Shown one piece after another: positions 1 through 64,000 of a stretch of DNA of 64,000 nt. The position numbers and the translations under genes were made by a program. The DNA is from a bacterium (GTDB lineage Bacteria > Bacillota > Clostridia > Lachnospirales > Lachnospiraceae), in the NCBI GenBank assembly GCA_963658085.1, contig CAVKOU010000008.1, positions 8 to 64,007 of the forward strand. Direction: 5' to 3'. The notes under the pieces were generated by a model. The model did no database searches, was not told the origin of the DNA, and was given only the letters and a program-made list of their open reading frames with translations. Numbering within the stretch: position 1 is the stretch's first letter; every line of letters begins with the position of its first letter.

Positions 1-161
1 GATCTGAAAACATTATTTATATGCTTTCTGATATTAGTTTCATCCTTACCAAATAAAACTGCCATTTGATTCGCTGATAACCATACCGATTCTCCATCTC
101 GAGATACTGGTACTTCTAATTGTATATTTCCATCCATAAATAAGACGATATCATTTTCCAT
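1..161 (-). CDS. RhuM-family protein, N-terminal fragment (gene runs off the left edge)
   Basis: Not in the ORF track. The reverse strand from ATG at 159-161 reads MENDIVLFMDGNIQLEVPVSRDGESVWLSANQMAVLFGKDETNIRKHINNVF. This resembles the conserved N-terminus of RhuM-type island/prophage proteins. Confidence 0.55.
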   Translation of the reverse strand, partial: MENDIVLFMDGNIQLEVPVSRDGESVWLSANQMAVLFGKDETNIRKHINNVFR

Positions 162-234
162 ATTCTTCACCTATTACCTTCTTCGTAATGTACAATATAT
201 ATCCACCTACAATGTTCATATAGTTCAACTGCCA

Positions 235-762
235 TTAACAAATAAAACTGTTTTTTGATAATGTATCTATCACTGATTTTACAGTACTTTTCAGATTCAG
301 TCCATCTTTTAGTCCCAGCCGGTAGAAAAACTCTTCTGTATCTGCTCCACTGCTAAAAATTGCATTACAGTATTCCGTAATCACTTCTTCCTGTTCTGGC
401 GATAATGTTTCCAGCAAGCCCTGGTATTTCTTTTCAATCTCACTTACTGGCTCCTTATCCTGTTTTAACTTCCATTCCGAATATGCTTTTCCCATGTGCT
501 CCCCAATAGTCAGATTGACAAATTCCTGCACTTCTTCTGGCGCCGCACCCGAAAATTCCTGTTTTTCTTTCTTTTCATTGTTTGATTTTTCAAGTGTCGT
601 ATCATCAATATAACGGATGATTTCCCACAGATTTGACTTCATGGATTGCAGATCCCCTTTCATTAGCACAGCTACTTTTCTTGCTTCCGATTCTTCGGTT
701 TCTTTTTCCTGCATATAAAACTTTTCCGGCTCTTTTTCCATATATTCTTCCGGTTTTTCCAC
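235..762 (-). CDS. Hypothetical acidic protein, mobile-element associated. Its frame stays open upstream into the RepA_N fragment.
   Basis: 175 aa ORF rich in Glu/Lys, with no recognisable catalytic motif. It lies between the RepA_N fragment and the RhuM-like gene on the same strand. Confidence 0.4.
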   Translation of the reverse strand: MEKPEEYMEKEPEKFYMQEKETEESEARKVAVLMKGDLQSMKSNLWEIIRYIDDTTLEKSNNEKKEKQEFSGAAPEEVQEFVNLTIGEHMGKAYSEWKLKQDKEPVSEIEKKYQGLLETLSPEQEEVITEYCNAIFSSGADTEEFFYRLGLKDGLNLKSTVKSVIDTLSKNSFIC

Positions 763-1013
763 CAGCTTTTCTGATGTTTCTTCTGCTTCCAGAACTGCCG
801 GTTCATCTGGATATTCCTGCCACAGTTCAGCATCTCCATAATCTCTTCCAGCGAAAAGAAAATATACGCCCTGTCCTCTTCGTCAAACCAGCAGTTCTTG
901 ATAGACAGTAACATCTGGTCTAACATCAGTCCGTACAGCACCTTTGCTTCACAGGAGAGATTCTTAAAATATTCACTTATAACCGGCAGCTTCCTCCGGA
1001 TGCAGGGCAACAA
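672..1013 (-). pseudogene. Replication initiator protein A (RepA_N) N-terminal fragment, truncated and frameshifted
   Basis: KLPVISEYFKNLSCEAKVLYGLMLDQMLLSIKNCWFDEEDRAYIFFSLEEIMEMLNCG matches the RepA_N winged-helix core. After NCG the frame becomes Lys/Trp-rich nonsense, while another frame continues as ORF 235-762. The usual N-terminal segment and ATG are missing. Confidence 0.6.
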
Positions 1014-1233
1014 AAAAACAGTCTGCCCTGACGGAAAATACTTCCATCAAAACAAACTGTTCTTTTATTTACGCTAATTATATTTTCTGAGAATGACTAC
1101 TTTTGCGAAAATCTCCGATGAATCCGGAATAAAAACAAAGGAAAAAATATATTTTCACTCCATTTGCACTCCACTGGAGCATCCAGACAGCCCACAAAGC
1201 CTTTATTTATAGGCTTTTTCGCAATTTTGTCCG

Positions 1234-2811
1234 CTACTCGAACTCAATCGTTCCCGGCGGTTTACTGGTTAGATCATAGAATACTCTATTTACTCCCTTG
1301 ACCTCGTTAATAATTCTGCTCATTACTGTCTGCAATACTTCAAATGGAATATCTGCCGACTCTGCTGTCATAAAGTCAATAGTCTTCACTGCACGGAGAG
1401 CCACTGCATAGTCATAGGTTCTCTCATCTCCCATAACTCCTACGGAACGCATATTGGTAAGAGCTGCAAAATACTGGTTCGGCATCCAGGATGGTGCTTT
1501 TCCATTCTCTTTCTTATACTCTGCTGCAGCTTTATCTACTTCTTCACGGTAAATATAGTCCGCATCCTGTACCACACGTACCTTCCACTCAGTAATATCT
1601 CCGATGATACGGATTCCCAGTCCCGGTCCCGGGAATGGCTGACGGAATACTAATTCCTCCGGGATTCCAAGTTCCAGTCCTGCCTTACGGACCTCATCTT
1701 TAAATAAGTCTCTTAATGGCTCGATGATTTCTTTAAAATCTACATACTCCGGAAGTCCGCCTACATTGTGATGAGACTTAATAACTGCCGATTCACCACC
1801 AAGTCCACTCTCTACCACATCAGGATAAATCGTTCCCTGAGCCAGGAAATCTACAGCACCGATTTTTTTTGCTTCTTCCTCAAAGACACGAATAAATTCT
1901 TCTCCGATGATCTTGCGCTTTTTCTCCGGCTCTGTTACTCCAGCTAATTTATCGTAGTATCTTTGCTGTGCATTGACACGAATAAAATTCAAATCAAACT
2001 GTCCATCCGTGCCAAATACAGCCTCTACCTCGTCTCCTTCATTTTTTCTAAGAAGACCGTGATCTACAAATACACAAGTAAGCTGCTTGCCGATCGCTCT
2101 GGACAATAATCCTGCTGCCACGGAAGAATCTACACCTCCGGACAACGCCAGAAGAACTTTTCCATCTCCTACTTTCTCTCTGATCTGCTTGATAGATTCC
2201 TCTACGAAAGAATCCATGCGCCAATCTCCTGCACATCCGCATACTCCCAATACGAAGTTCGAGAGCATCTTGGTTCCTTCTTCTGTATGAAGTACTTCCG
2301 GATGGAACTGAATCGCATAAAGACCTTTCTCAGCATTCTCAAGGGCTGCGGTTGGACAGTCTGCGGTATGAGCAGTAATCTCAAATCCCGGAGCTGCCTG
2401 TGAAATGTAATCAAAATGGCTCATCCAACAAATAGTCTTCTCTGATACTCCTGCAAATACCTCGGATTCTGTTTTATCGATGAGTACCTCTGTCTTTCCA
2501 TATTCTCTTACAGTTGCCTTCTCAACCTTTCCTCCAAGCACATGCATCATTAATTGTGCACCGTAGCAAAGTCCAAGCACCGGAATTCCAAGCTCAAATA
2601 ATTCTTTCTGATAGGTTGGGGAATCTGCCTCATAGCAGCTATTTGGTCCACCTGTCAAAATGATACCCTTGGGATTCATAGCCTTAATCTTTTCAAGATC
2701 TGTTTTATAGGAATAAATTTCACAGTAGACATTACACTCTCTGACACGGCGTGCCACCAACTGATTGTACTGTCCTCCGAAATCGATGACGATTACTAAT
2801 TCTCTTTTCAA
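1234..2811 (-). CDS. guaA: GMP synthase (glutamine-hydrolysing)
   Basis: Contains the GATase motif [11 protein letters not shown], the ATP-PPase motif SGGVDSS and the C-terminal PPGTIEFE. The ORF is open to 2847, but the only good SD (AAGGAGG) precedes the TTG at 2811. Confidence 0.93.
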
Positions 2812-2941
2812 AAGACTGTCCTCCTTTTTTACCATAGATAAATTCATTATATAGGAGAGCTTTCTCTTTTACAAGAGTGACTCCCAAACAAAATTTCCAT
2901 GGTTATAATATCATTATAATAAATGAATAAGATTCCTATAT

Positions 2942-2981
2942 AAAAAAGGACTCGTTACGGATTATTATCCATAACGAGCCC
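2942..2981 (-). terminator. Rho-independent terminator after the ferredoxin gene
   Basis: On the minus strand: ctcgttatggat-aataa-atccgtaacgag followed by a U-run. The single non-Watson-Crick position is a G-U pair only on the minus strand. Confidence 0.7.
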
Positions 2982-3002
2982 CGGCTTTTCATATTATGTG
3001 AA

Positions 3003-3173
3003 TTACTCTACTGTAATTGCTCCTGTTGGACAGGCACCTTCGCAAGCTCCGCAAGATACACATACATCTGGGTCTACTACGAACTGAGAATCTCCAGCGC
3101 TGATTGCTCCTACTGGACATGTTGCCTCACAAGCTCCACACATTACACATACATCACTAATTGTTGCTGCCAT
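3003..3173 (-). CDS. 2x[4Fe-4S] ferredoxin
   Basis: Two CxxCxxCxxxCP motifs (CVMCGACEATCP, CVSCGACEGACP). ATG at 3173 is preceded by AAGGAGGT. Confidence 0.9.
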   Translation of the reverse strand: MAATISDVCVMCGACEATCPVGAISAGDSQFVVDPDVCVSCGACEGACPTGAITVE

Positions 3174-3321
3174 TGGTATTACCTCCTTATTTTTCAAACG
3201 TTGTTTCTCATGATACACCAAAAATTGGCGAATGTACACAAAAAACCATCCATATTCCCCAACTATTTTTCTCAAGAGTAAATGCTAATCATTTTCAAAA
3301 TTCTCCTATAATTTTCTATGA

Positions 3322-4650
3322 TCAAGCCTGCTTTTCAAACACTACTTCCATGCGTGTTCCTTTGTTCACTTCACTCTGCACATGAATCTGTGCATTATGC
3401 AAAATTGCCCCATGCTTCACAATAGAAAGGCCCAATCCAGTTCCTCCGGTTTCTTTGGAATGGCTTTTGTCCACCCGGTAAAAACGTTCAAAAATTCGTT
3501 CCTGCGCATTTTTCGGAATTCCGATTCCCGTATCTGTCACAATCACCTTCTTGCCCTGAAGGGTATCTCCTACCCATACAGTAACAGATCCTCCTACCCG
3601 GTTGTACTTTACAGCGTTTTCGCAAATATTATAGATCATCTCATCTAAAACCTGACGGACACCTTTTACAGTCACCGGTTCTCCGGTAACCTGCATATGT
3701 ACATCCCGTTTACTGAGTTGAGGCTGAAGTCTTGCGCATATTTCTCTTGTAAGCAGATAAAGATCTACATTTTCTCGCTCCAGTTCGATCTTATCCTCGT
3801 CTAACTTCGATAATTTAATAATATCCTCGATCAAGGTAATGAGTCTTGATGCTTCCTTATAAATTGTCTCACTAAATCTCGGCACATCCTCCGGCTTGAC
3901 CAATCCATTTTTCATAATCTCCGCATAACCGGAAATGGATGTAAGAGGAGTTTTCAACTCATGGGATACATTTGCAGAAAATTCCTTCCTGATCTCTGCC
4001 ACTGCATCCTTCTCTTTATTTTGCTTATCGATTCGCTCCAGTAATGGCGTCAATTCCCCGTATACCTCCGGATTCTTCAACGGTTCATTCAAATCCAGTT
4101 CATTAATGGGACGAATGAGTTTTGCCACCTGATAACCCGACAGAAGCCAGGCGCAGATAAGCATCAACACCGCAATGATCCCCATAGGAGGAAGCACTGT
4201 AAGAGCTGTACTCCTAACATTATCTACCGCCTTGGATACTCTTAATATTTTTTCATCCGGCAGTTTCATAGCATAGTAAAACATGTCTTTGCTCATGGTA
4301 TCGGACTGACGAATATCTTTTCCGGTTCCGGATTTCATGGCCTGCTTTACCTCCGGACGGTTCTTGTGATTTTCCAGGCTTTTCCCTTCCGGATCTGAGG
4401 AGTCATATACCACACTTCCATCGGAATTTATTAGAGTAACTCGGGTATTCTCATCTACCTCGTCTAAATTCTGTACATAATTTTCCCCGGATACTTCGAT
4501 GGCGGTACTGATATATTCCGCTTCCTGTTTAATCTGGGTTTCCATAATGGTCATTGTATGCCTATAAACAATAAACGTTGTGATGGCATAAGCCACCAAC
4601 AACGTTGTTGTTACAATAAAGATCATACTCTGTTGAATCTTTTCTCTCAT
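3322..4650 (-). CDS. phoR: Sensor histidine kinase, PhoR-like
   Basis: Two TM segments, H-box SHELKTPLTSISGYAEI, and the G-box region DTGIGIP...GGTGLGLSIV. It sits downstream of the pst-phoU-regulator genes. Confidence 0.85.
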   Translation of the reverse strand: MREKIQQSMIFIVTTTLLVAYAITTFIVYRHTMTIMETQIKQEAEYISTAIEVSGENYVQNLDEVDENTRVTLINSDGSVVYDSSDPEGKSLENHKNRPEVKQAMKSGTGKDIRQSDTMSKDMFYYAMKLPDEKILRVSKAVDNVRSTALTVLPPMGIIAVLMLICAWLLSGYQVAKLIRPINELDLNEPLKNPEVYGELTPLLERIDKQNKEKDAVAEIRKEFSANVSHELKTPLTSISGYAEIMKNGLVKPEDVPRFSETIYKEASRLITLIEDIIKLSKLDEDKIELERENVDLYLLTREICARLQPQLSKRDVHMQVTGEPVTVKGVRQVLDEMIYNICENAVKYNRVGGSVTVWVGDTLQGKKVIVTDTGIGIPKNAQERIFERFYRVDKSHSKETGGTGLGLSIVKHGAILHNAQIHVQSEVNKGTRMEVVFEKQA

Positions 4651-4663
4651 TGTCTCATCCTTT

Positions 4664-5335
4664 TTAGCTCATTCGATATCCAACACCTCGAACAGTTTCA
4701 ATTCGGTCCCCGTAATCTCCAAGCTTTTGTCTTAAGGTTCTCACATGGACATCCACAGTTCTGGTTTCTCCGTCAAAATCGTATCCCCAGATATCCTCCA
4801 ACAGCTGGTCTCTGGTTTGAACGATATTTGGATTTCTCATGAGGCGTTTTAAAAGCTGATATTCCTTAAGGGTCAGTTGCACCACTTGATCTCCTGCTAC
4901 CACCTCATGCTTATCCGTATTCATCTCAATGCCTCTAAAGGTCAGAACATGAGGCTTGGCATTTTCTCCCTGTCCACTTCTTCGAAGCACAGCCTTGATC
5001 CTGGACACTAATTCCATCATACCAAAGGGCTTGGTAACATAATCGTCTGCTCCTGCATCCAGTCCCATTACCTTGTCATATTCCGCACCTCTGGCCGTCA
5101 CCATGATTACCGGGATTCCTCTGGTCTTCTCATCGGATTTCATCCACTTCAAAAGCTCCATTCCATCTTCTCCCGGGAGCATAATATCAAGCAAAACAAG
5201 CTCTGGCACTTCCTGTGCCAAAGCCTCTTTAAATGATTGTCCTTCTTCAAATCCTCGTGCATGAAATCCAGTGCTCTCCAGTGTATATATCACTAATTCA
5301 CGAATGCTGCTGTCATCCTCTACACAATAAATCAT
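4664..5335 (-). CDS. phoP: OmpR-family response regulator, PhoB/PhoP-like
   Basis: Receiver domain (VEDD...LLDIMLPGEDG...KPF) plus a winged-helix C-terminus (RTVDVHVRTLRQKL...VRGVGYR). Confidence 0.88.
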   Translation of the reverse strand: MIYCVEDDSSIRELVIYTLESTGFHARGFEEGQSFKEALAQEVPELVLLDIMLPGEDGMELLKWMKSDEKTRGIPVIMVTARGAEYDKVMGLDAGADDYVTKPFGMMELVSRIKAVLRRSGQGENAKPHVLTFRGIEMNTDKHEVVAGDQVVQLTLKEYQLLKRLMRNPNIVQTRDQLLEDIWGYDFDGETRTVDVHVRTLRQKLGDYGDRIETVRGVGYRMS

Positions 5336-5982
5336 AAACTTTCTCCTTTATGTACGCCAGTAATAGAAAATTCGACCCACTCAGCAATATTGGTTGCATG
5401 ATCCGCAATTCTCTCTAAATACTTTGCTACCATAATAAGATCCATAGCGTGACGGCCATCCTCTGCATGATCTGCAATCTGCTGAATCAGCTTTGTCTTC
5501 ACTCCCTCAAAGAGTTCATCCACCACATCATCTTCCTGGATTACATCACCTGCAAGAACCAAATCTTTCTTTACATAGGCCTCTACACTTTCATGGACCA
5601 TCTTGGTTGCCGCCTCTGACATCTGAATAATCATCGGAATATCCACCTGAGCATCCTTATTTTCAGATACGATGATTTCTCCGATATCAGCTGCCTGATC
5701 GCCGATTCTCTCCATATCTGTAATCATCTTAAGAGCTGCGGAAATCTGTCTAAGATCTCTTGCTACCGGTTGCTGTTGAAGCAATAATTTCAGGCAAATA
5801 CCTTCGATCTCACTTTCCAACTGATCAATCTTCTCATCAAACTGAACGACTTCTTTTGCCAGTTTCTGGTTTCCTTCTTTTAATGCTGTTGTTGCATTGG
5901 TAATCGCTGTCTCACAAAGCTCTCCCATATGCACCATGTCTTCATTAAGACGTTCCAGCTGTTCATCAAATCTATTACGCAT
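5332..5982 (-). CDS. phoU: Phosphate signalling complex protein PhoU
   Basis: Duplicated PhoU helices with ERIGDQA and ERIADHATNIAEW motifs. There is a 4-nt overlap with the regulator gene. Confidence 0.92.
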   Translation of the reverse strand: MRNRFDEQLERLNEDMVHMGELCETAITNATTALKEGNQKLAKEVVQFDEKIDQLESEIEGICLKLLLQQQPVARDLRQISAALKMITDMERIGDQAADIGEIIVSENKDAQVDIPMIIQMSEAATKMVHESVEAYVKKDLVLAGDVIQEDDVVDELFEGVKTKLIQQIADHAEDGRHAMDLIMVAKYLERIADHATNIAEWVEFSITGVHKGESL

Positions 5983-5985
5983 GTC

Positions 5986-6735
5986 TTAGCCAAACCTCCC
6001 TGTAATATAATCTTCTGTTCTCTTATCCTGTGGAATAGAAAACAATTTTTCCGTATCATTATATTCAATCACTTCTCCTAATAGGAAGAATGCGGTATTG
6101 TCTGAGACACGTACTGCCTGCTGCATATTATGGGTTACCATGACAATAGTATAATCTTTTTTCAACTCAAGAACAAGGTCTTCGATCTTAGATGTAGAAA
6201 TCGGATCCAGAGCTGAGGTAGGCTCATCCATAAGAAGAACCTCCGGCTCTACAGCCAACGCTCTTGCGATACAAAGTCTCTGCTGCTGTCCACCGGACAT
6301 TCCAAGGGCACTGCTCTTTAATCTATCCTTACACTCATCCCAAATTGCTGCGTTACGAAGAGATGTTTCTACGATCTCATCAAGCTTTGCCTTGGAACGG
6401 ATTCCGTGGGTTCTTGGTCCATAAGCAATATTGTCATAAATACTCATCGGAAATGGATTTGGTTTCTGAAATACCATTCCCACTCTTTTTCTCAATACGT
6501 TTACATCTAAATCCTTAAATATATCCTGGCCGTCTAGAAGAATTTCCCCTTCAATACGACAACCTTCAACTAAATCATTCATTCGATTAATGGATTTTAA
6601 TAATGTAGATTTTCCACATCCGGAAGGTCCGATAAAGGCGGTAATTTTATTTGCCTCAATATCCAGATTTACATTTTTTAATGCGTGAAAATCAGAATAA
6701 TACAAATCCATGTTTTTAACACTAAGTTTGCTCAT
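5986..6735 (-). CDS. pstB: Phosphate ABC transporter ATP-binding protein
   Basis: Walker [10 protein letters not shown], signature SGGQQQR, Walker [12 protein letters not shown], and the typical PstB C-terminus [10 protein letters not shown]. The ORF is open to 6750, and the ATG at 6735 has the better SD (GAGGAA). Confidence 0.93.
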
Positions 6736-6810
6736 CTTATCATTCCTCATAAATTGCGGGTGTTCGCAATCCTCTTTGCTACTTGCTCCTATAAATTGCA
6801 GTCTATGCCT

Positions 6811-7695
6811 TTATGCATTGGTCAGTTTCTTTGCCAGCATACTGGATAACGTATTGATCAAAACTACTACCACCAAAAGAATAACTGCAGTGGCATAAGC
6901 CTGATCCATATATAAACCCTCACTGGCCAGATTGTACATATGAACTGCCAAAGTTCTTCCTGAACTGAGAACAGAATTCGGAATCTTTGCTACAGTACCT
7001 GCGGTATAGATAAGAGCAGCCGTCTCTCCAACGATACGTCCGACTGCCAAAATCACGCCGGCTAAGATTCCCGGAACCGCTGCAGGTAAAACGATCCGAA
7101 ATACGGTACGAAGTTTTCCCGCTCCCAAACCAAAACTTCCCTCTCTATAGGAATCCGGAACGGATTTTAATGCTTCCTCTGTACTTCTCATAATAAGTGG
7201 CAATACCATGATCGCCAGGGTAAATGCACCTGCAAGTAATGAAAATCCCCATCCACAGGTCTGTACGAAAAACAGCATTCCGAACAATCCATATACGATA
7301 GAAGGAATTCCCTGAAGAGTCTCTGTAGTCATTCGAATGACTTCTACGAATTTATTTCCTCTCTTTGCATATTCTACCAAAAAGATGGCAGAAAAAATTC
7401 CGAAAGGAACTGCGATCAGCAGGGAAAGGAAAGTCATAATAATGGTATTGATAAGGGCCGGCATCAAAGATGCATTTTCAGAAGAGTACTCCAAAGAAAA
7501 TAAAGACGGCTTAATATAAGGAACTCCGTGGATCAAAATATATGCGATCAAGAAAATCAATACCGAAAATGTTATGATTGCTGATAACATTACAAGCAGC
7601 ATTACAATCAAAGATCCCGGTGTCTTGGTGTAGGATTTTAATTTCTGTCCTACTGTCATTGTATTTCTAGCTTTTTTATCATTCACGTCCGCCAC
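6811..7695 (-). CDS. pstA: Phosphate ABC transporter permease PstA
   Basis: Six-TM permease with an EAA-like loop (EALKSVPDSYREGSFGLGA). The start is uncertain. A GTG at 7686 follows GAGGTGG. Confidence 0.88.
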   Translation of the reverse strand: MADVNDKKARNTMTVGQKLKSYTKTPGSLIVMLLVMLSAIITFSVLIFLIAYILIHGVPYIKPSLFSLEYSSENASLMPALINTIIMTFLSLLIAVPFGIFSAIFLVEYAKRGNKFVEVIRMTTETLQGIPSIVYGLFGMLFFVQTCGWGFSLLAGAFTLAIMVLPLIMRSTEEALKSVPDSYREGSFGLGAGKLRTVFRIVLPAAVPGILAGVILAVGRIVGETAALIYTAGTVAKIPNSVLSSGRTLAVHMYNLASEGLYMDQAYATAVILLVVVVLINTLSSMLAKKLTNA

Positions 7696-8572
7696 CTCGT
7701 TTCAATAATGCTACGCTGAAATTCAACAGCAGGATAAATACAAACAATACTACACCGGTAGCAATCAAGGCTTCTCTGTGAAGTCCTGAAGCATATCCCA
7801 TTTCGATAACGATATTAGCTGTCAGAGTACGAACACCTTTGAAAATACCATCCGGGATCCTTGCCTGATTACCAGCAACCATGATAACCGCCATAGTCTC
7901 ACCGATGGCACGTCCGATACCAAGTACAAGGGCTGCGATAACACCGGATTTTGCTGCGGGTAATACTACTGTAAATATTGCTCTCTCATGCGTTCCGCCC
8001 AAAGCCACTGCTCCCTCATAATACTGGGTAGGCACAGCCCGAAGAGCCGACTCTGTCAGACCAATAATTGTAGGCAGGATCATCATTCCAAGAAGCAACG
8101 ACGCGGTAAGGATACTACTTCCATTTCCTGCACTTTTTAAAAGTCCCATACTTTTTAAATCCCGTCCCATTTCTCTTACCAATGGAACCAAGACCACTAA
8201 TCCAAAGAAACCATATACAACGGAAGGAATTCCGGCCAAAAGCTCCGTTGCTGTTTTTAAAGGTTTGTAAATTTGCTTCGGACAATAGAAGGCCATAAAC
8301 ACTGCAGTCAGCACTCCGATGGGAACTCCGAAAAGAATTGCTCCTGCTGTTACGTATAAACTTCCGATGATCATTGGGAAGATTCCGTAAATATCGTTGT
8401 TAGGTTTCCATCTTATGCCACTTAAAAAATCGCCAAAACCGATCTCTTTCATTGCAGGAATACCATTTGCAAATAAAAAGATACAAATGAGAGCTACCGC
8501 CAGCACCGAAGCGCAGGCGGCAACGAAGAACACTCCCTGCATGAATTTTTCTGTCCATGCTTTTTGATTCAT
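7679..8572 (-). CDS. pstC: Phosphate ABC transporter permease PstC
   Basis: Multi-TM permease with ESALRAVPTQYYEGAVALGG. SD GAGGAG lies before the ATG. Confidence 0.88.
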   Translation of the reverse strand: MNQKAWTEKFMQGVFFVAACASVLAVALICIFLFANGIPAMKEIGFGDFLSGIRWKPNNDIYGIFPMIIGSLYVTAGAILFGVPIGVLTAVFMAFYCPKQIYKPLKTATELLAGIPSVVYGFFGLVVLVPLVREMGRDLKSMGLLKSAGNGSSILTASLLLGMMILPTIIGLTESALRAVPTQYYEGAVALGGTHERAIFTVVLPAAKSGVIAALVLGIGRAIGETMAVIMVAGNQARIPDGIFKGVRTLTANIVIEMGYASGLHREALIATGVVLFVFILLLNFSVALLKRGGGRE

Positions 8573-8630
8573 TCTAACACTCCTCTAGTGAAACCACTGT
8601 GGTACAGGTTTATACCATGGAAACTACTTA

Positions 8631-9551
8631 TTAAAGGACATCATCCCATGTAAGAGCCTCTCCTGTATAAATGCTCTTTACCTGATCTACACTAAGCTCA
8701 TCGATGGTGTTGTTCTTGTTTACAATAACCGCGATTCCATCGGTAGCGATTACAGTTGCTTCAAGTTCAGAAGCCTCATCATCCTTAAGTTCACGAGATG
8801 CCATTCCGATATCGTAGCTTCCGTCGATGGTAGATGTCATACCTGTTGTAGAATCGGTTGTCTGTAACTCAATTTCTGCATTTGGATTTACATCTTTGTA
8901 AGCCTCGATCAGTTTCTCCATAACCGGTGATACAGAAGAAGATCCTCCTACAACTGCTTTTCCGGAAGGAGCAGATCCTGCATAATCCTCAACATCATCC
9001 ACTGCAATATAGCCGTTCTCCTCAACTACTGCCTGTCCCTCTGTACTCATGATAAAGTCGATGAAATCCTTTGCTACTTCATTATCAAGATCAGCCTTTG
9101 TTGCAATGTTGAAAGGTCTTGATACCTTGTAGTCTCCACTCTTGATATTCTCAGCTGTTGCCTCAGCTCCATCGATCTTAAGAGCTTTTACGCTATCATC
9201 CAAAGAACCAAGAGATACATATCCAATTGCATAGTCATCTCCTGCTACTGTTGTAAGCATTACAGATGTGCTATTTGTGATCTGTGCATCCTCTGTAGTG
9301 TTATCTACTTTATTTCCATCTGCATCTTTCTCTTCGATACCAAATAACTCGATAAATGCTCCTCTTGTTCCAGAACCGTCTTCTCTTGAAACGATGGTAA
9401 TATCTGAAGATGTATCAAAATCTCCGGAAGCTTCTGTTTCTGCTGCACTAGAATCTGTATCTGTAGAATCAGATGAATTTCCACATCCGACTGCCATTCC
9501 TGCTACCATTGTTGCAACTGCCATTAATGCGATAAACTTTTTCATTTTCAT
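8631..9551 (-). CDS. pstS: Phosphate-binding lipoprotein PstS
   Basis: Signal peptide with lipobox (MAVGCGNS) and the PBP motif SREDGSGTRGAF. ATG at 9551 is preceded by AAAGGAG. Confidence 0.88.
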   Translation of the reverse strand: MKMKKFIALMAVATMVAGMAVGCGNSSDSTDTDSSAAETEASGDFDTSSDITIVSREDGSGTRGAFIELFGIEEKDADGNKVDNTTEDAQITNSTSVMLTTVAGDDYAIGYVSLGSLDDSVKALKIDGAEATAENIKSGDYKVSRPFNIATKADLDNEVAKDFIDFIMSTEGQAVVEENGYIAVDDVEDYAGSAPSGKAVVGGSSSVSPVMEKLIEAYKDVNPNAEIELQTTDSTTGMTSTIDGSYDIGMASRELKDDEASELEATVIATDGIAVIVNKNNTIDELSVDQVKSIYTGEALTWDDVL

Positions 9552-9612
9552 TTTTGAATTTTCTCCTTTTTTATCTTCTTTCACTTCTTGCACCTCATGT
9601 GCACAAGAGATA

Positions 9613-9698
9613 TGTTATCGGAGAAATGTAAAATCCAAAATCTTCTCTAAGTTAAAACTCTGTAAACTCTCAAAAAATACTTGCATCCTATTTGTAAC
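9613..9698 (-). promoter_or_regulatory. Candidate Pho-box-like hexamer repeats upstream of pstS
   Basis: Minus-strand hexamers are TTTACA (9627-9632), TTTAAC (9651-9656), TTTACA (9661-9666) and GTTACA (9693-9698). The middle pair is spaced 10 bp start to start, resembling TT(A/T/C)ACA PhoP boxes. Confidence 0.3.
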
Positions 9699-9806
9699 TG
9701 CATTTTGAAAGATAATGGGTTACTTTTCTTTCGAAAACAGATATAATGAAGTGATAAATATTATAGAAGATAAAATCATGATATACGTTGAAAGGAATTT
9801 ATAGAT

Positions 9807-10670
9807 ATGTGGATTGCAGACGGATGGAAAGATTATGAAGTAATTGATTGCAGTAAAGGAGAAAAATTAGAACGTTGGGGAGACTATCTTTTAGTCCGCC
9901 CGGACCCTCAGGTAATCTGGGATACTCCAAAGACAGAAAAAGGCTGGAAGCACATGAACGGTCACTATCACCGCAGCAAAAAAGGCGGCGGCGAATGGGA
10001 ATTCTTTGATCTCCCGGAACAGTGGCAAATTCATTATGGTGAATTAACCTTTAATTTGAAACCATTTAGTTTTAAACACACCGGGCTGTTTCCGGAACAA
10101 GCTACCAACTGGGACTGGTTTGGAAATAAAATCAAGAATGCAAACAGACCTATTAAAGTACTGAATTTATTTGCTTACACAGGAGGCGCCACTTTGGCCG
10201 CAGCTGCTGCCGGTGCTCATGTTACTCACGTAGATGCCTCCAAGGGCATGGTTGCCTGGGCGAAAGAAAACGCAGCTTCTTCCGGCCTGTCTGACAAGCC
10301 AATCCGTTGGTTAGTCGATGACTGTGTGAAATTTGTAGAAAGGGAAATCCGCAGAGGCAATCACTACGATGCCATCATTATGGATCCTCCTTCCTATGGA
10401 AGAGGCCCTAAAGGAGAGATCTGGAAAATCGAGGACATGATTCACGATCTGATCAAACTGTGTACCAAGATTCTTTCCGATGATCCCCTGTTTTTCCTGG
10501 TAAATTCTTATACAACAGGTCTGGCCCCGGCAGTATTGACTTACATGATTTCCACAGAACTAAAAAAATATGACGGTCATGTAGATTCTCAGGAAATCGG
10601 ACTTCCGGTTACTCATTCCGGATTAGTTCTTCCCTGTGGTGCTTCAGGAAGATGGGAATCCAACCATTAA
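9807..10670 (+). CDS. Class I SAM-dependent methyltransferase (RlmI/PF10672-like, no PUA domain)
   Basis: Motif I VLNLFAYTGGATLAAA and motif IV IIMDPPSYGRG. Confidence 0.75.
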   Translation: MWIADGWKDYEVIDCSKGEKLERWGDYLLVRPDPQVIWDTPKTEKGWKHMNGHYHRSKKGGGEWEFFDLPEQWQIHYGELTFNLKPFSFKHTGLFPEQATNWDWFGNKIKNANRPIKVLNLFAYTGGATLAAAAAGAHVTHVDASKGMVAWAKENAASSGLSDKPIRWLVDDCVKFVEREIRRGNHYDAIIMDPPSYGRGPKGEIWKIEDMIHDLIKLCTKILSDDPLFFLVNSYTTGLAPAVLTYMISTELKKYDGHVDSQEIGLPVTHSGLVLPCGASGRWESNH

Positions 10671-10682
10671 GTATATTATTAA

Positions 10683-10722
10683 AAAAGTCAGAGGGAATCC
10701 TAACATTCCCTCTGACTTTTTT
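10683..10722. terminator. Bidirectional terminator between convergent genes
   Basis: A 16-bp stem aaaagtcagagggaat/attccctctgactttt, flanked by A and T runs. Confidence 0.8.
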
Positions 10723-10760
10723 GTTGTCATCTTATCTTTTATCGTTTTCATTTTACAGCT

Positions 10761-11465
10761 TCATTTTATAAAAGCTTCTTTATCCCTTTCCAATTCCTCC
10801 AGAATCGGGATTACCTCCAAAAGGCTCTTACATTTTCTATAAGCTAACTTCACGATTTCCTCCGGTGGTTCTATAAGATCCGGCACCAATATAGGAATCG
10901 TTCCCGCACCATAAGCAGCCTTAATCCCAGCCACCGCATCCTCTAACGCCATACATTCAGCGGGGGCCATTCCAAGAAGCTTCGCCCCTCTTAGGTAAAT
11001 CTCCGGATCTGGTTTGGAATGGGTCACCATATCTCCCGTGACCATGCCATCAAAATAATCCAAAATTCCCAAACTTCCCAGGGTATTGCTAGCATATTCT
11101 TTTCTGGAAGATGTAGTAAGAGCCATGGAAAGCCCCTTCGATTTCCCATATTCCAAAAGCTCCCTTGCCCCTTCTTTTATAGGAACTCCGTCTTTTGCAA
11201 TTTCATAAAAGGCTTCACTGGCCTTTACCGCAAATTCCTCGCAGGGAAAATCTTTTCCCAGATGCTCCTTAAAATAAAGATCTCTCCCTGCCCGGTTTAC
11301 ACCAAGAAGGGGATAGATAATCTGATCCATCCCCTGATAGCCCATTCTTTCTCCTGCAATTTTCCAAGACTGTTGAACAATCCGTTCCGAATCAATCAAC
11401 AATCCATCCATATCAAATAAAAGTCCTCGAACCCTATTCAAACTCAATTCCCTTTCCGAGAGCAT
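10761..11465 (-). CDS. HAD-IA family hydrolase (beta-phosphoglucomutase-like)
   Basis: Motif I LLFDMDGLLIDSE, motif II TTSS, motif IV LEDAVAGIKAAYGAG. The start is uncertain. Confidence 0.8.
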   Translation of the reverse strand: MLSERELSLNRVRGLLFDMDGLLIDSERIVQQSWKIAGERMGYQGMDQIIYPLLGVNRAGRDLYFKEHLGKDFPCEEFAVKASEAFYEIAKDGVPIKEGARELLEYGKSKGLSMALTTSSRKEYASNTLGSLGILDYFDGMVTGDMVTHSKPDPEIYLRGAKLLGMAPAECMALEDAVAGIKAAYGAGTIPILVPDLIEPPEEIVKLAYRKCKSLLEVIPILEELERDKEAFIK

Positions 11466-11598
11466 CCTTAAGATAAGAAGAAACATCTTCCAATTTTTTC
11501 AAAATTTCCATCTTCTCTTCAAACTCTTCTCCCGTCATGTCTTTATTTACCAACGCCTGCTGAATATGTTTTACTTCTTTAATAAGATCTTGTGTCAT
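11434..11598 (-). CDS. Small hypothetical protein
   Basis: A strong SD (GAGGAGGG) lies about 8 nt before the ATG at 11598. The product is helical and charged, with no recognised family. Confidence 0.45.
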   Translation of the reverse strand: MTQDLIKEVKHIQQALVNKDMTGEEFEEKMEILKKLEDVSSYLKDALGKGIEFE

Positions 11599-11765
11599 AA
11601 CCATGCCCTCCTCTTTTTTTCTAGTATACCATAGCAAAAAGCGGATGGAACGATTACTTTTGATTGTTAATAAGAAAAATGAATTTCTACTGCTTCTGTT
11701 TTATCCCTTATGTTACAATACATAATCATAGGCTTTGCCTTTTAAATAATATGAGGTTTATTATC

Positions 11766-12413
11766 ATGAGTACTACAAAAAAACAGCAACTGGCTCTTGC
11801 AGTCATTGATCGTTTAAAAAAAGAATATCCCCACACCACCTGCACCCTTGATTATACAGAGGCCTGGAAATTACTGGTCAGTGTCCGTCTTGCCGCCCAG
11901 TGCACCGATGCCAGGGTAAATGTTGTCGTTCAGGAGCTTTTCGCTAAATATCCAGATATCACTTCCCTTGCCGAGGCAACTCCGGAAGAAATCGAAGAAA
12001 TCGTTCGCCCCTGTGGATTGGGAAAAAGCAAGGCCAGAGATATCAATGCCTGCATGCGGATGCTGCAGGATGAATTTGACGGAAAAGTTCCACGGGATTT
12101 AAATACCCTTCTAAAGCTTCCCGGTGTAGGCAGGAAAAGTGCCAACCTAATTATGGGAGATGTCTACGGCGAACCAGCCATCGTCACAGACACTCATTGC
12201 ATTCGCTTAAGCAACCGCATCGGTCTGGTGAAGGATACCAAGGACCCTAAGAAAGTTGAAATGGCTCTATGGGATATTATCCCTCCAGAGGAAAGTAACG
12301 ATTTTTGCCACCGCATGGTGGATCACGGTCGGGAAGTCTGTACAGCAAGGACCACTCCCCACTGCGAGAAATGTTGTTTGTCAGATCTATGCGAAAGAAA
12401 CGGTGTAGATTAA
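11766..12413 (+). CDS. nth: Endonuclease III
   Basis: HhH-GPD motif LPGVGRKSANLI and the C-terminal FeS cluster CTARTPHCEKCCLSDLC. Confidence 0.92.
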   Translation: MSTTKKQQLALAVIDRLKKEYPHTTCTLDYTEAWKLLVSVRLAAQCTDARVNVVVQELFAKYPDITSLAEATPEEIEEIVRPCGLGKSKARDINACMRMLQDEFDGKVPRDLNTLLKLPGVGRKSANLIMGDVYGEPAIVTDTHCIRLSNRIGLVKDTKDPKKVEMALWDIIPPEESNDFCHRMVDHGREVCTARTTPHCEKCCLSDLCERNGVD

Positions 12414-12431
12414 TCCACACCGTTTCTTTTT
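12397..12431. terminator. Terminator after nth (usable from both strands)
   Basis: Stem gaaacggtgt/acaccgtttc followed by ttttt. Confidence 0.7.
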
Positions 12432-12498
12432 GTAACTATTCAGAATCCTATTTACAAAATAATCTCTACGTAGCTTTTCTTCCTTGATTTCCCAAAAT

Positions 12499-12735
12499 CT
12501 ATTGATTCATATTCTTCAAAGCTTCTACAAATTCCAAATCATCGGCTTTCACTTTCAGATTCGAGCAATACTCTTTTCCCTCCGGTGTCTTTACACTAAT
12601 CTCGATGATAGTTCCCTCCACAATGGCCTCCTGAGATACCGCCTTTAAAAACATAGGGAACTTCGGATGATTTCTCTGAAATGTAGCCAGTCCACTTTGG
12701 ATCTTCTGTAACATTGCTATCTGATTAAAATTCAT
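12499..12735 (-). CDS. Small hypothetical protein (78 aa)
   Basis: SD GAGAGGAG lies 7 nt before the ATG. An extended -10 promoter (TGcTATAAT) is at about 12802-12811. Confidence 0.55.
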   Translation of the reverse strand: MNFNQIAMLQKIQSGLATFQRNHPKFPMFLKAVSQEAIVEGTIIEISVKTPEGKEYCSNLKVKADDLEFVEALKNMNQ

Positions 12736-12949
12736 GAATTTACTCCTCTCATTTCATGTTGGTATATTTCTTTTTCTATGGCTAAAACTTCGCCGGTAAA
12801 AAGATTATAGCATCCCTTTCCCCTTTTGTGTTATTAACTCTCTATAAAAGAAATCCCAGTTTATATTTTCTTAAGTCGCCCTTAAGACTTTTTCGATTTC
12901 TTTAAGAGTTTTAACATACTTTGGACATAATTCTTCTATATACTAATAC

Positions 12950-13103
12950 TCAGATAGTTGATACACAATCAATCAACTATCCCCCCTCATAAAGTTGTAC
13001 TCCTAATAAGGAGTACACTTTACTCTCATTCCTTTAGATAACTATAACAACAACAAGAAACCGTCAGCTTCGGCTGACGGTTTCTTGTTGTCTTTCTTTT
13101 TTT
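12950..13103 (+). ncRNA. Candidate small RNA with three hairpins and a C-rich single-stranded tract
   Basis: Possible promoter TTGGAC (12921-12926), N18, AATACT. Hairpin 1 spans 12953-12981 (10 bp), followed by CCCCCCTC at 12981-12988. Hairpin 2 spans 12997-13016. A 19-bp terminator hairpin spans 13050-13091 and is followed by a T-run on the plus strand. Confidence 0.3.
13050..13103. terminator. Strong bidirectional terminator (also serves the aminopeptidase gene)
   Basis: Perfect 19-bp stem acaacaagaaaccgtcagc-ttcg-gctgacggtttcttgttgt. Confidence 0.85.
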
Positions 13104-13135
13104 AGGAGGAGGAACTCATACGGGATCTTCTCCCT

Positions 13136-14464
13136 CTATAAATTTTCTGATGCAAAAAACTCCCTTGCTAGGCGAATCAAGTATGCCGTATCCTTTGCTC
13201 CCGCGGTCTCATAAGGAGAATGCATCGCTAGTTGCGGCAATCCGATATCTACTGTTCTTACCGGAACCTGAAGAGCCGATAAATTCCCTAAGGTCGACCC
13301 TCCCAAAAGATCTGACCGGTTATGAAAAATCTGATAAGGAATCTCTGCTCTCCGGCATAACATTTTGAAAATCGCTGCAGACACTCCATCGGTGGTATAT
13401 TTTTGATTGGCGCTGTATTTCATTACCACACCTTTATTTAAATATGGGCGATTGGTTGGACAGCTCATTTCCGGATAATTCGGATGCACTGCGTGAGCAT
13501 TGTCCGCCGATAGGATAAAGCTTCCTGCCAAAAGCCTTCGATATTCGCCCTCCGTTATCCCAAAACTCTCGCAAATCCTAAGAAGAGTATCCACAAGAAA
13601 AGTAGACGCCGCTCCCTGTCTGGTTCCACTTCCCACTTCCTCATTGTCAAATACCACATGAACCGGGACACATTCTCCCGTTTCTGAGGATAAAAATCCT
13701 TCCAAAGAAGCATAGGCACATTGCAAGTCATCTAACCTTCCACCGGAGATAAATTCTAAGTTCGCACCCCACTGGCTTCCTTGCATGCGATTATAAAGGA
13801 AAAGGTCACTTCCTAAAATTTCTTCTTCCTTTACGCCGGCAGTTTCTGCTATAAAGGACATAAACTTATGATCTTTACATTCTCCACAGGAATATAATGG
13901 AAGCATGTCTTTTTGAACATTGTATTTATAGCCATCATTTGCATTTCGATTCATATGAATGGCCAAATTAGGAATCAGACACAGATCCCGGTCTACGGAT
14001 ACCAGTTGACTCTTTAGTCCTTCTTTTGTCTGTAGGATGATCCGACCTGCTACGGAAAGGGGACGATCAAACCAGGGAGCCATAAGCATTCCACCGTATT
14101 TTTCCACATTCAACTTTACATAATGGCCTTCCACGCCCATTTCCGGATGTTCTTTAATCTTAAAAGTAGGAGAATCACTATGACTTGCCATAATATGAAA
14201 GCCCCCAAATTTTTTCTCCGGAATACGGAATGCTAAAATAGCAGAATCATTTCTTGTGACAAAATATTTTCCACCAAAATGCAGTTCCCAGGAATCCTTT
14301 TCCGATAGCTTTTCATATCCCTCCTGAAGGAGTCTTGTACACATCTCATTTATACCATGAAAAACACTGGGACTTTTTTCTATAAATCTCAACAATCCCC
14401 GATTAATTTCCTGATCTTCTTTTGTGATCTGCAAATCTTTTTGATCTAAATCCACTGCATTCAT
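13136..14464 (-). CDS. M18-family aminopeptidase
   Basis: Motifs ASHSDSP, FDNEEVGS and SADNAHAVHPNY. ATG at 14464 is preceded by GGGAGA. Confidence 0.85.
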   Translation of the reverse strand: MNAVDLDQKDLQITKEDQEINRGLLRFIEKSPSVFHGINEMCTRLLQEGYEKLSEKDSWELHFGGKYFVTRNDSAILAFRIPEKKFGGFHIMASHSDSPTFKIKEHPEMGVEGHYVKLNVEKYGGMLMAPWFDRPLSVAGRIILQTKEGLKSQLVSVDRDLCLIPNLAIHMNRNANDGYKYNVQKDMLPLYSCGECKDHKFMSFIAETAGVKEEEILGSDLFLYNRMQGSQWGANLEFISGGRLDDLQCAYASLEGFLSSETGECVPVHVVFDNEEVGSGTRQGAASTFLVDTLLRICESFGITEGEYRRLLAGSFILSADNAHAVHPNYPEMSCPTNRPYLNKGVVMKYSANQKYTTDGVSAAIFKMLCRRAEIPYQIFHNRSDLLGGSTLGNLSALQVPVRTVDIGLPQLAMHSPYETAGAKDTAYLIRLAREFFASENL

Positions 14465-14483
14465 CCTATCGTCTCCCTTTCTC

Positions 14484-15626
14484 CTATCGCCAGGTCTCCA
14501 CATCTTCCAAATTCGGATCTGAATGTTCCAACTCCCTGGAGTAACGATATACAATCTCCACTACATCCTCATTCGTCAAAGTTCTCTCATTTTTCACCCA
14601 TCTGGCCATAAGAAATTCCCGAATAAGCCTGAGACTTACAAAGGCAAGATTCGCTTTGTTCAGAGCCTCCCCATCGTAAACCGCACCACAGAAGTAAGTG
14701 GAAATAAAATAAACCAGAATCTGTTCCTGCTGAATATCCCACTGCACAAACTCCTCTTTCACATAGTGATCAAAATCTCTGGACAAAAGCTCATGCTTCT
14801 CAAATCCATTTTCAGGATTATTCTTAAAAAGAAGCACCTCCGCCTCGCAGATAAAATCCTCCCACTCATCTCTTAGAAGCTCCAGGTCGTGAAGCTTTCT
14901 GTATAGTCTTTTGGTCTTTTTATACTCTTTGATGCGACAGACGGCATCTTTTTTCTGCTCTTCCCATTTCTTTGAAAAAAAATCGATGGCCTTATCTCCC
15001 GCATACCGGTCTATAAGCTCCTCACAGGAAAAAAGTTCGCTATTGTTGATCCGTCTCTGAACATCATGAGCCAAGCCCTCCATTAGGAGAAGCCGTACAG
15101 GAATACTAATCTCCCGATTCTGAGCAATATTTAACAGCGCGGTTCTGGTATCTGCCAGAATGAAATAGAGAAAAGGATCGTAGTCATCGTAGGATTCCTC
15201 ACCTTCCTCTTCGTATTCCACAAAAATCACCGGTTCCTGTCGGTTCATGACAATTCTTGCCACCTCCGGACAGGAAAAAGATAATGTCACCTCGCGAATT
15301 CCTTCAAACTCCTCGATATGCCTCGGATAAAGCTTACAGGTCTTGCAAAGAGACTTCTCTCCCAGTTCTGTATACAGATCACAGAGATTCTCCTGATTTA
15401 AAAATGCACATCTTCCATCTTCTGTCCGGCGAAAGGTTCGATCCCACCACCGAACGGAAGTAAGCAAGCGATGACTGATATCCCCGCCTGCCGTCAACAT
15501 GGCATTTCCGTATTTTTTTAAGGTTTTGGCATCGATCACAATCTGCCAGCCTGCACAGCAGGTATCCTCACAATCTCCTGCAATGCACTGAAATTCGCTA
15601 TAATAATCCGGAAATGTATATAGCAT
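14484..15626 (-). CDS. FliB-family (flagellin lysine-N-methylase-like) CxxCxxCC protein
   Basis: The N-terminus FPDYYSEFQCIAGDCEDTCCAGWQIVIDAKTLKKY and the later CAFL...LCDLY...CKTC cysteine clusters are typical of the YkgJ/FliB family. Confidence 0.6.
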   Translation of the reverse strand: MLYTFPDYYSEFQCIAGDCEDTCCAGWQIVIDAKTLKKYGNAMLTAGGDISHRLLTSVRWWDRTFRRTEDGRCAFLNQENLCDLYTELGEKSLCKTCKLYPRHIEEFEGIREVTLSFSCPEVARIVMNRQEPVIFVEYEEEGEESYDDYDPFLYFILADTRTALLNIAQNREISIPVRLLLMEGLAHDVQRRINNSELFSCEELIDRYAGDKAIDFFSKKWEEQKKDAVCRIKEYKKTKRLYRKLHDLELLRDEWEDFICEAEVLLFKNNPENGFEKHELLSRDFDHYVKEEFVQWDIQQEQILVYFISTYFCGAVYDGEALNKANLAFVSLRLIREFLMARWVKNERTLTNEDVVEIVYRYSRELEHSDPNLEDVETWR

Positions 15627-15673
15627 AGTTTCCCTTCCTCTCTCTTCTCTTTCAATACTCTTATTTTTATAGA

Positions 15674-18457
15674 TTATCGTTCGGGAGCCTCCTGGTCGTA
15701 TTGTTGAAATCTTCGATTTCCAAGGCGTACTTCCTTCAAGTGTTCTTGCAGCTTCGGATCCATATGATCCATCAGATAATTTCTAGCGGTCTCCCGCCTT
15801 TTTTCGCTCTCTTCCTTGATCTGACGGTTCACAAATTCTACCTCATCAAAAAATTCTCTTGATGAGATCAAAGAGGCACCACGGCCTCTTGTCACCACCT
15901 GCTCCACTCCATCGGAGGTTACCACGGTCACGTGGTATTTTTTCCCGATATGATGCGTCACTTTTTCGATATATTGATCTGCCGTCTCTGCTTCTTTGGT
16001 AAATACAACATGAATGTTGTGATACTTATACACTTCCAAAGCATCTCCCTCTACTTTGTAAGCATCAAACACAAGGATGACGGCGCATTTTTTAAAGCCC
16101 TGATAGTTGCACAAAATATCCATCAGCTTATTTCTGGCACTCTGGATATTCTCCTTTGCCAGTTCCTTTAACTCTTCCCAGGCGAAGATTACATTATAGC
16201 CATCCACCAGCAGGTATTCTTCTATAGGTTCCGTACTTTTAGGAGTCTCCTTCTGAGCTCCCACAGTTACGGTAGAAGCCTTAGGAGTTTTATGCTCTAC
16301 TTTTCCATAGGTTCGTATAAAGATTTCTTCTAATTCTTTATCTTCCTCATAACTGGTAGAGATAAAATTTTCCCCTCTAGACTTTGGCGCCTGCACATCT
16401 TTTGCATCCTTGGTTTTTACAGACTTCTTTTTGCCTAATTGTTTTTCAATATGCATTTTACCAAAGACTTGATCCCACGGCACTGCATAGCCTGCACCAT
16501 GGGCACAAAAAACGGATCCTGTAGGATTTTCCAGATCTCTTTCCGGATCATAACCTATGGCTTCTATAACTTCCTCCGAATTATGGCAAGGGTAATATCC
16601 CTTATAAGCACAGGTTAAATGTCCCATTCCTCTGGTATATTCCGTAACCTCCATGGCGTATTCACCCATACAAGCCACCGGGGCCTGGCCTGTGATTACG
16701 GTGTGATCTTTCTCTGTCTGAGGCGTATCAAACTCCCCATGCATTCTCTGAATATCCGTCATAGCTCTGCCTACATATTCGGAAGGAATCTCTAACCGGA
16801 AGCTAAAATATGGCTCTAACAAAATATTTTCAGCCTGCATAAGCCCCTGGCGAACTGCCCGGTAGGTAGACTGTCTGAAATCACCACCCTCCGTATGTTT
16901 TAGGTGCGCTTTTCCTGCCACCAGGGTGATCTTCACATCCGTCAAAGCCGAACCTGTAAGAACCCCTTTATGTTCCTTCTCCTCCAAATGAGTTAGGATC
17001 AGCCGCTGCCAGTTCTTATCTAACATATCCTCGCTGCAGGCAGTTTCCAGTACTAATCCCTCGCCAGCCTGAGCCGGTTCCATTTTCAGATGCACTTCTG
17101 CATAATGTCTTAAAGGTTCAAAATGTCCAACACCCTCCACAACATTTCCAATGGTTTCTTTATAGACAATGCTTCCGGGGCCAAATGAAGGTTCCACAGA
17201 AAATCGCTCCATCATCAGGCTTTTTAGCACTTCTTTTTGGACTTCTCCCATAAGCTGTACATGAATTTCAGACAGAGTCTCATTCCATACCACCTTAAGC
17301 ATTGGATCCTCTTCCTCTAACTCTCTGAGATACCCTAGCATCTTATGAGCATCTACATTCTCAGGAAGTTCCACCTGATAATTAATCACCGGCTCAAGCA
17401 CCGGAAGATTAGATTCTTCTTCCATTCCAAGGCCTTGCCCGGGGTAGGTAGCGGTAAGTCCTGTAACAGCACAGATTCTTCCATCAGAAATCTCCTGCAC
17501 CATTTCATATTTTTCACCGGAGTAAATGCGAATCTGATTCACCTTTTCTTCCCAGATATTTCCATCTCTTCCTCGTCCTTGCAACAGATCCTTTACACGC
17601 AAAGTCCCGGAGGTAACCTTTAAGTGAGTCAGGCGCTCGCCCTTTAAATCTCTGGAGATTTTATAAATCTTTCCTCCAAAGCCTTCTTCCTCCAGAGCTT
17701 GTTCCCTTAAGGTTTGATTCCCTAAGTCTTGCTCTCCCAAAGTTTCTTTCTGAAATCTAGGATTTTGGCAAAAAAGTTCAATTCCATCCAACAGTTCCCG
17801 GACGCCCATAAGTTTCAAAGCTGATCCAAAATAGCAGGGAAATACCTGCCGGTTTCTAATAAGTGCGGCTATGGTATCCTGACTGATCTTTCCCTGATCT
17901 AAATATTCCTCCAGGGCATCCTCATGGCAGGTGGCAAGATTTTCATAAAAGTCTCCCTGTTCTTGCCCTTCCATTTCTTCGTGAGAAAATACCGGAAACG
18001 CAAGACAGGATTCCTCCAAATTCTTTTGCAAATCCAGGAGAAGCTCTTCGGGAGCTCTTCCCTCCTGATCCATTTTGTTGATAAACAGAAAAGTAGGAAC
18101 TTTGTAATGTTTTAAGAGTCTCCAAAGCGTCCTGGTATGGCCCTGAACTCCGTCCGCTCCGTTGATTACCAGAATCGCTGCATCTAAAACCTGTAGGGTT
18201 CGCTCCATCTCCGCCGCAAAATCCACATGTCCCGGAGTATCAAGAAGTGTCACGGACAGATCATGTAGCTTAACCTCCGCCTGCTTGGAAAAAATCGTAA
18301 TCCCCCGCTCACGCTCTAAAGCATAGGTATCCAGATAGGCATCCTTATGATCTACTCTTCCAGGTTTGCGAATTTTACCTGTAAGATATAAAATGCTCTC
18401 TGATAAAGTTGTCTTTCCGGCATCTACATGAGCCACCAATCCTACTGTAATGTGCAT
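15674..18457 (-). CDS. TetM/EF-G-like translational GTPase fused to a C-terminal Rae1/YacP-type NYN ribonuclease domain
   Basis: G1 AHVDAGKTT, G3 DTPGH and G4 NKMD, followed by EF-G-like domains II-V. A Lys-rich linker comes next. Nt 15827-16216 then encode YLLVDGYNVIF...VFDAYKV...VVFTKEAETADQYIE...VVTSDGVEQ, the YacP/Rae1 signature. ATG at 18457 follows AAGAGGTG. Confidence 0.85.
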   Translation of the reverse strand: MHITVGLVAHVDAGKTTLSESILYLTGKIRKPGRVDHKDAYLDTYALERERGITIFSKQAEVKLHDLSVTLLDTPGHVDFAAEMERTLQVLDAAILVINGADGVQGHTRTLWRLLKHYKVPTFLFINKMDQEGRAPEELLLDLQKNLEESCLAFPVFSHEEMEGQEQGDFYENLATCHEDALEEYLDQGKISQDTIAALIRNRQVFPCYFGSALKLMGVRELLDGIELFCQNPRFQKETLGEQDLGNQTLREQALEEEGFGGKIYKISRDLKGERLTHLKVTSGTLRVKDLLQGRGRDGNIWEEKVNQIRIYSGEKYEMVQEISDGRICAVTGLTATYPGQGLGMEEESNLPVLEPVINYQVELPENVDAHKMLGYLRELEEEDPMLKVVWNETLSEIHVQLMGEVQKEVLKSLMMERFSVEPSFGPGSIVYKETIGNVVEGVGHFEPLRHYAEVHLKMEPAQAGEGLVLETACSEDMLDKNWQRLILTHLEEKEHKGVLTGSALTDVKITLVAGKAHLKHTEGGDFRQSTYRAVRQGLMQAENILLEPYFSFRLEIPSEYVGRAMTDIQRMHGEFDTPQTEKDHTVITGQAPVACMGEYAMEVTEYTRGMGHLTCAYKGYYPCHNSEEVIEAIGYDPERDLENPTGSVFCAHGAGYAVPWDQVFGKMHIEKQLGKKKSVKTKDAKDVQAPKSRGENFISTSYEEDKELEEIFIRTYGKVEHKTPKASTVTVGAQKETPKSTEPIEEYLLVDGYNVIFAWEELKELAKENIQSARNKLMDILCNYQGFKKCAVILVFDAYKVEGDALEVYKYHNIHVVFTKEAETADQYIEKVTHHIGKKYHVTVVTSDGVEQVVTRGRGASLISSREFFDEVEFVNRQIKEESEKRRETARNYLMDHMDPKLQEHLKEVRLGNRRFQQYDQEAPER

Positions 18458-18466
18458 CCACAACAC

Positions 18467-18501
18467 CTCTTATCTTTTATCTTTTATCTCTTATCTCTTA
18501 T
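18467..18501. repeat. Five tandem heptamers, CTYTTAT (ATAARAG on the coding strand)
   Basis: ctcttat cttttat cttttat ctcttat ctcttat, immediately upstream of the GTPase-NYN SD and start, inside the 58-nt spacer after the PPIase gene. Confidence 0.9.
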
Positions 18502-18515
18502 TTTTTCTCTTATCT

Positions 18516-19262
18516 TTAGACTGTAACCAGATATTTTTCTCGAAGTTCCTCTAATTTCTGACGGTAAGCCACAGCCTGTTTCTTCTCTAAAAGCTCTGCT
18601 TTTACATGTTCCTTTACATCCTCAAATTCCGGGATTACAGCTTCTACCTTCTTTTCAACCTTGATCAGGTGATATCCAAACTGCGTCTTCACAGGTCCGA
18701 TAATGGTTCCGATCTCTCCATTAAATGCGGCCTCCTCAAACTCAGGAACCATCTGACCTTTTCCAAACTCTCCAAGGTTTCCACCTCTTTCTTTAGAAGG
18801 GCATGTAGAATGTTCCATCGCAGCATCCTCAAAAGTCTTGCTTCCTTCTTCGATCTCTTTCTTTACATTTTCAATAGCCTCTAACTCCTCCATCAAAATG
18901 TGCTTTGCGCTGACTCTTGCAGAACTTCCAAAATGTTCTTTATTTAACCGGAAATACTCCTGCAGATCTTCCTCTGTTGCCTCTACTTCTTTTAAGATAA
19001 CAGACACCGCTAGCTGTGACAAAATATCTCTCTTAGTATTCTCAAGAACCATCTTAAAATCATCTGTCTCCTCAAGCTTAAGATCCTCTCCAAGCTTTGT
19101 AAACAAACGCATGTTAATTAACTGCTCCAAATACTGCTGTCTAAACTGAGGATTATTAATATAAGCCTGGTGCTCTCTCGGTGCATTTTTAAGGACTGCA
19201 TCAAGCTGTGCCTCTGTAATCTCTTCTCCTGCAACAACTGCTAAAACTTTGCTCTCACTCAT
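18516..19262 (-). CDS. Parvulin-type peptidyl-prolyl isomerase with no signal peptide
   Basis: Rotamase motifs SAKHIL, GGNLGEFGKGQMVPEFEEAAF and TQFGYHLIKV. ATG at 19262 follows GGAG. The N-terminus is hydrophilic. Confidence 0.85.
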   Translation of the reverse strand: MSESKVLAVVAGEEITEAQLDAVLKNAPREHQAYINNPQFRQQYLEQLINMRLFTKLGEDLKLEETDDFKMVLENTKRDILSQLAVSVILKEVEATEEDLQEYFRLNKEHFGSSARVSAKHILMEELEAIENVKKEIEEGSKTFEDAAMEHSTCPSKERGGNLGEFGKGQMVPEFEEAAFNGEIGTIIGPVKTQFGYHLIKVEKKVEAVIPEFEDVKEHVKAELLEKKQAVAYRQKLEELREKYLVTV

Positions 19263-19477
19263 GATTTTAATCTCCTTGTTTTTCATTTTATAAAAGTTAT
19301 TTGTACCATAACAATACAGGGAGATATGGGTTTCCCACATATTTCCCTGCAACTATCATTTCTTATTATTTTGTAATACCCACCTGCAATCCAAACAATT
19401 CCTGCAAAATTTTCATGTGATTTCTCCATAGAACTTTCCTATAAAATTTTCCCATAAAACTTTGCTATGAAACTTTG

Positions 19478-20875
19478 TTATGCAAGCCTCAATACGTTAA
19501 TTACCAGTACCCATACCATGCTATAGTAAATCACCACTGCCGTCAAGTCATTCACGGTAGAAATCAGGGGACCGGATGCAACTGCCGGATCTACCCCTAC
19601 TTTCGTAAATATAATCGGGACAATGGTTCCAATCAGACTGGATACCGTCATGGCTACCAAAAGAGCCACTCCTACGCAACCGGAGATTGCGAAGGCATTC
19701 AATAAAATATTGATCTTAAATACATAAATGTAAATTCCTATGACAATAAATGCCAGAATTCCTAAGATCAGTCCGTTGGCAAATCCTACTTTTACTTCTT
19801 TCATAATTAAAGAGAAAATCTCTTTGCCGTCTAACTCCTCGTCAATCAATACACGAATGGTAACCGCCAAAGACTGGGTTCCAACATTTCCCGCCATACC
19901 TAGGATCATAGACTGGAAACATACTACCAAAGCAATTTTTGAAACCACGCCCTCAAAGACACCTACCACCGAAGATACTCCCATAGCCAAAAATAACAGA
20001 ATCACTAGCCACGGCAATCTCTTTCGCACACTTTCGCGAAGAGTTTCTTCCAGGTCTTCCTCTTCCGTCAAACCGGCCAACTTCGCGTAGTCTTCACCCA
20101 TCTCGTCATCCACTACCTCTACAATGTCCTGAGAAGTGATAACACCGATAATCTCATCTTCGCTATTTAATACCGGAATGGAATCCTCCGCATAGTCCCT
20201 CAAACGGTCGATACAGTCGCTGATCATCTCATGATCTCGAACATAAGGGTAAGAGGTTGTAATCAAATCCTCTAAATTCACATAGGTCCTGGCTATGATC
20301 AGATCCTTAAGATCCAAAGCTCCGTAAAATTTCCCCTCTTCGTCTGACACATAGATGGTGGAAATATTATCATTATCCTCCGCCTGTGCCACCAGGGACT
20401 TCATGGCTTCTTTGATGGTGAGATTTTTGGTAATCTCAATGAAGTTGGTAGTCATCCTGCTACCGATCTCATCTTCCTCGTAAGACCGGATTAATGCAAT
20501 GTCCTCTCTACTATCTTCATCAATGAGTTTTAGGATCTGCTTTCTGTCATCCTCCTCCAACTCTTCCAGAACATCTACCGCGTCGTCAGAATCCATGTTC
20601 TCTACAACCTTTGCAGCGCTGTGGATATCCAACTCTCCCAGGTAGTCGTCTACATCATCGATATAGGTAAAAATTTCAGACACACGTTCCGCGCCTAAAA
20701 CATGATATAACTTCTTACGATCCTCTTCCGGCAACTGCTGTAAGGCTCCGGCAATATCATTTTCATGATAATTGTCTAACTGAGCCAGTATCTCCTCGTC
20801 CGGCAGATCGCTGCTTAATATGGCCGCCAGTTCTTCCTCATAATTCGGAATGACGATCTCTTCATTATTATCCAT
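19478..20875 (-). CDS. mgtE: Magnesium transporter MgtE
   Basis: MgtE N-domain, tandem CBS domains and a C-terminal 5-TM domain (GNVGTQS, PLISTVNDL). Confidence 0.92.
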   Translation of the reverse strand: MDNNEEIVIPNYEEELAAILSSDLPDEEILAQLDNYHENDIAGALQQLPEEDRKKLYHVLGAERVSEIFTYIDDVDDYLGELDIHSAAKVVENMDSDDAVDVLEELEEDDRKQILKLIDEDSREDIALIRSYEEDEIGSRMTTNFIEITKNLTIKEAMKSLVAQAEDNDNISTIYVSDEEGKFYGALDLKDLIIARTYVNLEDLITTSYPYVRDHEMISDCIDRLRDYAEDSIPVLNSEDEIIGVITSQDIVEVVDDEMGEDYAKLAGLTEEEDLEETLRESVRKRLPWLVILLFLAMGVSSVVGVFEGVVSKIALVVCFQSMILGMAGNVGTQSLAVTIRVLIDEELDGKEIFSLIMKEVKVGFANGLILGILAFIVIGIYIYVFKINILLNAFAISGCVGVALLVAMTVSSLIGTIVPIIFTKVGVDPAVASGPLISTVNDLTAVVIYYSMVWVLVINVLRLA

Positions 20876-21135
20876 AAGGATTTTTCCTCCTTGTCTCTAA
20901 CATTCTTTCTATTAGACACCATGAGGAATCTGTAAACAATACATCTATGTCTACTCTATCAATCCATAAGATTTTAAATCTTATCTGACAAATAAACTTA
21001 TATATCTAGAAGGCTCATATAAGGGATCAGGCCCTATGGCTTCCTGTTCACTGACTCCACCATCGTGGTTCCTACTTCGCCCTCTACTATCGCCACTATC
21101 CATTATATTCACCTACCTCTCGCACTTTTTTCATA
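20876..21135 (-). promoter_or_regulatory. Long structured mgtE 5' leader, possibly an M-box-like Mg2+ sensor
   Basis: The leader is about 260 nt. On the minus strand it contains GGTAGGTGA, AACAGGAA and GCCATAGGGCCTGATCCC. These only partly resemble the M-box blocks GTTAGGTGAGG and GCCATACAGTGCTAAAGCTC. Confidence 0.3.
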
Positions 21136-21142
21136 CGTAGTT

Positions 21143-21171
21143 AGTATACTACTTACCCATATTTGTGTCAA
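21143..21171 (-). promoter_or_regulatory. Sigma-A-type promoter for mgtE
   Basis: TTGACA (21166-21171), N17, TATACT (21143-21148) on the minus strand. Confidence 0.6.
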
Positions 21172-21230
21172 AAATAATCCCTGTTTTTATGAAGATTTAA
21201 CCCATCCATTACATCATTATAAAGAGCATT

Positions 21231-21275
21231 ATAAAAGAAAAATAGCGTTGCAAAAATTAAATATCTTTGCAACGC
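21231..21275 (-). terminator. Terminator after the DUF4340 gene
   Basis: Stem gcgttgcaaa/tttgcaacgc with a U-run on the minus strand. Confidence 0.7.
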
Positions 21276-21326
21276 CATGTCCCTTTGAAAATCATTCTGA
21301 AACAGATTCTTCAGTTACTACAAATT

Positions 21327-22235
21327 TTACTCTGAATCGCCAGAATCACTACTGTCTACGGTTGTCATATTGTTAATAATATCGGTACTAACCTGGTATA
21401 CCAGCTTCGAACCATCTACCATAAGGTAGCGGTTTCCATCTCCGGTCTCTTTTCCGATATAGACGGTAAATGTTTCCTTATCATCTCCGTTTTTGTAAGT
21501 CGCCGTGGCAGTGGTTCTCTCGCTTTCTGTCAAACCATAATTTGACAAGGTCTCATCTGTCACGTGATAATCTACAGGCTCTGTCAAGCTCAGAGCTCCA
21601 AAGCCTCCCGCAAGTTCGCTAAGATCATCCTCGTCTTTATATTTGGTAGTTTCTCCTGCTACTGTAATCTCTACTTTCTTGAGATTTCCACTTCCGATGC
21701 TTGGAACTGTATCATTATCCACAACTTCGCTCAAATCAAATTGCAAACTTCCTGTAAGCGTGCTGTCAATGGTATAAACCTTTTCGCTATCATCGATAGA
21801 AGCGTAATAATTTTCTCCTGTGGCATCTCCCACATGAAGGGTATGTTCTTTATCATCGCTATCGGTATAGGAAATTTCATAGAGAGGACTGGTAAGTCCA
21901 TAATCCTCCAAGTCATCCGGATCCTTAATCTCTCTTACGGCCTCAAGCCCTGTAATGGTTGTCTCCAAACTGTCCAGGGTAGACTGAGCGATAGGGATCT
22001 CGTGATCTGCATCGTAATACCAGGTTCCATCCTCTGATACAAAGGCCATGGTACTGTTGCCATCAGTATAGCTGATCTTTGTCAAGGAGTCGGCATCCAC
22101 TAAATGAATCTCTGCCTCTTTCTCCTCCTCTTCTTTTTTCGTTTCCGCATGTTTATTGTAAGCACTAAGACCAAAGTACACAGCTACCAAGGCCACCAAC
22201 ACTATAAGAAGGAGCATTAATTTATTTTTCTTCAC
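21327..22235 (-). CDS. DUF4340-like membrane-anchored protein
   Basis: N-terminal TM anchor followed by an acidic beta-rich body. It is the last gene of a GldG-type ABC cluster. Confidence 0.6.
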   Translation of the reverse strand: MKKNKLMLLLIVLVALVAVYFGLSAYNKHAETKKEEEEKEAEIHLVDADSLTKISYTDGNSTMAFVSEDGTWYYDADHEIPIAQSTLDSLETTITGLEAVREIKDPDDLEDYGLTSPLYEISYTDSDDKEHTLHVGDATGENYYASIDDSEKVYTIDSTLTGSLQFDLSEVVDNDTVPSIGSGNLKKVEITVAGETTKYKDEDDLSELAGGFGALSLTEPVDYHVTDETLSNYGLTESERTTATATYKNGDDKETFTVYIGKETGDGNRYLMVDGSKLVYQVSTDIINNMTTVDSSDSGDSE

Positions 22236-22247
22236 AACAACCCCTCC

Positions 22248-23732
22248 TTAAGCTTTTCTTCTCTTCCACCATTTGCTAAATCCATAGATCACAATGATTA
22301 ATGGAATACCGAAAATGATCAAGAGACTGATAGGTCCGGCATATTGCATGGTGTTGTTGGTTACTTCCAGGCTCTTTGATGCAATGGCAAGATTTTGAAC
22401 TCCATCAAAGTTATTTGTCACCGCATTCATAAATAAGGTGAGATTTTCCAAAGTTGAGAAGGAATCTGTCACCTGACTGTCAATCATAGAAGTAGACGAG
22501 ATTACCGTAAGTTTTGCCTCTTTTGTGGTGCTATCACTGTCAGAACTATCACTATCTGAACTGTCGCTATCAGAAGTATCACTGTCGGAACTATCTGAGC
22601 TGTTACTGTCATCTGCATCAATAGTCTCTGTAGCTACAGCTCCCAATACATAAGTTCCCTGCTCCTGAGAATCCTCTGTTACCGCATAAGCATTTGTGGA
22701 AGTGGTCATGAAGGATTCTACATCAATGGAATCATTTGCCGGATCTGTAAGGGTAAGTCCGTGAGCATTGACGAACATCACCATATTCGATGACAATCCC
22801 TCAGCCAAATCTCCTGTTGCAGTGATATTTGGGAAAATATAATAGTAATTTCCCTGGTAACTACGCTCCATATCTGCAATATATCCATCAGCTCTTTCCA
22901 TACCATAGGTATTAAGGAGTGCGTCTAAGTTCGGAACCTCGCCGTCGATTTCTCCAAGAATAATAAAGACCTTACCACCATCTTTCATGTAATTTTCGAT
23001 CATGGTCTTTTCATCTTCTGTAAGATCCGAACTGATTCCATTGATAAAGAGAAGATCACAATCATCCGGGATCTCGCTCTGCATCATTAGATTGATTTCT
23101 TCCTCTTCCATATTATTCTTACTCATAAGATCTGTTACGGAAGTTGAGAAAGAAGTCTCTCCGTGTCCGGAGGTATAGTACATTTTATTGCTGTCTGTAC
23201 TGGTTACATAATTTACCGCGCTGGTAAGCTGTCCCTCTCCGTCAAACTCTGTAGCAGTGCTGCTTCCTGTGGTGTAGTAAGAATAAGCATCTGATACCAA
23301 AATGCTGGAGAATGCTACTGTGGTGCTTTTTCCTGTATCCTCACATTTTACAAGAATGGTATCTGAGGAAACATTATTTTCTGTCAAAGCCGATGGATGT
23401 TGTACCGGATCCACCCACTCTACGCTGATCTTATTTGACAGGGCAGAATATTTACTTAAAAATGTCTTGATCTTGTCATCGGTACTACTTTTTTCAGCAT
23501 AAACCGTAAAGGTTACTTTGCTGTCTAAGTCCTTTAACAGATCCTTACTGGTATCTGTAATCTCATAAATCCGGTTGTCACTGATATCTATATTTCGAAC
23601 ACTTTCCGGAAGCTGTCCTGCGATCAGATTGATCACCACCACGATTCCGATGGCCACTGCAATCAGTCCCACACTGTAGCTTCCATTTCTGGAAGTCTGA
23701 CTTCCAAATAATTTCTTAATTTTCTCTAACAT
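22248..23732 (-). CDS. GldG-family ABC transporter auxiliary protein
   Basis: N- and C-terminal TM segments and a large extracytoplasmic domain. It contains a Ser/Asp repeat SDSSDSDTSDSDSSDSDSSDSDS (nt about 22525-22620). Confidence 0.65.
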   Translation of the reverse strand: MLEKIKKLFGSQTSRNGSYSVGLIAVAIGIVVVINLIAGQLPESVRNIDISDNRIYEITDTSKDLLKDLDSKVTFTVYAEKSSTDDKIKTFLSKYSALSNKISVEWVDPVQHPSALTENNVSSDTILVKCEDTGKSTTVAFSSILVSDAYSYYTTGSSTATEFDGEGQLTSAVNYVTSTDSNKMYYTSGHGETSFSTSVTDLMSKNNMEEEEINLMMQSEIPDDCDLLFINGISSDLTEDEKTMIENYMKDGGKVFIILGEIDGEVPNLDALLNTYGMERADGYIADMERSYQGNYYYIFPNITATGDLAEGLSSNMVMFVNAHGLTLTDPANDSIDVESFMTTSTNAYAVTEDSQEQGTYVLGAVATETIDADDSNSSDSSDSDTSDSDSSDSDSSDSDSTTKEAKLTVISSTSMIDSQVTDSFSTLENLTLFMNAVTNNFDGVQNLAIASKSLEVTNNTMQYAGPISLLIIFGIPLIIVIYGFSKWWKRRKA

Positions 23733-23741
23733 GGGAACCTC

Positions 23742-24608
23742 CTAACTCCAGCGTCTCTTTTGTATCATCTGAATGGTCAGGAAATTGAACAAAAAGATGA
23801 TGGACAAGTACATGATGATACCGCTGACATCCAACAGATTGTCAGAAGAAATGCTGCTAAATGTGCTAAATAAATCCATTTTTCCAAACACATTTGCAAG
23901 AAGTCCCTCATAAAGGGAAGACTTTACGATATATGGAATGATACTTCCAAGCAATACCACAACTTCCAGCACGACTGCCACAAGCCAATTATTTGTCATG
24001 CGCCAGATTAAGCCAACGACTACCGTAAGGATCACAATAACACCCACCAGGTTAATCCAGGCTGCAGTTCCGATAAAGTTAGTAAGTCCACTCCAAAGAT
24101 AGGTGATCATCAATACACCAAAGGTTCCAATGGCTGCTAGGATCTGACTTTCGGTCAAAGAAGAAATAAACATTCCAATGGAAATATATACACTTCCCAA
24201 AAGGAAGAATACCAAAATTGCCAGATAATCCACTTTAATATAAGCGGTTCCCTGAGACATAATAATTAACGGGAACATAAGGTAAATTATACAAGGAATC
24301 GCAAAAATGCTGACCATTGCAAGGAATTTTCCTAAAACAACTTCCGTAAGGCTTACCGGATAAGTAAGAAGCATCTGATCCGTCTTGGTTTTTCGATCCT
24401 CCGCAAAACTTCGCATGGTAAGAACCGGCACCGCAATAAGAAGTACAAAGGTAATACTGGACAATACATAAGAGAAATATGGATATCCATAATTCAAGTT
24501 GTAGGCCATAAAATATACCCCTGTAAAAGCTACCAAGAACGCGATAAATACATACCCGATCATAGAATGAAAGTAAGATTTTAATTCTCTTTTATAAATC
24601 GCTATCAT
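23742..24608 (-). CDS. ABC-2 type permease
   Basis: Six-TM protein starting MIAIYKRELKSYF. ATG at 24608 follows GGAGGTGA and overlaps the end of the ATPase gene. Confidence 0.8.
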   Translation of the reverse strand: MIAIYKRELKSYFHSMIGYVFIAFLVAFTGVYFMAYNLNYGYPYFSYVLSSITFVLLIAVPVLTMRSFAEDRKTKTDQMLLTYPVSLTEVVLGKFLAMVSIFAIPCIIYLMFPLIIMSQGTAYIKVDYLAILVFFLLGSVYISIGMFISSLTESQILAAIGTFGVLMITYLWSGLTNFIGTAAWINLVGVIVILTVVVGLIWRMTNNWLVAVVLEVVVLLGSIIPYIVKSSLYEGLLANVFGKMDLFSTFSSISSDNLLDVSGIIMYLSIIFLFNFLTIQMIQKRRWS

Positions 24609-25779
24609 GCGTCTCACCTCCTTCTGGATAACCACCTTCCAGGTCATCGTAGTTTACCTCTGGATTAATTTCCGGAATCTCTACATTTACGTAGTTCTTC
24701 TTTGGATCTTCTTCATCTGACTTTGATAACTCAGTTTTTGATGATTCCGTTTTTGGTGTCTCAGCTTTTGGTGACTCAACTTTTGGTGACTCAGCCTCAA
24801 AGTCCTGGATACTCTCTACATGATTTCCCTGGGTAAGTTCAAGGAATACATCCTCCAAGGTATTCTTAGTCATAGCTAAGGTCCTAAGCGTTTTCTGGTT
24901 CTTTGCGAAAGCTCCAAAAATCTGCTCTCTGATATCCAGATTTCCTTTTACTCTGACAATCACCTTGGTGATTGTCTCGTTCTTTTCTTTTGAGGTGGTG
25001 CATTCTATGGACTCGATCGGATCAAGACTTGATAGGATTCTACGTACCTCTTTTTCTCCTTCTGTAGTTTCAAGCTCTATATAGCCCTTACGTCCAATAC
25101 TCTCTTCCAATTTTTCCGGTGTATCACTGGCCACCAGTTTTCCATTGGAAATAATGATAATATGATCACATACTTCTCTGACTTCTGCCAAAATGTGAGA
25201 ACTTAAGATTACCGTATGACGTTTGGACAAATTACGGATCAATTCACGAATCTCGATAATCTGCTTCGGGTCCAATCCAACCGTTGGCTCATCCAGGATG
25301 ATAATCTCCGGAAATCCTAAAATTGCCTGAGCCAACCCCACGCGCTGTCTATATCCTTTGGAAAGATTTTGGATCAGACGATCCTTCACCCCATTAAGCT
25401 TTGCCATGGACATCACATTTTCGATCTGAGTCTCTCTGTGGGCCTTCGGGATCTTCTTAAGCTCGGCCGCAAACTCCAGATACTCTAAAACTGTCATTTC
25501 CATATATAGAGGCGGAATCTCCGGCAAATAGCCAATGCTTTTCTTTGCCACCTCTGGCTCCTTTAAAATATCATGACCGTTAATCATTACAGTACCTTCT
25601 GTAGCTCCCAAATAACCGGTCATAATATTCATGGTTGTGGATTTTCCGGCACCGTTCGGCCCCAGAAATCCGTAGATTTTTCCTTCTTCAATCGTGAAAT
25701 TCAAATGGTCCACTGCCAGGTGATTCCCATATTTTTTCACGAGGTTCTCTACTTGAATCAATCCATTTTCCTCCTTCAA
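24592..25779 (-). CDS. ABC transporter ATP-binding protein with a repetitive Pro/Lys/Glu C-terminal tail
   Basis: Walker A GPNGAGKST, signature LSKGYRQR, Walker B ILDEPTVGLD. The tail reads ESPKVESPKAETPKTESSKTELSK and is encoded by roughly 15-bp tandem DNA repeats. Confidence 0.88.
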   Translation of the reverse strand: MKEENGLIQVENLVKKYGNHLAVDHLNFTIEEGKIYGFLGPNGAGKSTTMNIMTGYLGATEGTVMINGHDILKEPEVAKKSIGYLPEIPPLYMEMTVLEYLEFAAELKKIPKAHRETQIENVMSMAKLNGVKDRLIQNLSKGYRQRVGLAQAILGFPEIIILDEPTVGLDPKQIIEIRELIRNLSKRHTVILSSHILAEVREVCDHIIIISNGKLVASDTPEKLEESIGRKGYIELETTEGEKEVRRILSSLDPIESIECTTSKEKNETITKVIVRVKGNLDIREQIFGAFAKNQKTLRTLAMTKNTLEDVFLELTQGNHVESIQDFEAESPKVESPKAETPKTESSKTELSKSDEEDPKKNYVNVEIPEINPEVNYDDLEGGYPEGGETHDSDL

Positions 25780-25860
25780 AATAGTGAGGGCTATCCTATT
25801 TTCTTTTGATAGCCAATGTCTATTCTATGGAAAATCTATGGTCAATTATTGTTGTACTTA

Positions 25861-25897
25861 TGTTGAAACTGTGAAAGAAATGTGTTGAAACTGTGAA
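25861..25897 (+). repeat. Tandem 15-bp direct repeat upstream of the yitJ-like promoter
   Basis: tgttgaaactgtgaa occurs at 25861-25875 and again at 25883-25897. Confidence 0.9.
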
Positions 25898-25943
25898 TCC
25901 AAACAGAAGCGTTATTTCTCTTGGTTTTCTCGCAGGTTCCCGA

Positions 25944-25972
25944 TTGTATCCGTAAAAGAAACTCGGTATAAT
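25944..25972 (+). promoter_or_regulatory. Promoter of the yitJ-like gene
   Basis: TTGTAT (25944-25949), N17, TATAAT (25967-25972). Confidence 0.6.
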
Positions 25973-26010
25973 GGATACAAATTATGCATTTTATACAGGA
26001 GTTTTTTCAT

Positions 26011-27801
26011 ATGGATATTAGAGAATATTTAAAAAGTAAAAAAATAATCACCGACGGCTCCTTCGGCACCTTCTATAGTTCTAATTTTCAGAGCTACGAT
26101 ATGCCTGAAATGGCCAACACAGCCCATCCGGAACGAGTGCTCCACATCCATGGATCCTATATTCGTGCCGGCGCCAAATTAATCCGCACCAATACCTTCG
26201 CCTCCAACACTGCCCTTTTAGCGGAGGATTTAGATGTGGTACGATCCAATATCAAATCTGCTATTCACTTGGCAAAACGCGCAGTACAAGATTCCAAGGA
26301 GGATATATTTATTGCGGGAGACATCGGTCCGATCCCAGGCATCGGGAAGCTAAGCGCCAAGGATACCACCGAGGAATATTACGAATTAGGAAAGATTTTT
26401 GTATCGGAAGGGCTTAAGATTCTGACCTTTGAGACCTTTCCAGACATGGTCTATGTCCTTCCGGCTATAAAGAAATTAAAGGAAGAAGCTCCGGACCTTT
26501 TCATTATGATGCAATTTCGTTTGGATCAGTTTGGATACAGCAACTCCGGTATGAACGGAAACAAATTACTAAAGGAAGCTCTCGCAGTTCCGGAAATCGA
26601 TGCTGTTGGATTTAACTGCGGTGTAGGTCCCGGTCATATGCAAAAGCTTTTGCAAAAAATGGTATTACCTTCCGGCAAGTATTACATCGCTCTTCCAAAC
26701 TCCGGATATCCCAAGCGAAGCCGGGGAACCTTGCAGTACTCCAATACGCCAAAATATTTTGCCGGCAAAGTAGCTGACTTAGCTGATTACGGAATCGACA
26801 TTGTAGGCGGCTGCTGCGGAACAAATCCTTCCTATATAAAGGAGTTAACGAAATCCGTTTCCCTGACTCCATCAAAGAAGGAGACTTCCATAACAGATTT
26901 ACAAGATTCCCATACATTAGCAAAGAAGACTGGTTTCTTCTACAACGAAAACGGAACACTCAAGGATAAGAAGCTAATCGCCGTGGAGCTTGCTCCCCCA
27001 ACCAGCGCCAATGACGAAAAATTATTGGAAGCTGCTCATATGCTAGAAGCCTCCGGGGTAGATGTCTTAACCTTCCCAGATTCCCCTTCCGGCCGTACAA
27101 GAGTGGACTCCGTTCTTATGGCCTCCAAGGTAAAACTGGCCACCGGCATGACTGTTATGCCTCACATTTGCTGCAGAGACAAAAATGCCATTGCTATGCG
27201 TTCTCTCCTATTGGGCGCTCACATTAACAATATTCACAACCTGTTGATTGTTACCGGAGATCCTATTCCCTCGGCAGATCGACAGACGGTAAAGTCTGTA
27301 TTTAACTTCGATTCCGTGGGACTTATGCACATCACTCAGGATATGAATGAGACAGAATTTCCGGATGCACCTATGTGTTACGGCGGCGCCATTAATCAGG
27401 GACGTCTTCGCATCGAATCCGAAATCCGAAGAGTTCGCCGTAAAATGGAAGCAGGAGCAGAATTTTTCCTGACCCAGCCTGTATTTTGTAAGGAAGAAGC
27501 AGAGAAACTCAGACAGGTGAAAGAAGCTACCGGTGCCAGAATTCTCTGTGGAATCATGCCACTGATCAGCAGACGAAATGCTCTCTTTATGAAAAATGAA
27601 ATCAGCGGAATCTATATTCCGGATGAGGTAGCAGATCGTTATCCTGAAAAGGGTACAAAAGAAGAAGGGGAAGCCATTGGTATTTCTATTGCCAAAGAAG
27701 TAATGGAATATACCAAAGACTTTGTAGACGGCTACTACTTCTCCTTCCCATTTAATAGAGTTCATATGTTATCTCAAATTCTAGATGTGGATGCCAAATA
27801 G
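26011..27801 (+). CDS. yitJ: Bifunctional homocysteine S-methyltransferase / 5,10-methylenetetrahydrofolate reductase (YitJ-like)
   Basis: N-terminal Hcy-binding domain (GFNCGVGP, GGCCGTNP) and C-terminal MTHFR domain (VELAPP, LIVTGDP, FFLTQPVF). ATG at 26011 follows GGAG. Confidence 0.85.
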   Translation: MDIREYLKSKKIITDGSFGTFYSSNFQSYDMPEMANTAHPERVLHIHGSYIRAGAKLIRTNTFASNTALLAEDLDVVRSNIKSAIHLAKRAVQDSKEDIFIAGDIGPIPGIGKLSAKDTTEEYYELGKIFVSEGLKILTFETFPDMVYVLPAIKKLKEEAPDLFIMMQFRLDQFGYSNSGMNGNKLLKEALAVPEIDAVGFNCGVGPGHMQKLLQKMVLPSGKYYIALPNSGYPKRSRGTLQYSNTPKYFAGKVADLADYGIDIVGGCCGTNPSYIKELTKSVSLTPSKKETSITDLQDSHTLAKKTGFFYNENGTLKDKKLIAVELAPPTSANDEKLLEAAHMLEASGVDVLTFPDSPSGRTRVDSVLMASKVKLATGMTVMPHICCRDKNAIAMRSLLLGAHINNIHNLLIVTGDPIPSADRQTVKSVFNFDSVGLMHITQDMNETEFPDAPMCYGGAINQGRLRIESEIRRVRRKMEAGAEFFLTQPVFCKEEAEKLRQVKEATGARILCGIMPLISRRNALFMKNEISGIYIPDEVADRYPEKGTKEEGEAIGISIAKEVMEYTKDFVDGYYFSFPFNRVHMLSQILDVDAK

Positions 27802-27970
27802 AAATTATTATAAAAAGAATCGTTATAAACAGAAGAGCTATAAATAGAATCGTCACATATATAATCATTATATATAGAATCATCACAAAGACAGAAGGCA
27901 CCGGATAAATTCCGATGCCTTCTGCCTACTATATAAGGATAAAGAAAAATATGCGCGTCGTCTAATTCAT

Positions 27971-28699
27971 TTACGCTGCCAAAACCCTTGATAAGAATGT
28001 TCTGGTACGCTCTTCCTTCGGATCGCTGAATATTTCTTCTGGTTTTCCTTCTTCTACAATATATCCATCTGCCATGAAGATTACACGGTCAGATACATCT
28101 CTTGCAAATCCCATCTCGTGTGTTACCACAATCATGGTCATTCCTTCTTTTGCCAAGGATTTCATAACCTCCAATACATCACCTACAAGCTCCGGATCCA
28201 ACGCTGAGGTTGGCTCATCAAAGAGCAATGCCTTTGGTTCCATAGCCAGGGCTCTTGCAATAGCAACTCGCTGTTGCTGTCCACCGGATAATGTATTGGG
28301 GTAATTATTGGCCTTATCTGCCATACCAACCTTCTCCAAAAGTTCCATGGCCAAGACACGGGCCTCTGCCTTGGTGCAATGCTTTGCCAAAACCGGCGCA
28401 AGCATTACATTTTCAAGAACGGTCTTCAGAGGGAATAGATTAAATCTCTGGAATACCATTCCAACTTCCTCACGGAATCTACGGATGTCATAGGTTCTGT
28501 CTGTAATATATTCTCCCTGGTAACGGATATCTCCGCCTGTCGGAGTCTCTAACTGATTAATGCATCGAAGAAAGGTACTCTTTCCGGAACCGGATGGTCC
28601 AATGATGGTGACTACTTCTCCCTCTTCTACATTTAAACTAATGTCCTTTAATACTTCCAAATCTCCGAATTTCTTTGATAAATGCTCGACTTTTAACAT
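27971..28699 (-). CDS. Amino-acid ABC transporter ATP-binding protein
   Basis: [24 protein letters not shown] and [14 protein letters not shown] at 28699 follows GAGGTGA. Confidence 0.9.
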
Positions 28700-28704
28700 A
28701 AGTA

Positions 28705-29349
28705 TCACCTCATTTTTCTTTCTACCTGTTTCTGTATAATAATTAGGATTGACAATAATACCAAATAGAACGCTGCAATGGTTGTATAGGTTGGTATCAT
28801 CTTGAAACTTAAAGCTGCGTAATTTTGTCCCATATGAGTAATCTCATTTACTGCGATTACTGACAACAGAGCCGTATCCTTTACGGATATGATAAACTGA
28901 TTAAACAATGCCGGCAGAGCAATCTTAAATGCCGGTGGAATAATTACATGAATCAAAGTCTGGGCTCCGGTCATTCCTAAAGACTTGGCAGCTTCCTTCT
29001 GTCCCGGGTCAATTCCTAATAATGCTCCTTTTACAATTTCTGAAATAAATGCTCCTGAGTTTAGAGCAATAACGGCAATACCTACCGTTGTACTTTTTAG
29101 GTCAACTCCTAAAATTTTAGGGATAACGAAGTATCCATACAATGCCTGCACCATAAGAGGTGTCGCTCTGATAATCCAAATATATACGTTTGCAATTCCC
29201 TTCGTCACAGGGTTCTTTGCCTGTAAGGCATATCCACATAAACTTCCGATAACAGTACCGATAGCGATACCTACAACTGCAATCAGTAAAGTGACTTTCA
29301 GTCCTTCAAATAACATCGGAAGCAGAACTTTCAAAAAACTTAAATCCAT
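28705..29349 (-). CDS. Amino-acid ABC transporter permease (His/Glu/Gln/Arg family)
   Basis: Five-TM permease with the EAA loop [15 protein letters not shown]. Confidence 0.88.
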
Positions 29350-29450
29350 ATTTCTTCATCCTTTTCTTTTCCCCTTCCCGCGAAAGAGATTCACGGGAAA
29401 GGTTATTTTTTCTTTTCTACTTCTAGGTTACATTCAATTTTCTATTTTGA

Positions 29451-30320
29451 TTATTCACACCATGTAGCATATAACTCATCTGTGTATCCTGTCTGGATCA
29501 AGTACTCTACTGCTGCATTGATCTCATCATAGTACTCACAATCTTTAGCAATTGCTACACAATATGGAGCTTGTCCTTGGTTAAACTCATCACCTACAAC
29601 TGCTAACTTGGTATCTGTTGTAGTCTTGATGTAGAAGTTTGCTCCAGGACCATCCTGAATAACTGCATCTACCTTACCCTGCTCTAAGGACTCATAAGCA
29701 GTTGTGATAGTGTCGTGTACTTCTAATGTAGTATCCGGAAGATTCTTAGTTGCATAAGTATGAGAAGCGGTTCCTTTCTCAACTGCAACAGTCTTTCCTG
29801 CAAGATCATCTACACTTTCAATTCCTTTGTCATCGTCTGTATTTACCATAACAACCTGACCAGAATCACAATAGATATCTGAGAAGTTCATAACTTCTTT
29901 TCTTTCATCTGTTGCACAAAGAGCTGCGGCACCGATATCAATCTTATCCTCAGCAAGTGAAGTTGTTAATGCGGAATAATCCATTGCCTGGATCTCTCCA
30001 CCTTTAATTTCAAATCCAAGAATTTCCTGAAGCTTATTCAGAAGATCCAAATCGTATCCGATCAATGTGCTTCCGTCTTCATCATAGTAAGTAAATGGAC
30101 CGAAGAGTCCGGTGGTTCCTACGCTAAGAGTAACTCCATCAAGAGATCCCTCAATATCCTCCAACTTTACTTCTTCTGAGCCTGATGAAGAAGCTGTGGA
30201 TTCTGACGATGATGAGCTTGATGAACTTGAAGAGCTATCATCTGAGGATGATCCACATCCAACTGCCATTGTTCCTACCATTGCGGTAGCAAGTAATACT
30301 GCCAAAACTTTTTTCTTCAT
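29451..30320 (-). CDS. Amino-acid ABC transporter substrate-binding lipoprotein
   Basis: Lipobox AVGCGSS, a poly-Ser linker and a type-3 SBP fold. ATG at 30320 follows AAGGAGG. Confidence 0.85.
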   Translation of the reverse strand: MKKKVLAVLLATAMVGTMAVGCGSSSDDSSSSSSSSSSSESTASSSGSEEVKLEDIEGSLDGVTLSVGTTGLFGPFTYYDEDGSTLIGYDLDLLNKLQEILGFEIKGGEIQAMDYSALTTSLAEDKIDIGAAALCATDERKEVMNFSDIYCDSGQVVMVNTDDDKGIESVDDLAGKTVAVEKGTASHTYATKNLPDTTLEVHDTITTAYESLEQGKVDAVIQDGPGANFYIKTTTDTKLAVVGDEFNQGQAPYCVAIAKDCEYYDEINAAVEYLIQTGYTDELYATWCE

Positions 30321-30435
30321 ACTAAGATCCTCCTTATGCTTACGATTTCGCAAGTTCTTTATCCATTCAGATCATTTGTCACATAAAACATTTATACAAC
30401 GAAAGTTTTCATACAATTTTTCATTGTATAAAAAT

Positions 30436-30477
30436 AGGCGTTGCAACTTCTTTTTGTTGCAACGCCTTTGTTGTTTT
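30436..30477. terminator. Terminator-like 12-bp hairpin with U-runs on both strands
   Basis: aggcgttgcaac-ttcttttt-gttgcaacgcct. Confidence 0.6.
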
Positions 30478-30515
30478 CAATGTGCTCTCTGAACTTGCTA
30501 TCATAATACTCTCGG

Positions 30516-30640
30516 AGGAGACCGCGGTCAACTGTTAATTTTTACAAAAGAAATCATATGATCGCGGTTTTATTGGGTTATTTTGACTTGTGTAAATGTT
30601 TTTCTGTGGATTTTATCTTTTTAAGAGACTGCGGTCTCCT
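30516..30640 (+). other. A 14-bp inverted repeat enclosing about 97 nt (possible structured RNA)
   Basis: aggagaccgcggtc (30516-30529) pairs with gactgcggtctcct (30627-30640). The only non-Watson-Crick position is a G-U pair on the plus strand and a C-A mismatch on the minus strand. Confidence 0.3.
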
Positions 30641-30677
30641 GTGATTTTACACAATTTTCACAAATATATTTTTTCTC

Positions 30678-30706
30678 TTGACAAATCTCTTCCACTTCAG
30701 TATTAT
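30678..30706 (+). promoter_or_regulatory. tRNA-Leu promoter
   Basis: TTGACA, N17, TATTAT. Confidence 0.7.
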
Positions 30707-30740
30707 ATTACGTGCAGGTCAAAAACAACCTGTGTTATAC

Positions 30741-30821
30741 GCGGATGTGGCGGAATTGGCAGACGCGCTAGACTTAGGATCTAGTGTCCCCGACGTGCAG
30801 GTTCAAGTCCTGTCATCCGCA
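30741..30821 (+). tRNA. tRNA-Leu (anticodon UAG)
   Basis: Acceptor stem GCGGATG/CATCCGC, anticodon loop CTTAGGA, long variable arm, T-arm CAGGTTCAAGTCCTG. Confidence 0.93.
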
Positions 30822-30823
30822 TA

Positions 30824-30856
30824 AAAAAGTCGTTAGATTTTATCTAACGACTTTTT
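30824..30856. terminator. Bidirectional terminator shared by tRNA-Leu and the convergent GGDEF gene
   Basis: aaaaagtcgttagat-ttt-atctaacgacttttt. Confidence 0.8.
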
Positions 30857-32084
30857 GTTTTCTTTCTTCTTTTCTTTTCTGCTTCCACTTGTACATGTTT
30901 TCATCTGCTTCCTTTATGGCTAGCTCCATGTCATTCTTTCCCGGTTCATAGGCACCATATCCCACAGAAACCGTTGGAAGCAAAGGTTCCATTTCTCTTT
31001 TCTTTTCCAGCTTTCTGACAAAGCGGTGATTAATCGCCTCCATAAGCTCCTCACTAAATCGTTCCTGACAAGGAATAATCACACAGAACTCATCTCCACC
31101 AATACGATAACAGGCTCCCTCTACCATGGCCATTCCATATACTTCCCTCAATATATCCGCAATGCACTTTAAACACTTATCTCCAAATTGATGTCCATAC
31201 TGATCATTGATATTTTTAAAATCATCCACATCGAAAAACAGCACCATCGTAGGTTTTCGCACACTTCCAATACGGCTTTCATAGCTTCTTCGGTTCAACA
31301 GTCCTGTAATCCCGTCTCTGGCCTCTATAACCCCTGTATAATACATGTAAAAGAAAAGGATCATCAGAGCCATAGCAATGTATGCACAGTGAAGCTCACT
31401 GCTTACCATGCTAAATCCCATTCCTGATACAAACAACAGAATCATCATGGGCATAATCCACTGCCTCTGAGATTGATAACGTTTAGAAAATCTTGTAATC
31501 TCCCAAACATAATACAAACCACAACCTACATAGAATACCACATAGATCCAATACCAGCCACCGTGATGATAAACATTTGCCTCATCTACATAAAAGATAA
31601 ATCCTGTAAAACCGGAAATAAATTCCAAAAGAGCATGAACAAGCAAAAGCCGAAGAAGTATAATCTGCGTTTTCGTAAGGGTTTTAAACCACTTTATGTA
31701 GCTTCTCTTCCCTTTTACTACAGGTTTTTTCAAATCATTCGATTCTTCTTTTAGTTTCTTTAAATCAGCGTTTTCATCATATAGTTTATCCGTATTCTCA
31801 GCTTCCTCAGAGACTACTCCTACAAAAAATACTATAATCACCGGGATAAGGGCATGCTCTAGAGCCCTTACAATAATATGCAAATTTTTGAACTGAATAG
31901 GCCCACCATTTAAAGTGACTCCCAGCCACTCAGCGATAGCTGCCACAATGACTACGAAAATAAGACCCGAAAATTCCGTCTTCTTATCCTCTTCTAAAAG
32001 CGCATTACCACGAATCATCATTCGAAGCGTCAGCAACGCCACAATGGCAAAATATATCGTTGTCGAATATTCTAATTCCATCAT
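30840..32084 (-). CDS. Membrane-bound diguanylate cyclase (GGDEF)
   Basis: Multi-TM N-terminus and a C-terminal GGDEF domain (GLLNRR, FFDVDDFKNINDQYGH, RIGGDEF). Confidence 0.88.
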   Translation of the reverse strand: MMELEYSTTIYFAIVALLTLRMMIRGNALLEEDKKTEFSGLIFVVIVAAIAEWLGVTLNGGPIQFKNLHIIVRALEHALIPVIIVFFVGVVSEEAENTDKLYDENADLKKLKEESNDLKKPVVKGKRSYIKWFKTLTKTQIILLRLLLVHALLEFISGFTGFIFYVDEANVYHHGGWYWIYVVFYVGCGLYYVWEITRFSKRYQSQRQWIMPMMILLFVSGMGFSMVSSELHCAYIAMALMILFFYMYYTGVIEARDGITGLLNRRSYESRIGSVRKPTMVLFFDVDDFKNINDQYGHQFGDKCLKCIADILREVYGMAMVEGACYRIGGDEFCVIIPCQERFSEELMEAINHRFVRKLEKKREMEPLLPTVSVGYGAYEPGKNDMELAIKEADENMYKWKQKRKEERKQKVVR

Positions 32085-32251
32085 TATCTCCCTTCAGCAC
32101 ATCTAAACAAATCGATATGCAAGGTTTTTCTCATTATTTTTAAGTCTATCACGTCCCTCCCATGAATTCAATTACTATTCTTTTTAAAAAAGAAATCGCA
32201 GGAATAATTTCAAAACTATTCCTGCGAATCCAACTTTTCATTCTAAATGTT

Positions 32252-32422
32252 TTATTTTTGGACTTTAATCTCGTCCTTTCTGAAAAAACCTACCGTAGAT
32301 TTTCCATACTGATAACGCTGACAAGCAGTATCTACTGCAGTCACCGTTCCTATTGCCAATGCACCTAAGATTGTTGAAGCAATTACATAACTTACAATTT
32401 TCTTTGTTAATTTGTTCTTCAT
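32252..32422 (-). CDS. Small 56-aa protein with an N-terminal hydrophobic segment (below the ORF-track cutoff)
   Basis: The ATG follows AAGGGGTGA. The product is MKNKLTKKIVSYVIASTILGALAIGTVTAVDTACQRYQYGKSTVGFFRKDEIKVQK. Confidence 0.45.
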   Translation of the reverse strand: MKNKLTKKIVSYVIASTILGALAIGTVTAVDTACQRYQYGKSTVGFFRKDEIKVQK

Positions 32423-32520
32423 AATATCACCCCTTACTCGTACTTGTTACTTTGCAAGTTACTCATACTATATATACGAGGAACGTTAAAGGAAGGGCTA
32501 ATATTATCTTCCTGAAATGC

Positions 32521-32549
32521 AAAAAAAGCAAGCATAAATGCTTGCTTTT
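32521..32549 (-). terminator. Terminator of the tRNA operon
   Basis: Stem aagcaagcat/atgcttgctt with a U-run on the minus strand. Confidence 0.8.
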
Positions 32550-32553
32550 CAAG

Positions 32554-32626
32554 TGAGCGTGCGGGGATTCGAACCCCGGACAACTTGATTAAAAGTCAAG
32601 TGCTCTACCACCTGAGCTACACGCCC
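32554..32626 (-). tRNA. tRNA-Lys (UUU)
   Basis: Cloverleaf read on the reverse strand; anticodon loop CTTTTAA. Confidence 0.92.
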
Positions 32627-32631
32627 ATAAA

Positions 32632-32703
32632 CTGGGCTAGCTGGATTCGAACCAGCGAATGCAGGAGTCAAAGTCCTGTGCCTTACCGCTTGGCGATAGC
32701 CCA
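32632..32703 (-). tRNA. tRNA-Gln (UUG)
   Basis: U1-A72 acceptor pair; anticodon loop CTTTGAC. Confidence 0.9.
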
Positions 32704-32723
32704 TCATCATTTTTTAAAGGAAG

Positions 32724-32798
32724 GGTGGGTAAAGGGACTCGAACCCTTGATATCCAGAACCACAATCTGGCGCGCTAACCAACTGCACCATACCCACC
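32724..32798 (-). tRNA. tRNA-His (GUG)
   Basis: Encoded extra G-1 opposite C73; anticodon loop TTGTGGT. Confidence 0.92.
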
Positions 32799-32869
32799 AT
32801 ATTATGACTTATCGAACTATCTTAATTACGTCCAACTAAGTACCTTATTCAATTTTAGTGTGGTTCTAA

Positions 32870-32943
32870 CGAGCCTGGGGGGATTCGAACCCTCGACCTA
32901 CGGCTTAGAAGGCCGTTGCTCTATCCAGCTGAGCTACAGACTC
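32870..32943 (-). tRNA. tRNA-Arg (UCU)
   Basis: D-arm GCTCAGCTGGATAGAGC; anticodon loop CTTCTAA. Confidence 0.9.
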
Positions 32944-32997
32944 ACAAGACAGCTCTCATTAGAACTATACTTTTCTTAAGGAAATAGGCCTTAAGAA

Positions 32998-33068
32998 AGC
33001 GGGTGATGGGAATCGAACCCACGTATCCAGCTTGGAAGGCTGGTGTTCTACCATTGAACTACACCCGC
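32998..33068 (-). tRNA. tRNA-Gly (UCC)
   Basis: Acceptor stem GCGGGTG/CACCCGC; anticodon loop CTTCCAA. Confidence 0.92.
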
Positions 33069-33075
33069 AAAATGA

Positions 33076-33150
33076 TCGGGGTGACAGGATTCGAACCTGC
33101 GACCTCCTGGTCCCAAACCAGGCGCTCTAGCCAAGCTGAGCCACACCCCG
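33076..33150 (-). tRNA. tRNA-Pro (UGG)
   Basis: Acceptor stem CGGGGTG/CACCCCG; anticodon loop TTTGGGA. Confidence 0.92.
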
Positions 33151-33210
33151 AAGGAAATATCCCGAACATTTTCTTTGCTTTTTTGTTGCCATGTCCGTGA
33201 CACATTTGCT

Positions 33211-33240
33211 ATTATATAGCGCCACACACGAACTGTCAAC
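33211..33240 (-). promoter_or_regulatory. Promoter of the six-tRNA operon
   Basis: TTGACA (33235-33240), N18, TATAAT (33211-33216) on the minus strand. Confidence 0.7.
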
Positions 33241-33258
33241 AACTTTTTGAAAAAATTT

Positions 33259-33744
33259 TTATTTTTTTATATATTTTATTTCTGCCTGAATTTTACGGCC
33301 ATTTTCCAACGTCATTACAATATAACTTGGGAGTCTCCCTTCCTGCCTTGGAAACCTAAGGCTTCCTGGATTTAGCACCAGGATCCCATCCTTTTCTTTA
33401 ATAGTTGGAATATGGGTATGGCCATACATGACAATATCCGCCTGCCTTTTTTTTGCCTCTCGAAGCAGGCCGCTTTCTCCCATATATACCCCATATCCAT
33501 GTCCATGGGTCAAAAAAGCCCTATGACCGCCGATCTTTATTTCCTTATCCGATGGAAGATCCGCAAAGAAATCATTATTCCCCTGCACCATATGCAGGGG
33601 ACACTCCGTCACAGCTTCTATATAATGCTGTCCATCCTGCACATCCCCCAAATGAATCATCATATCAAAAGGAGCCTCTGTCTCCATGGCTATATCTAAA
33701 TTTCCATGTGCTCCATGGGTATCACTAACAACTAAAATTTTCAT
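33259..33744 (-). CDS. YfcE/MJ0936-family metallophosphoesterase (YsnB-like)
   Basis: Motifs VVSDTHG, HLGD, GNND and GHTH. It lies downstream of rdgB, as in the B. subtilis ysnA-ysnB pair. Confidence 0.85.
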   Translation of the reverse strand: MKILVVSDTHGAHGNLDIAMETEAPFDMMIHLGDVQDGQHYIEAVTECPLHMVQGNNDFFADLPSDKEIKIGGHRAFLTHGHGYGVYMGESGLLREAKKRQADIVMYGHTHIPTIKEKDGILVLNPGSLRFPRQEGRLPSYIVMTLENGRKIQAEIKYIKK

Positions 33745-34351
33745 TATCCTTTAGCATCTCCTTCATTTTACGAAGTCCCTGTCCTCTATGACTCAGTTCG
33801 TTCTTCTTTTCCGGCGAGATCTCTGCACTTGTACATCCGCACTCCGGCAAGAAGAAAATAGGATCATAACCAAAGCCATTCTCTCCGGCAATCTCATATC
33901 CGATTCGACCTTCCATAGTGCCCCGCACCACCTTCGTGGAGCCATCCGGCAGACAAGCGGCTATAGCACACACAAAACGAGCCGTCCGCTTCTTGTCCGG
34001 CACTCCCTCCAGGCGATCCAACAGGGCCTGATTCTTTATATCATAAGAAGTATCCTCTCCCATATATCTGGCAGAGTAGATTCCAGGCTCTTTATTCAGA
34101 TAATCAATCTCCAATCCCGAATCATCCGCCAAAACCACTGCGTCCTTATATTCCGGCATTTCATGAGCAATTTTCCCAATCTCTGTCGCTTTGATCAGGG
34201 CATTCTCCTCGAAGGTAGTACCATCCTCTATCACGTTTGCCGAAATTTCTGCTTCCTTTTGGGAAAGGATTTCACATCCAAGATCCGATAAGATCATTCG
34301 GATCTCTATCATTTTATGTTCATTTCCAGTTGCAAAAATTATTTTATCCAT
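33725..34351 (-). CDS. rdgB: Non-canonical purine NTP pyrophosphatase RdgB/HAM1
   Basis: Motifs FATGNEHK, DDSGLEID, GFGYDPIF and SHR. Confidence 0.9.
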   Translation of the reverse strand: MDKIIFATGNEHKMIEIRMILSDLGCEILSQKEAEISANVIEDGTTFEENALIKATEIGKIAHEMPEYKDAVVLADDSGLEIDYLNKEPGIYSARYMGEDTSYDIKNQALLDRLEGVPDKKRTARFVCAIAACLPDGSTKVVRGTMEGRIGYEIAGENGFGYDPIFFLPECGCTSAEISPEKKNELSHRGQGLRKMKEMLKDNENFSC

Positions 34352-34384
34352 AACATCTTTCGTCTTTCTTTTTATCTATAAATT

Positions 34385-35527
34385 CTATTTTTTCGGAGGC
34401 TTCGGTCCCATAAATTGATAGAAATAAGTTTTTAACATTCCATTATAAATCTTACGATTCTTGTCTGCTTTTTTTCCAAAATACTTCTCAGCCTCATCAT
34501 AGGAGGTGATCATGTAAGCTGACCAGGAATCCAAACTCCTATAACTATCTCCAAAGGCTCTGTAAAGAGCCGGCAGGGTACTCTTATCTTCCAACCGCTC
34601 TCCATAAGGCGGATTTGTGATAATAAATCCATATTTTTTAGGGTGGCTTAAGTCCTTTACATCCCGCTCCTGAAAATGAATCAGATGGTCCACGCCTGCT
34701 TCTCTGGCATTTCTTCTGGCAATCTTCACCACAGAACCATCCAGATCATAGCCTTGAATATCCACTTCGATCTGATCATCTACCAGATCGTTCGCCTCCT
34801 CTATGGTATCGTACCAAAGTTTTTTCGGAATTACATTATTCCAATTTTCCGCAGTAAATTCTCGGTTCATTCCCGGGGCGATATTCGCCGCCATCATGGC
34901 TGCCTCTATAGGAAATGTACCACTTCCGCAGAATGGATCCACGAAAATACGATCTTTTCTCCAAGGCGTCAACATGATTAAAGAAGCGGCCAAAGTCTCC
35001 GTGATCGGAGCTTTTCCTGACACCTCACGATACCCCCTCTTGTGAAGAGATACTCCGGAAGTATCGATTCCAATGGTCACAATATCTTTCTTAAGAAAAA
35101 CTCTCACAGGGTAAGATGCTCCATTTTCCTCAAACCAGCTGATACCATAATACTCCTGAAGCCTTCTTACCATAGCTTTCTTCATAATGGACTGAATATC
35201 CGAAGGACTAAAAAGCTTGCTCTTAACAGAAGCCGCCTTCGTTACCCAAAACTTTCCATTTTTAGGAATATATTCCTCCCAGGGAAGGGCTCTGGTTTTC
35301 TCAAACAGCTCATCAAAGCTCTCCGCCTTAAAGCTTCCTACTTTTAACAAAATACGCTCTGCAGTTCTAAGGAATATATTTGCCCTACAAATAGCTTCAG
35401 GATCCCCCAGAAATGTCACACGGCCGTCTTCCACTTCCGAAACATCGTATCCCAAATCAATAATCTCTCTTTTAAGTACCGCTTCCAGCCCAAAATGACA
35501 GGGAGCAATTAGTTCCATCATCTTCAT
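34385..35527 (-). CDS. THUMP-domain class I SAM-dependent RNA methyltransferase (RlmL/YpsC-like)
   Basis: N-terminal THUMP region, then DPFCGSGTFPIEAA and NPPYGERL. Confidence 0.82.
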   Translation of the reverse strand: MKMMELIAPCHFGLEAVLKREIIDLGYDVSEVEDGRVTFLGDPEAICRANIFLRTAERILLKVGSFKAESFDELFEKTRALPWEEYIPKNGKFWVTKAASVKSKLFSPSDIQSIMKKAMVRRLQEYYGISWFEENGASYPVRVFLKKDIVTIGIDTSGVSLHKRGYREVSGKAPITETLAASLIMLTPWRKDRIFVDPFCGSGTFPIEAAMMAANIAPGMNREFTAENWNNVIPKKLWYDTIEEANDLVDDQIEVDIQGYDLDGSVVKIARRNAREAGVDHLIHFQERDVKDLSHPKKYGFIITNPPYGERLEDKSTLPALYRAFGDSYRSLDSWSAYMITSYDEAEKYFGKKADKNRKIYNGMLKTYFYQFMGPKPPKK

Positions 35528-35823
35528 AAATACTTCTCCACATATATTTCTCTATAAACTTCGCAATCTACAATAATTATTCTACAATAAAATAAACATA
35601 CCATTATCTTATGTAAAACTTAAGAAAATAATAATTTTTGTTCTTGCTTTTTATTCTTCTCTATATTATACTAATCCTTGTAGAAAGAACACTTTCTACA
35701 ACCCCTTATTAATTATTTATACTCCCCTCAAAAGACCGATGGCTCCCCCATCGGTCTTTTATTTTGTATCGAAGAATTCCTTTCATTATAAATCCCAGAA
35801 TCTTTCTATCGTATTCATCCTCA

Positions 35824-36312
35824 TCACCGCATCAACCTGGTAATCAGTTGGATCAAAAGCACAATCACCAATACCGGAATAATAATTGGCGCTAATATAC
35901 TGATGATTCCTCCAATGATCGCAACAATCAGAATTAAAACCGCGACAATGCCCACAACGAACAAAATCAGGCTCCATTTTCCAATGGGCTTATTTCCTTC
36001 CGCAGAATTCTCTACAGAACCATAATCCGATCCATAGAAAGTCTCTGATCCATAGGATCCGGAGCTCCTACTTCCAGTCTCATAGTCTCTCACTCTGGAG
36101 TTTCCGCTTTTACCGCCCTCTACATCAATAACATTTTGCGCAATGGCCCAGGGATCTCCAAGTTCTTCAACCACCTCTTGTTCGCTTCTTCCTTTCGCTA
36201 CTTCATCAGATATATACTGGTTATAATAATTTACATGTTCCTGTACGATCGCAGCACTTAGGTCATTCCCCAGAGCCTTCCTCAATCTTTCCAGAAATTC
36301 TATCTTTCCCAT
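35824..36312 (-). CDS. DUF1700-like membrane protein
   Basis: N-terminus KIEFLERLRKAL...VNYYNQYI...ELGDPWAIA and a C-terminal TM pair. No PadR partner gene is adjacent. Confidence 0.6.
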   Translation of the reverse strand: MGKIEFLERLRKALGNDLSAAIVQEHVNYYNQYISDEVAKGRSEQEVVEELGDPWAIAQNVIDVEGGKSGNSRVRDYETGSRSSGSYGSETFYGSDYGSVENSAEGNKPIGKWSLILFVVGIVAVLILIVAIIGGIISILAPIIIPVLVIVLLIQLITRLMR

Positions 36313-36474
36313 CCAGCTTCTCCTTATCTATCCATTTGATTTTAATCATTTTTTTCTATATACAAGGAATTTTTATTGCAAAAAAGAACCTCAGACCTAG
36401 AATAGCACACATGTGTGTCTATTCCAAGTCCAAGGCTCTTAATATTTTCTTGTGTTAAATTAGTCCAAAAAGGA

Positions 36475-38586
36475 TTAAACCTCGAAAATCAAATCTCCAT
36501 AAGAAGGCATTGGCCAATCTTTCTTATCGATGATCATCTCCAGTTTGTCTACCGGTGCACGAAGTGCATCCATTGCCGGAACAACATCGAAGTGATAGAA
36601 TCTTGCCTGCTCTTCACCTTCGTCCATAGCAGCTGCCTTGTCTGTGATCTCTTCCAAAGCACTCAAAGCCTGCTTAGTCTCTACAAGAAGATCAGATACC
36701 TGCTTCAAGATATCGCTCTGAACTACCGGCTCTACTCCAGCTTCCTTTACAGAAAGTACAGTATCTGCCAATGTCTTTGTGCTCTTCATGATAGCCGGAA
36801 TAATCTGCTTGCTTGCCATATCGATCATGGTACGAGCTTCGATGTTGATAGCCTTTGCATAGCTCTCAAACTTAATCTCTGCACGAGATTCAAGCTCTGC
36901 CTTGGTGAATACACCAAACTTCTCGAACATAGCGATATTCTCTTCTTTCACAAGTGAAGGAATTGCCTCAACCATAGACTTAATATTTGGAAGTCCACGC
37001 TTCTCAGCTTCAGCAACCCACTCATCAGAATATCCATTTCCGTTGAATACGATTCTCTGATGCTCTGTGAATAACTTCTTAATATATTCCTGAACAGCTG
37101 TATCGAAGTCCTCTGCTCCCTCAAGAGCATCACAAGCCTCTGCAAAAGCTTCTGCTACGATAGTATTCAGTACAACGTTTGGTCCGGCAATAGAATCTCT
37201 AGATCCTACCATACGGAACTCAAACTTATTTCCTGTAAATGCAAATGGAGATGTTCTGTTACGGTCTGTTGCATCCTTGCTTACGTCCGGCAATGTGCTT
37301 ACGCCAGTCTCCAACTTACCGCCCTTTAAGCTGTGAGTTGCAGATCCTGTGTTAATAAGCTGAAGCATAACGTCCTCTAACTGCTCTCCAAGGAAAATAG
37401 AGATGATAGCCGGAGGTGCCTCATTTGCTCCAAGTCTGTGATCATTTCCCGGATCAGCAGCAGACTCACGAAGAAGATCTGCATGCTTATCTACTGCCTT
37501 TAAGATACAAGCCAGTACCAAAAGGAACTGTGTATTCTCGTGTGGCTTCTTACCTGGATCTAACAGGTTCATTCCATCATCTGTAGTGATGGACCAGTTG
37601 TTGTGCTTACCAGATCCATTTACTCCTGCAAACGGCTTCTCGTGAAGTAAGCATTTCATTCCATGCTGGCATGCTACTCTCTTTAATGTCTGCATTACCA
37701 AGTGGTTGTGATCTACAGCTACGTTAGCCTCAGCATAGATTGGAGCAAGCTCGTGCTGTGCAGGAGCAACCTCATTATGCTGTGTCTTAGCTGTAACACC
37801 AACCTTCCAGAGTTCCTCATTTACATCCTTCATGAAGGCTGCAATTCTCTGACGGATCGTTCCAAAGTAATGATCATCTAATTCCTGTCCCTTCGGTGGC
37901 ATAGCTCCGAAAAGAGTACGTCCTGTGTAGATCAAATCCTTTCTCTGCATGAACTTCTCAGCATCTACCAAGAAATATTCCTGCTCCGGTCCTACAGAAG
38001 GAGTTACCTTCTTTGATGTTGTATTTCCAAAAAGTTTGAGCAGTCTAAGAGACTCTTTATTGATTGCTTCCATAGAACGAAGAAGTGGTGTCTTCTGATC
38101 CAATGCTTCTCCTGTGTAGGAACAGAATGCTGTAGGAATGCAAAGAGTTGCTCCTGCTGCATCATGTCTTACAAATGCCGGTGAAGTACAATCCCAAGCA
38201 GTATAGCCTCTGGCTTCAAATGTTGCACGAAGTCCTCCAGATGGGAAAGATGAAGCATCCGGCTCACCCTTAATAAGTTCCTTACCAGAGAAACTCATAA
38301 GAACCTTGCCATTTGGCAATGGTGAGGAAATGAAGGAGTCATGTTTTTCTGCTGTAACTCCTGTTAAAGGCTGGAACCAGTGAGTATAGTGAGTTGCTCC
38401 CTTCTCGATGGCCCATTCTTTCATCTCATGTGCAATAACATCTGCTGTTGCTAAATCCAGATCCTTGCCTTCTTCAATCGTCTTCTTAAGATCTTTGTAA
38501 ACTTTCTTCGGGAGACGCTCCTGCATAACCGCATCGTTAAATACGTCTTCGCCAAAAATTGCTGATACATTAATCGCTTCGCTCAT
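36475..38586 (-). CDS. glnN: Type III glutamine synthetase
   Basis: About 700 aa, starting FGEDVFN...MQERLPK. Catalytic-domain motifs include [10 protein letters not shown] and [10 protein letters not shown]. Confidence 0.9.
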
Positions 38587-38684
38587 ATATGCTGCTCCTT
38601 TTCTGAATATTGATTCAATTTGTCTCTCATTATAGCATAAGAGTTGTATAATGATAACTGCAAAAAAATGCAGTATGTATAAAA

Positions 38685-38732
38685 GAACAAAAAAGGCGTC
38701 TCCACCCCTAATGAGTGGGAACGCCTTTGTTC
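38685..38732 (-). terminator. Terminator after fba
   Basis: Minus-strand hairpin aaggcgttcccac...gtggagacgcctt followed by a U-run. Confidence 0.75.
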
Positions 38733-38811
38733 TTCTTTATGCCCGTTAGTATAACGCAATCGATTTAAAAAGGCAAGTATATTTTAAAACCTTTTGTGAA
38801 TCAACTAACAA

Positions 38812-39780
38812 TTAAGCCTTTCCGTTACTTCCAAGTACGTTAGTGATCTTATGAGCAACCATGTCCTTAACAGCCTGACGAGCCGGCTTCAAGTACTGAC
38901 GTGGATCGAAGTGATCCGGGTGCTCTGCAAAGTACTTACGGATATTTCCTGTCATAGCAAGACGGATATCTGAGTCGATGTTGATCTTACATACTGACAT
39001 AGTAGCTGCACGACGAAGCTCATCCTCCGGAATACCAATAGCATCTGGCATATTTCCGCCATACTGGTTAACCATCTTAACGAATTCCTGTGGAACAGAA
39101 GATGATCCGTGAAGTACGATTGGGAATCCAGGAAGTCTCTTTGTACACTCCTCAAGTACGTCAAAACGAAGCGGAGGTGGAACTAAGATTCCATCAGCAT
39201 TTCTTGTGCACTGAGCAGCTGTAAATTTATATGCGCCATGAGATGTTCCGATAGCGATTGCAAGGGAATCACATCCTGTTTTATCAACGAACTCTTCTAC
39301 TTCTTCCGGACGTGTATAGCTCTCATTACCAGCTTCTACAACAACTTCATCCTCTACACCTGCAAGTGTTCCAAGCTCTGCCTCTACAACTACTCCGTGA
39401 GCGTGAGCATACTCTACTACCTGCTTTGTAAGTGCAATATTGTCCTCAAATGACTTAGAAGATGCATCGATCATAACAGATGTAAATCCGCCATCGATAC
39501 AGCTCTTACATAACTCGAAGCTATCACCGTGATCTAAGTGAAGAGCGATCGGAATGTCTGGATTCTCCTGAACAGCTGCCTCTACTAACTTAACAAGATA
39601 TGTGTGGTTAGCGTAAGCACGTGCTCCCTTAGATACCTGAAGAATAACCGGGCTGTTCAGCTCTCCTGCTGCTTCTGTGATACCCTGTACGATCTCCATG
39701 TTGTTAACGTTAAATGCTCCGATAGCGTAGCCGCCGTCATAGGCTTTTTTAAACATCTCGGTTGTTGTAACCAATCCCAT
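38812..39780 (-). CDS. fba: Class II fructose-1,6-bisphosphate aldolase
   Basis: Motifs GAFNVNN, LHLDHG, GTSHGAYKF and LHGSSSVP. Confidence 0.93.
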   Translation of the reverse strand: MGLVTTTEMFKKAYDGGYAIGAFNVNNMEIVQGITEAAGELNSPVILQVSKGARAYANHTYLVKLVEAAVQENPDIPIALHLDHGDSFELCKSCIDGGFTSVMIDASSKSFEDNIALTKQVVEYAHAHGVVVEAELGTLAGVEDEVVVEAGNESYTRPEEVEEFVDKTGCDSLAIAIGTSHGAYKFTAAQCTRNADGILVPPPLRFDVLEECTKRLPGFPIVLHGSSSVPQEFVKMVNQYGGNMPDAIGIPEDELRRAATMSVCKINIDSDIRLAMTGNIRKYFAEHPDHFDPRQYLKPARQAVKDMVAHKITNVLGSNGKA

Positions 39781-40061
39781 AACTAATACCTTCTTTCTTT
39801 ATACTTTTGGCTAATTTTTAACACGCCCTAATTATATCTTACTTCCTATTAAAACTCAAGAATAAAGAATTTTTCGTCACTATTGCGAATGTAGCCTTTG
39901 ATACTTTTTTATTTTTGTACAAATTCTAGTACACTCCTATAATCGGCAAAAAAATTATAATCCAATTCACTAGAGTATATAATCAATCAGGCATTCAAAA
40001 AGACCTCCCATATGTCTCCAGACAACAAAAAAAGAGATCCATAACTATGAATCTCTTCAAG

Positions 40062-40133
40062 TGACTCCGAGGGGAATCGAACCCCTGATTCCAGCGTGAG
40101 AGGCTAGCGTCTTGACCGCTTGACCACGGAGCC
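40062..40133 (-). tRNA. tRNA-Glu (CUC)
   Basis: GGCTCCG...CGGAGTC acceptor stem, anticodon loop CTCTCAC. A terminator hairpin at 40027-40058 lies downstream. Confidence 0.88.
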
Positions 40134-40251
40134 ATATTTCATTTATCTTGCCTGCCGATTTATTTATCACCCGCAAGCAAGATATAATTTACCATAACAT
40201 TTGACACAATGCAAGTGTTTTTTTGAATTTTTTTAAATATTTTTTCAAATC

Positions 40252-40992
40252 CTATATTTCCACGGATTTTTTGATCTCCAAAGCCTTGTCCGGATAGTTG
40301 GTGATAATGGCAGTTACCCCTTCTCGGATCAGCCATTCCATGTCCTCTTTTTCATTGACCGTCCAGACCCGGATGTTCAGACCGCTATCCTGATATTCTT
40401 TCAAGAAATCATCCATCTTCACATGATATACCGCAGGATGCAATCCATATACTCCTGTCGTTTTCGCATAGTCTGCCACATCCAGGATTACATCACTATA
40501 TAAATACGCAACCTCTGCATCCGGAACAATTTCTTTCATCTTCTGGACACTGTAATGATTAAAAGAGGAATAAATCACCCGATCTTCCATTCCACTTTTT
40601 CTCACAAGCTCTGCAACCTTCTGCTCAATATCCGGATACCAGTAAATCCCTGTTTTCAGTTCAATATTCACCTGGATACCGGATGCCTTTACTGCATCCA
40701 GTACTTCTTCCAGGGTTGGAATTTTTGCCGAGGGGTATTTAGGAAATTTTTGTTCTAGCACCGTAAGCTCTTTTAACTCTTTTAAGGTATAGTCCTTGAC
40801 CCATCCCGTTTGCTCTGTAACTCTATCTACAGTTTCATCATGGATCACCACCGGGATTCCATCTTTTGTAAGCTGGACATCTAGTTCGATTCCATGGGCT
40901 TCCTGTGCAATCGCCAGTTCAAAAGCTTCCAGTGTATTTTCCGGTGCATATCCGCTTGCACCTCTGTGTGCAAATATCTTTGTTTTGCTCAA
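40252..40992 (-). CDS. glpQ: Glycerophosphodiester phosphodiesterase
   Basis: Motifs AHRGASGYAPENT, ELDVQLTKDG and VIHD. Confidence 0.9.
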   Translation of the reverse strand: MSKTKIFAHRGASGYAPENTLEAFELAIAQEAHGIELDVQLTKDGIPVVIHDETVDRVTEQTGWVKDYTLKELKELTVLEQKFPKYPSAKIPTLEEVLDAVKASGIQVNIELKTGIYWYPDIEQKVAELVRKSGMEDRVIYSSFNHYSVQKMKEIVPDAEVAYLYSDVILDVADYAKTTGVYGLHPAVYHVKMDDFLKEYQDSGLNIRVWTVNEKEDMEWLIREGVTAIITNYPDKALEIKKSVEI

Positions 40993-41013
40993 TGTTTACC
41001 GCCTCGGTTCTTA

Positions 41014-42402
41014 TTAATTATTTACTGTATTATAGTCTGTAATAGCTTTGTTGATAGACTCAGACATGTTGTCTACTGCCGTATCCACATCTTCTTTTCC
41101 ATTCAGCATACTCTCGATTTCAGACTCAACAGTTGCTCTTGCTTCCGGGAATACACTCAAGAGTGCTCCGCAATATTCCGGTGAAGAATCATGAAGCTGA
41201 TCGATAGCTGTCTGGAACTGAGGATACTGAGCAATATTCTCTTTGAATACATCCTCGTCCTGTGCCTTTGTAGTAACCGGGAAATATCCTGTCTGCGCAT
41301 TCCAGTATGCCTGTGATTCTGGAGAGATCAGGAATTTTACGAATTCCCATGTTGCACGAAGTTTCTTTGAATCCTGATTATTTAACGCCCACAAAGAAGC
41401 ACCACCGATGGATACTCCACCTTCGTCACCGGAAGACACTTTCGGGAAATATGCAGTTCCTACCTCAAATTTTCCATCTACATCCTGTAAGATCTGCTTT
41501 AAAGAAGCAGTAGATCCAAGGGTAATCGCAGATTTACCTGCAGAGAAGTCTGCTAATCCTGCATCCCCACCTTTACCAACGATCGGTGCATATCCGTCAT
41601 CGTTGAGGGTTTTCCATGCAGTCAAAATATTCTTTGCAGCACCATTTTCATCAAAAGCAACTGCTGTTGCAGCATCATCACGACCATTTCCGTTGTTTGC
41701 ATACTCCAGTCCCTGTTTACTGATGAACTGCTCGAAGAACCAGCCATAAATACCAAGGGACATTACTTCGCTGGCGCCGCCTTTACTCATCAACTGATCA
41801 CCAATCTCATCGATTGCTTCCAAGCTATCCGGAATTTCTGTAATTCCAGCTTTTTCGAACATATCTTTATTATAGTACATAATCGGTGTAGATGAGTTAA
41901 AAGGCATAGAATATAATTGATCATCAATAGTATAATATGCTGCAAGATTTGGTTCAATCTCAGACACATCATAATTATCTGCATCGATCATGTCCTGCAT
42001 AGAAACCGTCCAGCCGGACTCAATCATAAAACGAGTACCAATTTCATAAACCTGTACCAGATCTGCACCCATATTTCCAATCTGAGCACTCTTTAATTTA
42101 TTCAGAGAGTCATCATATTCTCCCTGATACTGAGCTTCTACGGTAATTCCATATTCATTTTCATCATTAAATTTTTTGACAAGGGTATCGATGGCCTGGC
42201 CATTTACACCACCCATAGAATGCCAGAATGTAATGGTAGTTCCGTCTACGTCTGATGCATCTGCCATTTCTACGGTTTCACTGCTGTCTGTAGCATCGGA
42301 TGAACCGTCCTGGCTAACAGAAGAGGTTCCTCCTCCGCATCCTGTGAGCATTCCAACAGCCATTGCTGCCACAAGTAATAATGAAACTGTTTTTTTCTTC
42401 AT
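41014..42402 (-). CDS. Sugar-phosphate/carbohydrate ABC substrate-binding lipoprotein (UgpB-like)
   Basis: Lipobox LTGCGGG and a family-1 SBP fold. ATG at 42402 follows AGGAGG. Confidence 0.8.
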   Translation of the reverse strand: MKKKTVSLLLVAAMAVGMLTGCGGGTSSVSQDGSSDATDSSETVEMADASDVDGTTITFWHSMGGVNGQAIDTLVKKFNDENEYGITVEAQYQGEYDDSLNKLKSAQIGNMGADLVQVYEIGTRFMIESGWTVSMQDMIDADNYDVSEIEPNLAAYYTIDDQLYSMPFNSSTPIMYYNKDMFEKAGITEIPDSLEAIDEIGDQLMSKGGASEVMSLGIYGWFFEQFISKQGLEYANNGNGRDDAATAVAFDENGAAKNILTAWKTLNDDGYAPIVGKGGDAGLADFSAGKSAITLGSTASLKQILQDVDGKFEVGTAYFPKVSSGDEGGVSIGGASLWALNNQDSKKLRATWEFVKFLISPESQAYWNAQTGYFPVTTKAQDEDVFKENIAQYPQFQTAIDQLHDSSPEYCGALLSVFPEARATVESEIESMLNGKEDVDTAVDNMSESINKAITDYNTVNN

Positions 42403-42505
42403 AGTTTTCCTCCTGATATTAACACTTCTAATGGATAAACTTGTGTGTAACATTCACACATATATAGAATCGGGAAGGGATAATTTCCCGTTTCTAACAA
42501 AATTA

Positions 42506-43423
42506 TTAACCTTTTACAGCTCCTGAGAACATTCCTCTGATCAGCTGTTTCTGTCCGATGATAAAAATCGAAATGGATGGAATGATGATCATAACTACAC
42601 CTGCGATCATCAATGTAATCGATTGGGAATCCACGCTGTCCAGCATGCTGATACCAATCTGTACCGTTCTCATATTGTTAGAACCTGTTACAAGAAGTGG
42701 CCACATATACATATTCCATGCATTGATAAAGGTATATACTGCCATAGCTCCGATAGCTGATTTGGTAAGCGGAAGCAAAATTTTAATAATGAATTTCAAA
42801 TTACTGCATCCATCCAGCTTCGCCGATTCATATAATGACATAGGGAATGTCATATAGAACTGACGGAATAAGAAAATTCCCATTGCTGATGTAAGATATG
42901 GAATGATCAACACTCCATAGGTATCCAAAATCCCCCAGCTTCCTACGGTCAGGTAATTCGAAATAATCGTTGCTTCTCCGGGAACCATCATGGTTGCCAT
43001 AACAATTGCAAACAAGATTCCTTTTCCCTTAAATTCCAAAAAGGAAAATGCAAATGCAGCCAGAGAGCAGGAAATAATCTGTCCGATAGTAATGCATCCT
43101 GCCATGATAAAGGAATTTAAAATAAATCGAAGAAGCGGAACCGTTGTTAATGCTTCTTTGAAATTCTGCAAAGTAGGATGCGACGGGAAAAGATTTAACT
43201 CCGTTGTAAATAATTCATTGGACGGCATCAGTGCAATACTGATGGCATACAAAAGCGGAAGAAGCACGATAATGGCAAATACAATATTCGCTGTAAGTCG
43301 AAGCGCGGTCTTACCTCTTCTTTTTGCCAGTGCTTTGGCATTCATTTTATTTTTCAATTCCAATAGCTCACTCTGTGAGTATTTTCCCTCCATCGGAATT
43401 GCCATACTGTTTAACTGACTCAT
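42506..43423 (-). CDS. Carbohydrate ABC transporter permease (UgpE-like)
   Basis: Six-TM MalG-type permease with the EAA loop ESAKLDGCSNLKFI. Confidence 0.85.
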   Translation of the reverse strand: MSQLNSMAIPMEGKYSQSELLELKNKMNAKALAKRRGKTALRLTANIVFAIIVLLPLLYAISIALMPSNELFTTELNLFPSHPTLQNFKEALTTVPLLRFILNSFIMAGCITIGQIISCSLAAFAFSFLEFKGKGILFAIVMATMMVPGEATIISNYLTVGSWGILDTYGVLIIPYLTSAMGIFLFRQFYMTFPMSLYESAKLDGCSNLKFIIKILLPLTKSAIGAMAVYTFINAWNMYMWPLLVTGSNNMRTVQIGISMLDSVDSQSITLMIAGVVMIIIPSISIFIIGQKQLIRGMFSGAVKG

Positions 43424-44286
43424 TAGTAATTTACTCCCTTCTTCTCAATACGGAACATCACCAATGTTACGATCATGATAATGATAAACAGGATTACAGA
43501 CTGTGCAGATGCACTTCCGAAACGATAGTTAAAGAATGCATCTCTGTAAATGGAATACACAATTACATTTGTGGATTCGTTTGGTCCGCCTTCTGTCAGG
43601 ATTTTGATCTGTCCAAAAGACTGGAAAGCCTGGATGATGTTTACTACAACGGTATAGAACATAATAGGGGACAATCCCGGGATGGTCAGACTAAAAAACT
43701 GCTGCACGCCGCTTGCTCCGTCTACAGATGCTCTTTCATAAATGGTTTCATCAATATTCCCAAGACCTGCTGAAAAATACAGGAAATTAATTCCACTGTT
43801 TAACCAGGCGGTAAGGATCGCCACACAATACAGAGCTGTGTTCGGATCATTCAGCCAGTTGATATCCAGTCCCAAAAGCTTATTTACGATTCCTACCGAC
43901 GGGTGAAGCATAATCTGAAAGATCATTGCCGCAGAGCTTGATGCGATTGCCATCGGAAGTGCATAAGCGGTACTAAATACCCGGATTCCGGGAAATGCCT
44001 TGTTACAAAGAACTGCTGCCACAAGCCCCAAAAGCATTCCTCCGAATACAACAATGACTACAAAGATCAATGTAACTTTTAAACTGTTTCGAAAAGATGC
44101 TGAGCTAAGCAGATCGATATAGTTTTGAAGACCTACAAAGATTTTTGCCTGTCCCATTTTGTTTGTCATAAACAGGCTCAAGTAAACAGTTTTCACAAAT
44201 GGGTAGAATAAAAATACAGCAAATATTAATAAACTTGGCACCAGGTAAAAGTAAGGTGTTATTTTTATAGTTTTTTCTTTTTTCAT
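43423..44286 (-). CDS. Carbohydrate ABC transporter permease (UgpA-like)
   Basis: MalF-type permease with the EAA loop ERASVDGASGVQQF. Confidence 0.85.
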   Translation of the reverse strand: MKKEKTIKITPYFYLVPSLLIFAVFLFYPFVKTVYLSLFMTNKMGQAKIFVGLQNYIDLLSSASFRNSLKVTLIFVVIVVFGGMLLGLVAAVLCNKAFPGIRVFSTAYALPMAIASSSAAMIFQIMLHPSVGIVNKLLGLDINWLNDPNTALYCVAILTAWLNSGINFLYFSAGLGNIDETIYERASVDGASGVQQFFSLTIPGLSPIMFYTVVVNIIQAFQSFGQIKILTEGGPNESTNVIVYSIYRDAFFNYRFGSASAQSVILFIIIMIVTLVMFRIEKKGVNY

Positions 44287-44288
44287 AT

Positions 44289-45437
44289 TTAATATCCTTT
44301 CCTATACTGATGAAGAATATTTTCTTTTGTTTCTATATCGAATATATGAATCCGTTTCGGATCAAAGTACAGCTCTGCCGTTTCTCCTACTTTTGTCTGA
44401 TTGGAAGGCTCCAGTCTTACTGCATGGGTTCGATTCTGTTCATCAAAATACAGGACCACTTCCGCACCAAGCATTTCTCTGGTAACCACGGTTTCTTTGA
44501 TTCCCACACTGTTTTCTGCAAAACCGCCCGCCAACGCTTCTTCATATTCGTAGATATCTTCCGGTCTGATTCCCATAATCACACGTTTTCCAACGTAATT
44601 TTTCCGAAGGATCTCTTCATTTTCTCCGGACACATATACTTTTTTGATCAGCCCCGTTATTGCAAAGATTAACACAGTCTTGTCGAATTCCTTCTCAACC
44701 TGACATTCAATAAAATTCATAGATGGCGCACCTACAAATCCTGCCACAAATTGATTTACCGGATGATCATAAATATTTTGCGGGGTGTCGACCTGTTGGA
44801 TCAGTCCGTCTTTCATAACAACAATCTTGGTTCCAAGGGTCATCGCTTCCGTCTGATCGTGAGTTACATAAATAATCGTGGTATCTAATTGCTTATGCAG
44901 TTTTTGAAGTTCAACACGCATCTGCGCCCGAAGTTTTGCATCCAGATTGGAAAGAGGTTCATCCATAAGGAATGCTTTCGGATGTCTTATGATGGCTGCT
45001 CCGATGGCTACACGCTGTTTTTGTCCACCGGATAACGCTGCCGGCTTTCGATCTAACAATGATTCAATCCCCAGGATTTCTGCTACTTCCTTTACTTTTT
45101 TATCAATTTCTTTTTTCGGAACCTTTCGGATCTTCAATGCATAAGCAATGTTTCCATAAACTGTCATGTTTGGATACAATGCATAGTTTTGAAAAACCAT
45201 GGACATCTCTCTTTCCTTTGGTTCCAGATAATTACAGAGTTCTCCGTCGATCCAAAGTTCTCCATCCGTAATATCTTCCAATCCTGCAATCAGTCGCAAA
45301 GTTGTAGACTTTCCACAGCCGGAAGGTCCTACGAAGATTACAAATTCTTTATCATGAATATCTAAGGTGAAATCTTTCACCCCGTAATGTTCAGAATCAA
45401 ATTGCTTACAGACATTTCTAAGCGCAATTTCTGCCAT
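44289..45437 (-). CDS. ABC transporter ATP-binding protein (UgpC/MalK-like)
   Basis: [21 protein letters not shown] and FLMDEPLSNLD, plus a C-terminal regulatory domain. ATG at 45437 follows AAGGAGG. Confidence 0.9.
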   Translation of the reverse strand: MAEIALRNVCKQFDSEHYGVKDFTLDIHDKEFVIFVGPSGCGKSTTLRLIAGLEDITDGELWIDGELCNYLEPKEREMSMVFQNYALYPNMTVYGNIAYALKIRKVPKKEIDKKVKEVAEILGIESLLDRKPAALSGGQKQRVAIGAAIIRHPKAFLMDEPLSNLDAKLRAQMRVELQKLHKQLDTTIIYVTHDQTEAMTLGTKIVVMKDGLIQQVDTPQNIYDHPVNQFVAGFVGAPSMNFIECQVEKEFDKTVLIFAITGLIKKVYVSGENEEILRKNYVGKRVIMGIRPEDIYEYEEALAGGFAENSVGIKETVVTREMLGAEVVLYFDEQNRTHAVRLEPSNQTKVGETAELYFDPKRIHIFDIETKENILHQYRKGY

Positions 45438-45591
45438 TTTTTCCTCCTTTACAGCCAACGATGCTTCTTTGTTTTTCGGCTCTTACGTACGTGTAGCATC
45501 GTAACATTTCCACTTATGAAAGCGCTATCATAGTTCGGATAAGAAAAAGTAAAAGAACTGTATAATTTTTTGCCCAAAAGTTAAATAAAAT

Positions 45592-45623
45592 AAAAAAAAT
45601 GAGACAGTCCGCAAACTGTCTCA
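45592..45623 (-). terminator. Terminator after the lipid kinase gene
   Basis: Stem tgagacagt/actgtctca with a U-run on the minus strand. Confidence 0.75.
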
Positions 45624-45663
45624 CTCAAATTTCGTTATGAAGTTCTATATATTTTCTATATAT

Positions 45664-46629
45664 TCATCTACTTGTTTCGTTCTGCATTTTTTTGCGGTAC
45701 TCTCCGCTGACATCCTTCAAGTGTTTTTTCGGTACCATAATCTCAAGCTGTTGCTTTAGATTATTAATCTCAACCTCATCGTGGGAACCTCCGAATTCTC
45801 CATCCAGAGTCCATGGAATTTCCTCAACAGACTCAAAAGTAATATGTCCCGTGCGGAAAGTATACATATGTTTCGAGTCTGCCTGCTCCACCAAAAGAGC
45901 TGCCACAATCTCCTGAAGCTCCAAGGGATTCTTCGGTGTACGGATTAAGGTAACCTCAAAAAGTCCGTCATCAAAAGTTACACTTTTCCCAATCATGTTG
46001 CGGAATCCCCCTACGGATTTGGAGTTGGTAACCATTCCATAAATAAACTCATCCTCTATCGTTTCTCCATCATGGGTCACCTTAATCTTATAGGATGGAA
46101 TATTAAACAATCGCTTGGTACCCTCTAATACATAAGCCAGGTGTCCCAAAACATTCTTCATTTCCTGGGTAGTCTCATAGGAAACATCTGTAAAAAGTCC
46201 AAAAGCAGCTATGTAAGCAAAATAAGTATCATTAAACTGTCCCACATCACAGCCGAAACTGGCTCCGTGGACTGCATTGTCCGCTGCTTTTAATACATTT
46301 CTTGGAATATGCAGACTACAAGCAAAATCGTTGGTGGTGCCGGCCGGAATGTAGCTTACGGGCTTTCGATCCTCAGGAGCTCGTTCCATCATTCCGCTGA
46401 CAATCTCGTCAATGGTTCCGTCTCCTCCGCTACATACGATCATGTCATACATGGCAGGATCATACTCTAAAATTTTCTTATAGGCATCCTGATATCCCTG
46501 GGTCGGATGAGCTACTACCTCGTATCCCCCTTTTACAAATATATCCAGAACCTCTGATAACTGAGGCTTTAAAATCTCTTTACCGGCATGGGGATTAAAT
46601 ATAAAAAGCATTCGTTTCATAGAATTCAC
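45664..46629 (-). CDS. Diacylglycerol/lipid kinase, YegS/BmrU family
   Basis: Motifs FIFNPHAGK, GGDGTIDE and PAGTTNDFA. Confidence 0.88.
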   Translation of the reverse strand: MNSMKRMLFIFNPHAGKEILKPQLSEVLDIFVKGGYEVVAHPTQGYQDAYKKILEYDPAMYDMIVCSGGDGTIDEIVSGMMERAPEDRKPVSYIPAGTTNDFACSLHIPRNVLKAADNAVHGASFGCDVGQFNDTYFAYIAAFGLFTDVSYETTQEMKNVLGHLAYVLEGTKRLFNIPSYKIKVTHDGETIEDEFIYGMVTNSKSVGGFRNMIGKSVTFDDGLFEVTLIRTPKNPLELQEIVAALLVEQADSKHMYTFRTGHITFESVEEIPWTLDGEFGGSHDEVEINNLKQQLEIMVPKKHLKDVSGEYRKKMQNETSR

Positions 46630-46773
46630 CTCTAAACTTTTTCATAAATAACTTCCTATCGTACATATTAAAATCAACAAAAGACATATGATATACATAT
46701 GCCTTTTCTCTTAACTTTTCATCTTCAATTATGTCCACTATAGCATCCTTAAAAGTCTCTTCTTGCAAAATTC

Positions 46774-47028
46774 CTATCTTGCACAAAGAAAACTTTCGAT
46801 TCCCGCAACCGCATCCTTCTCATCGGCTCCGTCTGCGATTACTTCAACGTTTTCACCCTTTTGCAAACGAAGGGACATCATACCCATGATGCTCTTTGCG
46901 TTGATCTTCTTGTCTTCCATCATAATAAATACCTGACTCTGATACTGGCTTGCTTCCTGCACCAGATGTGCAATTGGTCGATCTTCCATCTCCATATTAT
47001 TCTGGATTGTTACCGGTTTTGTAATCAT
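46774..47028 (-). CDS. HPr-family protein lacking His15 (Crh-like, Ser46 retained)
   Basis: MEMEDRPIAHLVQ aligns to GLHARPAxxLVQ with Glu at position 15. The KSIMGMMSL Ser46 site is intact. It lies directly after whiA, as crh does in the B. subtilis yvc operon. Confidence 0.8.
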   Translation of the reverse strand: MITKPVTIQNNMEMEDRPIAHLVQEASQYQSQVFIMMEDKKINAKSIMGMMSLRLQKGENVEVIADGADEKDAVAGIESFLCAR

Positions 47029-47044
47029 ACCAAAGTGTTCCTCC

Positions 47045-47923
47045 CTACCTATCCCTTAACTTATCAGCGATCTCGCTAAGCTTACGCAATCTATGGTTCA
47101 CTCCCGACTTCCCAATAGGATGTTCCAGAAGCTCTCCTAGTTCTTTCAAAGTTGCATCCGGGTAAGCAAGACGTGTAAGGGCAACATCCTTCAAACCTTC
47201 CGGCAGCTTATCAAAGCCATTGGTGTCTTGAATATATTTAATATCCTCTGTCTGCTTTACAGCAGCCGACACTGTTTTGTTGATATTAGCAGTCTCACAG
47301 TTTACCTTACGGTTTACAGTATTTCGCATGTCCTTCATGATCCGGACATTCTCAAATTCCATAAGAGCCACATGGGCTTCCATAACATTGAGTACATCTA
47401 CGATCTGCGAACCTTCCTTTAAATAAACAACGTAGTGATGCTTACGCTCCACTACTTTTCCATCCAGTCCGAAACTCATCATGAGTCCCTTTAATTGTTC
47501 TGCTAATGGTGCCTCATCACATACAATCTCGAAATGATAAGACTTGTTGGGATCACTCATGGACCCCGATACAAGAAATGCTCCCCGAAGGTAGGATCTC
47601 TTACAGCAAGAAGATTGCAAGGACGCGTTCCTTATGGCTATCAATTCTGGTCCGCATCCATAAATATCGTAGCTAGCGCTGTCTTTCGACATATGCCTAC
47701 GCACCGCTATATCAGCCTTTATATTAAATGTTTTTCTCAGTAATGTAAAGCATTTTCTTGCAACTGCAAGGTTTTCCGTATGAAAATGCAGGCTATAGTT
47801 ATCTCTAACCTGCTTGATTTCACCAGACATTCTGATAAATGCCGCAAGTTCTGCCAAATTACAATGTCTGGCTTCCTTCTCCTGCTTTACAAGTTCATCT
47901 TTAATCTGTCCTGAAAATGACAT
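47045..47923 (-). CDS. whiA: DNA-binding protein WhiA
   Basis: Starts MSFSGQIKDEL, has a LAGLIDADG-like middle region and a C-terminal HTH (SGVNHRLRKL). Confidence 0.9.
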   Translation of the reverse strand: MSFSGQIKDELVKQEKEARHCNLAELAAFIRMSGEIKQVRDNYSLHFHTENLAVARKCFTLLRKTFNIKADIAVRRHMSKDSASYDIYGCGPELIAIRNASLQSSCCKRSYLRGAFLVSGSMSDPNKSYHFEIVCDEAPLAEQLKGLMMSFGLDGKVVERKHHYVVYLKEGSQIVDVLNVMEAHVALMEFENVRIMKDMRNTVNRKVNCETANINKTVSAAVKQTEDIKYIQDTNGFDKLPEGLKDVALTRLAYPDATLKELGELLEHPIGKSGVNHRLRKLSEIADKLRDR

Positions 47924-47978
47924 ACATGCTCCTTTTATTTCTTCCTATCTTATAGGCAAATCCAGACAAATCCACAGC

Positions 47979-48860
47979 CTACTTTGCCTTGGTAATGGCA
48001 TCCTTTCCGATGTCACTATGTTCAATGCGAATCCCGTAATCCGCCCCTTCCTCCAGAGCTTCATATAGTGCATTTGCCAGAGTAACAGAGCGATGCTTTC
48101 CTCCGGTGCAGCCGATAGCAATCACCAACTGCGTTTTCCCTTCCTTAATATAATTAGGAATCAAAAACTTTACCATATCTTCTAATTTTTCTAAGAACTC
48201 ATCTGCCAAGCCACCAGCCATGACATAGTCTCTGACCGACTGATCATTTCCCGTCAAAGGGCGAAGTTCTTCTACATAATAGGGATTTGGAAGGAATCGC
48301 ACATCAAATACCAGATCTGCGTCCTTTGGAATTCCATATTTAAAACCAAAGGATTCTACGGTAATGTACAGATTATGATACTCTTTGTTTTCAACGAAAA
48401 TATTTTGCAGCTCCTGTCTCAGTTCCCTGGTCAAGGTATGGGTGGTATCCAAAACATAGTTTGCCCGTTCCTTAAGAAAAGCAAGCTCCCCTCGTTCTCT
48501 TTTGATTCCTTCATCCACCTTTCCTTCCCTGCCGGACAAGGGATGATATCTTCTGGTTTCCTTGTAGCGCTTAATAAGGGCATCATCGGAGGATTCCAAA
48601 AATAAAATCTCGTAATTTAATGATTTCTTATCCAAGTCATCCAGAATATTTTCTAATTCTTTAAAGCTATGTCCACTTCTGATATCAATTCCAAGAGCCG
48701 CCTTCTCCGTCTCTGATCCGGGAATCGTAAGTAGCTCTGCCATCTTAGGTATCAAAGGAAATGGCAGATTGTCTACGCAAAAATATCCAAAATCTTCTAA
48801 CATCTTAAGAGCTGTACTTTTTCCCGCCCCGGACATTCCGGTCACAATGACAATTCTCAT
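47979..48860 (-). CDS. rapZ: RNase adapter / nucleotide-binding protein RapZ (YvcJ)
   Basis: Walker A VTGMSGAGKS, FGFKYG, DVRFLPNP and CTGGKHRS. Confidence 0.92.
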   Translation of the reverse strand: MRIVIVTGMSGAGKSTALKMLEDFGYFCVDNLPFPLIPKMAELLTIPGSETEKAALGIDIRSGHSFKELENILDDLDKKSLNYEILFLESSDDALIKRYKETRRYHPLSGREGKVDEGIKRERGELAFLKERANYVLDTTHTLTRELRQELQNIFVENKEYHNLYITVESFGFKYGIPKDADLVFDVRFLPNPYYVEELRPLTGNDQSVRDYVMAGGLADEFLEKLEDMVKFLIPNYIKEGKTQLVIAIGCTGGKHRSVTLANALYEALEEGADYGIRIEHSDIGKDAITKAK

Positions 48861-48892
48861 ATGCCCCTCCTTTTAACACTCCTTAAACCAGT

Positions 48893-48948
48893 CAAATCTA
48901 ATTCAATCTAATCTAATCCAATTTAATTTAATCTAATTTAACTCAATT
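48893..48948. repeat. AT-rich AATCT/AATTT pentamer-like low-complexity tract
   Basis: aaatctaattcaatctaatctaatccaatttaatttaatctaatttaactcaatt, in the murB-rapZ spacer. Confidence 0.8.
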
Positions 48949-49858
48949 AAAACTTGCCTATTTTTTTTACCTCTGCCTCCAAAGGCACTCCAAATTTATC
49001 TTCTACTTTCTCTGAGACCTGTCTCATAAGATTGTCGATATCCGATGCCGTTGCATGGTCTTTGTTGATCACGAATCCCGAATGTTTTTCGGAAACCTGG
49101 GCTCCTCCTACCCGGAATCCCTTAAGTCCTGCATCCTGAATCAATTTCCCTGCAAAATATCCTTCCGGCCGTTTAAAAGTACTTCCCGCACTTGGATATT
49201 CTAATGGCTGTTTCTCGATTCGTTTTTGTTTTAACTCTTCCATCAATTCCTTAATTTCTGCAGGATTCTTTGGTGTAAGCTTCATTTTCGCTGATAGAAC
49301 AATATCTCCTCTTTTCCCAATGAGACTGGTGCGATATCCAAGCTCCAGCTGCTCTGTCGGAATTGTCTCAATTTCTCCCTGTGGATTTAATACCGTCACG
49401 CTAACCAAAATATCCTTCATTTCTCCGCCGTAGGCTCCTGCATTCATCACACAGGCGCCTCCAAGGCATCCGGGAATTCCTGCGGCAAATTCAAAACCAC
49501 CCAAAGAATGTTCTAACGCCTTACTTCCAATGGCAGACAAAAGTGCACCTGCTCTGGCTGTTATAAATTCTCCATCCACCGTAATCTCACTCATCCTGCG
49601 GCCAATCTGAATAATCGCACCGTCATATCCTTCATCCGATACCAAGAGATTACTTCCATTTCCCACTATATAATAAGGAACATTCTCTTCCCTACAAAGA
49701 GCTATAAGCTTTACAACTTCCTCCTCCGTCTCCGGAATCAGAAAGTAATCTGCAGGTCCACCTACCCGAAAAGTGGTATGTTTACTCATAGGTTCCTCAA
49801 GCAATGCCCTTTTTTCTGTCACGATACTTGCTAATTTATCATAAAATTTTTGGTCCAT
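48947..49858 (-). CDS. murB: UDP-N-acetylenolpyruvoylglucosamine reductase
   Basis: FAD-binding motifs TTFRVGGPADY and GNGSNLL, plus the C-terminal SAGSTFKRP. ATG at 49858 follows GGGAGGAAG. Confidence 0.92.
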   Translation of the reverse strand: MDQKFYDKLASIVTEKRALLEEPMSKHTTFRVGGPADYFLIPETEEEVVKLIALCREENVPYYIVGNGSNLLVSDEGYDGAIIQIGRRMSEITVDGEFITARAGALLSAIGSKALEHSLGGFEFAAGIPGCLGGACVMNAGAYGGEMKDILVSVTVLNPQGEIETIPTEQLELGYRTSLIGKRGDIVLSAKMKLTPKNPAEIKELMEELKQKRIEKQPLEYPSAGSTFKRPEGYFAGKLIQDAGLKGFRVGGAQVSEKHSGFVINKDHATASDIDNLMRQVSEKVEDKFGVPLEAEVKKIGKF

Positions 49859-49987
49859 AAATCTTCCTCCCAATATATCCCCTATGTTACACTATGTATT
49901 TTTCAAACTCAAGGGGACACTTGCAAAATTCCGGCAGATGCTGTATATTGATGGAAAACAATTTTCAAAAAGGAGTGATGTTTTCCC

Positions 49988-51265
49988 GTGGACTCGAGTG
50001 TCGTCGCGCAATTAGTTATACTTATTATTTTATTAATCCTTTCTGCATTTTTCTCATCAGCAGAAACTGCACTTACAACTGTAAACCGAATCCGAATCCG
50101 CAATCTGGCTGAAGAAGGCAATAAGAATGCTCAGATTGTTCTAAAAATTACGGATGATTCTTCTAAGATGTTAAGTGCGATCCTGATCGGCAACAATATA
50201 GTAAACTTGTCCGCTGCATCTTTGACCACTACCCTGTCCTACCATTTAGGTGGATCCATGGTAGCCATTGCCAGCGCTATATTGACAGTTGCTATCTTGC
50301 TCTTTGGCGAGATTACTCCGAAGACTCTTGCAACTCTTCATGCCGAAAAGATTTCCCTGCTCTATGCAAAAATTATTCATATATTTATCGTTATAATGAC
50401 GCCTTTTATCTTTATTATCAATGGATTGTCATCGATTTTATTCCGACTGATGCGGATCGATCCAAATGCTAACAATAAATCTATGACAGAAGGTGAACTG
50501 CGTACCATTGTGGATGTGAGCCACGAGGACGGGGTCATTGAATCAGAAGAAAAGGAAATGATCTACAATGTGTTTGACTTAGGGGATGCAAAAGCAAAAG
50601 ATGTTATGGTTCCTCGCGTTCATGTAACATTTGCAGACGTAAACAGTACCTACGAAGATCTGATTGAAATCTTTAGAGAGGATAAGTTTACCAGACTTCC
50701 TATTTACAAGGACACCACAGACAATGTCATCGGAACTATCAACATGAAGGACCTTCTTCTATACAGTAACACCGGAGACTTTCATGTGCGTAATATTATG
50801 CGAGAGCCTTATTTCACTTATGAATACAAGGACATTTCCGAACTGTTGGTGGAAATGCGTCAGGCTTCTCTCAATATTGCCATCGTTCTAGACGAATACG
50901 GTGAAACATCCGGCCTCATTACTCTGGAAGATATTTTGGAGGAGATCGTGGGCGAAATTCATGATGAATATGATGAAAATGAAGAGGAGTTTATCACCAG
51001 GATCAACGACTTAGAATACACGGTAGAAGCTTCTATTAACTTAGATGATCTTAATGATGAATTAGATCTTAATCTTTCTTCCGAAGATTATGATTCTTTA
51101 GGCGGATTTATCATCGAACATCTTGATCGTTTGCCGGAGGTTGGTGATCAATTCACCACAGAGGATGGTATTAAGATGATCGTAGAAAAGATGGATAAAA
51201 ACCGCATCGAACGGGTACATCTTTATTTGCCTGAACCCAAAGAGGAAGAAGAAACTAAGGAATAA
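49988..51265 (+). CDS. CNNM/CorC/HlyC-family transporter (DUF21-CBS-CorC_HlyC)
   Basis: DUF21 TM region (SAFFSSAETAL), a CBS pair and a C-terminal transporter-associated domain. The start codon is GTG. Confidence 0.85.
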   Translation: MDSSVVAQLVILIILLILSAFFSSAETALTTVNRIRIRNLAEEGNKNAQIVLKITDDSSKMLSAILIGNNIVNLSAASLTTTLSYHLGGSMVAIASAILTVAILLFGEITPKTLATLHAEKISLLYAKIIHIFIVIMTPFIFIINGLSSILFRLMRIDPNANNKSMTEGELRTIVDVSHEDGVIESEEKEMIYNVFDLGDAKAKDVMVPRVHVTFADVNSTYEDLIEIFREDKFTRLPIYKDTTDNVIGTINMKDLLLYSNTGDFHVRNIMREPYFTYEYKDISELLVEMRQASLNIAIVLDEYGETSGLITLEDILEEIVGEIHDEYDENEEEFITRINDLEYTVEASINLDDLNDELDLNLSSEDYDSLGGFIIEHLDRLPEVGDQFTTEDGIKMIVEKMDKNRIERVHLYLPEPKEEEETKE

Positions 51266-51266
51266 A

Positions 51267-51315
51267 AAATCGGAGAGAAGGAATCTTTTTACGAGATTCT
51301 TTCCCTCCGATTTAT
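51267..51315. terminator. Bidirectional terminator between convergent genes
   Basis: Long imperfect hairpin aatcggagagaaggaatct / agattctttccctccgatt. Confidence 0.75.
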
Positions 51316-51317
51316 TT

Positions 51318-52235
51318 TTATTCTTTTGGCATTTCTCCATTCTCTACCACATGGAAGAGATCGTTGATATCTTCATCCTCCTCGGGAGCATCTTCTCCCG
51401 CAAGTTTTAGTATATTAGCGATTTCATCCGGGCTAAGTCCACTCTGTTCGGCAACTTCCTCTACGGAAACTTTTCTCCCGAAATCATCCTTCATTTTCTG
51501 AATGATCTCATCTAAATCCGAAACCTTACTTACCATCTTCTTATCTCTGGCTTTGGTTTCCGTCTGCTCCTCAATCATTGTCAAAATGGTAGAACGCACT
51601 TCTTCAAGGAGCTTACGTTCTAGGGCTTCTCCTTCCAAGTCATCTTCCTCTAAGGTCGCGTCCCGGGAATATTCTTCCGAAGATATAAATTCTTCAGACT
51701 CCTCTTCCTCATCCTCCCAGATAATCTCTGCAGGCTCTCGTAATTTCTGAACTCCAAGCAAAAGAGCCATACTTCCTTCCTGCACCAGATCTCCTAACGG
51801 AATTTCCGGCTGTTTTAAGTCCATAGCCATTTCCATCACCTGTGGCATCAGCTTCTTTAGAAGCACCTCCTCCTCGGTCTTTGGTCGCATGTTCTCTATA
51901 TCTCTTAGATACTCCTTGGCAAATTCTCTCTCCGCATTACTTAAAGCATCTCTTCCCTTTAGAGGACCTTTATTTGCAGCCTCGTTTATGCCTTCCTGAT
52001 TTCCGGAAACATCTCCATCTGCAACTTCTTTGATCTCACCTTTTCTTGGCACAAATCCAGAGACGATGACCTTCTGGCTCATAAGATATTCGCACACCAA
52101 CGACAGCTGTTCCTCATTTAGATCATCTTCTTTAAAATATTCTTCCACTTCCGAAAAGGACATTCTATTTCCCTGTTCTTTTCCTTGCTCCAGGATTCCC
52201 GCAAGTTTCGCGGTAAATTCCAATCGGTCTGCCAT
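51318..52235 (-). CDS. Acidic sigma-70 (SigA/RpoD)-derived protein lacking regions 2.3-2.4 and 4
   Basis: It aligns by eye to B. subtilis SigA region 1.1 and region 1.2 (EYLRDIENMRP vs MYLKEIGRVNL). It also aligns to region 2.1-2.2 (LGDLVQEGSMALLLGVQKL vs FLDLIQEGNMGLMKAVEKF). Region 3.0-3.1 matches as well (MVSKVSDLDEIIQKMKDDFGRKVSVEEVAEQSGLSPDEIANILKLA vs [46 protein letters not shown]). The STYATWWIRQAI block is replaced by an acidic insert, and the ORF ends before region 4. Confidence 0.65.
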   Translation of the reverse strand: MADRLEFTAKLAGILEQGKEQGNRMSFSEVEEYFKEDDLNEEQLSLVCEYLMSQKVIVSGFVPRKGEIKEVADGDVSGNQEGINEAANKGPLKGRDALSNAEREFAKEYLRDIENMRPKTEEEVLLKKLMPQVMEMAMDLKQPEIPLGDLVQEGSMALLLGVQKLREPAEIIWEDEEEESEEFISSEEYSRDATLEEDDLEGEALERKLLEEVRSTILTMIEEQTETKARDKKMVSKVSDLDEIIQKMKDDFGRKVSVEEVAEQSGLSPDEIANILKLAGEDAPEEDEDINDLFHVVENGEMPKE

Positions 52236-52276
52236 ATTTTCGCTTACCTTTCCTTTATGTTTCCATTTTATTTTTA

Positions 52277-53536
52277 CTATTGATTACCATGATCCTGATG
52301 CTGTGGAGCTTTTCCGATATGGAACTCTCTCTTCAGCTGATACATCAACACTCTGGTCACTACGTCCACGATCAAAAATCCGAAGGCAATTCCCAGACAA
52401 GTCTCAAACAATACCTTCATCTGCTCAAAAGCCATAGCATTGTCTCCTCCCACGAATCCATACATCATATAGTAAAGATTCGGTCCGGGGATCAGAGGAA
52501 ATACCGACGCTGTTAAAAAGATGGTAGACGGTGCTCGATTCACTCTGGACATGACAAAGGCATATCCCGCCACAAAGGTGGCCCCTATAATCGTAGCCCA
52601 AAAATTACTGTCAGTGTAATTATATACAGCCATGTACACAAACCAGGTAAAGAAGGCTCCGATACTGGAATATAGCACCTGCTTTCCTCTTACCTTAAAC
52701 CACCAGGCGAATCCGGTACAGGCAATGGTACAGCTGATCAATTGCACTGCAAAATTAGGCGCGATCACAAACCCTTGTAGCTCCCCTTTGTCAAATACAG
52801 ACATCGCAAAAGCAATACCAAAAGCGATACCGGCAGCTCCCAAAACAGAATCCATAATCTTAATAGATCCGGAAATAAAATCTCTCTGCAATAAATCCCT
52901 GATACCATTGGTAATTCCCAGGCCGGAAATTAAGAGCATGACAATTCCGATCATGATCCACTCCGAATGATGTCCAAGTCCGATTTTAGAACAAAGCATT
53001 ATAACCGTCTCAGATAAGCAAGATAAAATGGCATTATAAATTAAAAGGTTATCCTCCCGCTTCTCCAGCCATTTTCCCACTGCAACAATCATAATAGAAA
53101 TAATCGTGGCTACTATAGCATCCTGCCAATCACATCCAAAGAAAACAGCAAATCCGGTTCCGCCCATAACTCCCGCAACATATCGCAAATATGTTTTTTG
53201 CTTTGGTCGGTTGATAACTTCCATAAACTTCTCATGAAGTTCATCTGCATCCACAGGATTTGCACAGATGGTTCTGCAAAGATGATTCAGATAATCCAAT
53301 CGATCCAAATTCATCTCCGAAAGTTCAATATGTCTGGTCTGGGTAATAATCTCCCCTTCCGGTGTCTCTACGGTAATCTGCAAATTACTGGGAATCGCGA
53401 ATATATCATAGCGCACAAAACCATAGCTTTTCGCAATTCGATACAAGCTATCCTGCAGTCTAAAACATTCCGCTCCACTTTGAGCCATAGCTTCCCCAAT
53501 GTCCAAAATGCCCTGCACAATTTTATTGTAGTTCAT
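52277..53536 (-). CDS. Threonine/serine exporter family protein (fused ThrE halves)
   Basis: N-terminal ThrE region (ILDIGEAMAQSGAECFR) followed by about 10 TM segments. Confidence 0.8.
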   Translation of the reverse strand: MNYNKIVQGILDIGEAMAQSGAECFRLQDSLYRIAKSYGFVRYDIFAIPSNLQITVETPEGEIITQTRHIELSEMNLDRLDYLNHLCRTICANPVDADELHEKFMEVINRPKQKTYLRYVAGVMGGTGFAVFFGCDWQDAIVATIISIMIVAVGKWLEKREDNLLIYNAILSCLSETVIMLCSKIGLGHHSEWIMIGIVMLLISGLGITNGIRDLLQRDFISGSIKIMDSVLGAAGIAFGIAFAMSVFDKGELQGFVIAPNFAVQLISCTIACTGFAWWFKVRGKQVLYSSIGAFFTWFVYMAVYNYTDSNFWATIIGATFVAGYAFVMSRVNRAPSTIFLTASVFPLIPGPNLYYMMYGFVGGDNAMAFEQMKVLFETCLGIAFGFLIVDVVTRVLMYQLKREFHIGKAPQHQDHGNQ

Positions 53537-53570
53537 TGTAAACTCTCCCCAAATATTCTTCTCATCTCTC

Positions 53571-54209
53571 TTAACTTCTCTTTTCCATCTCCTCTATCAC
53601 TGCAGGTAGTTGGAAAAAGTTGTGAATCACAGCTTCCGGTTCAGCCACCTGACCAAAACCGTAAGCCGCATAGATCATAGGAACGCCCGCCATTTTACAG
53701 GCCAGGGCATCCCCGGCAGTATCTCCCACATATACCGGAGATTCCAGATGATAATCCTCTATGATCTTGCGAAGGTTATCTGCCTTAAAAAGCCCAGTAT
53801 CTCCCGGACACAAGTGAGCCTCAAAGCACTCCCCAAGTCCTGTATTTTCAAGGAAAGCCTCCGGATAACCGGCCTGACAATTGCTGACGATAAACAATCG
53901 ATAAGTTTTCGATAACTCTCTTATGGTTTCCTTCATTCCTTCATAAAGATGACAAGGCGCATTTCTCACCCGGTCATTCTCATAGCGATAAAGATATCCT
54001 GCAATTTGTTCTCGAACCTCATCTCCCTCTTCCGGAAACAGATCCTCCAAAATCTCCTTTAGGGGTTTTCCGAATTCTTTTCTTAAAATCTCAGGAGTCA
54101 GTACCATCTTTATATCCGTATTTTCACGCAAAGCCTCATTCCAAGCCCCTGCTACCTCAGGAGTGGAATCCCACAGGGTGCCATCTATATCAAAAATAAT
54201 TCCGTCCAT
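53571..54209 (-). CDS. HAD-IA hydrolase (phosphoglycolate phosphatase-like)
   Basis: Motifs IIFDIDGTLWDS, VSN and VGDTAGD. ATG at 54209 follows GGAGAG. Confidence 0.8.
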   Translation of the reverse strand: MDGIIFDIDGTLWDSTPEVAGAWNEALRENTDIKMVLTPEILRKEFGKPLKEILEDLFPEEGDEVREQIAGYLYRYENDRVRNAPCHLYEGMKETIRELSKTYRLFIVSNCQAGYPEAFLENTGLGECFEAHLCPGDTGLFKADNLRKIIEDYHLESPVYVGDTAGDALACKMAGVPMIYAAYGFGQVAEPEAVIHNFFQLPAVIEEMEKRS

Positions 54210-54304
54210 GTTTCTCTCCGTCTTATTTCTACTCCATCTTATTTTCACATTCCGACTATACCGGAAAATCTTATAACTAATTAGGATCCTATTCGGAAAA
54301 TCCT

Positions 54305-54745
54305 TTATTTATTCTCAATAGCCATGATCATATCCACACGGGTCTGATGTCTTCCACCCATGAATTCGGCATTTAACCATTCATCCACGATCATCTTTGC
54401 CATCTCTATACCGATGACTCTAGAGCCAAAGGCCAGGATATTGGTATTGTTATGCTGTCTGGAAAGTTTCGCTGAAAATGGTTCTGAACAAACCACTGCG
54501 CGAACTCCCTTTACCTTATTAGCTGCCAAAGAAATGCCTACTCCGGTTCCGCAGATCAAGATTCCAAGATCCACATCACCTGCTACTACGGCCCGTCCGA
54601 CTTTCTCCCCATACTCTGGGTAATTACAGCTTTCATTGGTATCTGTTCCGAAGTTCACTACTTCATATCCCTTCTCCTTAAGATATTCTGAGATTTCGTT
54701 TTTCATTTCTACAGCTGCATGATCATTTCCAATTCCGATTTTCAT
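54305..54745 (-). CDS. rpiB: Ribose-5-phosphate isomerase B
   Basis: Motifs KIGIGNDHA, ICGTGVGISLAANK and GGRHQTRV. Confidence 0.92.
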   Translation of the reverse strand: MKIGIGNDHAAVEMKNEISEYLKEKGYEVVNFGTDTNESCNYPEYGEKVGRAVVAGDVDLGILICGTGVGISLAANKVKGVRAVVCSEPFSAKLSRQHNNTNILAFGSRVIGIEMAKMIVDEWLNAEFMGGRHQTRVDMIMAIENK

Positions 54746-54942
54746 AGTTGGTTCCTTTCATTTCCAAAACATACCTTGTAGTACTTCACTTAAAGAGGGC
54801 AAAAAAATCTTTTGCCCCCAACATCATGTTATATTATAATGTTTGGAGCAGAATACCGCAAGATACTAGAGATAGGTTTGATCATCCATTTATATTAGAT
54901 TTCTGTTTCTATTTATATAATTTACGAAGGAGTAATACTTAT

Positions 54943-55719
54943 ATGATTAAATTGATTGCCAGCGATATTGACGGAACTTTATTAAAAGACGGTGCCCAAA
55001 CACTGGACCCGGAATTATTTGATGTCATTTCGAAATTAAAAGAGAAAGGGATTCGTTTTGTTGCATCCAGTGGTCGAGGATACAACAGCCTGTTTCATCT
55101 TTTCGAACCTGTAGCCGATGATATTTATTACATTTCAGAGAACGGAGCTATATTAACTTATGAAGACCAAAAACTCTCCAGTGGCGAAATTCCAAGAGAA
55201 TTGGCTCTGCGGATTTTCAAGGCCTCCAGAGAATGGCCCTGCGCTCCCTTTGTTTCCTGTGTGGACAGAAGTTATACCGATTCTGACAACGAGGAATTTC
55301 TCCATATCATGCGGGATGTGATCCACTACGACATAGAAAAAGTGGATTCTATGGATGAAATCAGGAAGCCTTTTATTAAATTTGCTCTCTGTGATTTTGG
55401 AGCAGATATCGATACCTTTGGACATTTCAGAGAGCTTTTCGGTCAGGAGATTACCATCGTAACCTCCGGAAAAGACTGGGTGGATTTTGTTCCTGATGGG
55501 GTAAATAAGGGAATTGCCCTCGAGAAGCTTTGTAATCTTATGGGGATTTCCAGAGAGGAATGCATCGCCTTTGGAGACGAATATAACGATACCGCCATGT
55601 TAGAATTTGCCGGCATCGGATACGCTATGGAGCCTTGTGCCCCAGGTGTCGAGAAATATGCAAATAAGCGCACCGATTCTGTGCTGAAGGTTTTAAAGGA
55701 ACTATTAGCTTCTCTGTAA
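54943..55719 (+). CDS. Cof-type HAD-IIB hydrolase
   Basis: Motifs ASDIDGTLL, ASSGR and FGDEYNDTAML. ATG at 54943 follows GAAGGAG. Confidence 0.85.
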   Translation: MIKLIASDIDGTLLKDGAQTLDPELFDVISKLKEKGIRFVASSGRGYNSLFHLFEPVADDIYYISENGAILTYEDQKLSSGEIPRELALRIFKASREWPCAPFVSCVDRSYTDSDNEEFLHIMRDVIHYDIEKVDSMDEIRKPFIKFALCDFGADIDTFGHFRELFGQEITIVTSGKDWVDFVPDGVNKGIALEKLCNLMGISREECIAFGDEYNDTAMLEFAGIGYAMEPCAPGVEKYANKRTDSVLKVLKELLASL

Positions 55720-55761
55720 TAACGAACTTTTATGAAAAATTCTATTGAATTTTTTATCAGA

Positions 55762-55835
55762 AAATCCCCTGTAGATACTTTGATTTTCACCAATGTTCTA
55801 CAGGGGATTTGTAATTTTGTAATTTTGTAATTTTT
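55762..55835. terminator. Convergent-gene terminator hairpin followed by a 3x gtaatttt repeat
   Basis: A 13-bp stem aatcccctgtaga/tctacaggggatt, then tgtaattttgtaattttgtaattttt. Confidence 0.7.
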
Positions 55836-55857
55836 AAATCTTTAAATTCTTTTTCTC

Positions 55858-56964
55858 TTATTGGAAGGTTGCCTGATTTGCATAGTTAAATGCAATATAA
55901 CTCTTTCCACGATTAATCTTAATTTCATTTCCTGCATCATCAAAGAAAATCAGTCTTGAAGATTCATCGTTCGGTGTCTTGCTCCAGTGAATTTTCTGGA
56001 TTCCGCCATTGGAAATATAATATCCAACAGTCTTGACTCCACCTTCCCAGTCTAACTGCTTATGTCCTACTTCATCTCTTACGGAAATAGTAGTCTCTAA
56101 AACAAAAACGTTCGTAAATGAAAGCTGATTTCCGGTACTGCTATCAATCTGTGCTGCTCCGTTGTTCTCCTTTTTATAAGTCTTAGAAGCCTCATCATAA
56201 GTCAATGCAGCTGTCTGCGCGCCAAAATTAATATCCACTCTTGTACAATTGTCTGTACCAGCCTTTAACTGCTCGTTTAACCCATTAAATTTAAAAGCAG
56301 CATCTTTCATGTTATCCTTAAGATCGGTTCGTCTTCCTTCAGACTGTACCACAGATGCAAACTGAGTTCCGTCGAAGGTTCCTGTATGCTCCAGAGCATA
56401 TCCTGCATTCAAACGATCCTGATCTCTTCCAAAAAGATTTCCCGCATTGTAAATTCCATCATACTGATCAAGGTTTAAAGCCTCCAGATAATCTGCAATA
56501 GAATCATCGATTCCCCAGTTTACATAAAATGCATCAAATCCCTGAGACAGGGCCGGGAAATAATATCTGCAACTTCTGATCGGGCAGATCTTTGGCACAG
56601 TGGTATAATCTCCATACAATGCCATAAATCTGGTGTGGTCTCCCTCTACCGGAATCTCAAAAATAATGTCTGCCTTTTCTACACCATATTGAGGCATGGC
56701 GTCCGGAATATTATTAACCATAACTGCCACCGGACGTTTTCCAATCGCTCCATCAGTTAAATCTGCAATTCCTGTAAGAAGATTCTGATTAGCTGGAATT
56801 TCTTCTGCTGGCTCTTCCTCCTTGGTCTCCTCTTCTTTTGTTGTTTCCTTGGTTTCTTTCTTGGTGACTGTGGTTTTTTCAGTATCATCGGACTTCTTTG
56901 AACAAGCCGGAAGTACAGAAACGACCATCAGTGCAGCCAATAGTACACATAATTTTCTCTTCAT
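55858..56964 (-). CDS. DUF3048-family lipoprotein
   Basis: Lipobox LPACSKK and the conserved RPVAVMVNNIPDAMPQYGVEKADIIFEIPVEG...TRFMALY. ATG at 56964 follows GAGGAGG. Confidence 0.75.
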   Translation of the reverse strand: MKRKLCVLLAALMVVSVLPACSKKSDDTEKTTVTKKETKETTKEEETKEEEPAEEIPANQNLLTGIADLTDGAIGKRPVAVMVNNIPDAMPQYGVEKADIIFEIPVEGDHTRFMALYGDYTTVPKICPIRSCRYYFPALSQGFDAFYVNWGIDDSIADYLEALNLDQYDGIYNAGNLFGRDQDRLNAGYALEHTGTFDGTQFASVVQSEGRRTDLKDNMKDAAFKFNGLNEQLKAGTDNCTRVDINFGAQTAALTYDEASKTYKKENNGAAQIDSSTGNQLSFTNVFVLETTISVRDEVGHKQLDWEGGVKTVGYYISNGGIQKIHWSKTPNDESSRLIFFDDAGNEIKINRGKSYIAFNYANQATFQ

Positions 56965-57091
56965 TTTTTTCCTCCTCAAACATAAACTCATAATAAAACG
57001 AATCCTTTTTTTATGCAACCTATAACACTCATTTAATCTCTATCTTTTGTAAAATCTTAACATCTGTGTTACAATGACCTGGTCCGGATGA

Positions 57092-58390
57092 ATGGTGAAC
57101 AGTATCAAATATTATTTAGTTGATAGCGAAAATGTAAACGACAATTGGTTGATGCTACTGGATCTGGCAAACGAAGAGGATGAGATTGTTATCTTCTACA
57201 CCAAGAATTCCCCTCACATGTCCTACATGTCAGTGGTGAAGCTTCTTGGCAATACTACCCGAAAGATTACTTTCGAGGAATGCTACGAAGGCAACAATGC
57301 CTTGGATTTCCAATTGATTTCCTATATGGGATATCTTATGAACGAGGATTCCAGGGAAAATGGCACTGAATTTGTAGTCATGAGCAATGACACCGGTTTT
57401 GATGCCGCCGTGAAATTTTGGAAAAAGAAAGGCTTTGCGGTTCGGAGAGTGAATGTAAATTTCTGTAAGATTGCATTGCACAAGCACAAAACTACGGAGT
57501 CGGAAACACCTGTCGTCCCAGAACATGAAGCTGCGAAAGAGACAGCTCCTGTTGTCCCAGAATACGAAGCTGCGAAAGAGACAGCTCCTGTTATCGCAGA
57601 ACACGAAACAGCGAAAGAGCAAGCTCTTGTTGCAGAAGTTTCCGCAGATTCTACCGCAGTAAGTTGCCTTCCTGAGTTTGCTGAGACAGAAGGAACTCCT
57701 TCTGAGGATTCCAAGGAAATCTCTTATCTTCCTGAGTTTATAGAATCAAAGGAACAACCTTCGGAGGAACCAACGCGCTCGGAAGAACCAGAGGTTCCTG
57801 TAACTTCTGTAGCTCCTGTAGCTCTCGAAACTCCTGTAGCTCCTGCAGTTACGGAAAGCAAAACAACCACAGAAGCCTCTGAAGAATTTAAACAAATTAC
57901 ATTTCTTCCTGAATTTGTGGAAACCGAAGAAGATTCTTTAGAAGACTTCAAAGAAAGCACCCACCTTCCTGAATTTTCCGAGACCAAGGAGGAATCTTCC
58001 CCCTACGCTTTTGACAAACAGGAAGTGGATGAAATCATCAATTGTATTACAAAGGACTCTTTAGAGTCCCTCCACGAAACCTTGGTTCACATTTATGGTC
58101 GGGACCAGGGTCAGAAGATTTATAAGACCATTAAATCCAACGCTTATCCTTATAAGCAGACAATTTACTCCCGCAAGGAAAAAGTAACTCATATCACTGA
58201 TATAATCTTTTTACACAGTGACCTTGAAAATCCTGGGGATTTTGTTGATTTCCTGGAGAAAAACAAAAATAAGACCAAGAATTTAAATGGGATTCGATCT
58301 GCCATTAACAAGACTTATGGTTCCGCTAATGGCATCAAGTACTATAGTTTATTCAAACCGTATTTCAAGATTATATCAGCTATGAAATAA
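57092..58390 (+). CDS. LabA/NYN-like (PIN-fold) domain protein with central acidic tandem repeats and an uncharacterised C-terminal domain
   Basis: The N-terminal 125 aa carry VDSENV, NNALDFQL and VMSNDTGFD, the LabA-type NYN acidic motifs. There are three copies of PV(V/I)PE(H/Y)EAAKETA (nt 57509-57625) and four copies of the LPEFxE(T/S) motif (nt 57665-57991). Confidence 0.6.
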   Translation: MVNSIKYYLVDSENVNDNWLMLLDLANEEDEIVIFYTKNSPHMSYMSVVKLLGNTTRKITFEECYEGNNALDFQLISYMGYLMNEDSRENGTEFVVMSNDTGFDAAVKFWKKKGFAVRRVNVNFCKIALHKHKTTESETPVVPEHEAAKETAPVVPEYEAAKETAPVIAEHETAKEQALVAEVSADSTAVSCLPEFAETEGTPSEDSKEISYLPEFIESKEQPSEEPTRSEEPEVPVTSVAPVALETPVAPAVTESKTTTEASEEFKQITFLPEFVETEEDSLEDFKESTHLPEFSETKEESSPYAFDKQEVDEIINCITKDSLESLHETLVHIYGRDQGQKIYKTIKSNAYPYKQTIYSRKEKVTHITDIIFLHSDLENPGDFVDFLEKNKNKTKNLNGIRSAINKTYGSANGIKYYSLFKPYFKIISAMK

Positions 58391-58418
58391 TGATGGAAAG
58401 GTCGTCCGGATAGCAAAT

Positions 58419-58468
58419 GCCACCGAGGACTCTGAGAAACATCTCTCAGGTCCCCCGGTGGCTTTTTT
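58419..58468 (+). terminator. Rho-independent terminator
   Basis: gccaccgaggactctgaga...tctcaggtcccccggtggc followed by tttttt. Confidence 0.8.
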
Positions 58469-58583
58469 GTTCCTAATTAAATCCAATACTTCTTCTTTGC
58501 AAAGACTTTACACGGAGGCAATTATGTTATAATAACTTCACGAATGTTTCTCGTGATTTTGGAAATCTATATGGGAGGTTACT

Positions 58584-59057
58584 ATGAAAAAATTATTATT
58601 TGTTGATGTAGACGGTACTCTCAGCAGTCCTTGCTACAAAGTAGATGAAAAATTTCAGATTGGGATGTCTGGCGAACAATGGGAAGAATATTGCAAGGTC
58701 CACGGCGAAGACACCTATGAGTATTGCAGACCGGTGCCGGTCGTCAAAGAGTATATTGAAGCTGCAAAAGCGGATGGAGCTATGCTATTTGTTCTTACTA
58801 CCACCTGTTCTCAGGATGAGATTAAGGCTAAGCGCAAGTTTGTAAATCAGCACTATGCCGGACTTTTTGAGGAAGTGATTGGTGTGGAACACGATAATCA
58901 AAAGGTCGACTATATTTTGGAGAAGGCACAGGAGCTTGGAGTAGCCGCAGTAAACTGTGAACTCATCGAAGATACCTATAATATTTTGTTACAGGCTATC
59001 ACTACAGGTATCCGGTGCACCCACCTAAGTACCATCCTCACAGGAATCAATCAATAA
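58584..59057 (+). CDS. Small HAD-superfamily phosphatase (5'-nucleotidase-like)
   Basis: Motif I FVDVDGTL, motif II TTT and a late acidic motif IEDT. SD GGGAGG is present. Confidence 0.6.
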   Translation: MKKLLFVDVDGTLSSPCYKVDEKFQIGMSGEQWEEYCKVHGEDTYEYCRPVPVVKEYIEAAKADGAMLFVLTTTCSQDEIKAKRKFVNQHYAGLFEEVIGVEHDNQKVDYILEKAQELGVAAVNCELIEDTYNILLQAITTGIRCTHLSTILTGINQ

Positions 59058-59250
59058 CTAAATAAGCTGATATGTATCTATTCCGTACCATGAAAAACTG
59101 CATTCTGCGAATGGTGTCCAATCATCACAACAATATTTATATGAAAATACAAATCAATAACCCATACGTGGCAAGTTTAGGTTGCCACATATGGGTTCTT
59201 TTTAGAAAACGCATTTCTCTAATCTATAGAAATAATCTATAGAAATTTCA

Positions 59251-61278
59251 TTACGAAAGTTCATCTGGTTTGTCGACGGAATGATCGGAGAAACTGTCTC
59301 CTGTGGTCGCTCCAGATAAATCTGCTGTCTTGCTATACTTTTCTACCGTAATAGTATACTGACTATCACCTTCTACATAGACGGTTCCGTCAGTTCCTTT
59401 AATAGTAACGGTTTTGCCATCTGTATCCTGAATGGTTCCCTCACTCTGAAGACTTGTAAGGGTACTGTCTCCTGTTACGATCCAGGTAGAGTCAGAATCA
59501 ATGTAAAGATTTGCAGCGCCATCTCCCCCGTCTCCCGCATAGGTTTCATCATCTACAAAGGCACCGGTGATTACACTTCCGTTGGTAAGGTAAAAGTCCA
59601 GGTTACTGATGCTGTCGTAAATCACATCCCCTTCCATGGTCTGACTGGAAGTTGTGAAATTACAATCTGCTCCGTTAGATCCGCTGCTTCCCCATCCTCT
59701 CTGGTTATTATTTCCTGTACATCTGAGGAAAAATTCAGAATCTGATGCATTGGTAATGTCTACATCTGAAAGATAGAAGGTAGACTGTGTATTGGTAGTA
59801 TAAAACTGGCCGCCATTTTTTGCAGTAAGGCTTCCGCCTGTCATCTGGAAGGTTCCCTCACCTTCTTCCGAATCTCCGGACATACTTTGATATAAAATTA
59901 CATTCCAAGTACAATCATTCTGATCATCATCGGCCATATTTCCTGTTAAGTCACAATTATATAAACGGAGATTATTCTTTCCTTCCAGACAAATACCTTC
60001 GGAATTTTCTGCCGTCAAAGTCGCATCACTTACCGAAATATCTGCAGTTGTATAAACCGCAGGTGATCCCGTTCCTGTAGAAGTATAGGTTCCCCCATCT
60101 ACTACCATAGTACCGCCACCTCTGTCACTTCGAATAGCTGCAGAAGACTCTCCCGCTGTGGTGACATCAAGATCCCAGGCATAGAGAGTTCCTCCACCTG
60201 CTACGTGAATTCCACCGGAAGTATCTGCGCTGGTTTTAATCGTAGAATCAGAAGCATATACTACACCATCTCCGTAGGCAAAAAGTCCTGCACCTCCGTT
60301 GGCATCAGTCGTGAAATTTCCACCTTTTACATAAGAAGTTCCGTCGGTGGTAAGAAGGGCAGCTCCCACCCCGTAAAAGCTGGAATTGTCTCCTCCTGTA
60401 CTGTCTTTCGAAGTACGGGTTGCCTCGATATTATCAAAAGTCACCTTTGCTCCACTGCTTACCAAGATCGCATTTTCATCGGTTCCTGTTGAATCATAGG
60501 ATTCACCGGAAACCTCACTGTCCTCTGTAAATTCCTTCAAAGCCGTATAATCTGTTACTCCTTCAGAACTCCCGGAACTTTCTCCCACAACCACAGAGGT
60601 AATATTTCCATTCTCGTCCACTTTTACAGTCAGGTTGTCTCCCTCTTTAATATCACTCAATTTTATAGTATTATCATCAGAATCCTTAAGAACAGAGGTA
60701 TCCTTCAGTACGATTTCAAAAGTAAGACCAGAGGAATCTCCCCCTTGGTCTCCGGATGGCTGTTGTCCTCCCGCGTCTCCTGATGGTTGGTCTCCGGATG
60801 GCTGCTCTCCCGAATTTCCCGACGGCTTCTCCATGGCATCTTCTGAATCCGAAGATGACTGATCTGCTGAATCTGTGCTACTGTCTGTATCGGTTTTTGT
60901 ATCGTCTGTAGTTGATTTAGAATCGTCAGTGGTTGACTTTGTATCATCAGTTGATGCGCTATCTCCATCCGGCTTTTCCGGTGGTGTCTGTCCATCGGTA
61001 CTTCCCTGATCTCCACCATTTCCACTTGGTGCCTCTCCACTCGGGGCCTCACCGCTTGGGGCATTTCCATCTTGTGCCTGGCCACCACCCATGCCTCCAC
61101 CCATTCCGGTGTTAGCGGATATGGTAATGGTATCTCCGTCCACGGAAGATACAGTACCGGAGAGGGTGCTGTCAGATACTACTACACTATTACTGCTTGT
61201 TGCGCTACAACCTGTAAGAATAACGGCAGAGGTTAATCCTCCGCAAAATAATGCTTTCCATAATTTTTTATTTCTCAT
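59251..61278 (-). CDS. Secreted lipoprotein with a low-complexity linker and a parallel beta-helix (Cthe_2159-like carbohydrate-binding) domain
   Basis: Lipobox LTGCSATSS, followed by APSGE, DDxKSTT and QPSGD repeats. The remainder has repetitive G/T/S/D-rich beta-helix-like turns (GGxxTxxxxGGAGLFAYGDG...). ATG at 61278 follows AGGAG. Confidence 0.6.
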   Translation of the reverse strand: MRNKKLWKALFCGGLTSAVILTGCSATSSNSVVVSDSTLSGTVSSVDGDTITISANTGMGGGMGGGQAQDGNAPSGEAPSGEAPSGNGGDQGSTDGQTPPEKPDGDSASTDDTKSTTDDSKSTTDDTKTDTDSSTDSADQSSSDSEDAMEKPSGNSGEQPSGDQPSGDAGGQQPSGDQGGDSSGLTFEIVLKDTSVLKDSDDNTIKLSDIKEGDNLTVKVDENGNITSVVVGESSGSSEGVTDYTALKEFTEDSEVSGESYDSTGTDENAILVSSGAKVTFDNIEATRTSKDSTGGDNSSFYGVGAALLTTDGTSYVKGGNFTTDANGGAGLFAYGDGVVYASDSTIKTSADTSGGIHVAGGGTLYAWDLDVTTAGESSAAIRSDRGGGTMVVDGGTYTSTGTGSPAVYTTADISVSDATLTAENSEGICLEGKNNLRLYNCDLTGNMADDDQNDCTWNVILYQSMSGDSEEGEGTFQMTGGSLTAKNGGQFYTTNTQSTFYLSDVDITNASDSEFFLRCTGNNNQRGWGSSGSNGADCNFTTSSQTMEGDVIYDSISNLDFYLTNGSVITGAFVDDETYAGDGGDGAANLYIDSDSTWIVTGDSTLTSLQSEGTIQDTDGKTVTIKGTDGTVYVEGDSQYTITVEKYSKTADLSGATTGDSFSDHSVDKPDELS

Positions 61279-61422
61279 AAAATAAGCTCCTTTCATTGCC
61301 TACATTCCCAAGGCGTTTACCAAAGGAACAATAACAACTTACAGGAGCTAGTATAGCCAAGGTTTGTGATTGACTCGTGATTAGGATTTGAAAAATTTGT
61401 GAAAACAAATCATTAAGAAACC

Positions 61423-61980
61423 TTATGCATCAATTGTCAATGAGTGGTAGATTTCTCCATCCAGATCTTTCCAGAGAAAGGTATCTCCCTCTAAGATCAT
61501 ATACCCATGAGCACTGTCTTCTTTTGGAATAGAAACGGAACCAGGGTTTAAATAAAGGTTCTCCTGCCCAAAGATTTCCCAGGCCGGCACGTGGGTATGG
61601 CCATGCAATAAAATATCTCCAGGCATCAGCGGTGGACATTTACTTATATTATAATTGTGTCCGTGAGTGGCATATACCAGATGATCTCTCACTGTAAGGA
61701 TGGCATAATCTGCCAGAATCGGAAATTCCAATACCATCTGATCCACTTCTGTATCGCAATTTCCCCGAACACAAAGAATCTTGTCCTTCATAGGATTTAA
61801 CATAGCGATCACGTCCTTTGGGGCATATTCCTTGGGAAGATCATTTCTTGGACCGTGATACAAAACATCTCCAAGAAGCATTAAGCGGTCTGCTTTTTCT
61901 TTTTGAAACATATTTAACAACTGTCTGCAATAATAGGCAGATCCATGAATATCTGAAGCTATCATTATCTTCATAAGCAT
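61423..61980 (-). CDS. yfcE: Phosphodiesterase YfcE
   Basis: Close by-eye match to E. coli YfcE (ASDIHGS, LGDVLYHGPRN, VRGNCDTEVDQM, GHTH). Confidence 0.85.
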   Translation of the reverse strand: MLMKIMIASDIHGSAYYCRQLLNMFQKEKADRLMLLGDVLYHGPRNDLPKEYAPKDVIAMLNPMKDKILCVRGNCDTEVDQMVLEFPILADYAILTVRDHLVYATHGHNYNISKCPPLMPGDILLHGHTHVPAWEIFGQENLYLNPGSVSIPKEDSAHGYMILEGDTFLWKDLDGEIYHSLTIDA

Positions 61981-62090
61981 TCTCCTACTTTCGTCATAAT
62001 CTACTTAATCTACTCATCCATAATAGCACACTACGAACTTTTAAACATCAAAAAAGAAGCGCCAGACTCCACATTTATAGTTCTGAACCG

Positions 62091-63401
62091 TTACAAAATA
62101 TCAATATATTCTCCAGCTAACGCCTTGTTCATGCTTCTTACCGCACAGAACTTTCCGCACATACTGCAGGTATCGCTGTGATCATCTTCCGGTTTTCTGC
62201 TGTCACGGATAGCTTTTGCAGTTTCCGGATCCAAGGCACAGGCATACTGGGCATCCCAATCTAATACTCTGCGGGCGTCTGCCATTTTATCATCTATGTC
62301 TCTGGCTCCCGGAACCCCCTTTGCAATATCGGCCGCATGAGCAGCGATTTTTGATGCTATGATTCCCTGCTTTGTATCTTCTACATTCGGAAGTGCCAAA
62401 TGCTCTGCAGGAGTTACATAGCAAAGGAAGGCAGCACCACTCATGGCAGCAACAGCGCCTCCGATGGCAGCAGTAATGTGATCATATCCAGGAGCAATAT
62501 CTGTAACCAAAGGTCCCAGTACGTAGAATGGTGCTCCCATACAGATACTCTGCTGTACCTTCATATTTGCAGCAACCTGATCTAGCGGAACATGTCCGGG
62601 GCCTTCCACCATTACCTGCACATTGTGCTCCCAGGCGCGTTTTGTCAGCTCACCCAGACGGACAAGCTCCTCAATCTGGCACACATCGGTAGCATCTGCA
62701 AGACATCCCGGACGACAGGCATCTCCCAGTGAAATAGTCACATCATACTCTTCACAAATATCAAGAATTTCATCATAGTATTCATAGAATGGATTTTCCT
62801 CTCCTGTCATACACATCCATGCAAATACCAAACTTCCACCACGACTTACGATGTTCATTTTACGCTTATGTTTTTTGATCTGTTCGATGGTTTTACGTGT
62901 GATTCCACAGTGCAGCGTAACAAAATCAACGCCGTCCTCCGCATGCATACGGATTACATCGATAAAATCTTTGGCAGTTAAAGTTGCAAGATCCCTTTGA
63001 TAATGAATGACACTGTCATAAACCGGAACAGTACCGATCATAACCGGACATTCCCTGGTAAGCTTTTGCCGGAAAGGCTGTGTATTTCCATGACTGGAAA
63101 GATCCATAATGGCCTCCGCACCAAGTTCTACAGCACTCATGACTTTTTTCATTTCAATGTCATAATCCTTACAATCCCTGGAAACCCCCAGATTTACGTT
63201 GATTTTTGTACGGAGCATACTTCCAACACCTTCTGCACTTAAGCAAGTGTGGTTTTTGTTGGCACAAATTGCAACTTTTCCTTCAGCCACCAGCGTCATT
63301 AATTTGCTTACTTCCATATGCTCTTTTTCTGCTACAAGTTTAATTTCCGGCGTAATAATTCCCTTTCTTGCCGCATCCATTTGAGTTGTATAATTTCTCA
63401 T
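62091..63401 (-). CDS. thiC: Phosphomethylpyrimidine synthase
   Basis: Radical-SAM ThiC motifs ([17 protein letters not shown]) and the C-terminal CSMCGKFC cluster. Confidence 0.93.
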
Positions 63402-63504
63402 GTTATTGTTCCTCCACTTTTTTATGAAATAATATTTGTGTTAAAAGATCGTAACTATTCAGACTCCCCCTCGCAAAATCGCCTCTGAAAAGTTTTCTTT
63501 TTGC

Positions 63505-64000
63505 TCATGCAGCCTGAACCCCGACTCCGCTTTTCTGTAAAACAGAAATCAAAACAAACGCAAGAATACTTCCTGCAACTGTTGAGATCAAGAATGGAAT
63601 CACATAGACAAATAATCCTGCCGGGGCCGCTCCCATAAGAAACCGGGCAACCGGATAGGCGGCAAGGCCTCCAAGTAAACCTGTGCCAATGGCTTCCGCA
63701 AAGCAGGTCAAACTTAAAACCTTGCATTTTTTATAAACCAATCCGCAGCACAAAGCTCCCACCATGCTTCCAGGAAAAGCCATCAGGCTTCCAAGTCCCA
63801 GCAGATTACGAAGTAAGCTTGCACAGAAAGCAATGCCCACGCCCCATCCCGGCCCCAGGGTAACAGCGGCGAGAATATTCACCATATGCTGAACCGGCGC
63901 GCATTTACTTCCGGCAACTGGAATACTCAAAAAACTCCCCACCACAGCAAGGGCAGTAAGAACCCCTGCCAAAGCCAATTTCTTTGTCTTAATTGCTTCA
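63505..64000 (-). CDS. thiW: ECF transporter S-component ThiW (5' end runs off the right edge)
   Basis: Small multi-TM protein containing CAPVQHMVNILAAV and FPGSM. The frame stays open to the window end (…EAIKTKKLALAG). Confidence 0.75.
   Translation of the reverse strand, partial: EAIKTKKLALAGVLTALAVVGSFLSIPVAGSKCAPVQHMVNILAAVTLGPGWGVGIAFCASLLRNLLGLGSLMAFPGSMVGALCCGLVYKKCKVLSLTCFAEAIGTGLLGGLAAYPVARFLMGAAPAGLFVYVIPFLISTVAGSILAFVLISVLQKSGVGVQAA

Follow-up and report, generated by a model that had tools for sequence, protein, structure and literature searches.

Bacillus subtilis has a ribosome-associated endoribonuclease, Rae1 (YacP) (PMC12407103, PMC13622287), which is a free protein of about 180 amino acids. 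Fusions in which a Tet-like GTPase carries a YacP-type NYN domain were catalogued in ten species of Clostridiales by Atkinson 2015 (BMC Genomics; PMC4342817), who proposed that they have a role in antibiotic resistance (PMC4342817); our literature search found no experimental study of such a fusion. FliB of Salmonella enterica is the lysine-N-methyltransferase that modifies flagellin (PMC8598068, PMC7181671), and its CX4CX3CC motif binds a [4Fe-4S] cluster (PMC8598068).

Homologues of both proteins are encoded side by side in the stretch of DNA analysed here (the window, 64,000 nucleotides of the genome of a gut bacterium in the Lachnospiraceae). Read directly from the window, the locus consists of four open reading frames on the minus strand (19262..13136), which encode a parvulin, a GTPase::NYN fusion, a FliB-family protein and an M18 aminopeptidase (Table 1). 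The intergenic gaps are, in this order, 58, 47 and 19 nt, and each contains a purine-rich Shine–Dalgarno sequence. The original prediction had described exactly these co-directional genes and gaps, and its four domain calls are correct by Pfam and NCBIfam profile scores. In bacteria, neighbouring genes on one strand often have short gaps between them, so the layout of the cluster is not in itself statistically unusual. Our survey covered 80 fusion-bearing loci of the Lachnospiraceae, the window's and 79 others, and the four-gene order is kept in only two of these others (L001 and L002), both from the same genus as the window. Because the grouping is limited to its own genus, we read it as an ordinary local arrangement and not as a conserved quality-control machine: with a probability of roughly 0.7, these are four housekeeping or accessory genes that lie side by side only in this genus and are likely to share one transcript without being parts of one conserved machine.

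Table 1. Genes and candidate signals of the four-gene cluster, in window coordinates
Feature	Position	Strand	Details
Hairpin with U-rich tail	19308..19349	-	CAGGGAAATATGTGGGAAACCCATATCTCCCTG + UAUUGUUAU; in the mgtE–parvulin intergenic region; from folding
Promoter-like site (putative)	19285..19314	-	TTGTTA (19314..19309)-16 nt-TATAAA (19292..19287); 9/12 consensus matches
Parvulin-type peptidyl-prolyl isomerase, 248 aa	18516..19262	-	PF00639
Purine-rich spacer, 58 nt	18458..18515	-	about five AUAARAG heptamers plus Shine–Dalgarno, AAGAGGUG
GTPase::NYN fusion, 927 aa	15674..18457	-	PF00009 + EFG_III/IV/C + PF05991
FliB-family protein, 380 aa	14484..15626	-	NF038110
M18 family aminopeptidase, 442 aa	13136..14464	-	PF02127, NF002759
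Intrinsic terminator	13049..13092	-	perfect 20-bp stem, GAAG loop; dG -42.1 kcal/mol, z -7.5

The label of an apparent operon, which the original prediction had used, is reasonable and consistent with the sequence: the genes share a strand, their short spacers are unstructured, a single strong terminator closes the run and a -10-like TATAAA is conserved at its head. On these grounds the four genes are most likely co-transcribed. Folding of all three internal spacers against shuffled sequence revealed no stable hairpin (dG -8 to -11 kcal/mol; z -1.2 to +0.65), in agreement with the earlier failure to find a terminator between the genes, and a scan of the minus strand inside the cluster returned two weak 6-bp terminator-like matches (17850..17833 and 14846..14831), both within coding sequence. 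The strong terminator that had been described after the last gene only is present, with a perfect stem (Table 1); it is bidirectional, having T-runs on both strands, and is kept in L001 and L002, where changes in stem and loop preserve the pairing.

At the other end, the hairpin that precedes the parvulin gene is probably the terminator of mgtE and would mark where the unit is bounded upstream. Over its 42 nt, L001 and L002 match the window at 100% identity, while the flanking sequence has diverged. The promoter-like site upstream of the parvulin gene was parsed by the promoter scan as TTGTTA-18-TAAAAT, and its TATAAA is kept in L001 and L002, in an alignment read by eye, as TGtTATAAA directly after the hairpin. 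Because such sites are not enriched in the region relative to shuffled sequence (21 versus 23.2), this one counts as weak evidence, and we treat it as a putative promoter. A single transcript would start at a sigma-A-type promoter directly after the mgtE hairpin and would end at the bidirectional terminator after the M18 gene. That the genes do not form one operon, either because separate promoters lie inside the cluster or because read-through from mgtE past a leaky hairpin extends the unit upstream, seems to us fairly unlikely. Promoter-like hexamers do occur on the minus strand within the genes (19022, 17129 and 14262), but these belong to the same unenriched set; the promoter scan placed none in the internal spacers, which are unstructured and, at 19–58 nt, could not hold both a terminator and a promoter. 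Transcription might conceivably run on from mgtE, since the U-tail of the hairpin is weak (UAUUGUUAU) and, in L001 and L002, the parvulin gene starts only about 37 nt from the hairpin.

The heptamers of the 58-nt spacer are missing in L001 and L002, which keep only the Shine–Dalgarno sequence and the start there, and across the spacers conservation between the window and these two loci is limited to the Shine–Dalgarno and start regions. We therefore rejected the heptamers as a conserved regulatory platform. We also rejected the heptamer spacer and the upstream hairpin as repeated elements: a genome-wide search found no second copy of the spacer, and the hairpin occurs once in the genome. An Rfam scan of positions 12400-21500 (E <= 1) detected no riboswitch or leader RNA, its chance-level matches falling on the terminator hairpin only. 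GC content is uniform (0.38-0.46); with GC and skew even across 9-24 kb, a horizontal-transfer island was likewise rejected.

The original prediction went beyond an operon and suggested a dedicated module for translation quality control or ribosome modification, whose four products would act together on nascent chains or on ribosomes. If true, this would be a new bacterial translation-surveillance pathway that joins a prolyl isomerase and an N-terminal peptidase to a ribosome-docked nuclease and a radical-type protein methylase. Close packing of genes in one direction, with one terminator for all, is what such a module might look like, and one member is clearly directed to the ribosome, being a translational GTPase joined to a Rae1-type nuclease with its catalytic residues aligned (see below). 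Conservation of the neighbourhood, on which the idea depends, was not borne out. Apart from L001 and L002, where the fusion protein shares 83-84% identity with that of the window and groups with it in one clade, the other 77 loci have different genes flanking the fusion. The commonest neighbours are MatE, ABC ATPase, Gfo/Idh/MocA, EamA, M19 dipeptidase, GreA, PHP, Na/Pi-PhoU, response regulator and histidine kinase families, each at no more than 16 of the 80 loci; outside the genus, the fusion sits among transporters, regulators and metabolic genes with no translation theme. Nor do the four genes co-occur across genomes: their phyletic profiles, counted across 151 genera of the family, are discordant, with the parvulin in 12 genera, the FliB family in 75, M18 in 110 and the fusion in about 125.

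Each pairwise adjacency is seen again in a few other genera, and such recurrences are more frequent than expected from random placement. FliB followed by M18 is found in the window's own genus, in G130, in G049 and at locus L005, and parvulin followed by fusion at loci L012, L020 and L022 (gaps of -17 to 77 nt); among the 11 other parvulin-bearing genera, the parvulin adjoins the fusion in none. Bariatricus, a close outgroup genus whose fusion is 66% identical to that of the window, has an adjacent FliB–M18 pair on the same contig as the fusion, 31 kb away. This sporadic recurrence fits decaying synteny. Set against a gene order confined to one genus, discordant profiles and the generic activities of M18 and parvulin, it leaves the four-part module very improbable. 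Under the preferred reading of a genus-specific juxtaposition, the adjacency would be a remnant of local drift in gene order, or its chance outcome, within a single sub-clade of the Lachnospiraceae. A grouping so local and recent should not be used to annotate the function of any of these genes.

The parvulin scores 78.6 bits against the Rotamase profile PF00639 (cut-off 21.7) and resembles PrsA and NifM in having a PPIC-type rotamase domain after a helical N-terminal part, which is weakly SurA_N-like (SurA_N_3, 22 bits, below cut-off). It differs from PrsA, PpiC and NifM in scoring below every NCBIfam cut-off for these families, in an N-terminus (MSESKVLAVVAGEEITEAQ) that by inspection has no signal peptide or lipobox and in its patchy distribution, as orthologues occur in 12 of the 151 genera. 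It is probably a rare accessory isomerase of the cytoplasm. The M18 protein matches PF02127 (392 bits) and, over its full length, the equivalog model NF002759 (534 bits against a cut-off of 356), and nothing notable sets it apart from the aspartyl aminopeptidase family (PRK02813). It is found in 110-145 of the 151 genera, 110 of them above the equivalog cut-off, and is near-universal in the family, generally elsewhere in the genome. A general cytosolic aminopeptidase is the function that we would predict.

The FliB-family protein has no Pfam match, and it scores 322 bits against the NCBIfam equivalog model NF038110 (Lys_methyl_FliB; cut-off 85). Like FliB of S. enterica, it bears the CX4CX3CC motif, here near the N-terminus as C-IAGD-C-EDT-CC, and it would be a methyltransferase homologue of the [4Fe-4S]/SAM type. 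Unlike S. enterica FliB, it cannot have a flagellin-adjacent context: a search with PF00669 found no flagellin gene in this 99% complete genome, whereas control genomes gave matches. Because the genome has no flagellin, the substrate of the predicted enzyme here cannot be flagellin. The same holds more widely, since presence of the FliB family is not tied to that of flagellin (odds ratio 1.5, P = 0.26) and 32 FliB-bearing genera, the window's own included, have no flagellin. FliB-family enzymes are common in flagellin-free gut Clostridia, so at least one further substrate has to exist for the family.

We considered a smaller module, in which a functional link exists only between the fusion and the FliB-family enzyme, with parvulin and M18 as bystanders; FliB might, for example, methylate the Lys-rich linker of the fusion, a ribosomal protein or an elongation factor. 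Fusion followed by FliB, in the same order and on the same strand, occurs in three divergent genera (the window's own, G121 with a gap of 84 nt, and G013, where the pair lies at a contig end), and G142 and G008 have FliB-like genes directly upstream of the fusion, against a random-placement expectation of about 0.2 by a rough estimate (about 70 genomes x 10 kb / 3 Mb). The fusion is also present in 70 of the 75 FliB-bearing genera and in 55 of the 76 FliB-free ones (odds ratio 5.3, P = 0.0009, uncorrected for phylogeny), and that FliB presence is not tied to flagellin also counts in favour of this reading. However, adjacency is seen in only about 5 of the roughly 70 genera that possess both genes, 55 genera carry the fusion without FliB, and the two genes are well separated in Bariatricus, the closest outgroup. 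A phylogeny-aware test by paired contrasts, for which a LepA tree covering 147 genera was used, was underpowered, with only seven supported contrasts: these gave the same direction in 2.4, the opposite direction in 0.5 and no difference in 4.1 (median P = 0.63), an outcome that is not significant but does not count as a negative one.

The link between fusion and FliB is thus the only residual signal of a module, weak and unconfirmed, and we judge a functional pair of this kind to be unlikely. A more specific version is still less probable: that in flagellin-free Lachnospiraceae the [4Fe-4S] methyltransferase has been repurposed for lysines of the translation apparatus and forms, with the Tet-like::Rae1 fusion, a two-gene unit for ribosome surveillance. 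Its targets may be the Lys-rich tether of the fusion or a ribosomal protein at the factor-binding site, and if this were so, the adjacency in divergent genera would mark a real unit. Of greater use than the four-gene grouping itself are two by-products of the analysis, the FliB family in flagellin-free gut Clostridia and the Rae1–GTPase fusion.

The fusion has the translational GTPase domains G, II, III, IV and V of Tet/EF-G-like type, then a Lys/Glu-rich linker of about 110 amino acids and then a YacP/Rae1 NYN domain, so that it shares with the Atkinson 2015 proteins an EF-G/Tet-type GTPase bearing a C-terminal YacP-like NYN domain (PMC4342817). The fusion itself had therefore already been catalogued. 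Among PDB entries, the protein matches TetO and EF-G about equally (263 and 250 bits, respectively), and it scores 430 bits against the NCBIfam model tet_protect, below the cut-off of 775. In TetM and TetO, the YSPVS motif in loop III of domain IV dislodges tetracycline. Alignment of the TetO/TetM loop (YYSPVSTPADFR) with the fusion (AHLKHTEGGDFR) shows YYSPVSTP replaced by AHLKHTEG; as the resistance loop is missing and the score falls below the cut-off, we rejected a tetracycline-resistance reading of the GTPase.

The NYN domain (PF05991, 183 bits against a cut-off of 24.6), the only one of the Rae1 type in the genome, aligns with B. subtilis Rae1 (PDB 5MQ8/5MQ9) over about 140 residues (91 bits). 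All four catalytic Asp residues are aligned, with the acidic residues of VDGYN, VFDA, ETAD and TSD kept; whereas Rae1 of B. subtilis is free, the nuclease here is tethered to a 630-residue GTPase. The protein would be the usual form of the Rae1 ribosome-associated endonuclease in the Lachnospiraceae, and we infer that its EF-G-like part probably anchors the nuclease, through the tether, to ribosomes that have stalled or collided. In most members of this family, the Rae1 nuclease exists solely in a form joined to an EF-G-like GTPase: NYN_YacP is present in 134 of the 151 genera, and in about 125 of these it is part of the fusion, compared with the ten species of the 2015 catalogue.

The parvulin gene, the GTPase::NYN fusion gene (hereafter the fusion), the FliB-family gene and the M18 aminopeptidase gene form a real cluster, co-directional as the original prediction had described, with spacers that read in the sequence as exactly 58, 47 and 19 nt. 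All three are purine-rich and carry a Shine–Dalgarno sequence at their end. The domain calls proposed for all four products are confirmed by Pfam and NCBIfam (see the table). The GC content is even across the region, and there is therefore no sign of a transferred island.

Features of the four-gene cluster and its surroundings
Feature	Coordinates	Strand	Evidence or content
mgtE	20875..19478		upstream neighbour of the cluster
Hairpin with U-rich tail (42-nt block)	19349..19308	minus	between mgtE and the parvulin gene
-10-like TATAAA	19292..19287		directly 3′ of the 42-nt block
Parvulin, 248 aa	19262..18516	minus	ORF; PPIC-type rotamase domain (Pfam/NCBIfam)
AUAARAG heptamer repeats	18467-18501	minus	in the 58-nt spacer 5′ of the fusion gene
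GTPase::NYN fusion, 927 aa	18457..15674	minus	ORF; GTP_EFTU and EF-G domains II-V, then NYN_YacP (Pfam/NCBIfam)
FliB-family protein, 380 aa	15626..14484	minus	ORF; Lys_methyl_FliB 322 bits, cut-off 85
M18 aminopeptidase, 442 aa	14464..13136	minus	ORF; 534 bits, cut-off 356
Hairpin 3′ of M18	13092..13049		perfect 20-bp stem; dG -42.1, z -7.5
400-nt gap 3′ of the M18 gene	12736-13135		hairpins, G-rich tract
78-aa ORF			downstream of the cluster; TGcTATAAT box ~75 nt 5′ of the ORF

None of the internal spacers folds better than its shuffled counterparts do (dG -8 to -11 kcal/mol, z -1.2 to +0.65), in agreement with the earlier report of no terminator hairpin between the four genes. The strong terminator placed after the last gene is also present, and its hairpin is kept in two genomes of the same genus (loci L001 and L002), where substitutions preserve pairing. 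At the other end, the 42-nt hairpin and U-tail block occurs once in the genome and is 100% identical in L001 and L002, with diverging flanks. The block probably terminates mgtE and overlaps the promoter that follows; a regulatory role is conceivable. In the window, TTGTTA precedes the TATAAA with a spacing of 16 nt, and in L001 and L002 the same site is an extended TGtTATAAA. Promoter-like sites are not enriched in the region (21 versus 23.2 in shuffles). Given unstructured spacers, an end hairpin and an upstream TATAAA, the sequence fits one transcript, from ~19285 to 13049. We consider the operon call reasonable, and put the probability that the four genes are co-transcribed, as judged from these sequence signals, at about 0.7.

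A one-genome-per-species scan returned 313 relatives of the fusion protein, and the best 80 of these, all Lachnospiraceae-like, were retrieved with 6-kb flanks. Among these 80, the order parvulin, fusion, FliB, M18 occurs only in L001 and L002, which also share the mgtE, GldG-cluster and nth surroundings with the window and whose fusion proteins are 83-84% identical to that of the window and belong to the same clade. Flanking genes vary widely in the other 77 loci: each of the commonest neighbour clusters (MatE, ABC ATPase, Gfo/Idh/MocA oxidoreductase, EamA, M19 dipeptidase, GreA, PHP protein, Na/Pi-PhoU, response regulator and histidine kinase) is found at no more than 16 of the 80. In the close outgroup Bariatricus (fusion 66% identical), an adjacent FliB-M18 pair lies on the same contig, 31 kb from the fusion. 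The original prediction named lack of conservation of the neighbourhood in related genomes as grounds for rejecting its translation quality-control module. With the full order in only two other loci, and the fusion apart from the FliB-M18 pair in Bariatricus, the neighbourhood is not conserved, and the evidence does not support such a module. We read the cluster as an ordinary arrangement that is restricted to a single genus.

The public records of L001, L002 and L076 name Bacteroidaceae, Parabacteroides distasonis and Paludibacteraceae in their titles. The synteny of L001 and L002 is of Lachnospiraceae type and matches the window (82-95% protein identity across nine genes), and the fusion gene of L076 is also of Lachnospiraceae type; these bins look mislabelled or contaminated. 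Elsewhere in the family, phosphate genes (Na/Pi-PhoU, response regulator, histidine kinase and ABC ATPase) recur no more than a few kb from the fusion, for example in L030, L045 and L050.

The co-occurrence proposed as a comparative check also failed to emerge. Across 151 Lachnospiraceae genomes, one per genus, the window's parvulin subfamily occurs in only 12, the FliB family in 75 and the M18 equivalog in 110 (145 at E <= 1e-30). NYN_YacP is found in 134 genera, in ~125 of them as the fusion (an open frame of 860-1045 aa) and in only about nine as a free, Rae1-sized gene (~175-260 aa). Such discordant profiles are not those expected of an obligate unit of four genes. In the other 11 genera with this parvulin, it never stands next to the fusion. 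Parvulin and M18 are generic enzymes. In one genus, two parvulin copies stand head to tail in a single 486-aa open frame (G082:C23:67419-68852), apparently the result of a tandem duplication or a fusion.

Parts of the order do recur. The fusion is followed by FliB on the same strand in G121 (84-nt gap) and G013 (contig end); in G142 and G008, FliB-like genes lie just 5′ of it, and two Faecalicatena contorta loci have FliB 1.3-3.8 kb 3′ of it; FliB precedes M18 in G130, G049 and L005, and parvulin precedes the fusion in L012, L020 and L022. These cases fall in two clades of the fusion-protein tree, with none in the 44-member Blautia-type clade, and fit a loose ancestral synteny in decay. With relatedness ignored, the fusion is associated with FliB (70/75 FliB genera versus 55/76 others; odds ratio 5.3, p 0.0009). 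Phylogenetically independent contrasts on a LepA tree that covers 147 of these genera, underpowered with only seven supported pairs, gave FliB changing the same way in 2.4, the opposite way in 0.5 and showing no difference in 4.1 (median p 0.63). This leaves the association unconfirmed, and a functional link between the two, the only thread worth keeping, is very unlikely.

The FliB homologue shares with Salmonella FliB the CX4CX3CC motif that binds a [4Fe-4S] cluster (PMC8598068). The window's genome has no flagellin gene. Flagellin occurs in 79 of the 151 genera and its presence does not correlate with that of the FliB family (odds ratio 1.5, p 0.26); because, in addition, 32 FliB-bearing genera, the window's included, lack a flagellin gene, in gut Clostridia this family must act on some substrate other than flagellin.

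The one interesting gene in the cluster is the fusion, already catalogued by Atkinson (2015) in ten Clostridiales species (PMC4342817); we found no experimental work on it in the literature. It holds the sole NYN_YacP domain of this 99% complete genome, which aligns with Bacillus subtilis YacP/Rae1 (5MQ8/5MQ9) and, like it, keeps the acidic residues of VDGYN, VFDA, ETAD and TSD. The GTPase body matches TetO and EF-G with similar scores. We excluded a tetracycline protection protein because the body scores below the NCBIfam tet_protect cut-off (430 versus 775) and carries AHLKHTEG where TetM/TetO have the loop YYSPVSTP. Recent work shows free Rae1 cutting mRNA where ribosomes stall or collide (PMC12407103, PMC13622287). 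In the fusion, the EF-G-like body would deliver a tethered NYN nuclease.

Two spacer features set the window apart from L001 and L002. A 20-nt insertion directly follows the 42-nt hairpin block, and the AUAARAG heptamers, absent from the equivalent spacer of L001 and L002 and from the rest of the genome, look like species-specific slippage, not a conserved element. The gap 3′ of M18 shows high conservation in L001 and L002, and in those genomes the changes within two of its hairpins, the terminator and GTGTACTCC/GGAGTACA, preserve pairing. It also contains a third hairpin and a G-rich tract, which makes a small RNA or structured 3′ UTR possible there.

Follow-up and report, generated by a model that had tools for sequence, protein, structure and literature searches.

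A widespread Clostridia fusion of an EF-G/Tet-like GTPase and a Rae1-type NYN domain is probably a device for cutting the message on stuck ribosomes and not an antibiotic resistance gene

RESULTS AND DISCUSSION

A GTPase fused to a Rae1-type nuclease domain. We analyzed a 64,000-nucleotide stretch of DNA from a member of the Lachnospiraceae (here, the window) that encodes a 927-amino-acid protein joining an EF-G/Tet-like translational GTPase to a C-terminal NYN_YacP (Rae1-type) domain. To judge from its sequence, this fusion is probably a device that cuts the message on a stuck ribosome and not an antibiotic resistance gene. We propose, with middling confidence, that it may act as a ribosome rescue or mRNA surveillance nuclease, in which a Rae1-type NYN domain would be permanently tethered to its own sensor of the ribosome state. 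The value of the case lies in this function and not in the discovery of the architecture, the novelty of which had been overstated by implication in an earlier note on this DNA. The same arrangement was already published by Atkinson in 2015 (PMC4342817), whose Additional file 8 gives ten such proteins, assigned to the Tet subfamily, and by Matelska et al. in 2017 (PMC5499597). In those papers, some ten species were listed, and the discussion concerned tetracycline resistance or the cleavage of rRNA. On the other hand, the statement in the same note that there was no experimental characterization agrees with our literature searches, which found none for the fusion architecture. We read GVGHFEPLRHYAEVH, KHTEGGDFR, SVFCxHGAG, and EEYLLVDGYN in all ten published sequences, among them those of R. 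albus, E. rectale, C. thermocellum, and D. hafniense, and with the same architecture and signature motifs the window protein is a further member of these published Clostridia “Tet-NYN_YacP” fusions. What is added here is the breadth of the family (at least 600 species), its non-Tet domain IV, the anatomy of the extension and tether, and the connection with the revised model of Rae1.

Integrity and predicted fold. The Pfam search recovered GTP_EFTU, EF-G domains II to V, and a C-terminal NYN_YacP domain, all in order within the single ORF (Table 1), which confirmed the fusion as first described. All the motifs quoted at that time (AHVDAGKTT, DTPGH, NKMD, LLVDGYN, VFDA, ETADQYIE, and TSDGVEQ) were found. 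The proposed boundaries needed a small correction, in that the end of the GTPase had to be moved from ca. residue 690 to ca. residue 624, where the GTPase body stops and is followed by a folded extension, a variable tether, and the NYN domain. The AlphaFold model (mean pLDDT of 86, pTM of 0.71) had the five-domain order G(G′)-II-III-IV-V expected for an EF-G-like protein, and Foldseek matched this predicted fold to ribosome-bound EF-G with an E value of ca. 1e-52.

Table 1 Features of the fusion gene and its surroundings (positions in the window)
Feature	Residues	Positions	Strand	Basis or remarks
Fusion CDS, 927 aa plus stop	1-927	15674..18457	minus	ORF and Pfam; ATG at 18457
Ribosome-binding site GAGGTG, 6 nt 5′ of ATG		18464..18469	minus	Read directly from sequence
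G domain with G′ insert	1-230	17768..18457	minus	Pfam GTP_EFTU, residues 2-228, E 3.6e-51; pLDDT >90
Variable insert between G domain and domain II	231-259	17681..17767	minus	Mostly gaps in homologues; 11% mean identity; low pLDDT
Domain II	260-345	17423..17680	minus	Pfam EF-G_D2, residues 262-335; beta-barrel in model
Domain III	355-425	17183..17395	minus	Pfam EFG_III, E 1.3e-8
Domain IV	429-542	16832..17173	minus	Pfam EFG_IV, E 5e-17
Domain IV loop I, family signature GHFEPLRHYAEV	444-455	17093..17128	minus	Invariant or nearly so
Domain IV loop III, AHLKHTEGGDFRQ	517-529	16871..16909	minus	Alignments to 4v6v, 3j25, and 2xex; family-invariant
Domain V	546-624	16586..16822	minus	Pfam EFG_C, residues 546-627, E 5e-19
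Conserved C-terminal extension	625-670	16448..16585	minus	Helix plus beta-hairpin; motif SVFCxHGAGxxVPW
Lys/Glu-rich disordered tether	671-745	16223..16447	minus	Low pLDDT; 16% mean identity
NYN_YacP/Rae1-type endoribonuclease domain (predicted activity)	746-890	15788..16222	minus	Pfam, PDB 5MQ8/5MQ9, aspartates
C-terminal tail, plus stop	891-927	15674..15787	minus	Poorly conserved
Promoter-like site, 11/12 matches, 5′ of mgtE		21143..21171	minus	Consensus scan only; weak
Terminator-like hairpin, 20-bp stem, strong, after the M18 aminopeptidase gene		13049..13092	minus	Weak as unit end

A frameshift or assembly artifact was rejected on three grounds. In the 90%-identity cluster around the window protein (13 members, all NCBI), 12 members have the length of 927 amino acids, both domain sets are present in 120 of 120 listed homologues, and at 80 of 80 loci from the genomes of different species the ORF runs uninterrupted over the G domain, domains IV and V, the extension, and the NYN domain, with no stop or frameshift between the halves. 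Conservation was measured in a set of 66 homologues (42 to 86% identity), and motifs were recounted in 75 further species.

The GTPase half and tetracycline protection. The G-domain motifs G1 (AHVDAGKTT), G2 (T54), G3 (DTPGH, including its His), and G4 (NKMD) were invariant or at least 90% conserved among the 66 homologues and were kept in 73 to 75 of the 75 further species. The most conserved region was domain IV, with 59% mean pairwise identity versus 49% for both the G and the NYN domains. Such conservation points to a specific contact with the decoding centre, and the GTPase half presumably binds the ribosome. Two loops of domain IV stand out: loop I (GHFEPLRHYAEV) is unlike that of TetO and EF-G in the alignments, and loop III (AHLKHTEGGDFRQ; invariant family form, AHxKHTEGGDF) occupies the place of the YSPVS loop of TetM/TetO and of the SYHDVDSSEMAF loop of EF-G.

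Tet(M) and Tet(O) (4V6V, 3J25, and 3J9Y) have the five-domain EF-G-like plan and the G′ insert in common with the fusion, lead the PDB and NCBIfam matches of its residues 1 to 624 (TetO and tet_protect, respectively), and match the length of its domain IV loop I. These likenesses, the Tet-subfamily class of Atkinson 2015, and the TetM/TetW/TetO/TetS family names given to some homologues in RefSeq could indicate a genuine protection protein against tetracycline (or another A-site drug) that has acquired an accessory nuclease, a reading that we consider very unlikely. None of the curated Tet cutoffs in NCBIfam is reached by the fusion: 430 bits versus 775 for tet_protect (NF012153), 295 versus 1,100 for the M/W/O/S model, 279 versus 1,425 for Tet(Q), and 308 versus 900 for Otr(A). 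Moreover, EF-G is nearly equal to the best PDB match of the GTPase half, TetO (251 versus 264 bits). In TetM/TetO, the YSPVS loop (residues 507 to 511 of Tet(O)) contacts the tetracycline site and dislodges the drug (Li 2013 and Donhofer 2012, as cited in PMC4342817). YSPVS was found in loop III of none of the 75 family members; in the alignments, the window protein has AHLKHTE at this place, within the invariant replacement loop. The short C-terminal helix with which TetM-type proteins end is also absent, since the alignments to TetM/TetO stop at ca. residue 624 and what follows is a different conserved extension of 46 residues and then 250 more, so that extension, tether, and nuclease add some 300 residues after domain V. 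Unlike the mobile tet genes, the fusion is chromosomal and not on mobile elements, has no fixed gene context, and is spread over at least 600 species. Given the sub-cutoff tet_protect score and the replacement of the YSPVS loop, the fusion is, by these sequence criteria, not a canonical tetracycline protection protein, in support of the earlier advice that it should not be annotated as a tetracycline resistance gene.

With EF-G (2XEX, 4V5F, and others), the fusion shares the fold, the domain order, the GTPase motifs, and, in loop III of domain IV, a His that aligns with the loop His of EF-G. However, identity is just 24 to 27%, the EF-G loop I sequence is missing, a nuclease is appended, and the match to the EF-G equivalog model TIGR00484 (320 bits) falls below the threshold of 659.4. 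By this comparison, the protein is a member of the EF-G/EF2 superfamily, not EF-G itself.

Extension, tether, and nuclease domain. The extension after domain V was confidently predicted (pLDDT of ca. 90 or more), with a helix at residues 627 to 634 and strands at 648 to 652 and 655 to 659. Residues S648, F650, and G654 were invariant in the 66 homologues. It had no sequence match in the PDB, where alignments end at ca. residue 624. The tether that comes next had pLDDT values of <50 at residues 677 to 706, 716 to 719, and 721 to 742, and its length varied from 61 to 185 residues (median of 81) in 79 species, never falling below 61. Within it, a semiconserved helix, KELEEIFIRTYG (residues 706 to 717; motif ELEEIFxRTYG), was present in 56 of the 79 species.

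The NYN half gave a strong Pfam match to NYN_YacP (PF05991) at residues 749 to 911 (183.4 bits versus a cutoff of 24.6; E value of 4.4e-54), covering positions 1 to 165 of the 166 in the model; NCBIfam had no model for this half. It also aligned with Rae1/YacP of Bacillus subtilis (PDB 5MQ8/5MQ9; E value of 9e-25), a homologous NYN fold with ca. 40% identity over ca. 140 residues. In this alignment, D7, D53, D81, and D104 of the Rae1 active site correspond to D752, D798, D827, and D849 of the fusion, and the four aspartates were invariant in the 66 sequences, so the catalytic Asp residues are retained. The fusion motifs were retained in 68 to 75 of the 75 further species. By analogy, the ribosome-linked action of Rae1 would be shared by the fusion. 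The B. subtilis protein is free, has ca. 170 to 180 residues, is encoded beside rlmB and sigH, and binds the ribosome transiently (PMC13622287), whereas the NYN domain of the fusion forms the C-terminal part of a 927-residue GTPase, carries an extra tail, and is encoded outside any rlmB/sigH context such as the canonical cluster cysS-mrnC-rlmB-yacP-sigH seen in C. difficile.

The two halves might still be independent in function. In bacteria, the roles of several EF-G paralogues are unclear (PMC4342817), and the region of the fusion that is most conserved, domain IV, is one that acts in translocation and could have a function unrelated to the nuclease. The protein might then be an alternative elongation, recycling, or splitting factor (EF-G2-like), fused to the NYN domain for coexpression or colocalization and devoid of GTP gating. 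We find this improbable, as the EF-G equivalog models are far under their cutoffs and the halves were fused at all 80 loci and never separate there. The constant fusion, together with the conserved extension and the semiconserved tether helix between the halves, argues for functional coupling.

Proposed function. A tethered-nuclease design is the natural reading of the fusion. In the first step, the GTP form of the EF-G/Tet-like GTPase would dock in the translation factor site of a ribosome unable to proceed, either a stalled one with a vacant A site or the trailing ribosome of a collision, rotated and untranslocatable. The tip of the highly conserved domain IV (GHFEPLRHYAEV plus AHxKHTEGGDF) would then probe the decoding centre. 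The folded extension would anchor the disordered tether of at least 60 residues, letting the NYN domain reach the mRNA, which it would cut either on the docked ribosome or where the two ribosomes of a disome meet. Once GTP had been hydrolyzed on the sarcin-ricin loop, the factor would be released, limiting cutting to one dwell period. Finally, tmRNA/SmpB would take over the ribosome(s) left on the truncated mRNA, a sequel shown for free Rae1 in B. subtilis. Computation shows the intact ORF, the conservation of both sets of catalytic residues, the family-specific domain IV and extension, the disorder of the tether, and the wide chromosomal distribution; for the fusion, we infer the ribosome binding, the GTP gating, the mRNA substrate, the cut site, and the coupling to trans-translation.

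Cleavage by free Rae1 depends on translation, with cuts mapped at the tail of the stalled ribosome (PMC12407103), and it drives tmRNA tagging after collisions (PMC13622287). The way in which Rae1 recognizes stalled or collided ribosomes has yet to be settled, and a structure of ribosome-bound free Rae1 has been out of reach because its binding is only transient (PMC13622287), a limitation that a covalent anchor in the factor site would remove. The original interpretation of the fusion had taken Rae1 to be an A-site endonuclease, a premise since withdrawn by the laboratory that proposed it, so that a “delivery into the A site” of the nuclease no longer follows. From that interpretation, the fusion itself, the conserved catalytic residues in both halves, the tethered design, and the advice on annotation remain, while the A-site premise, the novelty, and a role in defense (see below) do not. 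Given that free Rae1 cuts on the mRNA exit side, far from the factor site of the same ribosome, the fusion would need a long reach, another cut position, or an anchor on the trailing ribosome; this argument about tether reach is qualitative.

A different target is conceivable. The free yacP gene of Bacilli and C. difficile is found together with mrnC (mini-RNase III) and rlmB, and this context was what first hinted at a function in the processing of rRNA or tRNA. The fusion could likewise be an rRNA- or tRNA-directed nuclease, its GTPase acting on ribosomes or assembly intermediates and its NYN domain processing or cleaving rRNA. Such an activity might serve in maturation, in the quality control of defective subunits, or, under stress, in the inactivation or hibernation of ribosomes, and an anchor in the factor site would place the nuclease beside rRNA (sarcin-ricin loop, h44, and H69). 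We regard this as unlikely, since all the experimentally defined Rae1 substrates are mRNAs cut during translation (PMC12407103, PMC10351889, PMC13622287) and a long, flexible, and variable tether suits a distal, variable target better than a fixed rRNA site.

In its most specific form, the rescue nuclease that we propose would be a single-polypeptide no-go decay machine of bacteria. The EF-G-like body would read the rotated collided state or the vacant A site through its invariant His/Lys-rich domain IV tip, GTP would serve as the timer, the tethered Rae1 domain would be swung onto the mRNA between ribosomes, and, across much of the Clostridia, the fusion would have come to do what free Rae1 does in Bacilli. 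This version is tentative, and we would not bet on it in all its parts. As for the possible replacement of free Rae1, or its retention beside the fusion as an extra paralogue, a second NYN_YacP domain was found neither in the window (tblastn) nor in the flanks of the 80 homologous loci, and with free Rae1 from C. difficile as the query only Peptostreptococcaceae were returned. The sigH locus of Monoglobus and two relatives has sigH after pta-ackA, with no rlmB-yacP upstream.

Known systems resemble the proposed device in concept. In eukaryotic and archaeal no-go decay, the GTPase of Hbs1-Dom34 (Pelota) brings a surveillance module to the stalled ribosome, and hydrolysis times the event. Delivery by a translational GTPase and timing by GTP would be common to both, but Hbs1-Dom34 consists of two proteins, its GTPase is of the EF-Tu/eEF1A type, and Dom34 is not the nuclease and has no NYN homology. 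The proposed job of the fusion is also that of SmrB in E. coli and Cue2 in yeast, which cut mRNA on stalled or collided ribosomes for rescue (PMC13622287), although their nuclease fold (SMR) is unrelated and they are recruited by the disome interface or by ubiquitin, not by a translational GTPase.

If the proposal is correct, nuclease delivery would be a new job for the EF-G/Tet branch of translational GTPases, and one performed in abundant gut Clostridia (Dorea, Blautia, Agathobacter, Roseburia, and Ruminococcus) as well as in species of biotechnological use, such as C. thermocellum. A natural Rae1-GTPase fusion could also help to trap the ribosome-bound nuclease and to image it. Its GTPase module might be locked there with a nonhydrolyzable GTP analogue, perhaps yielding the first structure of a ribosome-engaged Rae1 domain, and the fusion predicts, in a form that can be tested, which state of the ribosome is sensed. 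On the practical side, RefSeq and MAG annotations give homologues the names of TetM/TetW/TetO/TetS resistance proteins. If this naming is wrong, as the sequence comparisons indicate, gut resistome surveys based on names could overcount tetracycline resistance genes.

Distribution and genomic context. The fusion is common in Clostridia, with matches in at least 600 species, and its distribution is wide, chromosomal, and independent of gene context. The survey of 80 loci showed it to be stable across Lachnospiraceae, Oscillospiraceae, Anaerovorax, Desulfitobacterium, and Desulfosporosinus, with the halves as separate genes in none. Homologues of the window protein carry the names Dorea, Faecalicatena, Bariatricus, and Lachnospiraceae. 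No gene neighborhood was conserved across the 80 loci; the largest real cluster of neighbors, a multipass membrane protein, was found at 10 of them, and the HTH neighbor remarked on by Matelska et al. in 2017 was not reproduced among them.

These data bear on a defense role, which had been suggested in the earlier note. An antiphage or abortive-infection effector would shut down translation by ribosome-bound RNA cutting when triggered. One homologue (L001) does lie between defense-like blocks (AAA_15/RVT_1/DUF6602 on one side and Z1/DUF4420/AIPR on the other), and an action of Rae1 on stall-causing phage mRNAs has been speculated (PMC13622287). Nevertheless, we hold this reading to be highly improbable and rejected the gene as a defense system on the PADLOC, neighborhood, and viral contig results. 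PADLOC gave only a ThsB-like match at chance level (17 bits; E value of 8e-4), with no passing stretch, the 80 loci had no conserved neighbors, the distribution looks vertical and spans several orders, and 2.9 million viral contigs contained six matches, mostly at contig edges. Two matching records labeled “Bacteriophage sp.” are unverified scaffolds; an NAD(P)H-hydrate dehydratase gene adjoins the fusion on one, and their sampled ORFs had no phage-associated Pfam matches. The lack of conserved neighbors, the few viral matches, and the lack of a meaningful PADLOC match give the fusion the profile of a housekeeping factor. Plasmid carriage was also discarded, as the inspected “plasmid” matches (C. 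difficile, Monoglobus, and A. rectalis) resemble chromosome fragments, and PLSDB covers only part of the Monoglobus genome in its “plasmid” records.

In the window, the neighbors of the fusion are mgtE, ppiC, a Cys-rich ORF, and an M18 peptidase gene. A possible cotranscription with mgtE, ppiC, and the peptidase says nothing about rescue. The promoter-like site and the hairpin listed in Table 1 would weakly suggest a possible transcription unit, mgtE-ppiC-fusion-ORF380-pepM18, running from one to the other.

A single gene encodes an EF-G-like GTPase and a Rae1-type nuclease

The fusion gene is one unbroken ORF of 927 codons plus a stop, starting at an ATG (position 18457) preceded 6 nt upstream by GAGGTG. 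Pfam assigned six domains to its product, in the order typical of EF-G and followed by NYN_YacP (see the table). The C-terminal half aligned with the crystal-structure sequence of Bacillus subtilis YacP/Rae1 (5MQ8/5MQ9; E value, 9e-25), with Rae1 D7, D53, D81, and D104 corresponding to D752, D798, D827, and D849 of the fusion, while residues 1 to 624 matched TetO (264 bits), TetM (244 bits), and EF-G (ca. 250 bits) from the PDB almost equally well. The earlier note had described a GTPase-NYN fusion in a single ORF, an observation that is correct and robust; both domain sets were recovered by Pfam, each of the motifs quoted is found in the sequence, and the four catalytic aspartates are invariant in an alignment of 66 full-length members (42 to 86% identity).

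The architecture has already been catalogued (Atkinson 2015, PMC4342817; Matelska et al. 2017, PMC5499597); the window gene adds one more member to this family. The sequences given by Atkinson show the same signature motifs, and that study proposed that the proteins act in antibiotic resistance or cleave rRNA. Specialists in translational GTPases or PIN/NYN nucleases are already aware of the fusion, and the novelty had been overstated. Full-text literature searches retrieved no experimental work on any member of the family, in agreement with what had been stated before.

Coordinates of the fusion protein, its parts, and other features of the window
Feature	Residues	Window position	Strand	Remarks
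Fusion gene		15674-18457	-	
GTP_EFTU	2-228			Pfam, E 3.6e-51
EF-G_D2	262-335			Pfam
EFG_III	355-425			Pfam
EFG_IV	429-542	16832-17173		Pfam
Domain IV loop I	444-455			GHFEPLRHYAEV
Domain IV loop III	517-529			AHxKHTEGGDFRQ
EFG_C	546-627			Pfam
C-terminal extension	625-670			Helix plus beta-hairpin, motif SVFCxHGAGxxVPW
NYN domain	746-890			Aspartates invariant
NYN_YacP	749-911			Pfam, E 4.4e-54, 183 bits versus a gathering score of 24.6
C-terminal tail after NYN				Variable
Cys-rich ORF (380 aa)		14484-15626	-	Directly downstream of the fusion gene, gap of 47 nt
Terminator-like hairpin, strong		13049-13092	-	20-bp stem, past the M18 peptidase gene; consensus scan only
Terminator and promoter-like site		21143-21278	-	11/12 promoter matches, ahead of mgtE; consensus scan only
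PIN7 ORF (432 aa)		57092-58390	+	N-terminal PIN7 (PF18475, E 1e-30)

The fusion is conserved across species

An assembly or frameshift artifact was ruled out at several levels. Within the 90%-identity cluster of the fusion (13 members, all from NCBI), 12 were 927 aa long, and all 120 listed homologues (63 to 100% identity) had both domain sets. Two family-specific peptide patterns, scanned against a single genome for each species, matched at least 600 stretches, and the best 80, each from the genome of a different species, were kept as the locus set. In 80 of these 80 loci, the G domain, domains IV and V, the extension, and the NYN domain shared one reading frame, with no stop or frameshift between the halves. 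Neither a separate NYN gene nor a second NYN_YacP copy was found in their flanks, and the window itself held no second copy.

Carriers included Lachnospiraceae (Dorea, Faecalicatena, Blautia, Mediterraneibacter, Roseburia, Agathobacter, and Butyrivibrio) and Oscillospiraceae/Ruminococcaceae (Flavonifractor, Dysosmobacter, and R. albus), as well as C. thermocellum, C. cellulolyticum, Monoglobus, Anaerovorax, Desulfitobacterium, and Desulfosporosinus. Searching a 50%-identity library with the C-terminal 303 residues gave ca. 500 clusters at an E value of ≤1e-30 and ca. 3,700 at ≤1e-3, and the top matches among those listed were fusions or their fragments. Together, these results indicate that the fusion family likely makes up a large share of total NYN_YacP diversity.

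By sequence criteria, the GTPase body is neither a Tet protein nor EF-G

Since top database matches of the fusion are Tet proteins, a true ribosomal protection protein had to be considered. However, the product scored 430 bits against tet_protect (cutoff, 775) and fell far under all member-specific Tet cutoffs, the YSPVS loop was found in none of the 75 members examined, the C-terminal element of TetM is unlike that of the fusion, and the gene shows a chromosomal pattern, inherited across several orders. A tetracycline resistance protein was rejected on these sequence criteria, and a protective function is very improbable. Identity with EF-G was also rejected (320 bits, with a cutoff of 659). 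The fusion is a distinct subfamily near the split between Tet and EF-G. The earlier advice against annotating it as tetracycline resistance agrees with every sequence criterion tested.

Some homologues are nevertheless named [quoted passage not shown] in RefSeq and MAG records, for instance, that of Agathobacter rectalis (WP_306784676.1; NZ_CP143948.1, fetched stretch L085, 4105-6906) and that of a Dorea MAG (P0019). Given the failed curated cutoffs and the missing YSPVS loop, these names are likely false resistance calls, of which the family is a likely source.

A conserved domain IV and extension precede a variable tether

The structure predicted from the 66-member alignment (mean pLDDT, 86; pTM, 0.71) matched five-domain EF-G structures with a Foldseek E value of ca. 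1e-52. G1, the switch-I Thr, DTPGH, and NKxD were invariant or nearly so, and by these motifs the GTPase module is intact. The best-conserved region of the protein was domain IV, with a mean pairwise identity of 59% versus 49% for both the G domain and the NYN domain, a ranking over the G domain that is unusual among EF-G-family paralogues. Its tip has two near-invariant, family-specific loops, in which many His, Lys, and Arg residues are invariant (GH..RH and AH.KH); in alignments, the site of loop III reads YSPVSTPADFR in TetM/TetO and SYHDVDSSEMAFK in EF-G.

The C-terminal extension was also conserved and confidently folded in the model; a sequence match sought in the PDB was not found. It is followed by a Lys/Glu/Ser-rich tether of predicted disorder, 75 residues long in the window protein and 61 to 185 (median, 81) among 79 species, with a mean pairwise identity of 16%. 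A short amphipathic helix within it, (K)ELEEIFxRTYG, was kept in 56 of the 79 species. Several EF-G paralogues have unclear roles, and the protein could be an independent EF-G2-like factor that is only co-expressed with Rae1, but the conserved junction elements and the fusion in 80/80 loci make this distinctly unlikely.

A proposed tethered nuclease on stalled ribosomes

Given what is known of this family, the GTPase body is expected to occupy the site used by EF-G and TetM, placing domain IV at the decoding center and the G domain against the sarcin-ricin loop. The conserved domain IV tip, the conserved extension, and a tether never shorter than ca. 60 residues suggest that the body is a sensor and anchor and the NYN domain its tethered effector. 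By analogy with the action of Rae1 in B. subtilis, cleavage of mRNA on ribosomes unable to proceed would be the best-supported function; GTP hydrolysis would time the release of the factor, and tmRNA would finish the rescue. tmRNA tagging after collisions requires Rae1 (Tetreault et al. 2026, PMC13622287). The GTP-gated delivery of a nuclease to the ribosome proposed in the earlier note is reasonable in outline, while the model of Rae1 on which it drew, that of an A-site endonuclease, is outdated. Processing of rRNA or tRNA, or ribosome inactivation, in line with the suggestion of Atkinson and with the genomic neighbors of free yacP, appears rather unlikely given that every known Rae1 substrate is an mRNA.

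For mRNA cleavage on stalled ribosomes, two geometries can be envisaged. The body could be anchored on the stalled ribosome itself, binding a vacant A site as Tet proteins do; cleavage would in that case occur close to the entry/A-site side, unless the nuclease reached far enough to cut at the exit side. Alternatively, it could sit on the trailing collided ribosome, in the rotated state, and bind as EF-G does, which would put the cut at the disome interface, the place of action of free Rae1 and of SmrB. As even a 61-residue tether would span ca. 200 Å when fully extended (estimated at ca. 3.5 Å per residue), tether length alone cannot separate them. A ribosome-bound structure of Rae1 is lacking because binding is transient (PMC13622287), and since the 2025-26 work on Rae1, the fusion offers an attractive and directly testable way to learn how nucleases of this type engage stalled ribosomes. 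The Rae1 survey of Tetreault et al. used an HMM search without a length filter and therefore would probably have counted these fusions as Rae1.

The canonical free locus, rlmB-yacP-sigH, is present in Bacilli and, as an rlmB-NYN-sigH cluster, in C. difficile (L084). In contrast, sigH directly follows pta-ackA, with no rlmB-yacP upstream, in Monoglobus pectinilyticus (L086, 6962-7564) and two relatives (L098 and L100, 6001-6636), a hint that the canonical yacP locus was lost or moved in some fusion-carrying lineages.

Genomic context and mobility

No conserved gene neighborhood was detected in the best 80 loci, where the largest real neighbor cluster comprised 10 of 80. Viral contigs carried the fusion in 6 of 2.9 million cases, mostly at contig ends, so that the gene is essentially absent from them, and PADLOC returned nothing meaningful. 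A defense effector is the least probable of the functions considered, with defense-like flanks at one homologue (P0037, Lachnospiraceae bacterium 42-17 type) and no signal in context, PADLOC, or viral contigs. At that locus (L001, 2895-18739), the fusion lies between an AAA_15/AAA_21 ATPase, reverse transcriptase (RVT_1), and DUF6602 block and an HATPase_c_3/Z1/DUF4420/AIPR block; such flanks were absent from the 80 other loci.

Two human-fecal scaffolds labeled "UNVERIFIED: Bacteriophage sp." (MT835563.1 [L091, 5397-8024] and MT835514.1) have full-length fusion genes, adjoined in MT835563.1 by an NAD(P)H-hydrate dehydratase gene; both are probably bacterial contigs within a virome data set. 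The "plasmid" matches inspected resembled chromosome fragments. The PLSDB record of C. difficile (NZ_CP149721.1, L084) carries gltX-cysS-mrnC-thyX-rlmB-NYN-sigH-tuf-rpmG-secE-nusG-rplK, a core chromosomal region, and that of Monoglobus (NZ_OY725736.1, L086/L087) is a 518-kb "plasmid 12" whose sibling records from the same assembly measure 589 to 3773 bp; both appear to be mislabeled chromosome pieces.

In the window, mgtE and a PpiC-type isomerase gene lie upstream of the fusion, and the Cys-rich ORF and an M18 aminopeptidase gene lie downstream. With the predicted promoter and terminators that bracket them, these genes may form a minus-strand five-gene unit (mgtE, ppiC, fusion, ORF380, and pepM18). 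The Cys-rich product, with the N terminus FQCIAGDCEDTCCAGW, had no Pfam match at an E value of ≤1e-3 and is not a conserved neighbor of the fusion in other species. Elsewhere in the window, the 432-aa ORF, with no Pfam match outside PIN7, encodes another PIN-superfamily protein, unrelated in sequence to NYN_YacP.

Follow-up and report, generated by a model that had tools for sequence, protein, structure and literature searches.

In this study, we found that an open reading frame (ORF) on the minus strand of the window (the whole stretch of 64,000 nucleotides that was analysed) is a real gene and that its 305-aa product is genuinely homologous to SigA, the primary sigma factor. The product retains the main core-docking motif of region 2.2, as supported by its sequence, and the loss of promoter recognition is likewise supported. 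On balance, we think it probable that this protein is a SigA-derived pseudo-sigma, which docks on RNA polymerase and cannot initiate transcription; polymerase binding and a role in competition or storage are what we infer from these features.

Results

Gene Structure and Boundaries

The start codon ATG is located at 52235 and the stop codon at 51318-51320, and the parts of the gene are listed in Table 1. The Shine-Dalgarno-like site AAGGAAAGG lies inside the 41-nt gap between a thrE-like gene and the ORF, and a promoter and terminator scan of this gap found neither a hairpin nor a consensus promoter. In the disordered linker, a segment of about 15 aa is extra and is missing from the closest homologues in the family alignment. 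The following part carries the motif GDLVQEGS, in which D149, Q152, E153 and G154 correspond to Escherichia coli D403, Q406, E407 and G408. The region 3 part closes with the family motif ILKLAGE; a Pfam Sigma70_r3 match is found at aa 239-279, and alignments with SigA/RpoD sequences of the PDB span aa 213-291.

Table 1. Features of the truncated SigA paralog and its flanks (positions in the window)
Feature	Position	Strand	Characteristics
Truncated SigA paralog, whole ORF	51318..52235	minus	305 aa, pI 4.3, net charge -43 (from the ORF list and the sequence)
Shine-Dalgarno-like AAGGAAAGG	52247..52255	minus	11 nt before the ATG of the ORF
aa 1-60, region 1.1-like domain	52056..52235	minus	Helix-strand-helix-helix-strand; net charge -7; AF2 pLDDT 82-97
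aa 61-92, disordered linker	51960..52055	minus	AF2 pLDDT <50 over residues 67-92
aa 93-166, region 1.2, shortened 2.1 and region 2.2	51738..51959	minus	Three confident AF2 helices
aa 167-204, disordered acidic insert replacing the aromatic melting block of region 2.3	51624..51737	minus	Net charge -18; AF2 pLDDT ~52-56
aa 205-281, degenerate 2.4 helix running into 3.0, then 3.1 helix-turn-helix	51393..51623	minus	
aa 282-305 and stop codon, disordered acidic C-terminal tail	51318..51392	minus	Net charge -9; AF2 pLDDT 45-53
Intrinsic terminator, hairpin with 19-bp stem, then UUUUUU	51262..51313	minus	Fold energy -24.3 kcal/mol

The terminator has a z-score of -4.96, and 0 of 200 shuffled sequences folded as well. 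It is common to the ORF and the convergent CNNM gene, with an A-run on the opposite side that makes it bidirectional. The hairpin and U-run stand directly 3' of the ORF, and the convergent gene ends just beyond them, which leaves no space for regions 3.2 and 4. The first-pass annotation of this DNA had stated that the ORF stops before these regions, which agrees with the position of the terminator and with the domain models below.

Homology to SigA and Predicted Fold

The block-by-block alignment with SigA that had been proposed earlier was confirmed by two methods. The family profile aligned collinearly with residues 12-274 of the 380 of the genome's own SigA (hhalign probability 99.65%, E 3.8e-25), and BLASTP of the 305-aa protein against the same SigA gave a single collinear alignment (E 4e-8). 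The profile also matched the SigA gene in genomes of Lachnospiraceae and of other Clostridia (E roughly 1e-27 to 1e-35), and the sequence matches of the 305-aa protein in the PDB were sigma factors only.

The Pfam models, which the first-pass annotation had named as a check, found neither an intact region 2 nor a region 4. Sigma70_r2 stayed below threshold (14.0 bits, cut-off 24), covering positions 2-44 of 71 of the profile, i.e., regions 2.1-2.2, at aa 126-167. Sigma70_r3 just passed (25.9 bits, cut-off 25.3) through a match confined to the first half of the profile (positions 4-44 of 78), and was matched by 54 of 66 family members. No match to Sigma70_r4 was obtained in the 305-aa protein, even at E up to 10; four of the 66 members gave weak r4 matches (best E 2.4e-5), which are taken to be probably the 3.1 helix-turn-helix. 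Sigma70_r1_1 was unmatched in the 305-aa protein itself and matched in 48 of the 66 members (best E 9e-9); aa 5-60 were aligned to region 1.1 of SigA by hhalign, and a weak phmmer alignment joined aa 9-77 to region 1.1 of C. difficile SigA (7l7b_F). Judged by homology, the protein is a member of the sigma-70 family on the evidence of its sequence: the collinear similarity to SigA, the core-binding motif of region 2.2 and the Sigma70_r3 match.

AF2 modelled the 305-aa protein with a pLDDT of 80 and a 233-aa family member with 92. Foldseek matches were sigma factors only, including B. subtilis SigA, C. difficile SigA and a Taq sigma fragment of regions 1.2-3.1, although the global TM-scores were low (0.2-0.3); no single template superposes because the predicted domain arrangement is unlike the holoenzyme-bound form. 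In the model, a single uninterrupted helix of about 50 residues (203-252) spans regions 2.4 and 3.0, and two short helices come after it.

Core-Docking Motif and Interface Changes

Residues were counted in 102 family members with E. coli numbering. Region 2.2 is kept: D403 is present in 99 members, Q406, E407 and L412 in 96 each, and G408 in 95, with N (66/102) or S (29/102) at position N409; D149, Q152 and E153 are invariant in the alignment of close homologues. D403, Q406, E407 and G408 have been named as contacts of the beta-prime coiled-coil (bioRxiv 10.1101/2020.09.07.285775; PMC3326312), and these counts bear out the first-pass proposal that the main core-binding surface is retained. The same proposal had regions 2.1-2.2 preserved, which holds for the 2.2 motif and for most of region 2.1: E. 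coli residues 363-379, 17 residues at the 1.2/2.1 junction and the start of 2.1, are deleted in 87 of the 102 members, including the 305-aa protein. L402, an interface residue (PMC3326312), is replaced by Gly in 96 members, R385 by Pro in 85, and P453 by Asp in 94; the family lacks the proline break that separates sigma-2 from sigma-3. Lying at or close to the interface, the L402 replacement, the 2.1 deletion and the continuous 2.4-3.0 helix predicted by AF2 could change how the protein docks. If the modelled continuous helix is right, sigma-2 and sigma-3 cannot both occupy the core as they do in the holoenzyme.

Region 2.2 of sigma factors is a surface often bound by anti-sigma factors. Because they often use this same surface, conservation of the motif alone cannot tell core binding from binding to another partner. 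The protein could be a mimic that titrates a SigA-binding regulator, its region 1.1, 2.2 and 3.1 surfaces serving as bait for an anti-SigA protein, host or phage encoded, in the style of PhyR and NepR. The loss of DNA functions fits this explanation equally well, and a precedent for a degenerate sigma-derived domain acting by partner capture is PhyR, called a 'sigma factor mimic' in the literature (e.g., PMC5898713, PMC4598750). Several findings speak against titration: no adjoining gene that could encode a partner is conserved, with neighbours varying among genera; there are no PADLOC matches and no informative PHROG matches; and the protein has no receiver or other sensory domain. We also know of no anti-SigA factor in Clostridia. 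Such a titration role is in our view unlikely.

The beta-prime clamp helices are a site used by both sigma-2 and NusG-family factors. The protein might therefore be an elongation or recycling factor that sits on the clamp helices of elongating or post-termination polymerase and modulates pausing, NusG access or the release of polymerase from nucleic acids, much as the acidic delta subunit does in Bacilli. This would accord with the conserved 2.2 motif, with the strongly acidic disordered segments and the region 1.1-like domain, and with the genome, in which no delta subunit and no HARE-HTH match above the cut-off were found; to our knowledge, however, Clostridia in general have no delta, and its lack in this genome is therefore not specific. 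As a precedent, region 2 of sigma can bind elongation complexes anew by way of the clamp helices (PMC3326312). Against it, sigma-dependent pausing needs the -10-like recognition that is lost here, the protein has no homology to delta, and its placement on elongation complexes is hypothetical. We regard an elongation role as rather unlikely, and favour the pseudo-sigma reading, in which the motif would serve docking on the core.

Loss of Promoter Functions

Across the 102 members, the aromatic residues of region 2.3, Y425, F427, Y430, W433 and W434, are replaced by E, D, E, E and E, respectively. Q437 is replaced by A, T440 is variable, and R448 is replaced by E in 95 of the 102; the list of residues that melt or read the -10 element (Y425, Y430, W433, W434, Q437 and T440) was taken from 10.1101/2020.09.07.285775. 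The first-pass annotation had the whole -10 recognition and melting block replaced by an acidic insert. This is right for the 2.3 block of SigA (KGFKFSTYATWW), which alone is replaced by an acidic segment in the 305-aa protein, but the backbone of the 2.4 helix persists (IRQAITRAIADQ, aligned with VRSTILTMIEEQ), with its -10-reading residues gone. The long acidic insert (about 35-38 aa) is found only in this species and its close relatives (P0003-P0022), and in most of the family the acidic replacement is short; the family is acidic throughout (pI 4.15-4.75). The extended -10 positions of sigma-3 are partly kept, with H455 replaced by K in 86 of the 102 members and E458 present as E in 62.

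The features on which functional promoter specificity depends, namely a full Sigma70_r2 domain, the melting and reading residues of 2.3 and 2.4, and region 4, are thus missing. The acidic 2.3 positions, the loss of Q437, T440 and R448, and the absence of regions 3.2 and 4 together support the earlier view that promoter recognition has been lost.

Distribution, Selection and Origin

The 305-aa protein has 108 close homologues. At 50% identity, the family falls into more than 150 clusters, with lengths of 114-382 aa throughout and of 170-330 aa almost without exception, and nearly all full-length members share one end point, the end of the profile, after region 3.1. It is carried by at least 85 of 201 Lachnospiraceae genera and was absent from all of the approximately 290 non-Lachnospiraceae Clostridia genomes examined. 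Conservation in related genomes, which the first-pass annotation had set against a pseudogene, is therefore wide. A comparison of strain variants gave 11 synonymous against 2 conservative changes, and another gave 9 against 4, with no indels in either; family-specific motifs are invariant among the homologues. The gene is under purifying selection.

In the tree, the short proteins group in a single clade (SH-aLRT 99) adjoining Lachnospiraceae SigA. The stem branch of the family is very long relative to SigA (1.87 substitutions per site), and the evolutionary rate is roughly 5-10 times that of SigA. The family apparently originated by duplication of the primary sigma factor gene within Lachnospiraceae. 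A defence-system or phage origin was also considered; there were no PADLOC matches, and PHROG matches were insignificant only.

The long stem and the loss of canonical sigma motifs are what one would see in a functionless, decaying remnant of a duplicated sigA. However, length and end point are conserved over the clusters and genera given above, family motifs are invariant, synonymous changes exceed non-synonymous ones among strains without indels, a homologue has its own transcript, and AF2 folds are confident; a remnant is extremely improbable. A recent truncation or pseudogene was likewise rejected, given the constant end after 3.1, the terminator directly 3' of the ORF, purifying selection and wide conservation.

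Genes of this family are currently annotated as 'sigma-70 domain-containing protein', 'region 1.1 domain-containing protein' or hypothetical, and these labels are an annotation problem. Full-text literature searches of limited coverage found no paper on the family.

Expression

In RNA-seq data of a cultured relative that bears a homologue (G118), a separate contig (9455-10258) covers just the homologue ORF (9467-10177) in three runs, and this ORF sits between a divergent and a convergent neighbour. The homologue is thus transcribed on its own in this relative, at a moderate contig depth of about 43-51; in these runs, the CNNM gene beside it reached about 375-455. Runs containing the 305-aa locus of the present genome are of uncertain type and gave fragmentary, low-depth contigs only.

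Genomic Neighbourhood

The first-pass annotation had described the gene as the last of an rpiB-HAD-thrE string. This is true here, but the order is not conserved elsewhere, and rpiB is near the paralog gene in only 1 of 23 loci; an operon logic with rpiB-HAD-thrE was therefore rejected, and this context carries no functional information. When the flanking ORFs of 21 loci were clustered, the recurrent neighbours were Amidase_3+SPOR (8 loci), CNNM (8) and murB-rapZ-whiA-crh (6), all in one subclade, and no partner gene was conserved across the 21 loci beyond this clade-specific gene order. In two genera, the paralog gene lies just upstream of the dgt-dnaG-sigA operon.

Proximity to murB-rapZ-whiA in about 9 of the 23 loci raises the explanation that the protein makes up half of a split or unconventional sigma factor and would still direct initiation with a separate DNA-binding partner, e.g., a region-4-like HTH protein such as the nearby WhiA, to supply -10/-35 recognition, as in T4 gp55/gp33 or SigO-RsoA. 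The C-terminal helix-turn-helix of WhiA resembles sigma region 4, and the partly kept extended -10 positions of sigma-3 would fit as well. However, the convergent CNNM gene lies between the paralog gene and the whiA operon, the linkage is missing from more distant genera, and WhiA is universal in Gram-positives whereas the paralog is confined to Lachnospiraceae. A search of the genome for an orphan region-4 partner found none, the small matches being a YlxM-like protein, an XRE-type HTH and a phage-type protein, all unlinked to the paralog gene. Melting aromatics that are all acidic are, moreover, seen in no known split sigma. We consider a split sigma very unlikely.

Discussion

Among known proteins, the paralog is closest to SigA/RpoD of Firmicutes (the genome's own SigA, G000:C4; C. 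difficile 7l7b_F; B. subtilis 7ckq_F and 9a58_A), with which it shares collinear regions 1.2, part of 2.1, 2.2, the 2.4 backbone and 3.0-3.1, probably also region 1.1, the clamp-helix motif (DLIQEGN) and, by Foldseek, the sigma fold. In contrast to them, it has lost its 2.3 aromatics and -10-reading residues or carries acidic ones in their place, and it lacks regions 3.2 and 4, 17 residues of 2.1 and the sigma-2/sigma-3 proline break. Nearly the same domain span occurs as a separate polypeptide in the Taq sigma-A fragment of regions 1.2-3.1 (1ku2; Foldseek E 7e-4), where sigma-2 and sigma-3 stand alone, and in proteolytic sigma70 fragments that bind core. Those are laboratory pieces with 2.3/2.4 intact, whereas the paralog is a natural gene with a probable region 1.1 and the DNA-binding residues removed.

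Other systems resemble the paralog in part. Alphaproteobacterial PhyR is sigma-derived, no longer initiates and is thought to act by protein-protein mimicry; it differs in its origin from an ECF sigma (sigma-2 and sigma-4), in its fusion to a receiver and in binding NepR rather than polymerase, whereas the paralog has no receiver and no sigma-4 and derives from the group 1 factor SigA. T4 gp55/gp33 and B. subtilis SigO-RsoA are also region-4-less sigma-family polypeptides, but they retain promoter recognition and melting, with a dedicated partner gene, and the paralog family has neither. With Rsd, 6S RNA and delta (RpoE), the paralog shares the proposed outcome, the modulation of polymerase availability to the primary sigma through nucleic-acid-mimicking acidic surfaces. 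There is no homology to them (for delta, no PF05066 (HARE-HTH) match in the 305-aa protein and none above the cut-off genome-wide), and the targets of Rsd and 6S RNA are sigma and holoenzyme, respectively, whereas the paralog would replace sigma itself.

Considering the above results, we propose a plausible model for the paralog, which develops the first-pass suggestion of a sigma decoy or polymerase storage factor. The protein would be a copy of SigA that ends after region 3.1 and has lost every residue for reading or melting DNA, in which region 1.1, the sigma-2 helices with the beta-prime clamp motif of region 2.2 and the sigma-3 helix-turn-helix would be kept. It would dock on core RNA polymerase at the sigma-2 site and present only acidic surfaces (region 1.1, the Glu/Asp segment of 2.3 and the tail) where SigA would hold promoter DNA, so that the complex could neither recognise nor open promoters. 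The outcome would be competition with SigA and other sigma factors, or polymerase parked free of DNA. As the protein has neither region 3.2 nor region 4, it should bind core much less tightly than SigA does, and a competitor would therefore need high abundance, which sits poorly with the moderate RNA contig depth of the homologue in the cultured relative. More specifically, and more tentatively, the protein may act as a dedicated Lachnospiraceae 'decoy sigma' that sits on the beta-prime clamp helices in place of sigma-2 while region 1.1 and the DNA-mimicking acidic segments fill or shield the DNA-binding surfaces, yielding a promoter-blind, DNA-repellent polymerase. We know of no such natural protein that has been characterised so far.

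Competition of sigma factors for core is a central idea of bacterial regulation, and it is known to be modulated by anti-sigma factors, Rsd, 6S RNA and small-molecule effectors. If the model is true, a disarmed primary sigma that occupies the sigma site without sigma function would be a different solution, and a new way to set the polymerase pool available to SigA and the alternative sigma factors. The family would also be a natural experiment on which parts of sigma serve core docking and which serve work on DNA. In the gut microbiota of humans and animals, Lachnospiraceae rank among the most abundant families, and roughly half or more of their genera carry the gene; as several carriers are culturable (Clostridium scindens, Dorea and others), the idea is directly testable in them.

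Gene boundaries and homology to SigA

The ORF of the short sigma paralog was directly followed by a hairpin with a 19-bp stem and a U-run (-24.3 kcal/mol, z -4.96 in the fold calculation), which the consensus terminator scan did not detect, though its fold is clear. As this terminator and then the end of the CNNM gene follow directly, no DNA is left for regions 3.2 or 4, whose absence the first-pass annotation had read from the ORF. Its claim of similarity to SigA was also borne out, with the paralog collinear with the genome's own SigA (380 aa, contig C4) in BLASTP (E 4e-8) and the family profile matching SigA residues 12-274 in hhalign (99.65% probability, E 3.8e-25).

In the Pfam search it had proposed, Sigma70_r3 was the sole model above cut-off; it scored 25.9 bits against a required 25.3 at aa 239-279 and was matched in its first half only (model positions 4-44 of 78). 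Sigma70_r2 stayed below threshold at 14 bits, with a partial match that spans model positions 2-44 of 71 and aa 126-167 and corresponds to regions 2.1-2.2, and Sigma70_r4 had no match in the paralog. Family-wide, Sigma70_r3 was matched in 54/66 members, r1_1 in 48/66 and r2 in 36/66. NCBIfam gave weak matches only, to RpoD/SigA-type models (aa 213-282). The PDB sequence search returned sigma factors only; their end of region 2.4 and regions 3.0/3.1 were covered by residues 213-291, and region 1.1 of C. difficile SigA gave a weak alignment to the N-terminus. By sequence homology, the paralog is a member of the sigma-70 superfamily derived from group 1 SigA; it does not have the complete region 2, the melting and -10-reading residues or the region 4 that define a working sigma factor.

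Coordinates of the short sigma paralog, its neighbours, two homologues and the predicted protein segments
Feature	Location	Coordinates	Strand	Remark
Short sigma paralog ORF	window	52235 (ATG) to 51318	minus	305 aa
AAGGAAAGG, ribosome-binding-like site	window	11 nt upstream of paralog ATG	minus	
Strong bidirectional intrinsic terminator	window	51262-51313		common to CNNM/CorC-type gene and paralog
Convergent CNNM/CorC-type gene	window	49988..51265	+	end adjoins paralog terminator
murB-rapZ-whiA-HPr/Crh-like-DAGK block	window	45664-49873		order conserved in several Lachnospiraceae genera
Short sigma paralog L072	G103:C36	6650-7408	same as operon	252 aa; directly upstream of dgt-dnaG-sigA (dGTPase)
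Short sigma paralog L077	G198:C185	6660-7439	same as operon	259 aa; directly upstream of dgt-dnaG-sigA (dGTPase)
Region 1.1-like module	paralog	residues 2-59		AlphaFold2 confident
Linker	paralog	residues 60-92		AlphaFold2 disordered
Three helices (region 1.2, shortened 2.1, 2.2)	paralog	residues 93-166		AlphaFold2 confident
Acidic insert	paralog	residues 167-202		AlphaFold2 disordered
Single long helix, 2.4 continuing into 3.0	paralog	residues 203-252		AlphaFold2 confident
Region 3.1 helix-turn-helix	paralog	residues 258-278		AlphaFold2 confident
Acidic tail	paralog	residues 282-305		AlphaFold2 disordered

Sigma functions and predicted structure

Residue positions follow E. coli sigma70 numbering, transferred column by column to an alignment of 102 family members and the SigA of this genome. 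The region 2.2 residues named as beta-prime coiled-coil contacts (10.1101/2020.09.07.285775; PMC3326312) were near-invariant, with D403 kept in 99/102 members, Q406, E407 and L412 in 96/102 each and G408 in 95/102, and position 409 occupied by N in 66/102 and S in 29/102. The region 2.3 aromatics were replaced (Y425 by E, F427 by D/E, Y430 by E/A, W433 by E, W434 by E/Q), Q437 was mostly Ala, T440 was variable, R448 was Glu in 95/102, and P453, the break between sigma-2 and sigma-3, was Asp in 94/102. The earlier proposal that an acidic insert had displaced the promoter-recognition block holds for the aromatic 2.3 block, but the 2.4 helix is still present in degenerate form; the insert is real, but its long form is confined to this species' close relatives. 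Region 2.1, described as retained, is kept only partly, since 17 residues at its start (363-379) are deleted in 87/102 members. This deletion touches the presumed docking surface, in which L402 was also changed to Gly (96/102) and R385 to Pro (85/102). The divergent subgroup P0103-P0105 keeps the deleted segment; at its locus L028 a 143-aa zinc-ribbon protein (Zn_ribbon_15, 5058-5489), a possible partner specific to this subgroup, is encoded 2 nt past the paralog stop.

AlphaFold2, run with the family alignment, gave a mean pLDDT of 80 for the paralog and 92 for a 233-aa C. scindens member. Foldseek against the PDB returned sigma factors only, including B. subtilis SigA, C. difficile SigA and a Taq sigma fragment (1.2-3.1), with low global TM-scores that reflect a predicted arrangement of the domains unlike the one bound in the holoenzyme. 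Were the 2.4-3.0 helix as rigid as in this model, the two domains could not both be placed as they are in SigA. The paralog has a pI of 4.3 and a net charge of -43 (-18 for the acidic insert alone), and the pI was 4.15-4.75 in all family members examined.

Distribution and origin of the family

A word-indexed search returned 108 homologues, nearly all of 200-305 aa. A few of them carried source names, from Dorea, [Clostridium] scindens and Candidatus Bariatricus, with the labels [quoted passage not shown], "sigma-70 domain-containing protein" or "hypothetical". When the profile was searched exhaustively against 1.84 billion representatives, 325 proteins were obtained at E <= 1e-30, the best 150 of which (E <= 6e-39) were all 114-382 aa and nearly all 170-330 aa. 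As the match reached the protein's own C-terminus in nearly all full-length proteins among these 150, ending after region 3.1 is a fixed trait of the family. The whole-genome profile search found a short-frame copy beside full-length SigA in at least 85 of 201 Lachnospiraceae genera, a lower bound counted from the matches listed. No short frame was found in ~290 genomes of other Clostridia families, where all matches at E <= 1e-26 lay in frames of at least 359 aa and were SigA.

Metagenomic strain variants of the window gene comprised 11 synonymous vs 2 conservative changes, and 9 vs 4, with no indels. A broken gene, including the recent truncation considered at first pass, is ruled out by the family-wide conservation, the constant end point and these mostly synonymous variants, and a remnant without function is highly improbable. 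A 202-aa variant (L046, G200:C3, 1441-2049) has no region 1.1 and keeps 1.2, 2.1-2.2 (LVQEGN) and 3.0-3.1; the listed matches in genomes G148 and G154 are likewise short at the N-terminus. Unrelated N-terminal extensions, which may be fusions or gene-call artefacts, were seen in P0109 (382 aa, ~170 extra residues) and P0106 (297 aa, PF00800 + Sigma70_r3, a prephenate-dehydratase domain).

In the maximum-likelihood tree, for which long-branch artefacts are possible, all short proteins formed one clade (SH-aLRT 99), placed next to the SigA proteins of Lachnospiraceae with support 87. The clade has a very long stem (1.87 substitutions per site) and internal branches several-fold longer than those of SigA of the same genera. 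The G103 and G198 copies, from two Lachnospiraceae genera, are closer to SigA at the C-terminus (IMKISLDALSV), and their position upstream of dgt-dnaG-sigA fits a local sigA duplication, which is the family origin suggested here. One Lachnospiraceae genome has a tandem sigA duplication, with adjacent full-length SigA-type frames (G090:C29, 26398-27171 and 27546-28313; 383 and 369 aa).

Genomic context and expression

In this genome and ~8 other loci, the short sigma gene is followed by the convergent CNNM gene and then murB-rapZ-whiA-crh-DAGK, often with an Amidase_3+SPOR gene upstream; no neighbour was common to the paralog loci in more distant genera. One half of a split sigma factor is an improbable reading, and the paralog is not of the type that has a partner gene. 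The rpiB-HAD-thrE string in which the gene had been placed is present in the window but is not conserved across loci. As the 41-nt gap between the thrE-like gene and the paralog has no hairpin and no consensus promoter, the two may be co-transcribed in this species. Its 2.45-Mb genome (G000) has a small sigma repertoire: Sigma70_r3 matched SigA and the paralog only, Sigma70_r2 only four other frames, and no sporulation-type sigma factors were evident genome-wide. A search of this genome found no delta subunit, and the paralog is not one.

The G000 locus was represented by fragmentary contigs only, in runs of uncertain type. In pure-culture RNA-seq assemblies of G118, a complete genome with a homologue (ORF 9467-10177), the homologue had its own contig in three runs (9455-10258, 9475-10231 and 9477-10306), covering just the ORF with a ~55-130 nt leader and ending at a terminator hairpin; its neighbours, one convergent and one divergent, were on other contigs. 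These contigs, which lack strand information and may contain carried-over DNA, point to a monocistronic mRNA that is moderately abundant.

Discussion

A full-text literature search found no description of this family. The most economical mechanism, to which the sequences lend a slightly better than even chance, is that the paralog would dock on core RNA polymerase at the sigma-2 site and form a complex unable to recognise promoters, with the outcome that SigA and the other sigma factors would face a competitor or that polymerase would be kept free of DNA. Caveats for this predicted docking are the changes specific to the family at L402 and within region 2.1, the rigid 2.4-3.0 helix of the model, and a core affinity expected to fall with the loss of regions 3.2 and 4. 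That the paralog acts on elongating or recycling polymerase seems unlikely, and slightly less probable again is a PhyR-like bait for a SigA-binding regulator. The paralog is not a mimic of the PhyR type. As for the promoter-blind docking favoured here, the selective pattern, as read from the alignment, is that the parts contacting and opening promoter DNA have all been removed or turned acidic, and the docking-helix signature, a region 1.1-like module and the sigma-3 fold are retained over long evolutionary time.
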